From Saccharolobus islandicus REY15A (GTDB lineage Archaea; Thermoproteota; Thermoprotei_A; Sulfolobales; Sulfolobaceae), in assembly GCF_000189555.1 (NCBI RefSeq), contig NC_017276.1: a stretch of 64,000 nucleotides of DNA, one strand, 5' to 3'. The notes beneath the pieces are model-generated. The model did no database searches, was not told the DNA's origin, and saw nothing but the letters and a program-made list of their open reading frames with translations. Both the position numbers and the translations under genes were made by a program. Of this stretch, positions 1 through 64,000 are shown piece by piece (position 1 is the stretch's first letter; each line of letters opens with the position of its first letter).

Positions 1-1
1 G

Positions 2-685
2 CTAAACCCTACTGTTGTTGTAGCATTTATCTTTATAATAATTGTAATTCTAATTCTATTCATAATAAAGTCTATTGTGCCACTAACCAGGGAAAAACCT
101 ATAACTACTACTTCTCATATTCCATTTAAGGAGTATTCTAAATTGATGAGAGAAGATAGAAGTGGATTAATCTTGCCCTTGCTGTTAGCTGTGAACAGGT
201 TTATTTTTGGAACAAGTTTTTTGTATATTCCACTCTATTTTACAGAGATAATAAAGGGAAGTCTACTGGAGTTGGGAATAATGCTTAGTACCGAGACTAT
301 AGCCATAAGTTTAGCCTCATCTCTATCAAAGTTCATTTCAGACAGATTGGGTAACGTAACAACGTTAGCAATGACAAGAATTCTAGCCGCTATAACGTAT
401 GCCTTACTTTACTTTGTAAAATCTCCCGTGATCTTTATATTAATAAACTGGGTTGGAACATTATTTATAGCTATGGATAACGTGCCAGAGGTCAGCGTAA
501 TCTCTAAGATGAAAACAGCTAATTTATCCATGTCGTTAATAGATTCTGTATCTACATTACTATCAATATCTTCTCCAATAATTGCTCTTTATATTTGGGT
601 AAACATATCCCCAGCTACCATATTCTTACTCTCCCTTTTAGTAATAATCCCATCAATATTAATGTTCAAATACAAAGTTGATTAG
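2..685 (+). CDS. MFS-type transporter, 5'-truncated by window edge
   Basis: Frame is open from base 2 through the ORF-track ORF 77..685; multiple hydrophobic helices and an MFS-like SDRLG loop. Confidence 0.7.
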   Translation, partial: LNPTVVVAFIFIIIVILILFIIKSIVPLTREKPITTTSHIPFKEYSKLMREDRSGLILPLLLAVNRFIFGTSFLYIPLYFTEIIKGSLLELGIMLSTETIAISLASSLSKFISDRLGNVTTLAMTRILAAITYALLYFVKSPVIFILINWVGTLFIAMDNVPEVSVISKMKTANLSMSLIDSVSTLLSISSPIIALYIWVNISPATIFLLSLLVIIPSILMFKYKVD

Positions 686-927
686 AGAGGTGGAAATTCT
701 TGTGACGTAATGGATAATCCCATTTTTGATTGATTCAGTTTTTATCAAAGCCAATGTAAAACTTACTTTTAAATCAACGCTTGATTTTGAATTTAAGCAA
801 AATTCAACAAACTTAACATCTATAATCTTTTTCTTCACACGGTTACAAACTCAGATCTGTTAGAGGCGAGGCATGTAATGCCACTTTTAAAACTTTTGTT
901 TATAAGATTGCATTGCTAAAATATTTT

Positions 928-2442
928 ATGGGAATTAAGTTACCCACATTGGAGGATTTAAGAGAGATTTCTAGACAATTTAATTTAGATCTAGAGGATG
1001 AGGAGTTAAAATCCTTTTTGTCATTAGTAAAACTGCAGTTAGAATCCTATGAGAGGTTAGACTCCTTACCAGATTATACTCCAAAAGTTAAATATCAGAG
1101 AACATTAGGTCGATCACCTGTGAAAGAGGAGAATCCTTATGGTGCTTTAGTGTGGGTAACTTCAATAAAGGGTAAGGAAGAGGGTAAGTTAAAGGGAAAA
1201 AGGATTTGCATTAAGGACAATGTGATGGTAGCGGGTATACCTATGCTTAACGGATCAAAAATGTTAGAAGGTTTTGTCCCGAATATGGATGCTACTGTAG
1301 TTTCAAGGATTCTGGATGAGGCTGGAGAAATCGTAGCTAAGACTACGTGTGAGGATCTATGCTTCTCAGGAGGTAGTCATACGTCTTATCCTTGGCCAGT
1401 ACTAAATCCGAGAAATCCCGAATATATGGCAGGAGGATCATCAAGCGGTAGTGCTGTAGCAGTAGCTTCTGGCTATTGTGATATGGCTGTTGGAGGGGAT
1501 CAAGGAGGTTCAATTAGAATTCCCAGTTCGTGGGTTGGGATATATGGACTAAAACCGACTTATGGACTAGTTCCATATACTGGTGCTTTCTCTATCGAGC
1601 CCACATTAGATCACCTAGGACCTATGGCTAATACGGTAAGGGATATAGCATTACTTTTGGAGGTAATAGCGGGAAGAGACGGATTAGATCCAAGACAGCC
1701 AGATAGTTTACCTCAACCTCCGGTTAAACCTTATTTGAACCTTATTGATGGCGAGATAAAGGGTATAAAAGTAGGTATAGTTAAGGAAGGGTTTAATTGG
1801 CCAAATTCGGAAAAGGACGTTGATGAGTTGGTGTTGGATTCTGCTAAGAAGTTAGAAGATTATGGGATTAAGGTAGAAGAGGTCTCCATACCTCTTCATA
1901 GAATGGGATTGGATATATGGACTCCCATTGGCATTGAGGGTGCTACAGCCACTATGATATTGGGAAGTGGGCTAGGATGGGGAAGGAAGGGTTTATTTGA
2001 GACCCAAATTGCCGATTTGTTTGGGAACTCCTTAAAATCCAAAGCTAGAGATCTTCCTAATACTGTAAAGGGCGTATTAATGCTAGGTTATTTCATGATA
2101 AGGGAATATAATAATAGGTATTATGCTAAGGCTAGAAATCTATCAATAATGTTAAAGGAAGCTTATGATGAAGCATTAAGGAAATATGATGCCCTCATAA
2201 TGCCAACAACTCCTATGAAAGCCATGAGGTATAGGAGTGAACCAAGTTTTGATGAGTATTTCATAATGGCATTAGGAATGATAAATAATACCGCTCCTTA
2301 TGACGTTACTGGACACCCTGCTATGAATGTACCTGTGGGATATTCGAATGGTTTACCAGTTGGGTTAATGATAGTAGGAAGCTACTTTGAAGAGGACAAG
2401 ATACTTAAAATAGCTAATATGTTTGAAAGAATGAAAAAATAA
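928..2442 (+). CDS. Amidase signature family enzyme
   Basis: [11 protein letters not shown] and [10 protein letters not shown] signature motifs; ATG at 928 preferred over TTG at 913. Confidence 0.92.
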
Positions 2443-2463
2443 TTTAAAAAAGATCAATTCATA

Positions 2464-3111
2464 TTATGTCGTTTTAACTTCTTTATAAGTGAACCACCAA
2501 TCAAAGGGCTGACCTAATCTCATTTTGGCATCTTTTATAGTTCTGGGTGCTGGATTAATAACCTTGTCTCCTATTAGTTCATTATTTGGCCAGTTCGCTG
2601 GTGTTACAACTCCAGCTTTATCAACTAATTGTAATGCTCTAATAGCCCTTAGAATCTCATCAATATTCCTTCCAATCTCCATAGGGTAGTATAGTATTAA
2701 TCTCACAGTTCCCTTATCGTCAATTATGAATACTGCCCTAACTGTAGCCGTAGAGGATTCTGCGTGAATCATTCCTAACCTCTTAGCTACATTACCCATT
2801 GGATCCGCAATTATTGGGAATGGAACTTCAACCTTTAGGTTCTTCTCTATCCACATCACCCATTCAATATGAGAGATGTTACTGTCAACTGAAAGTCCTA
2901 TTAGCTCTGTGTTCAACTTCTTGAATTCCTCGTATTTCTTAGAAAATGAATAGAACTCTGTAGTGCATACTGGCGTGAAGTCACCAGGATGACTGAATAA
3001 TACGAACCATCTCCCCTTGTAGTCGTCTGGTAACTTTATCTTACCATGTGTAGTTATTACTTCCATTTCAGGGAATTTCTCTCCTATTAATGGAATTCTT
3101 CCCTCACTCAT
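2464..3111 (-). CDS. Peroxiredoxin (Prx6/1-Cys type)
   Basis: [15 protein letters not shown] peroxidatic motif. Confidence 0.95.
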
Positions 3112-3395
3112 TTTCTCATCTATATATAACTTTGGAATAGCTCCTATTTAAAATTAACTCATTCTCATTAAAATGTAACTTTTAAATTAAAGTCGTTCTA
3201 AATTTCCTATACTATCTGTAGTAGAGGTGGATGTGGTATGGAGAAGGTAGCGCTATTATGGTAAAATTAAGGTATCGAGCTTAAGATCTATTTTGAGATG
3301 CTTTCGTCACGGATATACTAAATATCCAGCAACTCATCTGAAATGGATAAATCATACATTAACTTTATATGCTATAAAAGAGGAAAATTGTATAT

Positions 3396-3761
3396 ATGAA
3401 AGTTGCAATAGCAGTTACAAATGGGTATGTTTCTGGACCAGGTGAAGGATTAGCTGTTCAAATTTATGAAATAAATGGGAACGAATACAAAATAATAGAA
3501 GAATATGGGAATCCTGCATTAAATGCTACTGCAGCCAGAGGTGTGCATATGTTAAAATCCGCCATTGATAAAGGTGTTAACGCAGTTGTTGTAGCGGAAA
3601 TGGGTCCTCCAGGATTTAGGTTTTTACAGAGGTATAATGTGAAGGCATATCTCGGAATGGGTCTTGATGCTAAGACTGCCTTGGAGAAGCTAATTAAAAA
3701 CGAATTACCTGAAATTACGCAACCAACACATGGGGAGCGTCACGGGGAACATTACCACTAG
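3396..3761 (+). CDS. NifB/NifX (FeMo-cofactor-binding-like) family protein with His-rich tail
   Basis: Family-like VVVAEMGPPG segment; C-terminal HGERHGEHYH. Confidence 0.7.
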   Translation: MKVAIAVTNGYVSGPGEGLAVQIYEINGNEYKIIEEYGNPALNATAARGVHMLKSAIDKGVNAVVVAEMGPPGFRFLQRYNVKAYLGMGLDAKTALEKLIKNELPEITQPTHGERHGEHYH

Positions 3762-4055
3762 AGTTGTCTACTCTCTTCTATGTTGGTGAAGTATATCCTT
3801 CTTATCATAATGATATCTATTATAGTTATTATAAGAGTCCATAATACAGAAGATAAAATGACAGCGTAAAGAGATACTCTTTCTCGTGCATTCTGAAAGT
3901 TTATTGGTGGTATATCCATAATATAATAGAAGCATCATCGATAAGTATAGAGATGTGTAGTCCAAAATGTTTGGATATTCTGAAGATGTGAATAGAGAAT
4001 AGAAGATAAAGCCTAATATTAGAGGTATGAAGCTAATTAAATTTTGCATTCTCAT
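3758..4055 (-). pseudogene. Frameshifted small membrane protein
   Basis: Two TM segments, then a frame change near 3870; the alternative frame gives a clean third TM (RVSLYAVILSSVLWTLIITIIDII) ending at TAG 3758. Confidence 0.5.
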
Positions 4056-4069
4056 TTCCTTAAATTTAA

Positions 4070-4390
4070 CTTAATTAGGGGTTAAGGGGGCGAAAGTCCC
4101 CTTCCGTAAGGTAGGGGATGAATAGCCCCCTTATAGAAACCTTTTTATTGCAAAAAATAGATAATTCTTAGGCCTCGGCTGTAAGAGCTGGGCCGTACCC
4201 TTGGGACTGGGGGAACTTACGCCTGTGGAGAGCAACCCTCCGTAACCCCTCTTCCACACGGGGCATTACAGAACGGTTCCGTTCGATGGAACCTCCGCTG
4301 TGGGTGAAGGGGGATCGAGGTTGCTCTGAGAAGCAGGAAATCCCCATCGTGAGGTGGAGATGCCCTGTCCGTAAGGGCGGGGTAGTTCAC
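4070..4390 (+). mobile_element. SMN1-like non-autonomous IS200/IS605 MITE, copy 1 (321 bp)
   Basis: Preceded by TTTAA (4065-4069), ends GGGGTAGTTCAC, subterminal hairpins, no TIR or TSD; differs from the copy at 17096-17416 at 3 positions. Confidence 0.92.
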
Positions 4391-4449
4391 AAATCCAGGT
4401 TCCATAATGTAAGCTCTTATTATTCCTCAGAATACTATATAAAGTGTTC

Positions 4450-4728
4450 CCCAGCCTATTAGATTAGGATTTATAAGGGTTCATTTTACGATATAGGTAA
4501 AGAGTCTTTTCATGGTTAATAGCCTTGTACACTTTCGGTCAGATGAAGTTCTCTGAGATACTGGAGTACTCTCGAATACCTAAAAGTTCCTTACTAATAC
4601 ATTTGCAAATCTTGTAAGAGGAAGGGTTAGTAATAACTAAAAAGGGTTTCACTGTGAATGGTGTAAGGACATTCGTGAGAATGACAGATAAAGGAAGGGA
4701 GACAGTAAAGGAGTACTTCAGACTATAG
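4450..4728 (+). pseudogene. Winged-HTH transcriptional regulator pseudogene
   Basis: Reads IALYTFGQMKFSEILEYSRIPKSSLLIHLQIL*EEGLV...VRMTDKGRETVKEYFRL*, with in-frame TAA at 4615-4617; 5' boundary approximate. Confidence 0.7.
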
Positions 4729-4867
4729 GTAACATGTCTTGAACTCTTGTAACTTCTGTTATATATTATTCTACTTATGTCTTTGATATTACATTTTAAG
4801 TTTAAAATTAACAGTTGGACTATTTAATAAAGTAAAGCTTAAAAAAGGATTTTTACATTATTACATA

Positions 4868-5059
4868 ATGGCGGGTAAATTTTATGTGATAGTAGGGATT
4901 TTAGCTCTACTCTTCATAATACTGTACTCTCTATTACCATTTTATTCCAAAAATGATCCAACGCTCCTAGGACTACCGTTATTTTATTGGTATCAAATTA
5001 TCCTAATGCCAATAGGGGCTCTTGTATTCTACGCAGTTGTCATGATTATAAGGGATTGA
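4868..5059 (+). CDS. DUF3311-like small membrane protein (SSS partner)
   Basis: 63 aa, two TM segments, GLPLFYWYQ motif, directly upstream of a sodium:solute symporter. Confidence 0.75.
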
Positions 5060-5063
5060 GAAG

Positions 5064-6644
5064 ATGGACGGGTTACATGTCTCAATTCTTTCAATAGTAC
5101 TGTTTATATTTTTATTCGTAATTTTTGTATATTTAGGTTTCTACGGAAGCAGATGGAGAAGAGGAGATCTATCAAAGCTTCATGAATGGGCACTAGCAGG
5201 AAGAAGATTGGGGCCATACTTAATGTGGTTTCTACTAACTGCTGATTTATACACTGCATACACGTTTATTGCAGTACCCTCTCTAGTTCTAGCGAGTGGT
5301 CCAGTTGGATTTTTCGCAGCCTTCTATTCTGCAATCACTCCTTTCATAGCCCTACTCTTCATGCCCAGATTATGGACAATTGCTAAAAACAAGGGATATA
5401 TTACAGCAGCGGATTTTATTAAGGATAGATTTAACAACAAGATTCTAGCTGGACTTGTCGCAATTACCGGAGTGGTTGCTGAATTGCCATATATAGCGTT
5501 ACAAATAGTGGGTATGCAAGTAGCATTACTTATCCTATTATTAGGTTTAGGCGTTAGTAACATTTCACTAGCAAGTGATCTAAGCCTTTTGGTAGCCTTT
5601 ATAATCTTGGCAGCGTTCGTATTTACGAGCGGTCTTAGGGGTGCAGCGTTAACTGCAGTATATAAGGATATCATAATTTTAGGTACAGTAATAAGTATTG
5701 CAATATATGTCCCACTAGCTTTTGGAGGATTTTCGGGTGCATTTCATAACGCTCAAACATTAAGTTCACAGATTAATTTGGCATTAAATAATGTTAATAA
5801 GCCAATTTTCTATAACTATTTACCTAACACCCTAGCTGCACATACTGCTTATATTTCTTTAGCTATTGGAAGCGCATTCGCCCTTTATCTATATCCTCAC
5901 GCCGTGAATGCAAGTGTAAGTTCAGATTCTAAGAAATCCCTTAAATTATCCCTAGCATTACAACCCTTCTACTCGATCATATTAGCCATTATAGCTCTAT
6001 TTGGCATCCTAGCCTACGCCAATCCCAATGTGATTAGTTTTATCGCTAAAACACATTCTGGTGCAGTAACTGTTCCCGCTCTAATAGGGTATTCAATGCC
6101 AGATTGGTTTGTTGGAATAGCATTATTGGGAATTTTCATAGGAGGTCTAGTTCCTGCAGCCATAATGGCAATTGGAGCAGCTAATTTACTTACTAGGAAC
6201 ATCATAAAGGAGTTTAAACCCAATATGTCTCCTAGTACAGAATCAGCATTAGCTAAATGGATTTCTACTGCATTTAAATTTTTAGCCTTAGCTCTCGTAT
6301 TCGCTACACCATCAACATATGCCATACAGTTACAATTATTGGGTGGTATAATTATTTTACAAACTTTACCTTCAGTGTTTCTAGGACTTTATACTAATAA
6401 GCTCCATGGTTATGCGTTAGTGGGAGGTTGGGTGGGAGGAATGTTTAGCGGGATATATCTAACATTGTTGGCTAATCACTTTGGTCCACTTAAAACCTCG
6501 TCTTTCTTAACACCTTTAGGGCCAATGTATATAGGAGTAATATCAACTCTTATCAACTTAGCCATAGGATTAATTGGGACTGCAATAGCTTACGGAGTTG
6601 GATGGAGACCAGTAAGCAATATAAGAGCAGAAGAAATAGGTTAA
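5064..6644 (+). CDS. Sodium:solute symporter family permease
   Basis: About 13 TM segments; LAGRRLG and [13 protein letters not shown]-like motifs. Confidence 0.88.
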
Positions 6645-6684
6645 ATTCTTTTTTAAAAATTCGAATTATGTTATCATTTAAAAA

Positions 6685-7494
6685 CTAACACCTATTGATT
6701 AACCTCTCAGCGTTATGCTCCAATATTTTATCCTTGATATCTTGACTTAAATTTACACTCTTGAACTCCTCTATCCAACGTTCTGGCCTTATTAGAGGGA
6801 AATCTGAGCCAAACAATAATTTATCACTAAGTCTTTTAGCATTATTCCAAATCGTTTGAGGAATGTATCTCGGAGCCCACCCTGAAAGATCTAAATAAAT
6901 ATTAGGCTTATGTAACGCAATTGCAATTGCCTCTTCAGTCCACGGCCAACCGAAGTGGGCTAATACGATTTTCATGTTATGATATCTCACCGCTATTTCA
7001 TCAAAGTAAATTGGTCTGCCATAATCTAATCTAATACTCGATTTTACACCAGCCCCAATACCAGATGTACCAGTATGAAAAACAACAACTAGCCCGTGGC
7101 TATCAATTATCTCGTAAAGTTTTAATGCCCTTTCGTCTAGAGGATTGAAACCTTGCAGCTGTGGGTGTAATTTAACACCTATTGGCTCAAACTCCTTTAT
7201 TGCCTTTTTTAGTTCCTCAATAGCGTTTGGTTTTAGTGGATCAACTGAAATAAATTTCACAATCCTATCATCTAAGTTAACCACTTGATTTGGAATTCTT
7301 CTGCCCAAAAACGTCATGGAATCTATAGGTAATACGACAAATCTCTTTATCCCGAAAGACTCGTAATAATCTAAGGTCTCCTTCAATCCCTTAACTTCCA
7401 CTTTCGCATTAAAATACTTAATAGCGGGTTCAGCATATTCTCCCAAAAAATCTAAAAACTCTTTAACGGGAGCATGAAAATGAAAATCTATCAT
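6685..7494 (-). CDS. Amidohydrolase_2 family metal hydrolase
   Basis: IDFHFH, FHTG, LAHFG and FGSDFP motifs. Confidence 0.88.
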   Translation of the reverse strand: MIDFHFHAPVKEFLDFLGEYAEPAIKYFNAKVEVKGLKETLDYYESFGIKRFVVLPIDSMTFLGRRIPNQVVNLDDRIVKFISVDPLKPNAIEELKKAIKEFEPIGVKLHPQLQGFNPLDERALKLYEIIDSHGLVVVFHTGTSGIGAGVKSSIRLDYGRPIYFDEIAVRYHNMKIVLAHFGWPWTEEAIAIALHKPNIYLDLSGWAPRYIPQTIWNNAKRLSDKLLFGSDFPLIRPERWIEEFKSVNLSQDIKDKILEHNAERLINRC

Positions 7495-7620
7495 TATTAA
7501 ATCTATGTAATTAAGCGTTAAATACTTTACTGGAAGCTGATGATATTAGTGAGGTTAAATATGCGAAGACTGATGCTTGTGTTATCAAATAAAGAGATTG
7601 TTGAATTGTGGGAGAAGTAA

Positions 7621-8592
7621 TTAGAGTTGGAAAACAACATTAATATCAATATTTCTTCCATTTGCTGAAATTAGTCTAATTGTATAAGTGTTCCCAAGGG
7701 TAAGCTGTTGTAAATTAGTGTTGAAGTTTATTTTTATGGAATTATAACCTTTTGATAACTTTTTTGGTGTGATCTCATTTGTAGAGTAATCTGTATTTAG
7801 AATAATAGAACTGAGTATTTCCTCTTCAATATCAGAGGAGACAGCAATAAACGCTTCTCCATTACTTCTCAATATTCCACCATGTGTAATAATATTAGGC
7901 GTAGGAGAACTGCTTGAAACATTAGTAGATGAAGTAGTTTCACTAGGAGTAGAAGAGGCTTGAGTTGGAGGTGGAGCAGTAACAAGCTTTTTCATGGCTG
8001 ATAAGTTACCAAGTCCTATATACGTAATGATTAAACCTATAAACGCCAAGAGTCCCCCATATTCTAGTTTAAAGATGAATATGATAACCCCTAAAATTAA
8101 AACAATTCCTCCTATTGATAAGTGATTACTCCCATAGTGATTACCGATTAGCCTATACGAAAATCCCAACATTATAAACGTTATAAATGCAAACAACTCC
8201 ACTAATGTCTGTATTGGGTTAAGTATTGAACTAGTTATGCCGTTAAATATTAAAGACAATGTATACGTCACGACTCCAACTATTGCCAATATCGATAATA
8301 CTAGGAACAAGGACGATATTATATTTCCTATCCCAATATTTACTTCTGCCTTTCCTAATGTATAAAAACCTCGCTGAATATCGAGATATGTTAGTATTAT
8401 CAATAATGTGGATATTGCTGAGGAAGGTAATAACACTAGGAAGTCCTGTAGTGGTGTGGATAAGCCTAGATATTCCATGACGTAAGTGACTAGTATTGCA
8501 AGTAGCTCAATTAATATTATGATAATGATTTCAATATTACCTCTCTTTAAATAACTTAAGCCCTTATATTCTACTTCACTGTAACTCATCAT
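7621..8592 (-). CDS. DUF973-like membrane protein
   Basis: N-terminal TM bundle, S/T/P linker and C-terminal beta domain, an architecture typical of Sulfolobales DUF973 proteins. Confidence 0.6.
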   Translation of the reverse strand: MMSYSEVEYKGLSYLKRGNIEIIIIILIELLAILVTYVMEYLGLSTPLQDFLVLLPSSAISTLLIILTYLDIQRGFYTLGKAEVNIGIGNIISSLFLVLSILAIVGVVTYTLSLIFNGITSSILNPIQTLVELFAFITFIMLGFSYRLIGNHYGSNHLSIGGIVLILGVIIFIFKLEYGGLLAFIGLIITYIGLGNLSAMKKLVTAPPPTQASSTPSETTSSTNVSSSSPTPNIITHGGILRSNGEAFIAVSSDIEEEILSSIILNTDYSTNEITPKKLSKGYNSIKINFNTNLQQLTLGNTYTIRLISANGRNIDINVVFQL

Positions 8593-8640
8593 TTTATATA
8601 TAATCGTAACACTATTAAAAATGTTTCTAGAATTGTATAA

Positions 8641-9450
8641 TTATTGAGCAGCTTTCCAAGAAATAAAATAATAGCCAAAACTTGGATAAACGAGTTTTAG
8701 AATAATCCTATTTCTTTCAATAACTAAACGATGATTTGGTATTGGAGAAGGTATTTGAGGACCATCTATTACTACTAAGTCGTATCTTTCGGCTTTTACA
8801 TCTATAAATCTGTAACCCTCGGGGAACTTAATTTCTAATGTCGAGAATAAGGTAGGTTGTATTACTGATAAACCGTCCATCATTTCGGGATCCCCATATC
8901 TCTCTATTGTTTCCTTTTGCGTGAATGTGAAGTAGTTAGACTGAATTACTTTAAATCCATGTATTATTTTCTCTCCTACTCTTGTTGGTGGATTTAACGT
9001 TAGTTTAATGTAAGCTTTCTGGACTCCTAGTTCGATCTTCTCCACGATTATTTTACCAAATTCCCTTTTAGGCTTATAGACTTTCAATTTAGTTTTAACC
9101 TTATCATCAACCGACCAGTAACTATTATCTTCAATATATGATACGCCATTCTTTAATGCAACAGTATGAAATTTAAAGCTTTTAGTTTTACTCCTATCCT
9201 CATAAAATGTAACTTTAACCCTTTGTTCTAGATTAAGGAATTGGGAGTCTCGAACTAAGTGGAGCTCAAATCTGTTATTATTTAATTCTCCTTCAATTTG
9301 AATTAGTCCTAACTTATTGAGGATTAGTATAGCCTTGTATAACTGATTAGATGAAACTTTCTTAGATTTAGGAAGTTCTCGGGATGTAATATGCCCGTTA
9401 TTTTCCAACAAACTCTTTATAACGCTTAGCAGGATCTTCGGTTTCTTCAC
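8641..9450 (-). CDS. Uncharacterised protein: N-terminal winged-HTH plus beta-rich C-terminal domain
   Basis: Residues ~5-65 look like wHTH (SNQLYKAILILNKLGLIQIE); remainder unrecognised. Confidence 0.55.
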   Translation of the reverse strand: MKKPKILLSVIKSLLENNGHITSRELPKSKKVSSNQLYKAILILNKLGLIQIEGELNNNRFELHLVRDSQFLNLEQRVKVTFYEDRSKTKSFKFHTVALKNGVSYIEDNSYWSVDDKVKTKLKVYKPKREFGKIIVEKIELGVQKAYIKLTLNPPTRVGEKIIHGFKVIQSNYFTFTQKETIERYGDPEMMDGLSVIQPTLFSTLEIKFPEGYRFIDVKAERYDLVVIDGPQIPSPIPNHRLVIERNRIILKLVYPSFGYYFISWKAAQ

Positions 9451-9544
9451 ATCTTATCTATAAGATAAGAAAGTTTATTACTCTTTTTCCAGTTTCAATA
9501 AAGGCTAACTGATATTTTAGTAAAAAAACTATTTCCTTCTATTT

Positions 9545-9640
9545 TTACCACTCTTCTTCCTCTTCTTCCCATAAGTCCTCTTCTTCCTCGTCCCAGTCTT
9601 CCTCTTCTTCCCATAAGTCCTCTTCTTCCTCGAATATCAT
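9545..9640 (-). CDS. Unannotated 31-aa hyperacidic peptide MIFEEEEDLWEEEEDWDEEEEDLWEEEEEEW
   Basis: ATG at 9640, TAA at 9547-9545, GGAGTGG ribosome-binding-like motif just upstream; below ORF-track cutoff. Confidence 0.6.
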   Translation of the reverse strand: MIFEEEEDLWEEEEDWDEEEEDLWEEEEEEW

Positions 9641-10689
9641 TATACCACTCCATTTTAACCTTTAACATGGGATTAAAATGTTTTTGGGGGGAAAGTATAT
9701 CCATAGTCACATGCATTTATCAATGCGGCTTATGATAACTTAATTCTTCTCCACCAAAGGGTTAGGTCTCCTATCGGTAATCATGTCTCTGACCAGAATA
9801 TTAAGGTTCAGAGAACCCTATTTTACACCAATTTACAACAGAAACATAATTGCGATTGTCCTCAAAAACAGTACTCCACATCTAAACAATTATAACCAAT
9901 TTCCTTGGTTCTCGAAATTACATTTACGGCATATTATGAAGGAATACTTGGATTCGACGACTATTACTCCACTTCATTCTTATCAGCTTAATCTTGAATT
10001 GAATATTGAACAATCCTCCACTACATTAAATAAAGTTTATCCCTAAAACCTCTTCTGCGAATTGCTAAAGCATTTAAAATCATCTTGTTCAAATCCTCCA
10101 AAATGGTATCTTTACCTTAACCTCTTTGTCTTTATGCATTTTTCAGCTATGATATCTCTGAGTGACTCTCAGTACTTTAACGATTTCCCAGAGTAGAAGA
10201 ACTACCTAGTAGTTAGATCTAGAGCTTGTGAAGTAAAAATTTTTACAATAATGTTTAAAAAATTTTTATGCTATTCCCATCCTCTCCATCGAGGCTTACA
10301 AATGTAAGATATTTGATTGTATAATTAAATGTGATACTTTTCATAATATTTCCTTATTAGGTGATCACTTTTTATAGATGATGAGGAATAGACGCACAGA
10401 CTAATAATGAGGATTTAAACGCACTTGATTGGGCTCAATGCAATATCTAATCTATGAAATAGTACAGCGTGAGTTTTTGTCATAATGACTATACTTTAAA
10501 CTTTTTAGGTAATAAACTTAAGTCTTATACTAAATGAGTTATGCTTGTCTTTGAGGTTTTGAGAGATCTCCCAATCTATATAGGAACCTAAGTCTGAAGA
10601 ATTAAGTGGTGATATTTCATTTATAAGGAGGTTATAGTACCAGCTCCCTGGTGTAACTTTAATTTTCCTCTCAACAATATAAGTATGTT

Positions 10690-11979
10690 ATGAAATATGA
10701 TGTAATAATTATTGGTGCTGGCCATAACGGTCTAGTTTCCTCAATATATTTGGCTCAAAAAGGGCTTAAGGTATTAGTTATTGAGGCCAGAAATAGGCCC
10801 GGTGGAATGAGCGACACTGAAGAATATAAGGGAGTAAAATATAGTAGGGCGTCATACGTATTAGGTCTATTTCCTAAAAGAATTCAAGAGGAATTGGGGG
10901 TAGTTTTTCCTACAGTTGACTCAGATGTTGCTGACGTTTTCGTCACTGAAGATGGAAAGGTTGTGAATATATGGAGAAATAAGGAGAAAAGACTTGAGGA
11001 GTTTAAGCGACTAGGTCAAACCAAATACCCTAAAATGGAGGAATTATTGTTCAAGATTAAGGAGAAGATTGAAAAGGAAATGCAATACGTTACCAAACCA
11101 CCTTCCTTCGAGGATTTTGTGAAGGCAGTAGAAGGAACTGAACTTGAGATATTTACACAACCATCTAGAAAGTTCCTAAATGAATATCTAGATAAGGAAT
11201 TTCAACCTTATTTCTCATATGGATTTATGTACGATTTACCAGCATATGTTCTGGCATATTACTTTAGCCTAGACTGGAAGATAGTGAGGGGAGGAATGGG
11301 AAAAATAGGAGAAATATTAATGAATAGAGCTAAACAATTGGGTGTTGACTTTATATTCAATACAAAGGTGAATGAGATAATCATAAAGGATAACGTAGCA
11401 ACTGGTGTGAGAACCAATGCTGACAAAATTGTTGAGAGTAAAATAGTTATTAATGCTGTAAGTCCAGTTTTGCTGAACAAGTTGACCAACGGATTACTGA
11501 AAGTTTATCATCCGGAGTTCAGGCCTGGTTGGAAGAGGGATACTTTAATATTGAGGGAATTACCAAATCTACCGGATTACGTGAGAAATCATCCAGATAC
11601 GTTATTTACGCTACCAATAGGTGAAGTTACTATTCCTTCAACTGTTGATAATAGCCTAGGAGGTCATGTGATGACAATTATGGGTAGTTATGAAGAGGCT
11701 AAAGAGTTCTTCCCAGACTTGGAAAAGAAGGTAGTCCATGTTGATAGATTAGATGCTTATAAACTTGAGAGAGAATACAATGCCCCCTTCGGAGATATGA
11801 ATCATATGCCCATGTATACTGAATACTTGTTCGACGGTAGACCAGTTAAAGGTTGGGGATACACTACTCCGGTTAAGAACTTGTACGTAACTGGTTCTGG
11901 AACTTACCCAGGAGGACAAGTTACTGGAGTACCTGGAAGAAACGCTGCAATGAAGATTATAACTGATTTAGGTATCTAA
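10690..11979 (+). CDS. FAD-dependent oxidoreductase (phytoene-desaturase-like family)
   Basis: GAGHNGL Rossmann motif; C-terminal GSGTYPGGQVTGVPG. Confidence 0.85.
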   Translation: MKYDVIIIGAGHNGLVSSIYLAQKGLKVLVIEARNRPGGMSDTEEYKGVKYSRASYVLGLFPKRIQEELGVVFPTVDSDVADVFVTEDGKVVNIWRNKEKRLEEFKRLGQTKYPKMEELLFKIKEKIEKEMQYVTKPPSFEDFVKAVEGTELEIFTQPSRKFLNEYLDKEFQPYFSYGFMYDLPAYVLAYYFSLDWKIVRGGMGKIGEILMNRAKQLGVDFIFNTKVNEIIIKDNVATGVRTNADKIVESKIVINAVSPVLLNKLTNGLLKVYHPEFRPGWKRDTLILRELPNLPDYVRNHPDTLFTLPIGEVTIPSTVDNSLGGHVMTIMGSYEEAKEFFPDLEKKVVHVDRLDAYKLEREYNAPFGDMNHMPMYTEYLFDGRPVKGWGYTTPVKNLYVTGSGTYPGGQVTGVPGRNAAMKIITDLGI

Positions 11980-11981
11980 TA

Positions 11982-12497
11982 ATGTTGTTTACTATTGGTC
12001 ATTCAAATAGAAGCTTAGAAGATTTTATGGAAATATTAAGGAAGTATAACGTGGAAATATTAATAGATGTAAGGAGATGGCCTAAAAGTTCTAGATATCC
12101 ACACTTTAACAAGGAGAATCTCAAAAAGGCTTTAGAACAAAGTGGTATAGAATATTTATGGAAGGAACAGTTAGGAGGATATAGGAAAATCGGAAAAGAC
12201 GTTGAAGACATAGATATTGGTAAATGCTTTAAGAGCGAGGGTTTTAGAGCTTATGCAATTTACATTCTAACTAACGAAAGGGTTATGGAGGCATTAGAGG
12301 ATATTAGGAGAATTAATAAGATAAAGGTGATCATGTGCTCTGAGAAGTTTCCTTGGAATTGTCATAGAAAGATAATTTCTGACTGGTTTTTAGCTAGGGG
12401 AGATGAAGTAGTACACTTAATAGAAAAGGAAAGCACTATCAAACATAAACTCACTACATGCGCAGAAATTGTGAAAAATAATTTAAACTATAAATAA
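11982..12497 (+). CDS. DUF488 family protein
   Basis: FTIGHS, LIDVRRWP and MCSEKFPWNCHR motifs. Confidence 0.85.
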   Translation: MLFTIGHSNRSLEDFMEILRKYNVEILIDVRRWPKSSRYPHFNKENLKKALEQSGIEYLWKEQLGGYRKIGKDVEDIDIGKCFKSEGFRAYAIYILTNERVMEALEDIRRINKIKVIMCSEKFPWNCHRKIISDWFLARGDEVVHLIEKESTIKHKLTTCAEIVKNNLNYK

Positions 12498-12508
12498 TTT
12501 AGCTAAAT

Positions 12509-13321
12509 TCAACTAATTTTTAATATTCTTTTAGCGTTATCTCTCATTATCTTCTCATCCTTTAAAACATTATATACTTGATAGGCGTATTCAGCTAAAT
12601 CTTGCCCCTTAAATGCTGGGAAATCACTTCCGTAAATTATCTTATCTGAAATTTCGTGCAATCTAGGTAATACTTTCAATATGTTCTTAGGGGGAATAGA
12701 CGAGATCTCTAGGAACACGTTTCGTGTAAAACGAGCCATGTGGAATGCAGTATTGTACCATAGTGGTCTCCCTGCATGTGCTAGGATTATCCTAAGTTTC
12801 GGGAAATCCTTAGCAACGTCATCGGCGTAAATCGGATCAGCATATTTATTTCTACTTTCTACTCCTATACTTGTTCCAGTGTGAATTAGGATAGGTAAAT
12901 CGTGATCTTCAGCGAATTCATATACGTAAAGTAGTTGCTTTAGTCCTCCTTCCTCTTCTCTATACGCATTAGGCTTGAACGCATGATGTACGGGGTGTAG
13001 CTTAATTCCTATAATACCTAACGAATACTGTTTATCTAACTCTCTCCTAACATCACATCTCCACGGGTTTACTTCTCCCCATTGCAGATAAAGATCTGGA
13101 TTTCTCTTTCTCTCCTCGTAATCGATATAGAAACCATCATAACAGTCATCACTATGGCATGGATGTGAGGGAACAAGAAGGATTTTTTCAATTTCGACAA
13201 ACTCATTCTTTAAAGTTATACTTGTTTCCTCAACATTCTCTAAGAATTCCTTGCAGTGTTCAGGAATTTTTCTAGCATATATGTGATAATGAACATGAGC
13301 ATCAATAACTTTTATCATCAA
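12509..13321 (-). CDS. Amidohydrolase_2 family metal hydrolase
   Basis: IDAHVH, IHTG, LAHAG and YGSDFP motifs. Confidence 0.88.
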   Translation of the reverse strand: MMIKVIDAHVHYHIYARKIPEHCKEFLENVEETSITLKNEFVEIEKILLVPSHPCHSDDCYDGFYIDYEERKRNPDLYLQWGEVNPWRCDVRRELDKQYSLGIIGIKLHPVHHAFKPNAYREEEGGLKQLLYVYEFAEDHDLPILIHTGTSIGVESRNKYADPIYADDVAKDFPKLRIILAHAGRPLWYNTAFHMARFTRNVFLEISSIPPKNILKVLPRLHEISDKIIYGSDFPAFKGQDLAEYAYQVYNVLKDEKIMRDNAKRILKIS

Positions 13322-13345
13322 GATAGGTATGTTTCATTTCTATTA

Positions 13346-13981
13346 TTAATATCTATCTTTGAGTTTGAAATGATGAAACTCGTCTTGAGACGCTATGATC
13401 TTTAGTATTACCCTCTTAGCTTCTTCCTTGAACTGATTTACGTTTATATCTGGAGGAGTTACTCCTCTACATCTCATTTTTAGTATCTCATCTCTTATAT
13501 CCCCCATTTTCTTGGCAAAAGCCTTAATTTCCGTGGTGTCGTAACCAAGAGCCTCAACTAGATTCCTAGTCACTCTTACGCTTTTCCTTAATTCATGAAA
13601 ATCTGTCACGTCTTGTATTTGATGTAGAGAGGTGAGAATTCTATTATATATGACTAGTCTGGCACCATATATGTTATTATTGACAAAGCAAATTTTAAGT
13701 CCTCTAACTTCCTTTACAGCCCTAATGGCTAGTCTATTTCTTTCTTCATTAATTATTTCGCAGATATCCATGTCTCTGACCTTTCCTAATTTGCTAATTA
13801 ACTCTTTCGCTAAGAATAGACACTCCACGTTTTCGTATACTGGATAAAGAGCATATAGTACATCGAAATACTTTCTCACCGCCACCCTAATATCGTGAAT
13901 TTCCTCAACGCCAATACCATTTATTTGCAAGGCCTTTTTCAACTGTAGATTAAGGTAATTCTCAACTCGTGATACTGACAA
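13346..13981 (-). CDS. CHAD-domain (polyphosphate-binding) protein
   Basis: IHDIRVAVRK, LGKVRDMD and FHELRK repeats; polyP operon context. Confidence 0.82.
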   Translation of the reverse strand: MSVSRVENYLNLQLKKALQINGIGVEEIHDIRVAVRKYFDVLYALYPVYENVECLFLAKELISKLGKVRDMDICEIINEERNRLAIRAVKEVRGLKICFVNNNIYGARLVIYNRILTSLHQIQDVTDFHELRKSVRVTRNLVEALGYDTTEIKAFAKKMGDIRDEILKMRCRGVTPPDINVNQFKEEAKRVILKIIASQDEFHHFKLKDRY

Positions 13982-14588
13982 TTCTCCTCACTATCTCCTT
14001 TTGTACCTCATCGAATTCCTTGTCGGTGTATATTATGTTTTCCTTGGAGGAGATTGACATTAAAACTTCTTGAAACCTATTAATGTAATCTATGTATGCC
14101 TCAAATGTGTCCTCCTTTATACAGATGTCTATTCCAGTTTCTAATGGATCTAGATAACCTCTTTTCTTTATTATCCTTCTTACTATTTCGTCAGGAGTTG
14201 ATATTAGCGGTAAGGAAACTGAAGGTTTTGGAAGAATTGAGAGGACATCATCTATCCATTCTTTCTCCAATCCCCTAGTTAAACCCCATGAAGTTAATGT
14301 GAGTGTATAACCGTCAGCTAAAGCTATAAATCCAGAATCTATTGATGGGTTAACGTAATTCTCAATTTGATCAGCCAAGTCTGTGACATAGGCTAAAAAT
14401 AATGTCCTTCTCTCAAATACTATATTTCTCTTAACTTGCGTTATTCTTTCTCCTAATAATTTTGACTTCTGTAATCCAAATGTAATTATTCCGTATCCTT
14501 GTTTCTCCAAATACTTTTTTGTAGCTTCTAGATGAGATGTTTTACCAGATCCTTCAATTCCTTCAAAGGCTATTATCAATGTATTCAC
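13962..14588 (-). CDS. Thymidylate-kinase-like P-loop protein (probable PPK3 subunit)
   Basis: [11 protein letters not shown]-loop; tandem with a paralog inside the ppx/CHAD operon. Confidence 0.75.
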
Positions 14589-15204
14589 CCAAAATCTTTC
14601 TTATGTCCATCTGAACGTCCTTTAGTGGTCTATTTCCATCTATCGTTATGAAATTGCTTTCCTCTTTAGCTATTTTATCGTAAATCTCTACAACCATACC
14701 TTGATATTTTAAAAAGCCCTCTTCCAATGGAAGCTCACCCAATATATCAATTCCAGCTTCTTGTGGCTTTATTTTCCTCTTAGCCTTTTTAATTCTCTCC
14801 AAGGCGACTTCTGGTGTGACCCTTATGTAAAAGGTAAAATTAGGCTTTATCGCAAAGGAATACAGTTTCTTCACCCAATTAAAGTCCACGTTCCTAACCA
14901 CATCTCTAGCGTAAGCAGTGTATATGTAGCGATCGCATATAACAACAAATCCACTTTTAAGCATTGGCAAAATGAACCTTTCATACCTATCTGAAAAATC
15001 AGTCGCATGAATAAGGCTAAAGGTTGTGGGTGTGAGCGTATTCTTCTTTTTAGCTTCTTTTATTATATCGTGGATCCAGTCAGATGAGTTCCACTCAGTT
15101 AGGTAAACGTCTCTTCTCATTTCAATCCAATCTTTGAGTAATACCGCTTGACTAGACTTACCAGAACCATCTATACCCTCAAAAGCTATTAACAAACCTT
15201 TCAT
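14563..15204 (-). CDS. Thymidylate-kinase-like P-loop protein (probable PPK3 subunit)
   Basis: [11 protein letters not shown]-loop and CDRY motif; overlaps ppx by 4 nt. Confidence 0.78.
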
Positions 15205-16457
15205 AATCTCACACCAGCTATGTACTTATCAATACTATTCTTCACTATATTTCCAAAACTTAATATTTCTTTTTTGGTAATATCCTCCTTTAGTAACTTA
15301 GCTTGTTTCTTCTTAACTTTCCCACCAGCAGCCTCACAAATCAAACCAACTAGTAACGCTTCATTTAGAGTAAAACCAGGTAAAACTGATTCCTTAATAA
15401 ATCTATAACAAGCCCTAAATGGATTGAAGTATCCAACCATCTTGAAGATTAACGATAATAGAGCTGATGATGCGACATAGAAAGAATATTTGCTATCTAC
15501 CTCACTTATAACTTCCTTAAAGATCTCAATAGGTGGAGGATCAATGGCATTAGAATACGATATTTCCTCCAACCAACTCATCTTATCTAAACTCTTACCT
15601 TCAGTCAGTACTCCCTCTCTCATACCGAATAGGGAGACAACTATATAACTTCCAGTGAAATATTTTACAAGTTCGTCAATAATAACTGATGCCGAATGTA
15701 TAGTTAAAGCCCTTTCTTTACTTATTCCCGGAAGGGATTGTCTACTATCAATATCTAGAGAAGGTAAAAGGGAGGCGTATTTACTAATTTGTTTAGAAGA
15801 GAGCGAATAACCGTGTATTGACTTAATTGGAAAAGAGGATAACTTAAGGTCAAGTTTAGCTAGTGCTCTAACGTTACCTCCAGAACCAACTATGACATTT
15901 GCTTTTTTAATGTTCGTAGTAGAGAGCTCATCGGATACTTTTTTCCTAATTTCCCTTTCTGGAAGGTTAACTAGCTTCAACGCTCCAATTGGCAACTGAT
16001 GTACTCTAATTATGTTTCCCGAACTAACTTCAGCTATTTCCAATGATCCTCCACCTAATTCAAAGAATACCCCTTCAGAAATTGGGAGCGTGTTCAAGAT
16101 ACCCAAGGCAGCATATCTCCCTTCCTCTTCCCCGGAAATCACTCTGACTTCATTTTCTATTATTTTACTTAGTCTATATCTAACTTCGTTACCATTGGAC
16201 GCATATCGAAATGCACTAGTTGCAACTATTTTAACTTCATTGACATTTACACCGTTTAATATCCTTTTAAAAATCATAAAAGCCCTCTCTGCCTTCGCCA
16301 CCTTTTCCTCAGAGATAATGTCTCCTTCCTTTAATCCTTCTCCTATTCTAACATATGATTTAGAGGAACCAATCATCCTGAACGTTCCATTACGAAAAAC
16401 CTGGTAAATTACCATTCTAAAGGAATTGTAGCCGCAATCTATAACTGCTGAGATCAT
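15201..16457 (-). CDS. ppx: Exopolyphosphatase (Ppx/GppA family)
   Basis: [24 protein letters not shown] and FELGGGSLE motifs. Confidence 0.92.
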
Positions 16458-16943
16458 CTAAATCAGCTTTAGAACTTTCTGGCTGAGGAGAGTTTTCAAA
16501 ACTCCTCTCCCTTCCTTCAGATCATAATCTACAATTACAACTCCACCTTTCTTAATCTCAACGTTACCTCCACTTATTGCCTTTACGAAATTTGACAGAT
16601 ACGGTTCGTGGCCTACGACGAGAATAGTTGAGTTATCAGCGAAATCCTTAAGCTTTTCAAGAAATAGAGAGGGTTCCTTATCTGGAGTTAAGTCATCCAA
16701 AGTCTCTACTTTTTTCTCGCTATCATTATCGTATAGTTCTTCTAATATAACTTCAGCAGATTGATATGCTCTTAAGTATGGGCTGGAAATTATTCGATCT
16801 ACATTAAATCCCAATTCCTCCAAGAAATTCGCAACTCTCCTCATTTGCTTTACTCCCTTTTTCACTAGTCTTCTATCCTTATCGTCTTTACCATCAACTT
16901 GCGGTTCAGCGTCTCCGTGCCTCACCAAGATTAAAGTTATCAT
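16458..16943 (-). CDS. sixA: SixA-like phosphohistidine phosphatase
   Basis: LVRHGDAE, SSPYLRA and VVGHEP motifs. Confidence 0.88.
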   Translation of the reverse strand: MITLILVRHGDAEPQVDGKDDKDRRLVKKGVKQMRRVANFLEELGFNVDRIISSPYLRAYQSAEVILEELYDNDSEKKVETLDDLTPDKEPSLFLEKLKDFADNSTILVVGHEPYLSNFVKAISGGNVEIKKGGVVIVDYDLKEGRGVLKTLLSQKVLKLI

Positions 16944-17095
16944 GTTCTATAATAACGTCTCAGAATATTTAAGCATTTTTGTATAGTAGATATTCAAAAT
17001 CTCAATTCTCCTTATCATATGTGGTCATGGCACTTTCTACGTTCGAGTTGGGAAAAATCAAATGGATTTATAGGTAAATAATTCTAAATGTTTAA

Positions 17096-17416
17096 CTTAA
17101 TTAGGGGTTAAGGGGGCGAAAGTCCCCTTCCGTAAGGTAGGGGATGAATAGCCCCCTTATAGAAACCTTTTTATTGCAAAAAATAGATAATTCTTAGGCC
17201 TCGGCTGTAAGAGCTGGGCCGTACCTTTGGTACTGGGGGAACTTACGCCTGTGGAGAGCAACCCTCCGTAACCCCTCTTCCACACGGGGCATTACAGAAC
17301 GGTTCCGTTCGATGGAACCTCCGCTGTGGGTGAAGGGGGATCGAGGTTGCTCTGAGAAGCAGGAAATCCCCATCGTGAGGTGGAGATGCCCTGTTCGTAA
17401 GGGCGGGGTAGTTCAC
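17096..17416 (+). mobile_element. SMN1-like non-autonomous IS200/IS605 MITE, copy 2 (321 bp)
   Basis: TTTAA at 17091-17095; near-identical to 4070-4390. Confidence 0.92.
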
Positions 17417-17418
17417 TA

Positions 17419-17520
17419 GAAACTCCTAACTCTTCAGATGAGATAGTTATTGCATTCGATGAGGTGCAAGAGTTATCCTTTGCATCTAAGCAGTTTTATT
17501 TTGGGGAACGTTTACGCTAG
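17419..17520 (+). pseudogene. Archaeal AAA+ ATPase fragment (Walker B region)
   Basis: Translates IVIAFDEVQELS; no start codon; abuts the MITE. Confidence 0.4.
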
Positions 17521-17624
17521 TTAATTTTAACTTTGTCTCAAAAGTGGATGGCGAGTATAAGATTGTTGATCCAATATTGAATGAGATTGATTCAGTTAGT
17601 GTTAAAAGAAAAAGAAAAAATATT

Positions 17625-18527
17625 TTACTTCTTAACTAGTTTTTTAATTTCCTCCCACATCTCATCGATTTCCTCTTGTATACCCTTTATTTCCTCTTCA
17701 GTGAGCTGTTTAAATCTTCCTTGCAATTTTAAATACTCCGCTACTGGTTTCCTATTCTTCTTGTCAAGTAGTGTCTTACTTACACTAGTCAATCTAAACT
17801 CACCATTTTCTATTTCAAAGAGTGGCCAAACTCCAGTCTCAACTGCAAGTTTCGCAGTGTCAATAGTCAATTTAGAGTCGAAACGCCATCCGGGCGGACA
17901 TGGGGATAATAAGTGTAAATATCTAAATCCACGAATTTGCTTAGCTTTCCTCACCTTGGCTTCATAATCGTATATGTAAGCAATTGAAGCAGTAGCTACA
18001 TATGGTACTTTATGTTCTGCAATTATGAATGGTAAGGGTTTCTTATATTCCCTCTTACCTTCTGGAGTTGTCGTTGTCCATGCGCCTTTTGGCGTCAAGC
18101 TTGAACGTTGAATTCCAGTATTCATATACGCTTCGTTATCATAACATACGTAAAGGATATCCTCATTTCTCTCTGCAGCACCGCTTAATGATGCAAATCC
18201 TATATCTCCAGTAGAACCATCACCAGCCCATACGGTTACTATTACATCCTTATCTCCCCTAGTCCTTAAAGCTCTAACAATGCCGGAAGCTATAGCTGCG
18301 GGAGCACCAAATGCACTATGTATCACTGGGACAGTTGAAGGCATTCCACTTGTATCTCCCATTATTATTGTGGTACATGAGGCTGGAACGACTAGAACGG
18401 TTTTATTTCCTAAAACCTCTAGGAGTACATCTAACTCTTTAGGTATTGGGCAACCCGGACAAGCAGCATTACCTCTATAGAACTTGGGTATCCTCTTAGG
18501 TGTAACTAAACTACTCACAACAACCAC
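17625..18527 (-). CDS. porB: 2-oxoacid:ferredoxin oxidoreductase beta subunit
   Basis: CPGC, GDG...[12 protein letters not shown] motif, LSPCP. Confidence 0.9.
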
Positions 18528-19672
18528 CTCTCCTCTTCCAAATTATCGTTGATTAGGTCTTCAATCACCTTTTGGAAGTGACGTGGCCTAACGTCCTTTC
18601 CACCAATACCTGCTATTACGCTGTAAACTGGTACTCTATAGCCATAAAGTGTAGCTTTTATCTCATTTGCTAAAATCCCCCCAGAACCATACGAATAAGC
18701 TCTATCGAGAACTATTACACCTTTCATTGACCTTAAGTATTCCTCTATTTTCTCCTTTGGGAATGGTCTAAATACCCTGATTTTGAGCAATCCAGCCTCA
18801 ACCCCAGCATCCCTTAGTCTATCCACAGCAACCTTACAGTCACCACTCCACGCTCCCATGGTAACGAAAACGTATTTGGCATCTTCACATTTATAACACT
18901 CAACTAAACCGTTTTGTTTCCTTCCACTTATCCTCTCGTATTCATTCATTACTTCCTCAATAACCCCTTTAGCTCTTTCCATGGCCTTCATAGCCTCATA
19001 CCTATACTTGATGTAATTCTCTGGAGTTGCGATTGGTCCAACACCAATAGGATCAGAGAAGTCAATTAGGTTAAATTGTCTAGGCGGTAAAAAGTTGTCA
19101 ACCTCACCATCCTCTAATACCTCAATCCTTTCCATTGTGTGAGTTAATATGAAGCCATCAAATCCCATCATGACTGGTAAGATTACTCTCTCATCTTCTG
19201 AAATTCTAAACGCTTGTATTGTCATATCGTAAGCCTCTTGAACGTTTTCTGCCATCATTTGAATCCAAATTGCATCTCTCTTACTTAGGAAATCTTGATG
19301 ATCATCCCAAATACTCCAAGGCTCTGCAATTGCCCTAGTTGCAACTGCAGCAACCATAGGGACTCTTTGACCTCCAGCCCAATATATCATCTCAGTCATG
19401 TATAGTAGTCCTTGAGAAGACGTTGCAGTGAAAACTCTAGCACCAGCCAATGCAGCACCATAAATTGAAGCCAACGCAGAATGCTCACTTTCCACCTTTA
19501 TTAACTCAGCATTTAATTCCTCAGAAGCTATGTATTCGGAAATTTTCTCTAGCATTGTAGTTTGAGGAGTTATTGGGAACACCGCTAAAACTTGAGGTTT
19601 AGATTGCTTAACAGCATAAGCAACTGCATGATTACCAACTAAAGCTAAGGCTTTCCTCTTTAAAACTTGCAT
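18515..19672 (-). CDS. porA: 2-oxoacid:ferredoxin oxidoreductase alpha subunit
   Basis: FPITPQT, ESEHSA and ATSSQGL motifs. Confidence 0.9.
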
Positions 19673-19675
19673 AAT

Positions 19676-19942
19676 TCACTTCACCTCCCTAACCATATCT
19701 ATTGCCTTAGGTGGGCAAACTTGTGCGCAAACACCACAACCTTTACAATAATCGTAATCAATTTGAGGATAGAGGTTCTCTAGGAGATCAATAGTATTTT
19801 CTGGGCAATAAATTACGCAAAGTCTACACTTAGTACACTTATTGTAATCAACTACTGGTTTCTCAACTCTCCATAATCCAGTTTTTCCCGCAGATCCTAT
19901 CCTTGGCCTAGCTACTGGTACTCCCATGGGGATTTTAATCAA
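19676..19942 (-). CDS. porD: 2-oxoacid:ferredoxin oxidoreductase delta subunit (2x[4Fe-4S])
   Basis: [12 protein letters not shown] and [12 protein letters not shown]. Confidence 0.9.
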
Positions 19943-20483
19943 CCCTTTTCACCCCCTTATATCCCATTTCAACCGCTTCCGCATTGAGTTCCCCTATCTT
20001 TCCCGGGAATTCTTCCTTTACAGTCTCTTCCAACGAGTGTAAGGAAGGTTGCCCCAAGATTTTCACTAAAGCTCCTATCATCGCGGTATTAACAACAGCC
20101 CATCCAGCTACGACTAGCCCTAATTCTTTAGCAATACTTGTAGCGTCAACAATATACTCACTTTTCCAAATTCTCTTAGGCGTATTTGTGTTTAGTAGTA
20201 AGAAACCGTTTTCTTTGAGTCCCTCTGTAACGTTAATTATTTGAATGAGTGACGTATCAAATATTGCAACACCGTCTGGATTGTAAACTTCTCTATGTAA
20301 AAGTATCGGCTTATCTGACAGCCTTAGAAATGATACGACTGGAGCTCCTCTCCTTTCCCCACCGAAAAAGGGTATGGATTGGGCGTATTTATCCTCTAAA
20401 ACCATGGCCTTTGTAACAAGTTCCCCAGCAGTAACTATTCCTTGCCCTCCCCTTCCCCTTAAAGCTAATTCAATAAGAGTCAT
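19935..20483 (-). CDS. porG: 2-oxoacid:ferredoxin oxidoreductase gamma subunit
   Basis: GRGGQG and FGGERRGAP motifs. Confidence 0.9.
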
Positions 20484-20659
20484 TTTATCACAATAATAAT
20501 ATTCGACTCGTAGGAAAAAAAGTTGTCCTAAAACGAAATATAATAAAGATATTTAACGCGGTTGAACCAGATTATTTTTATATACAGATTAAAATATGAT
20601 ATTTCTCTACTGCGAAATATTTGATGAGATTTTATTAGTTAGTTTACGTAATAACTTTT

Positions 20660-20836
20660 ATGATACAAGAACATTTACCTCTTATAACGGGAAAAGGAAG
20701 TTATATTGATGGCATTAGCCCGAAAAATGTAGTTTATCTTAGTGTGGTTAGGTCTCCAATAGCTAGGGGTATAATAAAGAACATATCTAAACCGAGTCTG
20801 GGACAAATTAGTTTAATGGGTTCTAAATTTATATAG
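20660..20836 (+). pseudogene. N-terminal fragment of xanthine/aldehyde dehydrogenase-family molybdopterin subunit
   Basis: MIQEHLPLITGKGSYIDG...VVRSPIARGIIKNI, stopping after 58 aa, just before IS debris. Confidence 0.7.
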
Positions 20837-20879
20837 TGTTTCAAGATTTTTAATCTAACGCTTTAGACCATAGTAGGTC

Positions 20880-21830
20880 GTGAATCGTGACCCTCGCTAA
20901 GACCGCCAAGTGGATCTTCTCTTCCCTGACCTTATTTATGATCTACCTTGTCCTCCTTTTGATGGAGGAGATCAGAGACTCTGCCTTCTCACGCTTGAAA
21001 TACTCCTCCAAATATTCCAGTGGGTTCTTCATGAACCTCAATATCATCTCCCTCAACCTTTTCCCTCCTTTGATCGTGGCGTTAGACCTAGGTATCAAGT
21101 AGACCTCGGAATCAAGGAAGTCATCCAGTGTAGACTTTTTGTAGTACTTGTCAGTTCTCAAGAAGTCCTTGCACGCCAAGATCCCTCAGGACCTCGAGGG
21201 CCATCTCATAAGCCTCTCTCTCACTCTCAAGCGAATAACCATAAGCTACAATCAAGTTACTGCCTAAGTCAAAGATGAAGAAGGAGTACACGAAGTCCTT
21301 CCCTTCCTTCATCTCTTCCCCAGACTTCTCCCTTTCACTCCTGTAATGCTTGGTCACTACTAGGGAATAGCTTGTCCCGTCTATGACCGCGTCCATCTTA
21401 AGGCCACTAACGGTCTATGGGAGCAGGTTGTAGAGAATGACGAAGACGTCAGGGTCGGAGTGTAGTCTCTCTACTGTCTTGTAGCTTATCTCCTCCTTCG
21501 TTAGGTTCAGTAGTGATGCCAGTTCTGCGGTTTCCTTGTTGGATAACCCTAGGTATTCCTTGATTATCAGTATGTACGCCTTCTCTTGAGGGGTTAACTT
21601 GCTCTTCCTCCCTTGTTCTTTCTTGATCTTCACGAACTTCCCTGCTTCATCTATGTCCTGCCTTAACTCTTGACCGAACCTCCTTAATCTAGCTAGCCTC
21701 TTCGCTCTCCTCAGTGTTCTCCATCTTACTGAGCCTACTTTCCTTGTACAACTTGATCAAGTCCTCTATTGACTCCTTGAAGTCGTCTAAGTCCTTCTGA
21801 GTTAACTTCTTATTCATGTGTTCATAATAC
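20880..21830 (-). mobile_element. Degenerate DDE transposase (ISC1217-like) with several frameshifts
   Basis: Consecutive fragments 21415..21633, 21151..21396 (DAVIDGT) and 20943..21179 (KAESLISSIKR); GC-richer than flanks; ends not resolved. Confidence 0.6.
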
Positions 21831-21874
21831 AAAATAAGATGTATCTAAAGTTTTTGTCCCAGAGTCGCTTAAAG

Positions 21875-22198
21875 TTAGTTTTTAGGTAATAATCTAGGAT
21901 TTACTTCCATTATTTTTATTAAATTGTCCAAAGTTTTCAACTTCTCTTTCACTTCCACCTCTTTCTTGTCTAATTCCTTTCGCAATTCGTCTAATTTCTT
22001 TTCTAACTCATCGAGGTTTTTGTTACATTTTTCTTCAACTTCTTTAAGTTTCTCGTTAGCCTCGTCGAAATCCTTAAGGTGTTTCAGTGTTGCATAAATG
22101 AGAGAGGCTACCATAATTCTCTCATCTTCTGTTAATTGCTCACCAGCCACAAACTTATCTAATGCATCGGCAAGTTGTTTTATCCATTCTTCAAGCAT
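21875..22198 (-). CDS. Small coiled-coil hypothetical protein
   Basis: Likely start MLEEWIKQ at 22198; long E/K heptad stretch. Confidence 0.55.
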   Translation of the reverse strand: MLEEWIKQLADALDKFVAGEQLTEDERIMVASLIYATLKHLKDFDEANEKLKEVEEKCNKNLDELEKKLDELRKELDKKEVEVKEKLKTLDNLIKIMEVNPRLLPKN

Positions 22199-22337
22199 TA
22201 TAATCAAAGTAGTAGAGGATTTATATTTATTTTTTGCATTCCTTATTAAAACCGTCAATTTCCCTTCTGTTGTGCGTATGAGAAAGCTTAAATTAGTTTG
22301 CAATGAGAAGATTAATTTGATGCCTTCGTTCGGCATT

Positions 22338-22742
22338 ATGACAGATATTGTAACTGAAAAGCTTAAGGAAGAACTAAGGAAGAAGTTAGGAAGGGAAATT
22401 CCCAACGTTTTAGTTGAGTTTGTTAATTACCTCCCTCCTCAAGTATTGGCATATGTGAGAGCTAACGATTACACAATATATGTAAACTACGAGCAGTATA
22501 TGAGAGCTAAGAGAATGGGATATGAATACGAGTATTTGTACGTTATACTACTGCACGAATACTTACACGTGGTTGGGATTGCCGATGAAAGGGAGGTAAG
22601 AAGGATAGATTTAGAAATGGTGAGGGATAAGTTTGGTGAAAATAGCACAGCGTATAAGATAGCCTTAAATTTGGCTGATCCTAGAGATATATATTTAAAC
22701 GAGTCTCAAAGGTTGGGTGGAAAGCCAAACACCTTCATGTAA
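22338..22742 (+). CDS. Small zincin-like metallopeptidase-fold protein
   Basis: ILLHEYLHVVG (HExxH) followed by DEREV; start at 22338 inferred. Confidence 0.6.
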   Translation: MTDIVTEKLKEELRKKLGREIPNVLVEFVNYLPPQVLAYVRANDYTIYVNYEQYMRAKRMGYEYEYLYVILLHEYLHVVGIADEREVRRIDLEMVRDKFGENSTAYKIALNLADPRDIYLNESQRLGGKPNTFM

Positions 22743-22919
22743 AAAAGCATTTCTTTTATTATTTAATACGTTTTATTTAAGTATAGTGACTTATCTAAAT
22801 TGAGAACAAAATGTTTATATAGAAAAGAAAGATTTCCTCTTGTGGAAGAGAAAGTAGAAATTTATGGTAATGATTATGACGAGAAGCTTCCTATAATATT
22901 TGCTGACCCAACTTCTTAA

Positions 22920-24181
22920 CTTTACGGGGGTTAAGGGGGCGAAAGACCCCTTCCGTGAGCGGTAGACCCAAAATCACCTCCTTAAAAATAAATCTATAGT
23001 ATAAATAAGCGTTTTAATTACATTAAATGTAAAATTCTCTGGATTGAATAAATCAGGAAATAAAAGAATTAATAATAATCTAAACTCCTCTCTCCCCACC
23101 TCCCCCTTGAATATGGTATATAAGGAGTAGAGTACAAGGGCCAGCACGAAGATCAACGTGCGGAAAACAAACTTAGTAGAACTAGTAAATGGAAGAAAAG
23201 CCTTAATGTTCCTATAAGAGGTCTCTATGGGACCTCTTACCTTATTGTACAAATCCAACACTTCCCTCTTGGATAGGTCTAGGTTAGTAGCCCTAGCGAA
23301 GTAAACAAGACTCTTCTTCTTTCTCCCCACTTTTTCCTTGCTGTACACGAGAAGCCTGAACTTGACCTGCTCATCCCTCCTATGCCTCTTACTATTAGTT
23401 GTGTAATCCCCGTCAAACTCCTCGTACACCTTCACGTCCCCAACCGGAACAGCAATTATGTATTTAAACTGTGAAATGAAGTTGAGCACATCAACAGTAT
23501 AGAAACCAGCGTCAAGAGTTATCAACCTTATCTTGAATCCCATTACTTGTTCAACAAGAGCCTTCACTATCTCGTCCTTAGTCATACCGTTCACTTGCGG
23601 CAAGTAAAATCACTTTCCCCTTATACTTGGTTGTTGCAGTTGCGTAGTTCCACGAGTTTCCTTTTTCAGAGCTCCCGAGCCCTTTCACTGGTTTCCCATA
23701 CCACGTCTTGGTTGTCCAGTCTATTGAGAGATCTATCTCATTCACTCCCTTTAATATCTCCAAGGATATTTTCCTAGCTCTTTCCAATAGCTTTTCAGTC
23801 ACTTCCATCCCTTGTTTATCTACGTAATTCCTCACGGTCTGTGGGGATACGTCATACGCTCTGGACTTGTTCTCTACTGAATCGTTCCACAAACACGCGG
23901 AGATGAGAGTTTTCGCTACCTCCTCTACCTTTTCCCCTTGGAAGTTCAACATGGAAAGTAATTTATATCCTATTTGTTGAATTTTGGTGAGGGAGACCTG
24001 GTGTTACCATCTTCCTATGTCACGTGGTAATACGCCATCTCCCTCACCTTAAACCCTTTCTTCAATTGAATTCTTTATACTCTTATAAATTTCTTTATCT
24101 TTTATCAATTCGATATTATCCTACCAGAAATATTTTTTCTAATATGATTTTGGGTCTACCGGTAAGGGCGGGGTTGTTCAC
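22920..24181 (+). mobile_element. Ends of a minimal IS605/SMN-type element interrupted by an ISH3-family IS
   Basis: 22920-22959 matches the SMN left end (GGGGTTAAGGGGGCGAAAG.CCCCTTCCGT); 24162-24181 matches the right end (GTAAGGGCGGGGTTGTTCAC). Confidence 0.75.
22960..24161 (-). mobile_element. ISH3-family IS (ISC1200-like, 1202 bp) with frameshifted transposase
   Basis: 17-bp perfect TIR CGGTAGACCCAAAATCA / TGATTTTGGGTCTACCG; flanks GTGAG/GTAAG; transposase broken near 23985 and 23603. Confidence 0.88.
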
Positions 24182-24384
24182 ATGCCAAACTGATCAAATC
24201 TAGAATAAACGATTTTAGGAGTAAGCCAAGTGAGTTAATAAGGCCTGAAAGGATAAAGAGGAAAAATTTAACTTGCCCATAAAAACTTTTTAATTTTGAG
24301 GAATAAATTTGATCATTATATAAGGGACAAAGCTATTCATTTGCATAAAAAATCCTTTTATTAACTCACGTATAATTGTTTATT

Positions 24385-25728
24385 ATGGATTTCACCGAAT
24401 TAAAAGATATCGAGCAAAAGGTAGAGGAAAGGGAGGATTTTTCCGGAGAGAAAGTAAGACCATTAGGCGTATTCTTCCCTAAGGATGAGGATGAAGTCGT
24501 TAGGATTGTTAGATTTGCTAAGAAAAATAGATTACCCATAATACCATGGGGTCAAGGAACTAGTTTAACTGGAGCTGTTTCGTGCGATAAAAACTGTATA
24601 CTAGTAGACCTATCTAAAATGAATAAAATTTTAGAGATAAACGATATTGATTGGTACGTAAGAGTCCAACCAGGGATTAAATTAATAGACCTCTTCGAGG
24701 AACTAGAGAAAAAAGGCTTTATGTTACCTCCAGATCCAGCAAGCTTCTTTTTATGCTCAGTTGGTGGGGCAGTAGCTGAATCCTCTGGAGGGATGAAGGG
24801 TGTAAGGTATGGTTCATTCAGGGAATGGGTATTATCTTTACGTGTTGTTTTACCAAATGGGGAGGTAATTAAGGTCGGAGAACCATTGAGGAAGAATAGG
24901 GCCGGATATGATTTGGTTCATTTATTCGTTGGAAGTGAGGGAACTTTAGGTATCGTAACGGAAATCTGGTTGAGGATAATACCAATTCCAAAGAGAAAGA
25001 TGGTTATGATAGCTGCAATGTTAAAGGATTTTGAATCCGCTGGAGAAGTTATAGTAGGCTTGAGGAAGAATAAGATATTGCCAGAGTTGTCAGAGTACGT
25101 TGATGCTGATGTAGTCAAAGCGTTAAATAAACACTTGAGTGCAAACCTCAAGGAAACAGAGGGAGGGATGTTATTAATTTCAATAGAGGAAGATAGTGTC
25201 GATGATGTGTTAAAAGTATTAGAGGGAAAGACAGTTGATATTAAGATTGCTGAAGGTGAAGAGGCAGAGAAATTGTATTCATTGAGATCACAAGCTGCAA
25301 TAGCAGTGAAAGCTGAATCAAATAAAGTATTTTACGCTGAAGATATAGTAGTACCAGTTTCTAAACTGCCAGAAGCTATAAGGAGACTCAGAGAAATAGG
25401 TGAGAAGTATAATACTAAATTCTACGTTATCTCGCATATAGGTGATGGTAATCTTCATCCAAACATAATAATTGAGGATAAGGTAGCAAGGGAAAATGCA
25501 TTTGAGGAAATAGCTAGAATGGCGATTGAGCTTGGGGGTTCTGTTAGTGGAGAGCATGGAATTGGTGTGCAGAAGGCTAAGTTAATGGCTGAGCAAATAG
25601 TTAAACATAATGGCGTTAGTGTATTGGATTTAATGTATCATATAAAGAAGTTAATTGATCCAGATGATATAATGAACCCTGACAAGTATGTCGAATTGGC
25701 ATATAAGTTTTTAACTTCTAGGGGGTAG
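24385..25728 (+). CDS. FAD-binding oxidase (GlcD/D-lactate dehydrogenase family)
   Basis: [23 protein letters not shown] and GEHGIG motifs. Confidence 0.9.
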
Positions 25729-25801
25729 AAGTGCTATTTGATCCTTACCCAAAAACTGAAAGTAGAGATTTCTTCCATAGGGAAAACGAAATTCCTTAAC
25801 G

Positions 25802-26197
25802 TTAAAATTCCGCATTAACTTTCTTCTTTAATTCTTCGTCGTTCGATACAATCTCTAATCCATTCTCTAACGCTGTTGTAACGTGAATAGAATCTTCGAT
25901 ATCTATACTGTATTTTCTAACGTTTTCAACAATTTTACTCCACTCTGGGAGTTCTAAATATCCTATTCCTAAAGACTCAAGGGCTGTGATTGCTGTTTTA
26001 ATGAAATTATAGTCCTTTATTGATTTACCGAGTATTCTACTTAATACTATTATTAATAAAAATGGGGTTATAATTGAAGTGTATTTATCATCATCTTTAA
26101 TACTAAGCCACTTCTTAGCTCTTTCACCATATATCCTATCACCAGTTAGATAGTAGACAAAAACATTTACATCAAAATATTTTCCCTTACTTGTCAT
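25802..26197 (-). CDS. vapC: VapC PIN-domain toxin
   Basis: FDVNVFVY...IEDSIHVTTA...SNDEEL acidic tetrad pattern. Confidence 0.85.
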   Translation of the reverse strand: MTSKGKYFDVNVFVYYLTGDRIYGERAKKWLSIKDDDKYTSIITPFLLIIVLSRILGKSIKDYNFIKTAITALESLGIGYLELPEWSKIVENVRKYSIDIEDSIHVTTALENGLEIVSNDEELKKKVNAEF

Positions 26198-26429
26198 TTA
26201 ATAATACCTCAGTTAACGCCTCATTTAGCATTTTATCTATATCCACGTTCTCTAAATCTTTCCTAAATATACCATAATATTTGTCAATATCCACTACTAT
26301 AGACTCTAATATTATTTTAGAACCTTCTACCCTTAACTTTAACTTCTTACTTTTAATTAGTTCTCTCACTTCTTTAGGTATAGTGATTCTACCTCTATCA
26401 TCAATTGTTAATATAAATTCCTTGCCCAC
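26187..26429 (-). CDS. vapB: AbrB/MazE-type VapB antitoxin
   Basis: IDDRGRITIPKEVRE; GTG start at 26429 inferred; overlaps vapC by 11 nt. Confidence 0.8.
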   Translation of the reverse strand: MGKEFILTIDDRGRITIPKEVRELIKSKKLKLRVEGSKIILESIVVDIDKYYGIFRKDLENVDIDKMLNEALTEVLLNDK

Positions 26430-26556
26430 ATATACCCATTTAATAACCCCCAAATATAAACTTTTTCTTTTGCGTTGCTTTGTTGATATCTTCAATTTAT
26501 TTTATAAACATGATATGATATAAGGAGAATTTTTCAGCAATTAATATTTATTTCAA

Positions 26557-26920
26557 CGTTATTCTCAAGCTCATACCCTAATACCTAGAGCCCTACCGAC
26601 TACAGAATTAGCCAAGTGGACCGTCCATGCGTAAGCCCAGAACTTGGCCTCAACCACTTGTCCTAAAAAACTTGTAGCCCTAACAGATTCCCCAAAAGTT
26701 AACAGCAGAGAACAAGGACTCAATCCACCATCTAACACCATAACCCTTCTCCTCCCTATAACGATCATATCCTAACTTCCTAAACTCCCGCACAGCTTTA
26801 CGTCTAGAAGGATAACCGCGCTTAGTAAAAGCGTCCTTTCTGAGAGGAACTACAATCTCAACTCTGGTCTTGTAGACCTCGTTGACGTTATATGTCTCAT
26901 AGTCTTTTAATATTTGCAAA
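26557..26920 (-). mobile_element. 3' remnant of an IS5-family (ISC1058-like) transposase
   Basis: GYGVRWWIESLFSAV / FGESVRATSFLGQVVEA fragments across frameshifts. Confidence 0.7.
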
Positions 26921-27279
26921 GGAGTAAAAGGGTTATTAACTTAGTGGGGATGTTGGGAATGAGTGAGTTAAGGGGTAACTGGCTATATTTTGTATTGACA
27001 AAAGCTATATTCTCTTCGCAATTACTAAGAAAAACGGACTATAATATGTTAAGCTACTGATCTATGGTAAAAATTCAAATTTATTTCAACAACTACTGTT
27101 AATTATCTTTTATAGTTCTCATTACAAACACTTTATTGAATTCTTTATTTAATCACAATGGTATTTACTATAGATTGGAGAGTTTGAAAAGAAATACATA
27201 ACAAGGTCAAGGATTTAGAATTATCTTTTATTTTTTGCTTAAAGAGAACTCACTATGCATAATCTTTTCATTATCTGTT

Positions 27280-27291
27280 TGAAACATGTTT
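27280..27291 (+). promoter_or_regulatory. ARA-box-like operator 1 (TGAAACATGTTT)
   Basis: Core AACATGTT ends 41 nt before ATG 27331; TATA-like ATATTAA follows. Confidence 0.75.
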
Positions 27292-27330
27292 GAAAGAGAT
27301 ATATTAACGACTCATCATTTTGAATTACCT

Positions 27331-28809
27331 ATGGGTAGGGTATTGGAAGAGGTAAAGGAGAATTATGGAAGGCTGAAGCTATATATAAACGGTGAGCTTG
27401 TAGATTCTAAAACTGATACAATAGGTAAGGCATATAATCCAGCTAAAGATGAAGTTATTGCTGAAGTCCCATTCTCAGCTAAAGATGAAGTTAGAGAGGC
27501 TATACAATCAGCTCAAGAGGCATTTGAGAAGTGGAGAGAAGTCCCAATAACTACTAGAATACAATACCTCTTCGCGCTTAAGAATAAGTTAGAGGAGTAT
27601 TCAGAAACAATAGCTAGGATAGTAGTTCAAAACCACGGAAAGACCATCCAAGAGGCCAGAGGGGATATGAGGAGAACTATAGAAAACGTTGAGGCTGCAA
27701 TAAGTGTTGCTTACACTTTATATAAGGGTGAACATCTAGATCAAGTATCTCAAGATATTGATGAAACCGTTGTTAGGGAACCTTTAGGAGTTTTTGGAAT
27801 TATAACTCCATTCAATTTCCCAACAATGGTTCCCTTCTGGTACTTACCATTTGCAATAGTTTTAGGAAATACGGTGGTCATTAAGCCTTCTGAAATAACT
27901 CCAGTACCAATGGATTTTATTATTAAAATTTTTGACGAGGTCAAGTTACCTAGAGGTGTTGTAAATGTCGTTCACGGTGCTAAGGATGTAGTTGACGAGT
28001 TCCTTACGAATAAATTAATCCAAGGTGTAACATTCGTAGGTTCGACGAGAGTAGGAAAGTACATTTATGAAAATGCAGGGAAGAGCGGTAAGAAGGCCAT
28101 TGTTCAAGCAGGAGCTAAGAACTTTGTCGTAGTAATGCCAGATGCTGATTTAAATAAGACAATACCCTCTGTTATCTCAGCGTTCTTTGGCAATGCAGGG
28201 CAAAGATGTTTAGCAGCTGCTAATTTAGTAGCAGTAGGTAATATTTATGACGATGTTAAGAGGAAGTTCATGGAGGCTTCAAAACAATTAAAGATAGGTT
28301 ACGGTTTGGATGAAAGTGTAGACATGGGCCCAGTTGTTACGAAAGACGCTAAAAAGAGGATAATAGGATATATAGAAAAGGGTATAGAAGAAGGAGCAAA
28401 ACTATTGTTAGATGGTAGGGAAGCAAAAGTACTTGACTATCCCAATGGATATTTTCTGGGTCCAACTATATTTGATGAAGTGACACCGGAAATGACGATA
28501 GCAAGGGAGGAGATATTTGGACCAGTAGCGTCAATAATTCATCTAAGAAGTTTAGATGAGGCAATAGATATTATAAACAAGAGCAATTACGGTAATGCGT
28601 CATCAATATTTACCACAAGTGGTTATTATGCTAGAAAGTTCAGGCGTGAGGTCAACGCCGGAAATATAGGCATTAATATAGGTGTAGCTGCGCCAATGGC
28701 GTTCTTTCCATTTGGAGGCAGAAAGGAATCCTTCTTTGGCGTACTGCATGGGCAAATAGATAGCGTAGATTTCTTCACAGATAAAAAGGTAGTAATAACA
28801 AGATGGTAA
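27331..28809 (+). CDS. CoA-acylating (methyl)malonate-semialdehyde dehydrogenase-like ALDH
   Basis: ITPFNFP, KPSE, AGQRCLA, EEIFGP; lacks the usual ELGG Glu (QAGAKN), as in MMSDH; start moved to 27331 because ATG 27286 lies inside the operator. Confidence 0.85.
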   Translation: MGRVLEEVKENYGRLKLYINGELVDSKTDTIGKAYNPAKDEVIAEVPFSAKDEVREAIQSAQEAFEKWREVPITTRIQYLFALKNKLEEYSETIARIVVQNHGKTIQEARGDMRRTIENVEAAISVAYTLYKGEHLDQVSQDIDETVVREPLGVFGIITPFNFPTMVPFWYLPFAIVLGNTVVIKPSEITPVPMDFIIKIFDEVKLPRGVVNVVHGAKDVVDEFLTNKLIQGVTFVGSTRVGKYIYENAGKSGKKAIVQAGAKNFVVVMPDADLNKTIPSVISAFFGNAGQRCLAAANLVAVGNIYDDVKRKFMEASKQLKIGYGLDESVDMGPVVTKDAKKRIIGYIEKGIEEGAKLLLDGREAKVLDYPNGYFLGPTIFDEVTPEMTIAREEIFGPVASIIHLRSLDEAIDIINKSNYGNASSIFTTSGYYARKFRREVNAGNIGINIGVAAPMAFFPFGGRKESFFGVLHGQIDSVDFFTDKKVVITRW

Positions 28810-28833
28810 AAATTAATTTTTACCTTTCTTTTT

Positions 28834-29520
28834 TTAGCTATCCTTTCTTTCCTCTTCTTGCTGCGATATGTTGTTAATTACATTGTAGAATTTTAGGTCG
28901 TCAATATATCGTTTAATTATTCTCGACTCAGCTGATCTTAAATGGTACGTGAAAGTGGATTTACTTATATTTATCAATTTAGATATTTTATCAGACTTAA
29001 TTCTCCTGGGAAAATCAAAATAGCCATTTTTATAAGCCAAAATTAAAGTTTTAAGTTCATATGGAGTCAGTTCATCCTCAGTTACATTTAATTCGTGAGA
29101 GCCAATAAACTCCACATTCCCTTTAGACCTAAGCTTCTCCCTTAATTCATTAATGTAACTTTCATACAATAAAATTCGCCAATATTCCTTTCCATCATAC
29201 TTAAATCCATCTAAGATTATCCCATCTACGGAGTTTATAATGTCCATTACACTATTTTTGTACCTCTTTCTGAAATCAAAAAGTATTTTCTTATTGTCAT
29301 TTGTGAGAGAAATTGATGAGTATCCAATGAAACTATTATTTCTTTTTATCTTATTCATTAAATCCTTGTATTTTTTATCCACAACGATTAGGGACCTAAT
29401 AGAGTTCCTCTCAGTATCTACAGAAAATCTCAAAGTTTTCACAATGTATTTACCAACTAGATTAGTCCAACAGTTCTCATGTTCAACTGAAAACGTAATT
29501 TCCAATAGTCTGTCATTCAT
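28834..29520 (-). CDS. Bacterio-opsin-activator-type (HTH_10) transcriptional regulator
   Basis: C-terminal LTPYELKTLILAYKNGYFDFPRRI...STFTYHLRSAE. Confidence 0.88.
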   Translation of the reverse strand: MNDRLLEITFSVEHENCWTNLVGKYIVKTLRFSVDTERNSIRSLIVVDKKYKDLMNKIKRNNSFIGYSSISLTNDNKKILFDFRKRYKNSVMDIINSVDGIILDGFKYDGKEYWRILLYESYINELREKLRSKGNVEFIGSHELNVTEDELTPYELKTLILAYKNGYFDFPRRIKSDKISKLINISKSTFTYHLRSAESRIIKRYIDDLKFYNVINNISQQEEERKDS

Positions 29521-29703
29521 ACATTTTACCTATAATACTAATTTCTGATAATAATTTTTAAACTTTATTACGAGCCACCCTATCTTAAATTACGGAATCC
29601 AGCAAATTCTTCATAGTAAATTAAGTTTCTATTTAAAAACATTAATGGGGTACTCATTGAGATTTAAATCAATTCATTAATCTAATTTACTTTATTTATC
29701 GTA

Positions 29704-29715
29704 TCAAACATGTTA
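29704..29715 (+). promoter_or_regulatory. ARA-box-like operator 2 (TCAAACATGTTA)
   Basis: Core ends 40 nt before ATG 29754. Confidence 0.75.
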
Positions 29716-29753
29716 GAGAAATCCATATTAGTAGTAACATAAAATCTCTATTG

Positions 29754-30839
29754 ATGAAGGCAGCTAGATTAGTGGAATTTCAAAAGCCTCTGAAGATAGA
29801 GGATCTCGAAGTTCCTAAAGTTGGAAAGGGAGATGTGCTTCTAAAAGTGATAAGCTGTGGAATATGTAGATCAGATTGGCATCTATGGCGTGGAGATCCT
29901 GCTTTGGTAGCATATATGCAGTGGAGTGGTGGTAAGTTACCAATAACTCAAGGTCATGAGGTTTATGGAGAAGTCGTAGAGGTCGGAGAGAGTGTAGCTA
30001 AATTGAAAAAGGGAGATAAGGTAGTCATGCCTGCTTCTTCTACCGGAGATAATAGGACATGCAAATACTGCATGGAAGGAGATTCAAATGTTTGTGATCA
30101 CTTGGTAATAGCTGGTTATGGAATTAATGGGTGCTTTGCTGAGTACATGTTAGTCCCAGAGAGGTCAGTAATTGATCTAGTTAAAGTACCAGATGGAATA
30201 AAGCCAGAGTGGGCTGCTCTAAGTTCTTGTGGTTTTGGAACTTCATGGAACGCGTTTACAATGAAGACTAATTTAAAGCCCGGTGACATGGTGGTCACAA
30301 TCGGAGCAGGAGGGATGGGTTTGAGTGGTATAGTAATAGCTAACGCTCTTGGTGCTAAAGTAATAGCTGTAGACGTTAACGAACGATCTTTAGAGAAAGC
30401 TAAAATATTAGGTAGCATTGAGACTTATAAATATTCTGGTAAGTCTGAAGAATTGAATGAAATAGTAGAGGATATTATGAAGAAGTATGGTTCAGTGGAC
30501 GTAGTGTATGATACTACAGGAATTCCAGAGGCTGTCATACCGTTTTTACCTCTCCTTAGAGTGCATGGGACATTACTATTAGCGGGGCTTATGATGAAGG
30601 GGAAAGAGACTTTTCCATTGCCAGCAGATTTAGTGGTAGCAAGGGAAATCAGAATACAAGGAGTATTAATGTTACCAGCTCAAAAATTCGATACAATATT
30701 TAAATTAATGAAAGAAGGAAAGATTAATCTAGATCCAGTTACGTACAAGACTATAAGCATCTATGATGTCAATGATGCTTACAAGGAAATGAGCGAGTAC
30801 AAAAATGCAGGAAGAATTATTATTAATAAGTTTAGCTAA
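29754..30839 (+). CDS. Zn-dependent alcohol dehydrogenase (MDR family)
   Basis: CGICRSD, GHE, CKYC...C and GAGGMG motifs. Confidence 0.9.
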
Positions 30840-30859
30840 ATTTTTCCCTTTTCTAATTG

Positions 30860-30871
30860 TGAAACATGTTT
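30860..30871 (+). promoter_or_regulatory. ARA-box-like operator 3, orphaned (TGAAACATGTTT)
   Basis: Followed by TTATTAA at the usual spacing, then IS debris instead of a gene. Confidence 0.65.
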
Positions 30872-30888
30872 TATAAAGGGTTATTAAC

Positions 30889-31050
30889 CTAGGATAACCT
30901 AAAATTGGAAGATCACCAACACTTGCTATCCTAACAGTCATTGCTTCAAAGTCCACATTATAACTTGCTTTAGGAGTTAACCATACAGTGGGCTTATATA
31001 CTCTCGGAAACCTACCCTTTTTAGGATTATTATACCAACCTATATAGGTT
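30889..31050 (-). pseudogene. tnpB: N-terminal-region fragment of an IS605-family TnpB
   Basis: [50 protein letters not shown] resembles Sulfolobales TnpB (recall). Confidence 0.65.
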
Positions 31051-31055
31051 TTATT

Positions 31056-31685
31056 AGTCGAGGAGAGTAATACTCTCCTCGACTGGGGAAACATGGTCGA
31101 TATACCAACTGAAGCAAAGTCTTCGGAGTGTGGCGTGACTAACCCCTACCGTCGGACTGAAAATTGTGATAAAATTCACGAATATAGGATGATTGAGGGG
31201 CAAGTACCAGATAACCACGTTTTATTAACAATCCCGGGTGTTGGGAGGCTTGCAGCTGGGGTTATTATTGGTATTGTTGGCGATATTAGGCGCTTTCCTA
31301 AACCAGAATCATTTGTTGCTTATTGTGGTCTTGATCCTCTTGTTGAAAGGAGTGGAAAGGCTGTGATAAGTAAGGGTATTTCGAAGAGGGGTAATAAGTA
31401 CTTGCGTAGTTTGTTTTACTTTTTGGCAGGGAGGAATTATTCTAGGAACCCAACATTGTTGAAGTTTTATGAAGCGCACAAGGATAGGCTTCAAGGTAAG
31501 AAGTTATTCACTGCCTTGGCTAGGAAGTTGGCTAGGATTGTTTGGAGTGTTTGGTATAATAATAGGCCTTATGAGCCTAAATAGGTGAACCCTTCCCCCG
31601 AATCGCCACGTGGGTTGAAAGGACCCACGTGGCAATCTTAGCTAATACTATGCTTGAAGTTTGACTGAAAGATTTATTACTGAAC
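31056..31685 (+). mobile_element. Internally deleted IS110-family element
   Basis: Only the C-terminal transposase half remains (TIPGVG, YCGLDP, SG, KRGNKYLR, ALARKLARI); structured non-coding flanks; boundaries approximate. Confidence 0.75.
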
Positions 31686-31877
31686 GCCCCATTTTCTTTA
31701 ATCTCCTCAAGCTTTAGAGTTAGCGAGGTGTGGAGAGGTGAAGGAGAGGTGATATTAAACGGTTCAATAAATGAGGAGCTTGAAGTTTTGAAGGTAAACA
31801 AGATTGAGGGAGGGTATTACTTCAATTGGTCATTTAAGCAATTAGGAGCAAAGATCCTATCTAGGATTTCGAAATAA
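31686..31877 (+). pseudogene. C-terminal remnant of an acetoacetate-decarboxylase-family paralog
   Basis: SEVWRGEGEVILNGSINEELEVLKVNKIEGGYYFNWSFK aligns by eye with [39 protein letters not shown] of the next gene. Confidence 0.65.
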
Positions 31878-31913
31878 TTAGTGAGATATGTTTTTAAGTG
31901 AAATAGGAAAACA

Positions 31914-31925
31914 TGAAACAAGTTT
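31914..31925 (+). promoter_or_regulatory. ARA-box-like operator 4 (TGAAACAAGTTT)
   Basis: Core ends 42 nt before ATG 31966. Confidence 0.7.
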
Positions 31926-31965
31926 AATGGAATGCTTATTTATTAGGCTAGAAGTAGAAGTAACC

Positions 31966-32781
31966 ATGACAAAAAATAACAACTCCAATTTCACCTTACC
32001 CCCCACGAGTAGTGGCAAATCACAAATTGTATTTCAACCGCCATGGTATTATGGAGTTACCTATATTGGAGCTCATGTAAAGTTCACTAAGGACTCTGCA
32101 GAAAAGGTAATTCCAAGATTCCTATCAACTGACGGTGAAGGTTGGGTTTACATTGCCGAATTTATTTCCACATCAGAGGACAATTGGGACTATATGTATC
32201 AAGATCCAGATTTAGTACAATACATGGAGGGAGCTATTGGGTTAAAAGTCAACTTTGAGGGAAAGAATTACTTGTATTTCCCATTCATGTGGGTAGATAA
32301 GGATTGGGCATTGGTAAGAGGTTGGTTAGATGGATATCCAAAGAAAATAGCTAAAATGGCCATGACTAAATTACACCCTCTGCTTCCAAAGTATAATAAA
32401 CCAGAGAGAGGACTAAAGTTGGGAGGATATGCTGTAAGGGGAGGAGGTGTAATGTTTAGAATGCAAGTCGAATTAGAGGAGAGGACTGATTCGCTGCCTC
32501 TTAAAAACTTCGGGCCATTCTTAAATATAAGGAGATTCCCAAGCAGGGGTGAGGGTGAAGTTGACCTATACGAAATAGTAAGTAGAGTTAGGGATGAGAG
32601 CAAATATGGAGAAATATGGAAGGGAAAAGCTAATGTGGAGTTAGGCGGATACGTTAATGATGAAGTTAACTTGCTCGAAATTGAGAGAACTATTGGCGGT
32701 TACCATTATACACTATATTTCAAAGTAACTACTACTCAACTAATAAGTAAGAAAATTGAAGAAGCAATCTCTCTAAAATAA
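31966..32781 (+). CDS. Acetoacetate-decarboxylase-like family protein
   Basis: PPWYYG, YMEGAI and [10 protein letters not shown] (Schiff-base Lys) motifs; start placed at 31966. Confidence 0.82.
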
Positions 32782-32849
32782 ATATAAAGATATGATATAT
32801 ATTTTTAAGATAACATATGTATGTTAAAAAATAATAATTTGAACTATTA

Positions 32850-33857
32850 TTAGATTTTTGCTCCTAATTTCTGTCTGACTATCTCCTTTAACTCGTCACT
32901 AATCCTAGTAGCTGGAATGGGACTACCATGCCAGAACGCTTCTTTTACATGTCCCCAATAATATAACCATCTGTCTCCATCCTCGTTAGTATCCCATACT
33001 ACTGGCTCCCAATCTGGTACAACATTAAGGTAACCGCCATGCAACAATTCAATTAAGTTACCACCAGGCTCTTTTACATAAAGTGAATTGCTATCTGTTA
33101 TGCCGTGTCTTAAAGGACCTCCTACAATTTCCAATCCGTAATCAGTGTAAAAGTCCGCAGCCCTAAGTATGTCATCTGCATAATCCACATTAAACGTAAC
33201 ATGGTTTAGTCTAGCCGGAACTCCAGAAGGATCTAGACCAATTGCTAAATCGTGTGCTGTACCGTTGACTGCCATCCAATACGCAATTTTCTTATCACCT
33301 TCCTTCAATATTTCATTTACTTTAAATGTGAGCTTCTTCAACAACTCTACGGTCTTAGCAAGAGCTCCATCGTTATAGGCGAAAATAAATATATGAGACA
33401 GATCCTTTGCCTGAACTCCTTTAGTAGGCTTTTTCATAGGCCTAGCTTTATATCCCGATCTAAGTTCACCTGAAGCTCGCCACGTTTTCATTTCCCATAC
33501 AAGTTTACCAATTTGACCACTGGGCAAGATAAATTTATAACCTCTTCCTATTCCCATATCTGGCTCTCCTTCATCCCATCCCAATCCTAATCCATTAGAG
33601 TTTACTATATTTATAGCATCAATTAGATCTTTTTCACTATAGGTTCTCCATACAATCTCCTTTACTCCAGCGGTATCAGATTCAGTAACCTTTAAACTAT
33701 ACGTGTACCAATCTTCCCAACCCCTTAGGTACACGGACTTACCCTTCCTTCCAACTTCATATAATCCCAAAATGTCCTTGAAAAACCATAATGTATCGTC
33801 GATTTTAGGCGTTAGAATTTCTACGTTAGCTAGTTGGGAAAGTAACTTATTTACCAT
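32850..33857 (-). CDS. xylE: Catechol 2,3-dioxygenase (extradiol, VOC fold)
   Basis: LSHIF, AHDLAI, LNHV, RHGIT...YVKEPGGNLIEL iron and catalytic motifs. Confidence 0.9.
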   Translation of the reverse strand: MVNKLLSQLANVEILTPKIDDTLWFFKDILGLYEVGRKGKSVYLRGWEDWYTYSLKVTESDTAGVKEIVWRTYSEKDLIDAINIVNSNGLGLGWDEGEPDMGIGRGYKFILPSGQIGKLVWEMKTWRASGELRSGYKARPMKKPTKGVQAKDLSHIFIFAYNDGALAKTVELLKKLTFKVNEILKEGDKKIAYWMAVNGTAHDLAIGLDPSGVPARLNHVTFNVDYADDILRAADFYTDYGLEIVGGPLRHGITDSNSLYVKEPGGNLIELLHGGYLNVVPDWEPVVWDTNEDGDRWLYYWGHVKEAFWHGSPIPATRISDELKEIVRQKLGAKI

Positions 33858-33909
33858 TTTTAATACTCACCTTATTTTCCTTCTTTTTCTGTCGTATTAA
33901 AAAATCTAC

Positions 33910-33921
33910 TCAAACAAGTTT
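33910..33921. promoter_or_regulatory. ARA-box-like operator 5 between divergent genes (TCAAACAAGTTT)
   Basis: 42 nt before ATG 33962; on the minus strand it precedes TTTTTAAT and a predicted start near the GGTGAG RBS (33872) of the dioxygenase. Confidence 0.7.
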
Positions 33922-33961
33922 TATGTATAGCTTAATTCCGCCTTATATTTAGATAACATTC

Positions 33962-34381
33962 ATGAATGTGCTAAATAAGTTAGGTATATCAGACGAATTA
34001 GCAGATATGTTAATAAGTGAGGCAGTAAAGAAGGCTAAAGAGCTAGGAGTGAAGGTTTCTATAGCAATAGTAGATGAAGGAGGAGAGTTGAAGGCTTTTA
34101 AGAGAATGGACGGTGCACCAATCTTAACCATAGAGATAGCCATAGATAAAGCGTGGACTGCGGTAAGTTTTGGTATACCAACACACGAGTGGTACAACAT
34201 GCTTAAAGACAACCCCCCACTGGCAATGGGATTTCCTAAAATACCTAGGTTAATAATCTTCGGTGGAGGATTTCCTATAGTCTATAAAGGGCAAGTAATA
34301 GGAGGAATAGGAATATCTGGCGGATCTGCGGAACAAGATATGGAAATTGCCAAGAATGCTCTTAAAAAATTGGAATCATAA
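33962..34381 (+). CDS. GlcG/HbpS (heme-binding) family protein
   Basis: AIVDEGG, AIDKAWTA and GGIGISGG...QD motifs. Confidence 0.88.
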   Translation: MNVLNKLGISDELADMLISEAVKKAKELGVKVSIAIVDEGGELKAFKRMDGAPILTIEIAIDKAWTAVSFGIPTHEWYNMLKDNPPLAMGFPKIPRLIIFGGGFPIVYKGQVIGGIGISGGSAEQDMEIAKNALKKLES

Positions 34382-34500
34382 TTTTGTAAAATATTAGATA
34401 AACTATTTGATGTAGATATAAAATGTACAAGGATGGTTTAAACTTCATCTTCTATTTTTTAAATAACGCAAGGATTTTTTAAGTTCAAAATCTCTATACA

Positions 34501-34512
34501 TCAAACTTGTTA
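34501..34512 (+). promoter_or_regulatory. ARA-box-like operator 6 (TCAAACTTGTTA)
   Basis: Core ends 48 nt before ATG 34559; CTTAATAT follows. Confidence 0.65.
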
Positions 34513-34558
34513 GATTAAGCTTAATATTACTTTTTACCGTTTTTGAATCTAGATCAAG

Positions 34559-35773
<1,215 letters not shown>

Positions 35774-35849
35774 GTGTGGGCTGAATCCTTTTTCACGTTA
35801 ATATAGAAATCTTTTTATATTTGAGTATGTTAAAATTTTATTTATTAAG

Positions 35850-36040
35850 GATGATCTCTCATGCCGATGTGGGCTATGCCCAAAAGGGTGAGGGGGATTA
35901 CGGAGATATGAGCCCCGTGCCGTTGGGCTCAAAGGAGTCCCATGATCCACCTACCATAAGTAGGTGGTTGAGGGCTAAGTCCCTACACTCGATCATGAAT
36001 GAATATAAAATGAGTGAAATGAAAGTGTAGGGACAAACGG
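35850..36040 (+). mobile_element. Right-end remnant of an IS607-family element (tnpB tail / omega-RNA region)
   Basis: GC-rich with three stems (35909-35931, 35947-35967, 35979-35989 with 36024-36034), ends AAACGG; peptide resembles Sulfolobus IS607 TnpB tails (recall). Confidence 0.6.
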
Positions 36041-36058
36041 ATAAAGTTACTTCTTTTT

Positions 36059-36070
36059 TCGAACATGTTT
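36059..36070 (+). promoter_or_regulatory. ARA-box-like operator 7 (TCGAACATGTTT)
   Basis: Core ends 40 nt before ATG 36109; TTTTTATATA follows. Confidence 0.75.
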
Positions 36071-36108
36071 AAGAATTATTTTTATATACGAATGATACAC
36101 ACCTACTT

Positions 36109-36915
36109 ATGAAACCAGTTCCTGCAGAACCTAAACTACCATCAAGAGATGAGTATTATGATTTGGCGAACAAGCTAGAGTGGGCACCGAAATACGTAAA
36201 AGAAGAAGAACTATTTCCAGTAGATATGAGTGGAATACCGAATTTACCGATAGACGTATGGGCCGAGTTATATGATGCCCCCTATAAGGTGACATATAGG
36301 GAGTATGTAAAGAATCAAAAGGAGAAAGATCAAAGACTTTTCTCGGTAAGAGAGGCTGGAGTAAGAGCAGAGTTAGTAAAGAAATTGGATAAGACATATC
36401 ATCAAGGCTCCTTCTGTTTCCATATAACTGCGGTTCCTATACCAGAATATACTGCGTCTATAGCAGAAGCAAGGATGGCGAGGTTTGGGAAAGCCGGTGA
36501 ATGGAGAAACTTATCCACATTCGGTTCTATGGATGAGGTAAGACACGCACAAGTGCAAATCTTATTATCTCATGATAGTATACAAGCTAGTCCTAAGTTC
36601 GCCTATGCACATAAGATGTTCTGGGTTGACGGCTGGTTACCAATAGCAGCTAGATCGTTCTTTGACGATACTATTACTGGGACTAATGCAATAGAATTCG
36701 CCTTAATGACTACCTTTGCATTTGAGACTGGATTTACCAATTTACAATTTGTAGCATATGCCGCAATGGCAAATAAGACTAATGATTTCGTGTTTTCCTC
36801 AACAACTCAGAGTATACAGACTGATGAATCTAGGCACGCACAAATAGGGCACCCAGTTCTAAAGACCTTTGTTGACGTGACAAAGTTGAATGAAGAGATG
36901 AAAAAGAAAATTTAA
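36109..36915 (+). CDS. tmoA: Aromatic monooxygenase alpha subunit, N-terminal half (diiron four-helix bundle)
   Basis: All six ligands present: PEY, DEVRH, FETG, DESRH. Confidence 0.9.
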   Translation: MKPVPAEPKLPSRDEYYDLANKLEWAPKYVKEEELFPVDMSGIPNLPIDVWAELYDAPYKVTYREYVKNQKEKDQRLFSVREAGVRAELVKKLDKTYHQGSFCFHITAVPIPEYTASIAEARMARFGKAGEWRNLSTFGSMDEVRHAQVQILLSHDSIQASPKFAYAHKMFWVDGWLPIAARSFFDDTITGTNAIEFALMTTFAFETGFTNLQFVAYAAMANKTNDFVFSSTTQSIQTDESRHAQIGHPVLKTFVDVTKLNEEMKKKI

Positions 36916-36940
36916 TTTATTTTTTAATTTTTTTCCTTTG
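36913..36940 (+). terminator. T-rich archaeal terminator-like tract after tmoA-N
   Basis: TAATTTATTTTTTAATTTTTTCCTTT directly after the stop. Confidence 0.5.
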
Positions 36941-37089
36941 TACCTTACTCTTTTTAAAGACACCTCATATGAGTAGGATTTAAAAACTATAAACTGTAAA
37001 CATTAGTAATTCCACAAAGTTCTTATTCGTTTGGATATCATAAAATAAGAAGTAATAATACAAAAACTTACTGGGAGTACTAATGTTTA

Positions 37090-37101
37090 TCAAACTTGTT
37101 A
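37090..37101 (+). promoter_or_regulatory. ARA-box-like operator 8 (TCAAACTTGTTA)
   Basis: Core ends 37/40 nt before ATG 37137/37140; CTTAAAAA follows. Confidence 0.75.
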
Positions 37102-37136
37102 GAACAATTCTTAAAAAGTATAAAAAAGACTAACTG

Positions 37137-38072
37137 ATGATGAGTAGAGAGGGAGGTTTAGGTCAAACTAAGGGAGAGGTCAAGCAAGCCTTATCTAATG
37201 TCTCAGAAGGACTAATGAAAAATTATAGAAACACTGTTGAATTTGCTGTTAGAATGAGAGAAAAAGGTCCAGCATATAAAGAGGCAGGAGAATATTTAAT
37301 AGCGAAAGGATTCTGGCTATCCCTTAGGCTAATAGGAGCATTAACTGGAGTTTCTATGGATTACCTCACTCCACTAGACGCTAGAATAATGTCGTACAAG
37401 GAGTTTATAACAGAATGGGTAGGTGCCCAATTTAAGAGATTACTAGAAGATTATGGGATAAGATTACCTTGGTACTGGCAGTGGTTTGAATTAGAGTTAG
37501 ATCATTGGCATCATAACTTTATTATAGGATTATATACGTGGAGAAGGACTCTAAATGTCGCATTTAGAGGTCCAACGCCTGATGAGAGAAAATGGTTAAA
37601 CGAGAAATACCCACACTGGGAGAAGTTTTTCGGAAGAGTTTGGGACTTATACATAAAGAAGATAATTGATGGACAAATACCATTACCATTAACTGCAGTA
37701 CATTTATGTACAGTTTGTCAGGTACCAATACAAGCACCTGTAAACGGAAAGTACTTAAGAATCTACTTAAAAGAGTACAAGGGAAAGATATATACGTTTG
37801 ATAGTCCAGCATGCTTATGGATTTTTGAACAAGAACCAGATAGATATGCTGGAAGAAGGACTTACACGCAAAGAGTACTTGAGGGGATGATACAGTTTAC
37901 TGAAGAGGCATACAAGGATCCTAAGAGACTACTTGAAGAGGTAATATGGAATATGGGACAAACGGAAGAAGGGGAGGCTGGTCTAGACCCTACTGATGGT
38001 GCTTATGCCCTATTATATAAAGAGAAAGATCCAGATTTCTATAATAGGATAAAGAAATATACGGAGGGGTAA
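37137..38072 (+). CDS. tmoA: Aromatic monooxygenase alpha subunit, C-terminal half, with novel ~45-aa N-terminus
   Basis: TGVSMDYLTPL..SYKEFITEW, PWYW, EKYPHW, and YHS-like CTVCQVP...FDSPAC. Confidence 0.88.
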   Translation: MMSREGGLGQTKGEVKQALSNVSEGLMKNYRNTVEFAVRMREKGPAYKEAGEYLIAKGFWLSLRLIGALTGVSMDYLTPLDARIMSYKEFITEWVGAQFKRLLEDYGIRLPWYWQWFELELDHWHHNFIIGLYTWRRTLNVAFRGPTPDERKWLNEKYPHWEKFFGRVWDLYIKKIIDGQIPLPLTAVHLCTVCQVPIQAPVNGKYLRIYLKEYKGKIYTFDSPACLWIFEQEPDRYAGRRTYTQRVLEGMIQFTEEAYKDPKRLLEEVIWNMGQTEEGEAGLDPTDGAYALLYKEKDPDFYNRIKKYTEG

Positions 38073-38077
38073 AGAAA

Positions 38078-38512
38078 ATGAGTATGGAAGCAGTGCCAAT
38101 AATATTCGTCCCAGAAGAAGGCACAGTGTGGTTACCCGCTGTACTTCCAACAAACATTACGGTAAAAGAGGCTATTGAAATGTTGAAGAGTCTAACAGTA
38201 AACGTGTTAGTATGGGAAAAGAAGGATAAGGACTTAAGATTAGTTAACTACTTTACTGGTCAAGTCTTAGATCTTAATGCCAAAGTTAGAGACGTAATAA
38301 AGCCATATGACGTTTTCTGGTTAGTCTGGTGGCCTCCTAAGGAAGAGTTCTGGAAGCCAGAGAATCAGAACGATGATATATTCAAGATTATAAAGGAGAC
38401 TGAAGAGGCTATAAAGTTAGCCCCAAGATCTCCTTCAGTACTATTTGCAGATGAGATTGAAAAATATAGTATCGTTAGAAGATTGGAAAGGGAGGGTAAA
38501 TTAAGGGCGTGA
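38078..38512 (+). CDS. tmoB: Monooxygenase gamma subunit (TmoB-like) with C-terminal extension
   Basis: Position after the alpha subunit; beta-grasp-like pattern. Confidence 0.6.
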   Translation: MSMEAVPIIFVPEEGTVWLPAVLPTNITVKEAIEMLKSLTVNVLVWEKKDKDLRLVNYFTGQVLDLNAKVRDVIKPYDVFWLVWWPPKEEFWKPENQNDDIFKIIKETEEAIKLAPRSPSVLFADEIEKYSIVRRLEREGKLRA

Positions 38513-38516
38513 GACT

Positions 38517-38921
38517 ATGAGTTATCCTGGAGAATTCCATAAAGTGCTAACACTAGACGATATTTATGAAGGTGAGGCTAAGTTAGTAGAGGTCAATAGA
38601 TACGAAATTCTAGTAGTCAATATGAATGGAGAAATAAAGGCGTATTATGCAAGGTGTGCCCACGCATTAGGTTTAATAGAGCCAAATTCTTTTGACGGTG
38701 AGGAGAAAATCATATGCCCAGTACATTTATGGGAGTATAATGCAAGGACAGGAGAGAGCATAAATCCTGAGGGAAGTTCCCTCTTTCCATTGGATGTGAA
38801 GGTTGAAGGTAATGACATTTTTGTTAAAGTTCCGTCTGTTCCCGTTTCCGAGTTCAAGGTTAAATGGTTTGGTATGTATAGGCAAAGAGGTGTGATAAAT
38901 GAGTTTGGAGTTAACTCTTGA
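38517..38921 (+). CDS. tmoC: Rieske ferredoxin
   Basis: CAH...CPVHLWEY. Confidence 0.9.
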   Translation: MSYPGEFHKVLTLDDIYEGEAKLVEVNRYEILVVNMNGEIKAYYARCAHALGLIEPNSFDGEEKIICPVHLWEYNARTGESINPEGSSLFPLDVKVEGNDIFVKVPSVPVSEFKVKWFGMYRQRGVINEFGVNS

Positions 38922-39246
38922 ATCAATTTTAGATAAATATCAAATAACAGATTTAAGTAAATTATCACAAAATATTGTAGGTCCAGTACTTACGAAAGAT
39001 GAGTTCAGCTACGGTGTAGTTGAAGCTATAGCGGGTGATAATCCAAATACTTTCAAAGGAGTTATCGACAGAGGCTCATACATAAGAATAGTGGGTGAAA
39101 GGGAACTTGTTTTAAACAAAAGTACGTTAGAGGAAGTGCTGGGTAGAGAAGTTAGATTTCCAGGAGAGGTTGAGGTAAGGATGAGTGCATTTGCAGGAAA
39201 GATCATTGTAAGAGGGGATTATCTAAAATGGTATTTGGAGTTATGA
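38899..39246 (+). CDS. tmoD: Monooxygenase effector protein
   Basis: VGPVL...DRGSYIRI...FPGEVEVRMSAFAGKI (MmoB/DmpM family). Confidence 0.88.
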   Translation: MSLELTLESILDKYQITDLSKLSQNIVGPVLTKDEFSYGVVEAIAGDNPNTFKGVIDRGSYIRIVGERELVLNKSTLEEVLGREVRFPGEVEVRMSAFAGKIIVRGDYLKWYLEL

Positions 39247-39247
39247 G

Positions 39248-40390
39248 GTGAAAAAGGTTATGACTAGATTAGAGGATTTGGAATGGTATAGAAGGTATAA
39301 ACAAATGTTCGGAGCGTTCAAAAGTGGAGTAGAAGGTGATCGGTTTTTCAGAGATTATGAATATAGGGGGTACAAAAGAGTCTGGTCAACTTGGCCGATG
39401 CTAGAGAAGAAACTAGGAAGGAAAAAGCCATCGGAATATCAAATAGTCACCTATGCATTGTCATACTGGGCGGATCCAAGATCCCCTACTTACATCTATG
39501 ATAAGGGACCATTTGAACTAGGGACAGAGCATATAACTCAAAAATGGTATAAACACTTTAGAGACAACTCACCATTCATTAAGCCATTATTCGAAAGAGG
39601 AGAATGGCATGACTATGAAGATCCATACAAACTTACATATTGGACCTACAACTCCATGGCAGATGATAATGAAACCTTTTTAGATAAGATATATGAGGAA
39701 ATTGTAAATACTAAATACGATTGGAACCTAAGTGAGGAGGTACTGGAGTTATACAAGAACGTTTACGATCCATTAAGGTATGTATTCCACATCATGCAAA
39801 TGGAGTCAATGTATCTAGCTAGTATGGCTCCTACAAGTTCTATAACTAACGTATTCATATTTATGGGAATGGACCACATGAGAAGAGTCCAAAGAATTGC
39901 ACAAAGAGTAAAGATGCTAGATATTATATATCCAAGCTTAGGATTTGGAAAGGAAGCGAGAAAGATATTTGAGGAGAGTCCACTATTTCAACCAACAAGA
40001 GAAGTATTGGAGAAAATGTTAGCTACATATGATGTAGGAGAAAGCTTAGTAGCGTTTAACTTAGCGGTCAAATTCGTATTAGATGAGCTAATACTCCAAC
40101 ATCTAACGCAACAATTCAGTAAAATGGGGGATGAGATGATTAGGCACATTCACATGTCGTTCTATAACGATACATTAAGGCATAGACACCAAGCTCAAGA
40201 ACTGTTCAAATACGCTTTTAGTAAGGAACCAAGCTTAAAAGACGTTATCAAACCTTGGCTAAAGGATTGGCAAGAGATGGCATTTAAGGCTACAGAAGGG
40301 TTTAGGGATGTGCTCAAAGGAGAATATGATAATACTATAAAGCAGATCAAGAAGGCTCATAGTGAATATCTTGGAGGAATAGGTTTATGA
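39248..40390 (+). CDS. tmoE: Monooxygenase beta subunit
   Basis: KPSEYQIVT, YEDP..LTYWTY, RRVQRIA and DTLRHR motifs. Confidence 0.85.
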   Translation: MKKVMTRLEDLEWYRRYKQMFGAFKSGVEGDRFFRDYEYRGYKRVWSTWPMLEKKLGRKKPSEYQIVTYALSYWADPRSPTYIYDKGPFELGTEHITQKWYKHFRDNSPFIKPLFERGEWHDYEDPYKLTYWTYNSMADDNETFLDKIYEEIVNTKYDWNLSEEVLELYKNVYDPLRYVFHIMQMESMYLASMAPTSSITNVFIFMGMDHMRRVQRIAQRVKMLDIIYPSLGFGKEARKIFEESPLFQPTREVLEKMLATYDVGESLVAFNLAVKFVLDELILQHLTQQFSKMGDEMIRHIHMSFYNDTLRHRHQAQELFKYAFSKEPSLKDVIKPWLKDWQEMAFKATEGFRDVLKGEYDNTIKQIKKAHSEYLGGIGL

Positions 40391-40872
40391 AAGATAAGAT
40401 TAAAGATAAGATTGTGGAAATTTTAAGGCAAATTTACGATCCAGAGATTCCAATAAATATATATGACTTAGGACTAGTAAGAGAGATAAAAGTTGAAGAC
40501 AATAGGGTTTTTGTTAGATTAATTTTCACTGCTAATAAGGGGTGTACCTTAGCAGATCTTATGGCAGTTCAAGTTAAGTATAAACTAATGAAGGCGTTTC
40601 CAGACTATAACGTGGAAGTCAAGAGTGATTTTAACGAAGAATGGAATATAGGCTATGCAACAGAAACGGGTAGGCTGATGTTAGAGGAAATATATGGAAA
40701 AGAAGCAGTGGATGCGTTAGCTAATAAGACTAAAATAGAGGAAATAGTATCGATAAATAAGGTCAGGTTAGAGGATTTCGATCCACGGGAATACATGAAA
40801 AAAGCAGTGGATGAGAGATATAAGAGATTTAAGGAATGGTACGATAAACACAATATATTGATTTCTCATTGA
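40387..40872 (+). CDS. DUF59/MIP18 metal-cluster assembly protein
   Basis: LRQIYDPEIPINIYDLGLV...TANKGC. Confidence 0.88.
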   Translation: MKDKIKDKIVEILRQIYDPEIPINIYDLGLVREIKVEDNRVFVRLIFTANKGCTLADLMAVQVKYKLMKAFPDYNVEVKSDFNEEWNIGYATETGRLMLEEIYGKEAVDALANKTKIEEIVSINKVRLEDFDPREYMKKAVDERYKRFKEWYDKHNILISH

Positions 40873-40961
40873 TAATAACGTTCCTTTTCATCTAAAATAT
40901 TTATAAAACGTGGTCTTCAAGTGTCAAAACACTTTTTATGCGTGTGAAATCATTAATATTC

Positions 40962-42611
40962 ATGAATGGTTCAAAACTTCTCTTGACTCTGTTAAAGGAT
41001 TATGACGTTAAACACATATTTGGTTTACCGGGCGAATCCTCAATATCATTATATGATCAACTTAAAGAAGGCGAAGTACTACACATAATCACTAGAGATG
41101 AGAGAAACGCAGTTTACATGGCTGACACATACGCAAAGCTAACTTATAAACCTGGAGTTGCTGAAGGCCCAAGTGTTGGTTCAATATATATGCTCCCTGG
41201 AGTTGCTGAAGCGTATAAGTCATCTACACCGTTAATAGTAATAACTACTGATACACCATTATACGGAGAGAAGGAGAATTATTTGACCGCATTAGATCAA
41301 GCTTCCCTATTTAGACCGATAACTAAGGAAACTATAACAGTGTATAATGTTGAGGAATTACCTCATGCTATAAGGAGAGCATTCAGATTAAGTACTAGTG
41401 GAAAACCTGGACCAGTTCACATTAGAATACCCCTAGATGTTTTAGAAGATGAATTGAAAGGCAACGTTGAACTTAAAGCCCAAAAGGAGTTCTCGAAATA
41501 TCCATCTCAAAGACCTTTAGCGGATCGTGAAATGATAAGGAAAGCCGTAGATTTAATTTTGAAGAGTGAATTTCCAGTAATAATTTGCGGTCAAGGAGCA
41601 CTTTACTCAATGGCGTGGGATGAGGTAACTGAATTAGCTGAGTTATTAGGAATTCTTGTGGGGACTACAATAACTGGTAAGGGTTGTATTCCAGAAACCC
41701 ATCCCTTGTCAATAGGTGTGGTTGGCGGTAGGGGCGGTGCAAATTTTTCGAACAGTATTGTAGATAAATCAGACCTTGTAATTCTCATAGGGAGTAATAC
41801 GGATTCAGCAAATACTTATAACTGGACTATACCATCCAGAGGCAAAACCGTAATTCATATTGACATTAGCGAGACTGAGACTGGGAATAATTACGATAGT
41901 ATAAACCTCATAGGGGATGCTAAAGTAACATTGAGGGAGTTGATTAAGGAAATTAAAGGTAGTGGAAAAATTGATAAAAAGAACATTATTTTAGATAGAA
42001 GTGCATTCGAAGATAGGCTTAGTAAGGAGAGGAGAGAAGCAGTAAACCCGTTACGTTTCATAAAGGAACTTTGGAGTCTATCACCTGAAGAGGCTGTATT
42101 AATAGCTGATCCCGGAGTTAGCGCAATCTACACTGCTGCTTTCTATAAGGCCAAAAAAGTTGGTAGGTATTTCATTTTTAACTATGGTCTAGGTGGTCTT
42201 GGCTATTCAATTCCAGCATCTGTAGGTGCTTATTTTGCAAGGCCTAACTCTTTGATTTTCTCTCTTTCTGGAGATGGGAGTTTCGGTTTCTCAGCTGGTG
42301 AACTAGAGACCATAAGGAGAGTCAATGCTAATGTGGTTATTATAATCTTTAATAATGGAAGTTACGGTTGGATAAGGGCTGAAATGAAAGCTAGGGGTAA
42401 GGACATTGTTGGAACTGATTTTTCAAGTCCAGATTACGTTAAGATCGCTGAAGGGTATGGACTATCCGCGTATGGGATAACCAATGATGAAGAGATATCT
42501 GATACGTTAAAGAGGGCTATAAAGAATACTCCTTCTTTAGTTGAGGTTATTGTTGAGCCAGAGGATAAGTTCGTCCCTCCGGTTATGCCTTGGAGTAAGA
42601 GATTTCTTTAA
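40962..42611 (+). CDS. Thiamine-diphosphate enzyme (acetolactate-synthase-like fold)
   Basis: FGLPGE, TRDE, GPVH and GDGSFG...FNNGSYG motifs. Confidence 0.88.
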   Translation: MNGSKLLLTLLKDYDVKHIFGLPGESSISLYDQLKEGEVLHIITRDERNAVYMADTYAKLTYKPGVAEGPSVGSIYMLPGVAEAYKSSTPLIVITTDTPLYGEKENYLTALDQASLFRPITKETITVYNVEELPHAIRRAFRLSTSGKPGPVHIRIPLDVLEDELKGNVELKAQKEFSKYPSQRPLADREMIRKAVDLILKSEFPVIICGQGALYSMAWDEVTELAELLGILVGTTITGKGCIPETHPLSIGVVGGRGGANFSNSIVDKSDLVILIGSNTDSANTYNWTIPSRGKTVIHIDISETETGNNYDSINLIGDAKVTLRELIKEIKGSGKIDKKNIILDRSAFEDRLSKERREAVNPLRFIKELWSLSPEEAVLIADPGVSAIYTAAFYKAKKVGRYFIFNYGLGGLGYSIPASVGAYFARPNSLIFSLSGDGSFGFSAGELETIRRVNANVVIIIFNNGSYGWIRAEMKARGKDIVGTDFSSPDYVKIAEGYGLSAYGITNDEEISDTLKRAIKNTPSLVEVIVEPEDKFVPPVMPWSKRFL

Positions 42612-42992
42612 ATTAAATAAAACAAACACTATGGCATGGCATTGCTGTATAATACTGTGACGACACTATATGCTTCACCATTTTTATCAGACGATCTAAT
42701 AAATTATACTCTAATTGAAAAAGGTATTTTCACGGTATAGAGGATTTAGGAAATGCAATTATTGTCCAAGAGATGAGTGAATTCCCATTAATGATGTATG
42801 GGGACGGAAAGTTGACAAGAATGGGAATAAAATTACCTAGACCCACTTTTGGAACTAATGCTATAGCTAAAGTAGATGATGAAAATATAGTATATTCAAC
42901 TACATCGTTTTATGAAATAAATATAAAGAATCTAAATTTTAGAAAAATAGTAGATATACCAGTGACACGCAGAGTTAAGGTATTATAATTCT

Positions 42993-44678
42993 CTACGTAT
43001 ATAAAGCCTCACCTTTGGATAGTTTTATAGCTACGTCTACAGTTATCTTACTCCTCCTATTAGTAGGACTATGTGCTGATAAATATCTTACTGTGGCTAT
43101 CATGGGAACGTAATTCTCATCGTATTCTTTTAGGGCATTAAATAACGATATTCCAGCATCCACTGTCTGAGCGGTATGAAAACTAACATCTTCTATAAAT
43201 AAAGACCTAATAATTGTTTTAATTAGCGTATCTTCTGGGAATTCTCTAATTAAATAATCATAAACATCTAGAGATGCCTCTTCGATTCTTTTAGAACCTA
43301 TAGCTTCACTCAGTGATTTTATTATTTCTTCTTCATTTCTCGACGTTTTCTCTTTAGGGAGTCTTGCTGGAGGAATATTAAGAAACCTTGTTAAGTAAAG
43401 ATTTCCTACACCATGATAAATTCCTCTAATCAGGTAAAAACTCTCTTTTCTCTCAAAGAGTCTATATAAAGCGTTAGAATATACGAATTGATGATGTACT
43501 GTTTCCCAATCTGAGAAATCATTTTGAGTGTGAAATCTAGCTTCTCTATATGCGGAAGCTAAACCCAAGGCTAAGGCTAAATATTTTGGGGAAGCGTTAG
43601 AGGCTATAGTTTGAGTTACACATTCAAAGGGTTTCTTTGGATCGTCTTGTAGTAAACAATTTACAAGATTATCCATCTCCTTTTGATCGAGCCTTTCTTT
43701 CCCTATTTTCATGTCCTGTGCTTTACTTATTTCACTGTTTATTATACTCACAAGATCGTCCGGTATCCTCCATTTTGGATCTTCTTCATGTCTCATAGCG
43801 TTAGCCAATTGACTAATTAAAGATGCAAAAATTAACCTGGAATTATCCCATCCTATCTTATCTAACAATTCAGTTTCCTTATTTAAATGATCTAGTATAT
43901 GTCCTTCGTCCAAGAAAAAGTGGTCAGTAACTGAAGCTATCATGGCGTCAAGTCCATCTTCGCTTCTCATGCTAATTATTGCTCTTCTGGCAGGATTAAC
44001 TTCCCTTCCTTCTATAAATTCTCTAAACCAATTTTTTAAATTATCAGCATTTTCTAATGGTTCTGGATAGATTACTTTTGGCCTTTCGAAAATTTGTGAA
44101 GAGACGTTTTTAATACCATGTAAAAGGCCCAAGATCCTCCATTCTAATTCAAGGTCATAATTAAGCAAATTAAGTATTATTGTAAAAATATTTAGACCGC
44201 TATTCCATTCATGATCTCTAAGTACGTGAATAGAAACTTCCTTAGCTAAGTCATTTAAGGAAATTCCATTATTTAATAAGTCTATAATAGATTTTGCTAT
44301 AACAAGGTCTATATCATGATCTATTCCTTTTCTTAATCTTTTAACTGCATGATCTTTAACGTCTCTTTCCTTAAAATTTACTATAACTTTATCGTTAACT
44401 ATCTTAGTTTCATAAGTAGTGAGATCGTCTGCCCATAAATCGAATGTCCCACCGTCATTTAAGTTGAACCTAGCATGATGCCAATGGCAAATGAGTATTC
44501 CATCCCTTATTGTTCCTTTAGATAATGGATATCCCATATGTGGACATCTTATATCGCATGCGTATACATTTCCCTTATCGTAAATTATTAGGACATTAAT
44601 TCCGTTTTTATTTATCACGACCGTTCCTTTATCTTTTACCTCTTTCAGAGGTACAGTTATGATTCTTAAATCTTCCAT
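42993..44678 (-). CDS. Rieske [2Fe-2S] domain fused to a large unknown helical domain
   Basis: CPHMG...CHWHHARF at the N-terminus; His/Asp-rich motifs downstream. Confidence 0.8.
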   Translation of the reverse strand: MEDLRIITVPLKEVKDKGTVVINKNGINVLIIYDKGNVYACDIRCPHMGYPLSKGTIRDGILICHWHHARFNLNDGGTFDLWADDLTTYETKIVNDKVIVNFKERDVKDHAVKRLRKGIDHDIDLVIAKSIIDLLNNGISLNDLAKEVSIHVLRDHEWNSGLNIFTIILNLLNYDLELEWRILGLLHGIKNVSSQIFERPKVIYPEPLENADNLKNWFREFIEGREVNPARRAIISMRSEDGLDAMIASVTDHFFLDEGHILDHLNKETELLDKIGWDNSRLIFASLISQLANAMRHEEDPKWRIPDDLVSIINSEISKAQDMKIGKERLDQKEMDNLVNCLLQDDPKKPFECVTQTIASNASPKYLALALGLASAYREARFHTQNDFSDWETVHHQFVYSNALYRLFERKESFYLIRGIYHGVGNLYLTRFLNIPPARLPKEKTSRNEEEIIKSLSEAIGSKRIEEASLDVYDYLIREFPEDTLIKTIIRSLFIEDVSFHTAQTVDAGISLFNALKEYDENYVPMIATVRYLSAHSPTNRRSKITVDVAIKLSKGEALYT

Positions 44679-45333
44679 CTCTTATCACAAGCTACTTAAG
44701 TTAACAGTATAAATAAATAAGACCGTTTATAAAGTTTATAAATCATGTAGTTATAACTCTTAAATCTTCCATTTATAGAGTTATTATTAATTTGCTTTGT
44801 GGAGTTGTTGAATTTTTATAGACCTTGATCTTCTTAGAATTTGATAAATTCAGAATTAAATGTCTAATTGAAATTAGTTTATACTCATGGTATATAACCT
44901 AATCTCAAGGACGGACTCAATATAGCATACTTGATATACGCTCCTAAAATGTTTCTAGCTTAAACAAAAGTCCTCAAAAAGTAAATCATGTATAGTGAGA
45001 TTTGGAACTATAAACTAACTTATTTCCATCATTACTAAGATTGAATAGTACACGTTATTATATGTGAAATTTCCATATTGTCTACTCTTCCTTTATGAAC
45101 TTCAAGATTTAGTTCAACTCCTATAACTTTCTGCATATTCTTTAACTTTTACATTATACTTTTTTAAGAGAACTTGTATTTCAAGATCACTAAAACTTTA
45201 ATCCCATCATTATGAATATCAAATCAACTTTTTTAATCTTATAATATCAATTATATCCCGTAAATTTTGAGAGAATATCTTGTAATTGATTCTAAAAAAT
45301 CATAAAAAGTAATATTAAGTATTACGCATGATA

Positions 45334-46212
45334 TTATTCATATAGTATCTCTTTATGTCTTATGAATGTACCTTTTCTCAAATCGTCAAACGCTTCAATT
45401 ATTTGATCTTCAGTATTCATAACTATTGGTCCATACCAAGCTACTGGCTCATTTAGAGGTCTTCCGGATAATACTATAAAGCTCGCATTTCCGCTAATTT
45501 TAATCTCGTCTCCCTCCCTAGTGAAGATTACTAAATTTCCCTTTCCTATATCTGGAGAATTGGGTGCAAATCTGGCACTACCATCAACCACATAGGCTAA
45601 TACAGTATATCCTTCTTTTACCTTTAACTTCATGTCCCCGTTCAATTTTACGTGAATATATGACGGATCAACATCACTCTTCACCTTAACTGGTCCCTCA
45701 ATTCCAGCGAACTCTCCCGCGAGGACTGATACTTCTCCGAAGTCGAACTTCTCTTTAGGAACACTTTTTACATCCCTATATACTGGCTGTGTCATCTTTT
45801 TGTAAGATGGTAGGTTTATCCATAACTGTAATCCTCTTACTAGGAATGGATCTTGATTATACTTGGGAATCTCTGTACCCTCTAATGGTTTTGGCATTTC
45901 TTGGTGAAATATTCCACTTCCAGCAGTCATCCATTGGACTTGGCCAGGATATATTGTTCCCTTATTACCTAAACTATCTTGGTGTTCCACCTTTCCCTCA
46001 AATAATAGCGTTACAGTCTCAATTCCCCTATGCGGGTGCCAAGGAAATCCATTAATGTACTCCTCAACCTTATTTGAGCCGAAGAAGTCCAGTAATAGGA
46101 AAGGATCTGTTAAATCCACAGTATCTGGTCCGCCAAACACTCTGTAAAGTTTAACCCCAGCGCCATCCATGGTATTTCTTCCTTTAATTACACCATCTAT
46201 TCCCCTAATCAT
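45334..46212 (-). CDS. Pirin family protein
   Basis: DPFLLLD, HPHRGIETVT, WMTAGSGIFHQE and QLWINLP motifs. Confidence 0.93.
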   Translation of the reverse strand: MIRGIDGVIKGRNTMDGAGVKLYRVFGGPDTVDLTDPFLLLDFFGSNKVEEYINGFPWHPHRGIETVTLLFEGKVEHQDSLGNKGTIYPGQVQWMTAGSGIFHQEMPKPLEGTEIPKYNQDPFLVRGLQLWINLPSYKKMTQPVYRDVKSVPKEKFDFGEVSVLAGEFAGIEGPVKVKSDVDPSYIHVKLNGDMKLKVKEGYTVLAYVVDGSARFAPNSPDIGKGNLVIFTREGDEIKISGNASFIVLSGRPLNEPVAWYGPIVMNTEDQIIEAFDDLRKGTFIRHKEILYE

Positions 46213-46285
46213 AAATTAATTTTTGAACTAACTAATAAAAACCTAATCTACCTTAGTTATGATTATTTTATTAAGAGAAAAATGA

Positions 46286-46440
46286 TCAGATACCCTCTTC
46301 CAGCAAGGCATACCTAATGATTGGATCGGAAATTCTATACTCATCATTTCTTTTCTCTATGAATTCTATTTTTATCAATTTCCTATAATTTCTAGAAACT
46401 GTAGTATTGCTGACTTTTCTTCGGTTTTGGCAATTATCTG
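46286..46440 (-). pseudogene. C-terminal fragment of an archaeal ATPase (wHTH tail)
   Basis: LIKIEFIEKRNDEYRISDPIIRYAL. Confidence 0.5.
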
Positions 46441-46483
46441 ACTTCCTTATATAAAACATATTAGTCAGATCTGTATTACACAT

Positions 46484-46638
46484 ATCTGACTGGGGTGTAG
46501 GCCGTTGACTTCCTTGGACTTAAGGCCCGTCGGTGAGCCCGGCCTCCTCCAATTCAGACCGGAAGTTGGACAAAAAGCCCGAATAAAACATAATGGTGAG
46601 TATAAATGGAGGCCCCAGTTGCAGGAATAGATGTATAA
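46484..46638 (+). mobile_element. IS110-family (ISC1190-like) left end with first 10 transposase codons
   Basis: GC-rich non-coding leader, GGTGAG RBS, then MEAPVAGIDV* (46606-46638), the first DEDD Asp motif. Confidence 0.7.
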
Positions 46639-46754
46639 AAAGATAAATTAACTGTACTATAATAAGCAGTTTAACGCTATTGAGTAAAGCAGGTTTCATC
46701 GCTTGCGTAAGTAGTGTGGACTACGCTCGATTTTCAAGGAAAAGTTTTTATACC

Positions 46755-47081
46755 GGAAGCTCACCACCCTGAAAGGGCGATGGTTCCACTCAAGAGGGAT
46801 CATCGTCCCCACCATCAATTCGGGACTACATCTCTCATCTGGTGGGCAGACGAGAGGGCCAGAGACCCCCTCCTATTTAAATTAACTATTGCAATAACAT
46901 CCTTGTCATTCTCATAACCACATTTTGTACAGAGGAAATACCTATAACCGACTTCCTTCATCTTCTTACCACACTTAGGACATGAAACAGAAGAGTACTT
47001 AGGGTTAACAAACTTAACAATCATGCCGTGCTTTTTAGCTTGCCATTTAATCCAATACTGCAAACGACGGTATTGTGTCAA
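46755..47081 (-). pseudogene. tnpB: 3' fragment of TnpB with right end
   Basis: [13 protein letters not shown]...[14 protein letters not shown] zinc finger and RuvC-III; CGCCCTTTCAGGGTG end hairpin. Confidence 0.8.
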
Positions 47082-47126
47082 GTATAGTTTGTAAGTTTTA
47101 TAAACTTTAAACTTTCAGAAAAAAGT

Positions 47127-48263
47127 ATGAACTGGAAATTAGTAGTCTTGGCAATCGGGATGTCGTTAACCTTTTGGGATATATTCAACGTTCCTTACAT
47201 TATAAATTACGCTAGAAAGCAGTTTGAAGTCTCTACAGTTATCGCTAACTTACCATTATCTGCTGAAATGATTGGATATGCAATTGGTGGAGTAATAAAC
47301 GGATTGCTATCATCATTCAAGGGAAGAAAAATTGGGCTATTAACTTCTATGGGACTTGTATCATTAGGATCCCTAATCGGCTTTTTATCGCAAACGTTTT
47401 CATGGATAATCATAGCAGAATTCATTATAGGATTAGGAATAGAAGGAGAAATCAGTGTAGTGCCAACTTATATATCAGAAACCGTATCTGCTGAAAGGAG
47501 AGGTAGGGCAGTTGGGTTAGTTACAGCCTCTGGCTTTTTAACAACGTTGATTGTGGGACCTATTGCAGTAGTCTTAGGAGGCGAATGGAGATTACTTTTC
47601 TTGGCCGGACTTCTAGTTTCTCTGATTGCGTTAATTACTAGGGTTTGGCTGCCTGAATCTCCAATGTGGATTGCCAAAAAGGAGATGAAGTTAAGCTGGG
47701 ATTTCGGAATCCTCATGATGACTATCGTTTGGTTCTTAAGCTATTTTACGGGTTATGCGTTATTTTCTGATCCCATCTTTACCTTTATTAGCTCTCACGG
47801 TTTTACTAATCCTGCGTTGTACTTCACTTATATTCTATATGGTGATCCACTGGGTGTTGTAATTGGTACGTTATTGAACGATAACTTTGAACGCAAGTAT
47901 AGCGTATCATTAGTAAACATTCTAGCTGGGCTGGTAATAGTAGCGTGGTTTTTCAGTAGTGGTTCTCTAATGCTAATAATGGGATTTATGGAAATGTTCT
48001 TGCAAGGTTTCAAATTCCCCACGATGTACACTTACACTGCTGAAATTTTTAGAACGAGAATTAGAACTTTAGGTTATGGTGTTGCTGATGGTATTGGACA
48101 CTTAGGCGGTGCAATTGGTCCAATAATCTTTTCCTTAGCGTATGTTAACATGCGATTATTATCATTTATAGTTTTAGCAGTTGTAGCTGGTATTGCAGGG
48201 GCTATAGTGGGCATATGGGGAATTAGAACTACTGGAAAACCATTAGAGAGTATTAAAGGATAG
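47127..48263 (+). CDS. MFS transporter
   Basis: KGRK, YISETVSAERRGR and EIFRTRIR motifs. Confidence 0.88.
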   Translation: MNWKLVVLAIGMSLTFWDIFNVPYIINYARKQFEVSTVIANLPLSAEMIGYAIGGVINGLLSSFKGRKIGLLTSMGLVSLGSLIGFLSQTFSWIIIAEFIIGLGIEGEISVVPTYISETVSAERRGRAVGLVTASGFLTTLIVGPIAVVLGGEWRLLFLAGLLVSLIALITRVWLPESPMWIAKKEMKLSWDFGILMMTIVWFLSYFTGYALFSDPIFTFISSHGFTNPALYFTYILYGDPLGVVIGTLLNDNFERKYSVSLVNILAGLVIVAWFFSSGSLMLIMGFMEMFLQGFKFPTMYTYTAEIFRTRIRTLGYGVADGIGHLGGAIGPIIFSLAYVNMRLLSFIVLAVVAGIAGAIVGIWGIRTTGKPLESIKG

Positions 48264-48462
48264 TATTTTTGTTCCTTTTACTTTTGATTCTCTATATATA
48301 AGTGTTATCCTTAAAAAGGTATAGTTAGCTTGGAGATCGTAAGCCAAGATTCAATATCATAGCAGCACACTATTCAATTTTGTTTTAATCTCAAATTTTA
48401 AAATCTTCACAGTATAATTTGAAAGCTCAACATTTAAGATATCCTTTGCTAAATATCATATT

Positions 48463-49206
48463 ATGGTAAAAATCCTCTCTGAAAGAAGAAAAGACGTTTG
48501 TTGGATCACATTAAATAGACCAGAAAAGTTAAATGCCCTAGATAAGGAAAGCTGGAGTCTCTTAGCAAAACACTTGAGGGATTGTAATGACGATCAGTCA
48601 ATTTCAGCAATAGTCTTAACTGGCAATGGAAGAGCTTTCTCCGCAGGAGATGATATCAATGCCATGTTAGAGTTAAAGGATCAAAGAGATGCCCTAGACT
48701 TCTTCAACGCTTTATATAGCGCGATTGAAAGTCTAGTGGATTTAAAGAAGCCATTATTATGTGCAGTTAATGGGCTTGCTTATGGCGGTGGTTGCGAGAT
48801 ACTCCTTTTCTGTGATGTGATAATTTCAGTTGACGACGCTACTTTTTCAATTCCAGAAGGAAAGTTGGGATTAATTCCGCCAATGGCAATATCAGTAGGT
48901 TATTCAATATTGGGTAGATCAATTACTAGGCTAGCATTAACTGGAGATTCCATAACTGCTGAAGAGGCTAAAACTATAGGGCTGGTTGATATAGTGGTCA
49001 AAAGGGAAGACCTTTATACAGAAGTTGAGAAACAGTTAGAGAAAATCAAAAGTATTGATATGAATTCTATTATGACTATGAAGTATTGGTTGAAAAACGA
49101 TAAGGAGAAGATAAGAAATGCAGTCATGGAGTTGGCGTTGATGTCATTGGGGGATTCCGCAAAAAAGAGAATGAATGAATTCATAAATAGAAAACGAACA
49201 CGATAA
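48463..49206 (+). CDS. Enoyl-CoA hydratase/isomerase family protein
   Basis: LNRPEKLNA, FSAGDD, GGGCE and PEGKLG motifs. Confidence 0.9.
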   Translation: MVKILSERRKDVCWITLNRPEKLNALDKESWSLLAKHLRDCNDDQSISAIVLTGNGRAFSAGDDINAMLELKDQRDALDFFNALYSAIESLVDLKKPLLCAVNGLAYGGGCEILLFCDVIISVDDATFSIPEGKLGLIPPMAISVGYSILGRSITRLALTGDSITAEEAKTIGLVDIVVKREDLYTEVEKQLEKIKSIDMNSIMTMKYWLKNDKEKIRNAVMELALMSLGDSAKKRMNEFINRKRTR

Positions 49207-49338
49207 AGTTTTGACTAGATTCATCTATATAAATCTTAATATCATAATACGTTAGATAATTATCACTAAAGCTATTATGTTAAATAACATTATAATGCTT
49301 AATAATGTGTTAAACATATTTATATTTTATGTGATAGC

Positions 49339-50382
49339 ATGAGAGCAGTTAGATTAGTAGAAATAGGAAAACCTCTCGTTTTAAAAGATATAGATATACC
49401 TAAACCTAAGGGAGCACAAGTTTTGATAAAGGTAGAGGCTGCGGGAGTTTGTCATTCTGATGTTCACATGAGACAAGGGAGATTTGGGAATTTAAGAATA
49501 GTAGAAGATTTGGGTGTGAAATTGCCGGTAACTTTAGGTCACGAGATCGCAGGAAAAATAGAGGAAATGGGAGATGAAGTTGTTGGATACTCTAAGGGTG
49601 ATCTAGTTGCAGTTAACCCTTGGCAGGGAGAAGGAAATTGCTATTATTGTAGAATAGGGGAAGAGCATTTGTGCGATTCTCCTAGATGGTTAGGAATTAA
49701 CTTTGATGGAGCTTACGCAGAATATGTGTTAATACCTCATTATAAATATATGTACAAGCTGAGAAGACTTAATGCCGTAGAAGCATCACCTTTAACTTGT
49801 TCTGGAATAACTACATATAGGGCAGTTAGAAAAGCATCATTAGACCCAACTAAGACATTAGTAGTAGTAGGGGCTGGTGGCGGTTTAGGAACAATGGCGG
49901 TACAGATAGCTAAAGCTGTCAGTGGTGCAACGATAATAGGTGTAGATGTGAGAGAGGAGGCAGTAGAGACTGCTAAGAGAGCTGGAGCCGATTACGTAAT
50001 AAATGCGTCAGTTCAAGATCCCTTAGCGGAAATAAGGAGAATAACCGAAGGTAAGGGAATCGACGCTGTAATAGACCTAAATAACTCTGAGAAAACGCTT
50101 TCAGTTTATCCAAAAGCTTTGGCAAAACAAGGTAAGTACATAATGGTGGGATTATTCGGAGCGGATTTGCATTTTCACGCACCATTAATAACTTTGTCAG
50201 AAATACAATTCGTAGGTAGTTTAGTTGGAAACCAATCAGACTTTTTGGGGATAATGAGATTAGCAGAGGCTGGTAAAGTTAAACCAATGATAACTAAGAG
50301 CATGAAATTAGAAGAGGCAAATGAGGCGATTGATAATCTAGAGAATTTTAAAGCTGTCGGAAGACAAGTACTTATACCATAA
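49339..50382 (+). CDS. adh: NAD-dependent Zn alcohol dehydrogenase (Sulfolobus ADH)
   Basis: Close match to the well-known S. solfataricus ADH sequence (GVCHSD, GHE, CYYC). Confidence 0.95.
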
Positions 50383-50427
50383 AAATCTTAACTTATCTTA
50401 TAAAACAGCTCTCAAGTTTAAAGCTAT

Positions 50428-52242
50428 TCAAGTTTTTTCTAATCTAAATGGGGATACTGAATCACCATATTTGCTAATATAATCAATAATTCTCTTTCTT
50501 TGCATTTCTAACTCACTAATAATCTCAGAGGGAATATCATCAAATTTAAGGTAAATCCCAATTATACGGTCTGTTTTCTCTAAGTATCTTTTCAATTTTA
50601 TTTTAAATTGTTTTTCATATTCTTCCTTACTGTACTCCCTTCCTAAAACTCTTTTGTATAGAGCTTTTAGATCTTCATAAAGTGGTATGAAGCCAATAGG
50701 CGTATAGATCGCATCAGTAGTTTCCTCCACTCTCTTTACAGCCCAGCTAACCCATATTCTCTTGTCCTCTTTTGAATTCATGAATTTATTATTTTCATCT
50801 TTTAGAAAATAGTTAAACCCAAATATTTTAGGACTCCTCCTTAATCTTTTACCGAAATTCAAATAGTTTCTTAAATACCTACTGAGCGAGATAGGCATAA
50901 AGTCTAAAATCGCCATTGGATTAAACTCTAACTCATCGGATTTCCCGATTACAGCTGAGGTTCTAGCAGACTCCATTGAAGCTCCAATAGTCGCAACTCC
51001 ATGAGACCATGAAAAGGCCTCAACAACTGGAATAAGAGTACTGTAGTCTCTTACGCCAAATATTATGCCATCTATAACGACACCATTTGGATTATCCCAA
51101 TTCCCATCTAAATTCTTGAATGAAGTTAAAGGAACTGTGAATCTAGCGTTCGGATGGGAGGCTGGCTTACCGCTTTCCCTAATCCATTTCCCCTCATAGT
51201 TATATCCCCTTTCGGGTTTTGGCAATTCACTCCCCTCCCAGTATACATCGCCATCTTCAGTCATTAATACATTAGAGAATATCACTTCTCCAGACTTGTG
51301 GAGAACTTCCCATATTATTGGATCGTCCCTAGCATTTATACCCTGTATAATGCCGAAAACTCCAATTTCTGGATTTACTGCTTTAGGAAAACCGTCAAAT
51401 TCCCTTATAAACGCTAGGTCATCGCTTATCAGACTCCCAATCATGGAAGTAGAAGTCTTTCCACTTCCAGAAGGAAATGATGCTGTGAAGTAATGTATAC
51501 CATTATCTCCATTGAACCCTATTATAGCCATATGTTCGGAGAGCCAGCCTTCTTCTGCTGCCTTAGTTATAGTTAACCTTAAAGCTAACTTCTTTAAGCC
51601 CACACTGTTACCGGCGTAAGTAGTGTTAATGCTATAAACAGTATTATCTGCTAGGTCAATCATTATTCTCCTTTTTCTTATATCTAGTTCTCCTTTTGAG
51701 TGGACAAATCTCAAAAACTGCTTATTATTATTAAAATCTCCAAATGCATTTCTATATAATATATTTTCACTATGAATAACGTATGGAGAATCAGTCACTT
51801 GGACTGCTAAAATTTGGAAGGGAGAATTTCTAGGACCTAGAGAATAAAATCCCACATACATTTCTCTACCCCTCATTGATCCCTTAAGTAAACCTAGAAT
51901 CTCATTTAAGCCCTCATTCCTAGGTTTAGTATTAACATAGGGGATCTTTGAATCTGTGAGTATGAACGTATCTTCTCTGGCCCTAGCCTGATCTAAAGGG
52001 TGATCAAAATGTATGGTATGCCCACTAGTCTTTAGTTTAATCTCTTCCCCTCTTTCCAGAGCTTTTTTCCTTATATACTCTTTCTCCTCATTTCTTCCTG
52101 TTATAAGATATACGCTATCCGGTTCACATAATTTAACTACGTTACTTAAAAATTCAATTAATCGATAATTATTTAGAGATTCTAATTTTTTTACTGAATC
52201 TCCATGAACTAAATCGTTTAAAAAATCTAAACTAACCTTCAT
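50428..52242 (-). CDS. pckG: GTP-dependent phosphoenolpyruvate carboxykinase
   Basis: [23 protein letters not shown] and HPNARF motifs. Confidence 0.9.
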
Positions 52243-52416
52243 GTTATATTTATAGTATTTAAGAGTATAAATGTTTTCCTTTTAACAAGTTATAATCAAT
52301 CATTTAATAGCCCATCATCAAATGCTGTCAATTAGAGAACTCATTATTGGCTCTAATAATTCAACCATTTTATATTTATACACAAGTGTTGAGCTTCTTT
52401 AGATGGCACTTAAGAT

Positions 52417-53814
52417 TTAAGGATATCCGTACTCTTTCATGAGCCTATCCATGGCGCAATAGGTCGGAAACGTCTTATAAGCGTTATATCCCACCTCGTA
52501 AAATTGACTTAACGCTAACTTGATCTTTTTGAGAAACTCCTCATACTCCTTGTTATCATCGTAAACGTTCAATGGAAGGAGAGTTTCCCTATCTTCACCA
52601 AAAAGCCATCCATTATAGCCGTCATTTATTATCTCTGGGACAGCACCATCTCTAGACGCTATAGATGGGACTCCATTAATTCCTGCCTTCATGAAACTAG
52701 TACCACTGGCCTCCCAACCGGAGAATGGTGTAAATGTCCATATATCACTGGCCCATATGGCGAGTTTCATTAAATTTGCATCAGCACCCCTTACAAAGAT
52801 TACATTGTTTTTCATTTCAGAAATTTCCTTTAATCTTCTCTCCATTTCCACAGCAGAATAATCCTTAGGATGAGCTAATCCGCCTATTATAAAGAAAACG
52901 TCGTCCTTTAAATCATCAATTAATCTTAAAATGAAATCTGGTCTCTTATACGCTGTAATCCTCCTTAACCAAGCTATGGTAGGTTTATCAGTATCTTTTC
53001 CCAATTTCTTAATAATATCTCTTTTAACTTCCTTCCTCTTTTTGATGAAGTCGTCCAGATCTTTAACGTCATTAAGTAATGGATGTCTCCATCTTGGAAT
53101 TTCAACTCCATTAGTCACTGCCCTTATTTTATACATGTGTTGAGGAAAAGTTCTACCAACATGTTTTAACATCTTTTTCGATACTACAATACCTTCTATT
53201 GACGATGAAAGTCCAATATCTGTCATCACCACGTGATCTAGAGGAAACTCATAACCGAACTCCTTTTTAAACAAATATGAAGGAAAGGTGGGATGGCCCC
53301 AAGGTGCAGGTGTATGAATTATAATTCTATAACTGGGGAAATACCTTATGAGTGGAAGGAAGGCTGGACAAGCCTCTTGCATATCAACGTATTTTACCTT
53401 ATCCCATCCTATTCTTTCGTTAATGTAATTTTCCGCAACCCTAGCTAATAGAAGACATTTATAAAACCTCTCCTCGTCGCTATTCTCCACGTAAAGTTGA
53501 TCATTAAACTTAGTGTTTAATGGATTAGCAAAGATAGCTTTTGCAGTATTTAAAGTGTAAGCCAAATATTCAACCTTTATTCTTTGACCTCCAAGGGTAA
53601 TTTCACTTTCCCATTCCTTATTTAAATTAGATAATAGTTCTTTTTGTTTTTCCTCTCCGTTAACATAGCCTCTTCTATAAAATAGCGTAATTACTGTATA
53701 GTTAATACTTAATCTAGATGCAGCGTAAAATTTATCCCCTTCGAGAATACCTAGGCCTCCAGCGAAATTTTGACCAATGTCCAAGCCAAGCTCAGCTGTA
53801 ACGCTTACAATCAT
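52417..53814 (-). CDS. Alpha-glucan (glycogen/maltodextrin) phosphorylase-like GT35 protein
   Basis: FAGGLGILEGD, VTNGV, RRITAYKR and EASGTSFMK motifs; ATG at 53814 preferred. Confidence 0.85.
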   Translation of the reverse strand: MIVSVTAELGLDIGQNFAGGLGILEGDKFYAASRLSINYTVITLFYRRGYVNGEEKQKELLSNLNKEWESEITLGGQRIKVEYLAYTLNTAKAIFANPLNTKFNDQLYVENSDEERFYKCLLLARVAENYINERIGWDKVKYVDMQEACPAFLPLIRYFPSYRIIIHTPAPWGHPTFPSYLFKKEFGYEFPLDHVVMTDIGLSSSIEGIVVSKKMLKHVGRTFPQHMYKIRAVTNGVEIPRWRHPLLNDVKDLDDFIKKRKEVKRDIIKKLGKDTDKPTIAWLRRITAYKRPDFILRLIDDLKDDVFFIIGGLAHPKDYSAVEMERRLKEISEMKNNVIFVRGADANLMKLAIWASDIWTFTPFSGWEASGTSFMKAGINGVPSIASRDGAVPEIINDGYNGWLFGEDRETLLPLNVYDDNKEYEEFLKKIKLALSQFYEVGYNAYKTFPTYCAMDRLMKEYGYP

Positions 53815-53858
53815 ATCTCTTTGCTTCCTCAATGATAGATTAAAAAACTATTTGCAAA

Positions 53859-54452
53859 TCATATTAGACTTACGCTTATACTTTTCTTACCCTCCACTCT
53901 TATCTTATCTCCTTTTTTAACGCTAGTCGGGCCAATAAATACTCCCAAGGAAACGTAACCCTTCATGTACTCCTTAACCTTTTCCTCTGGCTTATATTTT
54001 GGCTCACCTTCTCCTACGAACTTATCGTTTATATAAAGCTTAAATGAACCGAAAGGAGGATCAATTTCTGGTCCTACATACAACCTAGCTGCAAAGATAT
54101 TATCTGCAACAATGTAATGTGAAGGGAGATCCCATGTAGTAAACCTTGGAGCTGGAATTTCCAATCCTAGGAATGTCCTTTTAACTTCGCCGTTTTCAAC
54201 TAGGGTAACTATCTCAACTTCTAATTTGTGATTTCTAAACCACAATTCTACCGTATTTTCTCTGGTTATCATTGGCTTTGTCAATACTCCTTCCCCGAAA
54301 CCAGATAATTTGTACCCGCCTAAACCCTCGCTATTTATAAGAATCTCTATAAATTCCTCCTTAACCTTCTTAGCCTCATCTTCAGTTAGGGGAAAGGGTT
54401 CTATCTCCTTCCTACTCTTGTATGCGTTAAATAATAACTCAGCTTTTTTCAT
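53859..54452 (-). CDS. Short 2-keto-4-pentenoate-hydratase-like (FAH fold) protein
   Basis: [17 protein letters not shown] and ADN motifs. Confidence 0.6.
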
Positions 54453-54543
54453 TAATATTTAACGAGAAAAATTAGATTAAATATTTTTCCTAGTCAATAT
54501 GTGAGTGGAATAGTCTTATATCCCTAGCTATCAAATATTACAC

Positions 54544-56097
54544 ATGGTATTTGTAAATGAAAAAACTTATCAAAGATATGTAGAGGAGAGAAGGGAGGAG
54601 GAATTTCATAAGGAATATGAAAGAGCGTTAAATCATATTGAACTTGGAAAGGAGTATCCTATCTTGATTGGTAAGGACGAAATCAAACTTTCATCCAAGT
54701 ATATAGTTAAAACTCCAGTTGACACAAGTTTAACTTTCGCAATTACTCAAAAGGATGATGGTAATAATTTACGTAAAGCAATAAAGATTGCTAGGGAATC
54801 CTTTGATTACTGGCAATACTCAGATTGGAAAGATAGGGTAGAGTTTGCATATAAAGCAGCTGAGGAGTTAAGGAGAAGAAAGTTCGAGCTTGCCGCAATA
54901 ATAACTTACGAAAACGGTAAAAACAGATATGAAGCAATAGCAGAAGTAGACGAAACCATTGATTACTTTCTCTATTACGCTAAGCTTTTAGAGGATAATA
55001 GGGGATACATAAGACAGATGGAAGGTAGGATATACAAGAATGAAAAAGCATTTTCGGTAATGAGACCTTATGGTACTTGGTTAATAATTTCCCCATTCAA
55101 CTTTCCATTAGCCATCACTGCCACAATGACTTTAGGAGCACTACTGACTGGAAATACAGTAGTAGTGAAGCCGTCATCAGATACTCCCGTTTCAGCCTAT
55201 ATGCTTGTAACCATTATGAGAAGAGCGGGATTCCCACTTGAAGCAGTAAATTACGTCACAATACCCGGAGAGCTTATAACACCAGCCTTGGATGAGGTTG
55301 ACGGTTTCGCATTTACGGGTTCTAGGGATGTTGGACACAAATTGCTAAAGACGTTTATAAATAGGAAGCCAAGACCAGCTGTTCTCGAATTGGGCGGAAA
55401 GAATGCTACAATAATTACCGCAAAGGCCGATTTAAATAAGGCGATTGAAGGTACTTTTAAAGGTGCTTTCGGGTATGGAGGGCAAAAATGCAGTGCAACT
55501 TCTAGGGCATTTGTTGAGAGTCCAATATATGACGAGTTCTTGAAGAGACTAAAGGAAAAGGTTGAGAAGACTGTAATAGGCGATCCGAGGAAGAGGGAGA
55601 CCTTTTTAGGTCCAATAATAAATAAGGGGGCTATTGAAAAGTTTAGAAGATATGTTAAACAAGCAGTTGAAGAGGGTGGTAAAATACTGGTGGGAGGAAG
55701 GGTAATTGATGATGAAAAGATCTATCTAGTGGAGCCGACGATAATTGTGGAATTACCATACTCAAGTCCATTGTGGAAGACTGAACTATTCGTACCAATC
55801 TTACTAGTAAAGGAGGTCAAAAGCCTTGAACAAGCTGTGAAACTCGCCAACGATGTTGATTATGGCTTGACTGCAGGTATCTTCTCTGATGATCCCAAGG
55901 AGATACAATATTTGTTTGACCATATTGAAGCTGGAGTTGTCTATGCTAATAGAACTGCTGGATCTACCACTGGAGCTATGCCGGGAGTACAGCCATTTGG
56001 AGGTTGGAAGGATTCGGGTTGGACTGGAAGAAATGCTGGAGGTCCATATTATCTCCTCTCGTTCATGAGAGAACAAGCTAGGACAGTATACGATTAA
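54544..56097 (+). CDS. Aldehyde dehydrogenase, P5C-dehydrogenase-like
   Basis: SPFNFP, ELGGKN, GQKCSA and QPFGGWKDSG motifs. Confidence 0.88.
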   Translation: MVFVNEKTYQRYVEERREEEFHKEYERALNHIELGKEYPILIGKDEIKLSSKYIVKTPVDTSLTFAITQKDDGNNLRKAIKIARESFDYWQYSDWKDRVEFAYKAAEELRRRKFELAAIITYENGKNRYEAIAEVDETIDYFLYYAKLLEDNRGYIRQMEGRIYKNEKAFSVMRPYGTWLIISPFNFPLAITATMTLGALLTGNTVVVKPSSDTPVSAYMLVTIMRRAGFPLEAVNYVTIPGELITPALDEVDGFAFTGSRDVGHKLLKTFINRKPRPAVLELGGKNATIITAKADLNKAIEGTFKGAFGYGGQKCSATSRAFVESPIYDEFLKRLKEKVEKTVIGDPRKRETFLGPIINKGAIEKFRRYVKQAVEEGGKILVGGRVIDDEKIYLVEPTIIVELPYSSPLWKTELFVPILLVKEVKSLEQAVKLANDVDYGLTAGIFSDDPKEIQYLFDHIEAGVVYANRTAGSTTGAMPGVQPFGGWKDSGWTGRNAGGPYYLLSFMREQARTVYD

Positions 56098-56555
56098 GGT
56101 AACCTTTTTATTAGTAAACTTTCATATCAATTAGTGAATAAGATGCTTTCAGTATTTTCTGGAGCGACTCATGGATCCCATAATGAACTTCTTGGGGTAG
56201 TATGTAGCCTCACTTGTAATAATTGGATTAGCTGTAACGATTAACAAAGAGAGAAGAGAGGAAAAACAATATCTTTTTCCTTGCCTACTTCCTTTTTTGA
56301 CTTAATTTTCTCGTTCACGCCAAGCCTAAGCTTCTCTAACCGTTATTAATTGAGACTTTAGCTTCACTGTTTGTTACCTAAATATATACACTTTTCCCAT
56401 ATTTCAAGAAAACTTCCTCCTCTTCTTACTGTTATTATTTATTCTTGTGATAAACGTTAGTGAAAGCTATAGTCTTTAAAACCTTTGTAAGATCAAGCAA
56501 CACTATCATATATTATCAGTTAAAATTTTCTTTTCTGCACAATTTAGGTCTTAGT

Positions 56556-56951
56556 CTAAAATAATTCCGAGTCCACGTATTTTCTTGCAACCTCATATTG
56601 CTTTTTATCGCTGGTTAATAATTTACTTCTCTTGCTTTCCGCTAAGGCAATATATAGCGAGTCGTATATAGTCAGTTTTTCCCTTATAGAGATATCTATA
56701 GCTCTTTCCAAGAGTTTAACGCTTTTATTTACAGTCAGCAATTGAGGTAGATATTCCTTAACAATCATAATCGCCTTATTGGCATCCTGTGGAGTAATCT
56801 CGTTTGTTAACACCACTTTCTTCCAAATAACATTGGAAACTTCTACTAGCGCCAGATCTAGAGTTTCACTATCCTTTAGTAACTCCGTAATTCTATTCCA
56901 TCCCTTCTCCTTAGTCACGTATTTTGCTATAACTGACGCATCAATTATTAT
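56556..56951 (-). CDS. vapC: VapC PIN toxin whose apparent start codon is ATA
   Basis: IIIDASVIAKY lies upstream of the track's GTG start; E and D motifs follow (LALVEVSN, IYDSLYI, LTSDKK). Confidence 0.7.
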   Translation of the reverse strand: MIIDASVIAKYVTKEKGWNRITELLKDSETLDLALVEVSNVIWKKVVLTNEITPQDANKAIMIVKEYLPQLLTVNKSVKLLERAIDISIREKLTIYDSLYIALAESKRSKLLTSDKKQYEVARKYVDSELF

Positions 56952-57162
56952 CCCTATCTTCCCTCACCATTTCCGCACTACTTGAATTAGTTTCCGGCAT
57001 GGTTGAAAGGATCTCATTAATCCTCTTTAGAATCTCCTCTTTTTTCAATTCCTCAAGCCTTTTCCTTATGAAACCCTCTATCTCTTCATTCCACTTTATG
57101 TCGTACTTTTCCATCTCCTCACGTAATTCTTTATCTATCCTTAAACTGTATACCATTTTCAT
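56941..57162 (-). CDS. vapB: RHH-like VapB antitoxin
   Basis: VYSLRIDKELRE; overlaps the PIN gene. Confidence 0.75.
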   Translation of the reverse strand: MKMVYSLRIDKELREEMEKYDIKWNEEIEGFIRKRLEELKKEEILKRINEILSTMPETNSSSAEMVREDRDNN

Positions 57163-57608
57163 AATATATTTTACGTTTATGGCAAATATAAATCTGTCGA
57201 TATAGATTGAAGACTGTATCGCAGATTAAAAGAGGAGAGGTGTTACAAAATGAAGAACAAGTTTCGCCTCTTTGAGGCGTGGTAAAGTTTTAATCTTAGT
57301 TGAGAGGCACTACATGCTTCGCCTTTAATAGACTTGAGTTTGCTACCGTAGGAGAATGTCCCAAGCGGAAATAATTGAATAAATCTATGTATAAGTTTGT
57401 GGATAATTATTCAAAAGAAAAATGAATTATTGAGAAATTTTGAATTTCCTCTTGAAGTTAAAGGTGGAGTAATACTCAAAGGTAGCCGGGACCATGTAGT
57501 ACTGATCCACATGAAACCTTAGATAGAATACCACAAGGGCTCGGTTCCCTATGAAGAATTATCATCAAAGCATAAAACACTTGTGAAAATTAACTACGTA
57601 CTAATCAC

Positions 57609-57920
57609 TAGTATTTCCGGGAAGTTCTTAGCGTTCAGTTTTATCTAATCCTAAGTATTTTATTGCATTAAGATTAAACTTATACTTATTTTCCTCAAAG
57701 AACTGCTTAATACAATTTACAACTTTATTCATCGAGTGAAATACTTTATTACTCATGTATGTCTTGAAGGGCTTGAAGACCGCCTCTGCCATATTAAGCT
57801 CAAGCGAATAGGGAGGAGTAAATATGGGATGAATGCCCTTCCTGCGACAAACCTCAAGCGTACCCTTAGTCTTGTGAGGAGAATAATTATCCATAATCAT
57901 GTAGACCCTCCCATTACCAA
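57609..57920 (-). mobile_element. 3' fragment of an IS630-family transposase
   Basis: IMDNYSPHK...TPPYSLELNMAEAVF. Confidence 0.8.
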
Positions 57921-57961
57921 AACTTAAAGCACCTCAAGAAGTACTTAAGAGACTCAGAATT

Positions 57962-59280
57962 GGGGCTACTGGGTATAGTTATGTAAGAAAATACGTAAGC
58001 AGAAGGTTAAAAGTCTTCATCAAGACTCACCTGAAACCTTGAAGCGTGGAGTTGTTTGAGATGATATGAGTAATGCCTTATCACCGACATGGGCTTGAAC
58101 TCCCAACGCGAATTACTTTCATGGATCGAAACGTAGAGGTAGACCTCCAAGGAGCGAAGAGAGGGAAAGTAACCTCCGAGCTCCTCCTCAAACCTAGCCA
58201 GGGTCGAGTTGAAACTCTCCGACGTGTTATTAGTGTAGAGGTAGTGTCTAACCTCCCTGGGGAAGTTGAGAAAGGAACAATACTTGTCAGCAGCGTCAAG
58301 AAGCCTCTTGGCTCGGGCTGGAGAAAAGGGTTGGACAAGTTGGCTGAGGGACAATATAGCCTTCCTTCCCTCCTCCACGTTCCTGGAGGACTTTAGATCC
58401 CTAACTCTAATCATTAGTTCCTCCTTGTCCGGGAGGACCCTCATGAGGTTCCTAACCATGTGTGTTATACAGAGCTGGTGTTGAGAGGAGGGAAAGAGCG
58501 TGGACACGACGCGATCGAGTCCAGAGAAGTCATCGCTCACGATTACGTCAACCCTGCTGACTCCCCTGCTTACGAGTCCGCCCAAGAAGGACTTCCAACC
58601 GTCAAGGTCCTCCCTATCCCTAACTTCGTAGTCCAAGACGAACTTATTCCCTTCTAAGTCAACTCCTATGGCAATGTAAATGGCTCTCTCCATGATCGAC
58701 TCGTTGATTCTGACCTTTACGATCTTCACATTGATGTAAAGGGCTAGGAGATCGTGAGGTAGTTCGCGGTTCTTGTATTCCTTGAGTTTGTTGGATATTC
58801 TCTCGGCAACCCGATCCATTACGATCTCACTATACGGTATTCCCTTGGCTGCTAACACGGCCTTGACTTGGCCCGGAGTCATGCTTGATAGAACGAGTTG
58901 CTGGAGGAAGTCCTCGTAATCTGGGCTGGTCCTTTCTCTGGAAGGATCTTGGGTCTGAAGCCACCCTTTCTGGTTCTCGGTACTCTGAGTCTTAATACTC
59001 CGTCTCCGGTTCCCAGATATCTGAAGTAGGTCCCGTTCTTGTGGTCGTCCTCAACTTCCAAGTAGGCTTCTCTCTCTTCCATCATGACCTCTTGCAAGAT
59101 TACCTCCTCTATCTCCCCTAGGCTAATTCCTTCTTTGATTGCCTTTCTTATCTTTTCTCTTATTTCTTCCATTATCTTCATGGTATTACTCTCCTTTATA
59201 GTATTACCCCTTCCGGGGTTATTTTTACTTTTTGCCATTATTTTTCACCTTTGACTACCACAACTATAACTGGTAGCCCC
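57962..59280 (-). mobile_element. IS256-family element (ISC1332-like, 1319 bp), frameshifted
   Basis: 19-bp imperfect TIR GGGGCTACTGGGTATAGTT / GGGGCTACCAGTTATAGTT; ORFs 58879..59238 and 58007..58882 (VSDDFSG, QLCITH, TNNTSESFN); no TSD. Confidence 0.85.
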
Positions 59281-59600
59281 TCTTCCCACGAAATCGTGTA
59301 ATGTGCTCTTGCCCACTTTCCTCCCAACGAACTACGCCACAACGACGTTCACGTTGACCATCTTTACCGCGTCTCTATAGGAATAGGAGTAGAGTACCAT
59401 GACGATTAGTAACTTCAGGTAAATCAGAGTGCCTTCTCCTAGAACTCTTTCTAAATCTAGGGTGTCTAGGACGGGTTTGATATCCGTTAACCATTTTTCC
59501 CTCCACGGTATATCCTCTCTTGGGGGGAGAGAATAGTACACTAAGTTTGGGATGCGTCTTAGTGTACGTGTCATGGTACTACTCTCTCCTCCTATAACTT
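59281..59600 (-). mobile_element. 5' fragment of an IS5-family (ISC1234/ISC1290-like) transposase
   Basis: MTRTLRRIPNLVYYSLPPRED...VVVA*FVGRKVGKSTLHDF, cut off at the IS256 TIR. Confidence 0.65.
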
Positions 59601-59728
59601 AAGTATTACTACAATTTAATCCAAGATAATGCTAAGAATCAATTTATTCTCAAAAATTAAAATTCAGTTTTTTACATTCCGGACACTCTCACGTCATCTG
59701 CTATATATAAAACCTCGAATTCCACAAT

Positions 59729-60289
59729 TTAAACCTTCATCCAAAAAACCTCATAGTCTCCAGTGAATCTATCCAAATGAAGACCACCAATCTGACTTTT
59801 ATACTCATTTATAGCCCTAATCTTGACCTCTCTATACTTTCTAATATCAAACCTAACCTCTCTCCAATTAGCTTGCATAGAACCCCATATTAAGTAAAAG
59901 TAAGCCTTTGGATATAACTTCTCCATCACTTTACCTATTTTAGCGTGATCTGGATGACTATCGAAGGGTATCGGAGAAAGGACTACATCTTTATCATGTA
60001 AAAACTCTACTAACGCTTTCTCAACTTCCTTTTCAATAACCTTAGAGTCCTCGAAACTCAAGAATGTAATCTCATCTATACCTAAAATCTTACTAGCCCT
60101 TAATGCCTCTTGTCTCCTAATCTCAACCAACTCCATACTTCCTTTTAATTTCTCGTCTGGAGAACCGTATCTTCCGTCAGTTACTACAACGACACTTACC
60201 TTATAACCCCTTTCTTTAAAAATCTGAACAACCCCACCACAACACAAAGTCTCATCATCTGGATGGGGTGCAACGATCAAAACTTGCAT
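59729..60289 (-). CDS. PIG-L/LmbE family N-acetylglucosaminyl deacetylase
   Basis: VAPHPDDE and HPDH motifs; ATG at 60289 preferred. Confidence 0.9.
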   Translation of the reverse strand: MQVLIVAPHPDDETLCCGGVVQIFKERGYKVSVVVVTDGRYGSPDEKLKGSMELVEIRRQEALRASKILGIDEITFLSFEDSKVIEKEVEKALVEFLHDKDVVLSPIPFDSHPDHAKIGKVMEKLYPKAYFYLIWGSMQANWREVRFDIRKYREVKIRAINEYKSQIGGLHLDRFTGDYEVFWMKV

Positions 60290-60293
60290 GGGA

Positions 60294-61439
60294 TTATCTC
60301 TTCGCAAAGGCTTTTATATCTTCCAATTCTGCTTCAGCAACCTTATCCCAAGAGGAATATTCCTCTGGAATTGGTACTACTTCTTCGCTCTTGAAATTTG
60401 ATATTAAATCAGCCAAACCCTTCACGTCATCCTCCCTTGCCAAATGAACTCCTTTAACGTTTCCATATATTTCCTTCAAGGCTAAAGTATCATAGGCAAA
60501 TACTGGAGTTCCAAGTGCTAAAGACTCGAGTATAACAAGGGAGAAACTGTCGTAATGTGATGGGTAAACTGTAAACATAGCCTTTGCTACAGTATTGTAA
60601 AGTTCCTCTTTTTCCTTAAAGCCCACATATTCAACGTTTACGTCAAGTCTCTTAATTAAGGAAAGGAAATCATCCTTATCTCTCTCATCAACGAATTCAC
60701 CAATAACATAGAGCTTAACGTCTCTCCTTAATTTTTTCCATATCAATGGAATTTCAAAAAGTCCCTTTTCCGGCATGAGTCTTGTAAAGTACACAGCGTA
60801 ATCTTCCTTATCCCTTTCTCTCCTAAACTTCAGTAAATCCTCATCAAAGGCGTTGCCAGGCTTCGTAACCCTATAGCTTAAGAGCTTATCTAAACTTGAA
60901 TTTATTAAGGGAACCTTGCTCACAGAAATTGCGAAGTTCAAGTCACCTCTCTCTATCAATTCCTTCCACTTTACTTCTTCCCTCTTTGATTCTTCCATTG
61001 CTTCCTTAAACTTTTTAACCGCTCTACCAGTTATTCCCCTAAATTTTATTTTGAAAAGTGTTGTCATATCTCGATAAAATGGTTCCAATTGTAGTTGAAC
61101 CCCTATAGGTGCTGAAGTTATTCTTCTAGCGAGCCTAACGTTTTCAGAGGAATTACTATAAACGACTGCAATATCATATCTTTTCGTTTTAAGTCCATTC
61201 AAGAATTCCTCAACGCCACTACTCTTTTCTAATAGTTCAAGAATGTAATCTGGAGTGGAATTTAAGCTCTCTAGTAGGGTGATTAAATCTTTCCTACATG
61301 AGTAAAGCCTAACGTTTCGTAAAGAGGGGATTATATCCACGTTAATATTCCTTGATAATCTCTTCATGATTTCAAGGTTCCTCTTATATCCACCTGTCTT
61401 CTCGTTAAGTCCAAAGTCAACAACCGCCAAAACGTTCAT
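60294..61439 (-). CDS. GT4 glycosyltransferase
   Basis: RLMPEKG and YPSHYDSFSLVILESLALGTP motifs. Confidence 0.88.
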   Translation of the reverse strand: MNVLAVVDFGLNEKTGGYKRNLEIMKRLSRNINVDIIPSLRNVRLYSCRKDLITLLESLNSTPDYILELLEKSSGVEEFLNGLKTKRYDIAVVYSNSSENVRLARRITSAPIGVQLQLEPFYRDMTTLFKIKFRGITGRAVKKFKEAMEESKREEVKWKELIERGDLNFAISVSKVPLINSSLDKLLSYRVTKPGNAFDEDLLKFRRERDKEDYAVYFTRLMPEKGLFEIPLIWKKLRRDVKLYVIGEFVDERDKDDFLSLIKRLDVNVEYVGFKEKEELYNTVAKAMFTVYPSHYDSFSLVILESLALGTPVFAYDTLALKEIYGNVKGVHLAREDDVKGLADLISNFKSEEVVPIPEEYSSWDKVAEAELEDIKAFAKR

Positions 61440-61593
61440 TATCTAATGATTACCGATATAGCCTTTTAAATTATTATAGATTATTGTCTTTAGCATTCAG
61501 ATTGCTAGGAAAATCTTTTAGTTTAATCTGAAGATAAAACGATAGAATACCCTAAACTTAAGATTATAAAATCCAAAAGAAGATAATGTAATT

Positions 61594-62127
61594 ATGTACA
61601 AGAATCCATACGGCCTCGAGATTCATTTAATTAAAGGTGATATAACGGAAATGGAAGCTGATGCAATAGTCAATGCAGCTAATTCTTACCTTCAACATGG
61701 TGGAGGAGTAGCTTATGCAATAGTCAAAAAGGGAGGTTACGTAATTCAGAAAGAGAGTGACGAATACGTCGAAAAATATGGTCCGGTTCCAGTTGGAGAA
61801 GTTGCTGTAACTAGTGCGGGGAAGTTAAAATCTAAGTATGTTATTCATACAGTGGGCCCAAGATATGGAATTGAGGGAAAGGATAAGCTTGAATCCGCAA
61901 TTTTCAAATCATTGTTAAAGGCTGATGAACTTTCGTTAACCTCAATAGCCTTACCTGCAATCTCAACTGGAATTTACGGCTATCCATATGAGATATGCGC
62001 TAGAGTTATGGCAAATATTCTAAAGAATTACAAAGCTAAGAGTTTAAGAAAAGTTATAGTCTGCCTTTACTCTCAAGATGCATATGACATTTTTAAGAAA
62101 GTTTTTGATTCAATTTTGAAAAGCTGA
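61594..62127 (+). CDS. Macrodomain (ADP-ribose-binding/hydrolase) protein
   Basis: GDIT, NAAN, GGGVA and PAISTGIYG motifs. Confidence 0.93.
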
Positions 62128-62265
62128 CTCTTAATTTCCTAAATACTAATTCCATTTCCAGTTTCATATCGCTTCTTGGGCCAAGCTATAGATGCTATTA
62201 AGCCGTTGTCAACGGTTTCCAATAGAGCGTAAAGTTTATATTATTTCATCATAAACTTTTATACA

Positions 62266-62442
62266 ATGTTAAGACCTAAGGAAGTATGCCAACGCTTAGG
62301 AATATCCTATGCAACACTTAGAGAATATGTTAAGAAGGGTTACATCAAACCAGTAGTACTAGAGACTGGAAAGTGGAGGTTCAGAGAAGAGGATGTAGAA
62401 AAGTTAATGGGAATAGTAAGTATGAAGCCCAAACCCCGTTAA
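62266..62442 (+). pseudogene. tnpA: Truncated IS607-family TnpA (MerR-like HTH only)
   Basis: MLRPKEVCQRLGISYATLREYVKKGYIKP...WRFREEDVEKLM, stopping before the serine-recombinase domain. Confidence 0.75.
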
Positions 62443-62512
62443 TATAGAGAATGTAGAAAAAATAGACAAACCTAGTGAACAACCCCGCCCTTACGGACGT
62501 GGCATCTCCACC

Positions 62513-63718
62513 TCACGATGGAGATTTCCTGCTTCTTCCAGGAAACCTACTATACACACCCTCAGAGAAGGGTATGTATAGCAGAGGTCCCCTGTCCACA
62601 GGCTCTAAGGGCTGTCCCGACCCCGCATGAAGAATATTTAGAGAAGCATTATAGTCACGATCTACAGCCCAACCACACTTGGGACATACAAACACACGGT
62701 CAGCCAAAGCCAAGTCCTTCTTAACGTACCCACATTTAGCACATGTCTTAGAAGTATTCCTCGGATCTACTTTCACTACCCTCCTACCAGCTCTTTCAGC
62801 CTTGTAGGAGAGATAGCTCACAAACTTAGAAAAGTTGGAGTGAAGGATATGCTTTCTCAAAACTTTACTTTCACCATCCTCGACCATCTCCTTGACATCA
62901 AGATCTTCCACATAGATCTCATCATACTCTTCTACTAACCACGAAGTTACTTTATGAATATAATCACTCATCAAGTTCTTCACATGCTCGTGAAGCTTAG
63001 CTAGTTTTTTCCTAACCTTCTCGTAGTTTCTAGATCCCTTCTTCTTTCTAGATAATGATTTTTGTAAGATCTTTATCCTCCTCTCGACCTTATCAAAAAC
63101 CTTGGGGTTCTCTATTACTACACCATCAGAGGTGGTTACGAGTTTCTCCACTCCTAAGTCTATCCCAACTACTTTCCCAGTTTTCTCAAGAGGCTTCTTT
63201 TCCACCTCAACTTGAAAGATAGCATACCAACCAGTTGAACTCTTCTTTATTATTACCCCTTTTACCTCGCCTTCTAACGGTCTGTGAAAAAGCACTTTAA
63301 TCTCCCCTATCTTTGAGAGGGTCAGCTTGTCTCCCTCAACCTTGAAACCAGATTGATTATAATTGATGATCTTCAAGATCTTCTTGTACCTCAGTTTCCC
63401 AACTTTCTTCCCTTTCTTCTTCTGTTCGTGAAGAGCATTGATGTTGTACCATAATTGGTTGTTAACCATTTGAAGGGCTTTAGAGTAAACTAGTTCCTTC
63501 CCTTCTATTTTCAGATCTTTCAACATGTTTTGAGTGTCTTTAGGTGTTATCTTTTTCCCTTCTTTCCTCGCGTTATTCACCACGTCTAGCAAGGCATTGT
63601 ATACTTTAGCCTCAATTTGCATCACTTTGATGAGTTTCTCCTCTACTTCTCTCGTTGGGTAAATCTTGTACTTGAATGAGAGTTGAATCTTATCACTCTT
63701 CTCCTTGGCTCTCCACAT
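62513..63718 (-). CDS. tnpB: TnpB RNA-guided nuclease, apparently intact
   Basis: RuvC GIDLG, VEDL and RDYNA; zinc finger CAKC/CPKC. Confidence 0.93.
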   Translation of the reverse strand: MWRAKEKSDKIQLSFKYKIYPTREVEEKLIKVMQIEAKVYNALLDVVNNARKEGKKITPKDTQNMLKDLKIEGKELVYSKALQMVNNQLWYNINALHEQKKKGKKVGKLRYKKILKIINYNQSGFKVEGDKLTLSKIGEIKVLFHRPLEGEVKGVIIKKSSTGWYAIFQVEVEKKPLEKTGKVVGIDLGVEKLVTTSDGVVIENPKVFDKVERRIKILQKSLSRKKKGSRNYEKVRKKLAKLHEHVKNLMSDYIHKVTSWLVEEYDEIYVEDLDVKEMVEDGESKVLRKHILHSNFSKFVSYLSYKAERAGRRVVKVDPRNTSKTCAKCGYVKKDLALADRVFVCPKCGWAVDRDYNASLNILHAGSGQPLEPVDRGPLLYIPFSEGVYSRFPGRSRKSPS

Positions 63719-64000
63719 ATTTTTTCAGTACCTCCAGTGTTACTTGTCCGCTCGTTGCTAGGAAATAAGATGGTGACCAGAAGTGTCCTTTCCACAATTT
63801 TTCCTTTACTTGTGGAAATTTTCTCTGTATTTCTCTAGACGTGATTGTCTTGATTGCGTTCACGTACCTGGGTATATTCAGGGTTGGTTTTGCTTTGAAT
63901 AACATGTGGAAGTGGTCTTTGTCTACTCCTATGTCTATGACTTCAACTTCGAATGTTTTGCTTATTTCCTGAATTTGTTCCTTTAGGAAGTTGATTATTT
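63693..64000 (-). CDS. tnpA: Y1 HUH transposase TnpA, 5'-truncated by window edge
   Basis: DHFH (HUH), WSPSYF and KKYVESQ motifs; overlaps the tnpB start by 26 nt. Confidence 0.92.
   Translation of the reverse strand, partial: IINFLKEQIQEISKTFEVEVIDIGVDKDHFHMLFKAKPTLNIPRYVNAIKTITSREIQRKFPQVKEKLWKGHFWSPSYFLATSGQVTLEVLKKYVESQGEE

Follow-up and report, generated by a model that had tools for sequence, protein, structure and literature searches.

A diiron monooxygenase alpha subunit encoded by two genes in Saccharolobus islandicus REY15A: a probable ancient fission kept in Sulfolobales and Pyrobaculum

The window, a stretch of 64,000 nucleotides of contig NC_017276.1 of Saccharolobus islandicus REY15A, contains a phenol island in which the alpha subunit of a soluble diiron monooxygenase is distributed over two open reading frames, referred to below as N-half and C-half. 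The following features are of importance for the split:

34559-35773, plus strand: FAD/NAD(P) ferredoxin reductase, TodA-like (Pyr_redox_2/Reductase_C), with its own box at 34501-34511
36059-36069, plus strand: operator-like box TCGAACATGTT with the palindromic core AACATGTT, 50 nt upstream of the N-half ATG
36079-36089, plus strand: TATA-like element TTTTTATATAC, separated from the box by 9 nt and from the N-half ATG by 20 nt
36109-36915, plus strand: alpha N-half (A-N), 268 aa, ferritin-like diiron bundle and a new C-terminal tail of 12 residues
36916-36934, plus strand: T-rich tract TTTATTTTTTAATTTTTTT directly 3' of the N-half stop, candidate archaeal termination signal
36916-37139, plus strand: intergenic spacer of 221 or 224 bp, depending on whether the first or the second ATG is taken as the start
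37088-37129, plus strand: putative C-half promoter block, with the box TCAAACTTGTT at 37090-37100 (-50 from the ATG at 37140) and the TATA-like element CTTAAAAAGTA at 37110-37120
37140-38072, plus strand: alpha C-half (A-C), 310 aa, or 311 aa if translation starts at the alternative ATG 37137
37140-37277, plus strand: clade-specific extension, C-half codons 1-46, for which one long amphipathic helix at residues 11-40 and a subsequent Gly-Pro turn are predicted
38078-40872, plus strand: remainder of the operon headed by the C-half, with gene gaps of -23 to +5 nt
38078-38512, plus strand: B-position protein, 144 aa
38517-38921, plus strand: Rieske ferredoxin (Rieske E=2e-11)
38899-39246, plus strand: effector of the MmoB/DmpM family (MmoB_DmpM E=8.5e-23)
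39248-40390, plus strand: beta subunit, paralogous to alpha (Phenol_Hydrox fold; Pfam PF02332 E=1.9e-62)
40387-40872, plus strand: DUF59/FeS_assembly_P protein, last gene of the operon

In the N-half, the Pfam Phenol_Hydrox match covers residues 25-256 (E=4.2e-66), and residues 12-262 align by phmmer with residues 5-253 of the ToMO A chain (1t0q_A, E=1e-68). All six iron ligands (E113, E143, H146, E206, E240 and H243) are located in this frame, and as part of the two E...EXXH diiron motifs they are invariant in the split clade and in two unsplit homologues. The protein ends with RHAQIGHPVLKTFVDVTKLNEEMKKKI and a TAA stop at 36913-36915. The T-rich tract behind this stop is likely to serve as an archaeal termination signal; T-runs 3' of the N-half are also kept in S. 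solfataricus, where the orthologue is Sso1227. The original prediction, according to which the homology to TmoA ends after the second ligand motif and is followed by a new tail, a stop and a T-tract, with all iron ligands remaining in the first half, agrees with these data.

The C-half, whose orthologue is Sso1228, matches ToMO A and TmoA from its residue 48, corresponding to chain residue 251 (E=1e-47), and the segment matching ToMO A residues 251-462 includes the YHS domain. It had been expected that the second frame opens with a stretch foreign to TmoA before the homology resumes. This holds true with a stretch of about 46 residues, while the start assumed at 37137 has to be corrected, probably to the second ATG at 37140. 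The latter is preferred since S. solfataricus carries ACG at the position of the first ATG, and since the spacing of box, TATA-like element and ATG then becomes identical to that of the N-half.

For the first ~46 residues of the C-half, no match was obtained in the PDB and none in any homologue of ~500 aa. Among 1.84 billion representative proteins, the extension was matched by only one other cluster (P0132, 311 aa), and all proteins of ~500 aa in this set align only from C-half residue ~47-50. Neither a homologue of the extension outside the split clade nor a fused protein carrying it, which had been named in advance as speaking against a fission, was found among these representatives. The extension has an equal length in all split lineages, and its residues E34 and A36 are invariant in 13 split sequences. 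AlphaFold2 predicted residues 11-40 as a single long helix with low confidence (pLDDT about 67-70). The predictions were run for each half alone with alignments of 15 sequences and gave an overall pLDDT of 57 for the C-half and 37 for the N-half; since these values are too poor for a fold search or for reasoning about an interface, only the secondary structure of the extension was used. Overlap duplication of the last ligand helix was also considered as the source of the extension; MAFFT placed the extension opposite this helix in unsplit proteins. This origin found no support when profiles of the extension and the N-half were compared (probability 0.65%, 6 aligned columns) or in BLASTP (E=1.5), and an apparent extension into P0211 turned out to be low-identity drift.

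The spacer contains no IS ends, as claimed before, and the only repeat in it that recurs in the window is the 15-bp operator box. An Rfam scan of positions 35700-37300 resulted in sub-threshold chance matches only and in no family. A scan for promoters and terminators gave background counts only, its models being bacterial and the host archaeal. The promoters assigned to the two halves have a common layout, consisting of an 11-bp box, 9 nt, the TATA-like element, 20 nt and the ATG, which corresponds to the claim that the C-half possesses its own operator and TATA element at the spacing of the island. The TATA-to-start distance rule is established for Sulfolobales promoters. If the promoter assignment is correct, the TATA-to-ATG spacing points to leaderless or near-leaderless mRNAs. 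The position of the N-half box at -50 is also kept in S. solfataricus and Metallosphaera J1. On the side of the C-half, the suggested check of box conservation revealed that the whole promoter block is 100% identical to S. solfataricus within an otherwise indel-ridden spacer. For the motif TCRAACWTGTT, 18 matches with at most one mismatch were counted compared to 5.4 expected, and the five exact copies are all located inside the island at 27-37 kb.

The predicted operon A(C)-B-C-D-E-DUF59 headed by the C-half was confirmed, with closely spaced genes up to position 40872. The B-position protein showed no Pfam match and no PDB match better than E=0.32, and the TmoB (PF06234) signature was not detected in it; its gene is kept at the same position in all split loci. 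The TodA-like flavoprotein is the sole reductase in the island and does not correspond to the TmoF type. Canonical TmoF belongs to the FNR-like reductases and carries a plant-type [2Fe-2S] domain.

The split of the alpha subunit itself is already known and has been present in databases since the S. solfataricus genome. Two alpha ORFs are reportedly described by Notomista et al. 2003 (J Mol Evol 56:435) and Izzo et al. 2005 (Res Microbiol 156:677). On record are Sso1227 and Sso1228 as tmoA 'amino end fragment' and 'carboxy end fragment', as well as 'TmoA alpha beta' in S. islandicus (PMC7820114, PMC3283564). SsoMO of S. solfataricus P2 (Sso1225-Sso1234) represents the same locus with the same gene order and the identical C-half promoter block; the nucleotide identity amounts to 87-90% across the island and the protein identity to 94-95% for the two halves. 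The window differs from SsoMO in the length of the spacer between the halves (221 compared to 133 bp), in an insert of ~260 bp upstream of the N-half promoter and in the first ADC gene, a neighbouring gene which has been truncated by an IS element.

Compared to TouA of Pseudomonas sp. OX1 (1T0Q) and TmoA of P. mendocina KR1 (3DHG), the homology extends over both halves and comprises the same six ligands, and the beta subunit, the Rieske ferredoxin and the MmoB/DmpM effector are shared as partners. While TouA and TmoA are single chains of ~500 aa, the alpha subunit is present here as two chains, which together gain about 55 residues around the break, and none of the members of the split clade has the one-polypeptide alpha of ~500 residues typical of TMO and ToMO. 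Further differences to the TouA/TmoA systems are the 144-aa B-position protein without detectable TmoB signature, the TodA-type FAD reductase and the appended DUF59 gene.

The designation of both products as end fragments in the databases, the commonness of IS elements in such genomes and the truncated ADC gene in the window would fit two decaying pieces of a broken tmoA gene. The distribution of the break contradicts this explanation. Break point and extension are shared by Saccharolobus, Metallosphaera, Acidianus, Sulfolobus sp. A20, Pyrobaculum and two metagenomic lineages; altogether, the break point is common to at least eight lineages and four gene arrangements, in which the halves are adjacent, on divergent strands, separated by an alcohol dehydrogenase (ADH) gene, or in reversed order, the N-half following the C-half at a distance of 6 kb. 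The same split and the same extension were found in Metallosphaera J1, in lineage L006/L007 and in S. solfataricus. In Sulfolobus sp. A20 the N-half is encoded on the strand opposite to the C-half, in P. arsenaticum and related contigs the ADH gene lies between the two, and in Acidianus manzaensis the N-half follows the reductase gene, 6 kb downstream from the operon of the C-half. Proteins comprising only the N-half are named also from A. brierleyi and Pyrobaculum MAGs. Of these genomes, the scan of genome contigs yielded Metallosphaera J1, besides a distant bacterial MAG, and the others were obtained via exact-protein look-ups. Despite sequence identities of only 50-85% and four rearrangements, break point and ORF lengths are identical across the lineages.

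A comparison of the window with S. solfataricus showed a dN/dS of about 0.05 for both halves (N-half: core 0.050, tail 0.15 over 13 codons; C-half: core 0.051, tail 0.057) and of 0.041 for the extension, determined at dS values of 0.42-0.91 and, in the case of the extension, from 46 codons of one unsaturated pair. These values indicate strongly purifying selection on both halves as well as on the new extension and show no relaxation, which had been named in advance as speaking against a selected fission. Compared to more distant lineages, for which synonymous sites are saturated, the N-core is 71-86% identical. The extension diverges faster than the core: relative to the lineages of Pyrobaculum, L003 and L006, its identity is 24-28%, versus 54-62% for the core. 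Trees of both halves recover the split clade as monophyletic (100/100), and the topologies are broadly congruent. In addition, phenol strongly induces both halves in S. solfataricus P2, which is able to grow on it (PMC7820114), and no intact alpha paralogue was seen in the loci examined. Decay of a broken gene is hardly credible in view of these findings. Judged from the sequences, the conserved break, the survival of rearrangements and the purifying selection on both products speak for a functional gene fission. The idea of a real and maintained fission, with which the analysis started, is thus upheld by the break kept in at least eight lineages, the selection, the monophyly and the lack of a fused form among the representatives.

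In principle, one alpha chain could be regenerated from both genes by readthrough or frameshifting, by cis- or trans-splicing of the mRNA (bulge-helix-bulge type, BHB) or by a split intein. Some Crenarchaeota possess a BHB intron in an mRNA. Recoded split genes exist in Sulfolobales, an example being fucA1 (PMC1616953). However, the spacer ranges from 133 bp in S. solfataricus via 308 bp in L006 to 708 bp in Metallosphaera J1, and the opposite strands in Sulfolobus A20, the intervening ADH gene in Pyrobaculum and the reversed order at a distance of 6 kb in Acidianus are difficult to combine with such a mechanism. In none of six lineages were the N-half 3' end and the C-half 5' end more complementary at the RNA level than expected (z-scores between -0.86 and +1.39), which argues against trans-splicing. 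The minimal size of an intein is far above that of the tail (12 aa) and the extension (46 aa), and inspection of the sequences by eye revealed no junction motif resembling that of an intein. Furthermore, the extension is under constraint at the protein level, and the conserved Met is located at a leaderless distance from the TATA element. A regenerated single chain is consequently given next to no weight.

For S. solfataricus P2, published RNA-seq data describe the response to phenol. From glucose to phenol, the RPKM increased from 369 to 26,848 for Sso1227, the N-half (PMC7820114, Table 5 and supplementary Table 3), from 9.2 to 3,515 for Sso1228, the C-half, and from 59 to 574 for the upstream reductase (PMC7820114). 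Accordingly, the N-half mRNA exceeded the C-half mRNA 40-fold on glucose and 7.6-fold on phenol (PMC7820114). Such an excess is not expected from a strict 1:1 complex. The operon headed by the C-half showed RPKM values of 3515, 2868, 1727, 673, 1483 and 948 on phenol (PMC7820114), which span a roughly five-fold range and tend to decrease along the operon.

The two alpha polypeptides would originate from separate transcripts. Since the same phenol-island operator is located at -50 in both promoters, N-half and C-half are presumably co-induced, and the 8- to 40-fold excess of the N-half mRNA would reflect promoters of different strength. The original prediction of separately tunable expression holds with respect to own promoters and unequal mRNA levels. 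As a conserved property of the fission it does not hold, since both halves carry the same operator, the N-half of Pyrobaculum heads the same gene string and the N-half of Acidianus follows the reductase.

Within a real fission, the N-half could also, or even mainly, act on its own, for example as an independent diiron protein that interacts with different partners. The 40-fold and 7.6-fold mRNA excess, the agreement of the N-half with the complete Pfam Phenol_Hydrox domain and its linkage to the reductase gene instead of the hydroxylase operon in Acidianus are in line with this. However, in every locus examined the N-half is accompanied by the C-half operon at a distance of no more than a few kb, the trees of the two halves are broadly congruent, and by homology to the known enzymes of the family the alpha chain runs straight on from the Phenol_Hydrox domain. 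Moreover, a ratio of mRNAs need not equal a ratio of proteins. A stand-alone role is therefore considered improbable.

According to the explanation held to be very probable, a ToMO-type alpha subunit underwent a single, ancient fission, selection has preserved the split in a small thermophilic clade of Crenarchaeota (Sulfolobales and Pyrobaculum), and the two chains would reassemble. The break is located in a surface loop just after the helix with the last Glu-x-x-His ligands (ToMO A residue ~250), so that the first gene comprises the complete ferritin-like diiron domain; the second gene encodes the remaining helices and the C-terminal YHS-containing domain. A-N and A-C would reassociate non-covalently to an alpha-like unit, and we infer that the four chains form one hydroxylase of the composition (A-N, A-C, beta, B)2. 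The 46-residue amphipathic helix together with the short N-half tail may replace the lost covalent link, and as far as a predicted helix can suggest, the new termini could form the interface. The enzyme would hydroxylate phenol to catechol and thereby feed the adjacent meta-cleavage genes. P2 grows on phenol with the monooxygenase cluster induced, and catechol was detected (PMC7820114). Growth, catechol and induction indirectly indicate an aromatic hydroxylation by the SsoMO-type enzyme.

The fission may have been fixed by an adaptive benefit rather than neutrally. Some bacterial soluble diiron monooxygenases depend on GroEL-type helpers. A cut combined with a clamp helix might ease folding, iron loading (with the DUF59 protein) and assembly of a large hydroxylase that folds with difficulty, at about 80 degrees C and in a cell without such helpers, with the catalytic half supplied in excess from the stronger promoter; this adaptive reading is tentative and rather doubtful. 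If it were true, the archaeal enzyme would provide a natural blueprint for split and more easily expressed soluble diiron monooxygenases.

Split genes with reassembling products are known from other systems. The A'/A'' and B'/B'' subunits of archaeal RNA polymerase are encoded by adjacent genes split at domain borders. Similarly, the transketolase of Carboxydothermus, one chain elsewhere, is encoded by two adjacent genes split at a domain border, the products of which reassemble (PMC7661550). In contrast to both, the genes described here are separable (opposite strands, 6 kb apart), and a new segment of 46 residues was added. Compared to the previous record, the supposed fragments appear as a conserved and selected fission of single origin common to Sulfolobales and Pyrobaculum, with two alpha genes that are free to separate in the genome and differ strongly in their transcript levels. 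Soluble diiron monooxygenases are prized catalysts, but notoriously hard to express and assemble outside their hosts; a natural two-piece subunit marks a cut site together with an added holding segment. A recent review kept only matches with a coverage of >80% and does not mention archaeal split enzymes (PMC11825192), and surveys of the family with a coverage filter are likely to overlook them.

Among the short C-half-like matches in the representative library, no independent fission was found. Two candidates for a second, bacterial fission were rejected, since the match L018 is a contig-end truncation and L019 is a contig of high GC content in which the alpha gene is interrupted and spread over three frames.

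A candidate for the protein binding the box (ATCAAACWTGTTAGA) is encoded by the following gene:

28834-29520, minus strand: HTH_10 transcriptional regulator, 228 aa, divergent from an ADH gene

An exact copy of the box at 29704 lies in the promoter of this ADH gene, which would be consistent with a link between regulator and box. In S. solfataricus P2, the HTH_10 regulator Sso1219 is induced 12-fold on phenol (PMC7820114), and HTH_10 genes are also present in the loci of Metallosphaera and Sulfolobus A20.

The phenol/toluene degradation island in the window has its counterpart in the Sso1218-Sso1234 region of Saccharolobus solfataricus, with a nucleotide identity of 87-90%. The alpha subunit is encoded in two pieces, which showed 94-95% protein identity between both organisms and are followed by a protein at the site of the small TmoB subunit:

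36109-36915, +, alpha N-half, 268 aa, with a complete Pfam Phenol_Hydrox domain (residues 25-256, E=4.2e-66)
37137/37140-38072, +, alpha C-half, 311/310 aa, including a YHS domain
38078-38512, B-position protein, 144 aa

The N-half could be aligned with residues 5-253 of the toluene/o-xylene monooxygenase (ToMO) alpha subunit (1t0q_A, E=1e-68), and all six iron ligands (E113, E143, H146, E206, E240 and H243) lie inside ORF 36109-36915. The homology stops after ...RHAQIGHPVLKTFVD, followed by 12 more residues, a TAA and a run of T-tracts. For the first ~46 residues of the C-half (the extension) no counterpart was found in solved structures, and the remainder matches residues 251-462 of the ToMO alpha subunit (E=1e-47). 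Accordingly, the break lies at ToMO A residue ~250, shortly past the last Glu-x-x-His ligand motif, and the new ends of both halves together comprise ~55 extra residues. Alignment and sequence confirmed the original description in full, including the homology stop, tail, stop codon and T-tract of the N-half, the location of the six ligands and the non-TmoA residues of the second ORF; only the start of the latter was refined, to the ATG at 37140. Since S. solfataricus has ACG at the position of the first ATG (37137), the second appears the likelier start.

In searches with each half, N-half-only proteins of 262-276 aa (66-95% identical among the matches of one search) were found in S. solfataricus, Acidianus manzaensis, A. 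brierleyi, Metallosphaera sp. J1, Pyrobaculum arsenaticum, Pyrobaculum MAGs and metagenomes. C-half-only proteins comprised 304-326 aa (50-93% identical); since they cover 96-100% of the query, they carry the extension. The genomic contexts of the split halves showed four arrangements:

Both halves on one strand, separated by a spacer of 133 bp (S. solfataricus), 221 bp (window), 308 bp (L006, a contig of unassigned lineage) or 708 bp (Metallosphaera J1)
Divergent, with the N-half and the C-half operon on opposite strands (Sulfolobus sp. A20)
N-half, alcohol dehydrogenase (ADH) gene, C-half (P. arsenaticum and contigs L011 and L003)
N-half 6 kb 3' of the C-half operon, past the reductase gene (A. 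manzaensis)

Across these arrangements the same break and extension were found in every lineage examined, in agreement with the predicted fission: the N-half stops 7-13 residues past the F-V-D motif and the C-half opens with the ~46-residue extension. In Sulfolobales the N-half tail contains a conserved L-x-K-K-I/V, and residues E34 and A36 of the extension were invariant in 13 split sequences. In the trees, each half was monophyletic (100/100) on a long stem apart from the unsplit ~500-aa proteins, and both trees were broadly congruent. A reading of the halves as pseudogene fragments is contradicted by gene order, strand and spacing across lineages. The variation of the same three features also speaks against a re-joining of the halves into one chain, for which no RNA complementarity between the ends of the halves was found and, in the case of an intein, the terminal segments fall well below the length needed. 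Because of gene order, strand and spacing, both explanations are effectively excluded.

Selection on the two halves was determined against S. solfataricus, for which synonymous sites are unsaturated (dS 0.42-0.91). The dN/dS values were 0.050 (N-core), 0.15 (13-codon tail), 0.041 (extension), 0.051 (C-core) and 0.057 (C-tail); selection is not relaxed. Compared to more distant lineages the N-core retained 71-86% identity despite saturated synonymous sites. When 1.84 billion representative proteins were searched exhaustively with HMMER, the extension was matched by just one other cluster (P0132, 311 aa), whereas every ~500-aa relative aligned only from query residue ~47-50, and no fused relative containing the extension was found among these proteins. 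Therefore, neither a fused relative with the segment nor relaxed selection, both named beforehand as speaking against the fission, was observed. The core interpretation, a maintained fission in which each half has its own promoter, is supported.

Short bacterial homologues were rejected as further splits, one being a contig-end truncation and one lying on a frameshift-ridden contig. On the high-GC metagenomic contig L019 (296-4142) the alpha gene is spread across three reading frames, and the gene calls appear to join the alpha C-part with TmoB and the beta subunit with the Rieske domain. Most likely these calls result from assembly frameshifts, which is a caution for automated split/fusion surveys.

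Both halves are preceded by the box TCRAACWTGTT, located 50 nt 5' of the ATG (36059 and 37090) and followed by 9 nt, an 11-nt AT-rich TATA-like element and 20 nt to the ATG. In Sulfolobales, such a TATA-to-start spacing implies leaderless or nearly leaderless mRNA, which would accordingly hold for both halves. With up to one mismatch the box occurs 18 times compared to 5.4 expected, and all five exact copies belong to the island, among them those before the ADH and reductase genes. While the spacer shows many indels compared to S. solfataricus, a 42-bp block with the C-half box and TATA element is 100% identical. Before the C-half, the box is found at -50/-51 in S. solfataricus and Acidianus and with one mismatch in Metallosphaera; before the N-half, it lies at -50 in S. 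solfataricus and Metallosphaera.

Nearly every transcription unit of the island has a palindromic box at its promoter (27283, 29704, 30860, 33910, 34501, 36059 and 37090; consensus about ATCAAACWTGTTAGA), which is rare in the rest of the 64 kb. The likely candidate for its binding is the island-encoded HTH_10 regulator (28834-29520, - strand), whose P2 orthologue Sso1219 showed a 12-fold induction on phenol (PMC7820114). Box and regulator form a candidate phenol regulon, which is conserved in S. solfataricus, Metallosphaera J1 and Acidianus manzaensis; none was seen in Sulfolobus A20 or Pyrobaculum. In Pyrobaculum, the N-half stop overlaps the ADH gene start, and separate promoters for the halves are not universal in the clade.

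Downstream of the C-half, the genes for the B-position protein, Rieske ferredoxin, effector, beta subunit and DUF59 protein follow operon-like with gaps of -23 to +5 nt. Published RNA-seq data of the sister strain P2, in which growth on phenol is accompanied by induction of the cluster (PMC7820114), were used for a comparison of transcript levels.

Transcript levels in S. solfataricus P2 (RPKM, glucose vs phenol; PMC7820114, supplementary Table 3)
Sso1225, reductase: 59; 574
Sso1227, alpha N-half: 369; 26,848
Sso1228, alpha C-half: 9.2; 3,515
Sso1229, B-position protein: 17.6; 2,868
Sso1230, Rieske ferredoxin: 21; 1,727
Sso1231, effector: 38; 673
Sso1233, beta subunit: 25; 1,483
Sso1234, DUF59 protein: 21; 948

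The N-half transcript exceeded its upstream neighbour 47-fold and the C-half 7.6-fold on phenol; on glucose its excess over the C-half was 40-fold. From the C-half onward, the phenol values stay within a ~five-fold range with a downward trend, as expected of a single operon. These data directly support two transcription units of unequal strength responding to the same inducer. The claims that the second half has its own operator and TATA at a common spacing, heads an operon and is expressed separately are supported by the identical box-TATA-ATG layout, by the short gene gaps and RPKM profile, and by the 7.6- to 40-fold higher N-half transcript, respectively.

The data show two genes and two transcripts, whose encoded products are conserved and complement each other in making up a known fold. 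The two chains would reassociate as the alpha-like unit of a hydroxylase with four different chains, with the extension and the N-half tail possibly acting jointly as a clamp. For the extension one helix is predicted (residues 11-40, pLDDT about 67-70) in an otherwise poor single-chain model; single-chain models of the halves were of too poor quality to use. In addition, the N-half may have a stand-alone role, which is consistent with its mRNA excess. The comparisons gave no support for an overlap duplication as the source of the extension.

By homology and partner genes the system is of the ToMO type, from which it differs in the divided alpha subunit, the unrecognisable B-position subunit and a reductase of TodA-type instead of TmoF-type. 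The split itself is already known and was reportedly described in papers of 2003 and 2005 on the S. solfataricus cluster. The P2 annotation names the halves amino-end and carboxy-end fragments (PMC7820114), and a population-genomics paper on S. islandicus lists "TmoA alpha beta" among six subunits (PMC3283564). A family survey of 2025 considered only matches with >80% coverage and is silent on archaeal enzymes (PMC11825192). In the literature searched, no paper was found that shows how the split is conserved in Sulfolobales and Pyrobaculum, how its gene order was shuffled, the selection values or the unequal expression of the halves.

For the B-position protein neither a Pfam family nor a PDB relative was found (best E=0.32), and every split-alpha locus examined has a protein of 126-150 aa (134 aa in one gene call) conserved at this position. 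The protein may represent a replacement specific to this clade or a gamma subunit diverged past recognition. In the YHS domain (37704-37817, C-half residues 189-226) the cysteine pattern varies by lineage: Pyrobaculum-type sequences have four Cys (C-x-x-C ... C-S-P-x-C), and in Sulfolobales the third is replaced by Asp (F-D-S-P-x-C), which suggests a changed or lost metal site.

Different lineages may supply the hydroxylase with electrons in different ways. Saccharolobus and Acidianus have a TodA-like reductase, and a fused electron-transfer-flavoprotein (ETF alpha/beta) gene encoding 589-598 aa lies directly 3' of the operon in Pyrobaculum lineages and near it in Acidianus (contigs L010, 13600-15369; L003, 11700-13469; L012, 11895-13691). 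A thiamine-diphosphate enzyme (40938-42611, 557 aa) lies 3' of the operon in the window and likewise in Metallosphaera J1, and 42993-44678 (- strand) encodes a protein of 561 aa, which combines a Rieske domain at the N-terminus with a long, uncharacterised C-terminal part.

The window contains a ~260-bp insert (about 35800-36040), located between the stop of the reductase gene and the promoter of the N-half, that is absent in S. solfataricus. Its core (35855-36015) is GC-rich within an AT-rich genome, and the predicted fold of this segment is more stable than that of shuffled sequences (-58.6 kcal/mol, z=-2.7); Rfam gave only sub-threshold matches (C/D-box snoRNA model, 27.7 bits). Possible identities of the insert are a small structured RNA and a miniature mobile element. 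Of the first of two acetoacetate-decarboxylase-like genes (Sso1221 equivalent, 31093-31871 region) only the last ~60 codons are left (31695-31871), preceded by an IS110-family transposase fragment (31093-31584), and therefore one meta-pathway gene copy has been lost in this strain.
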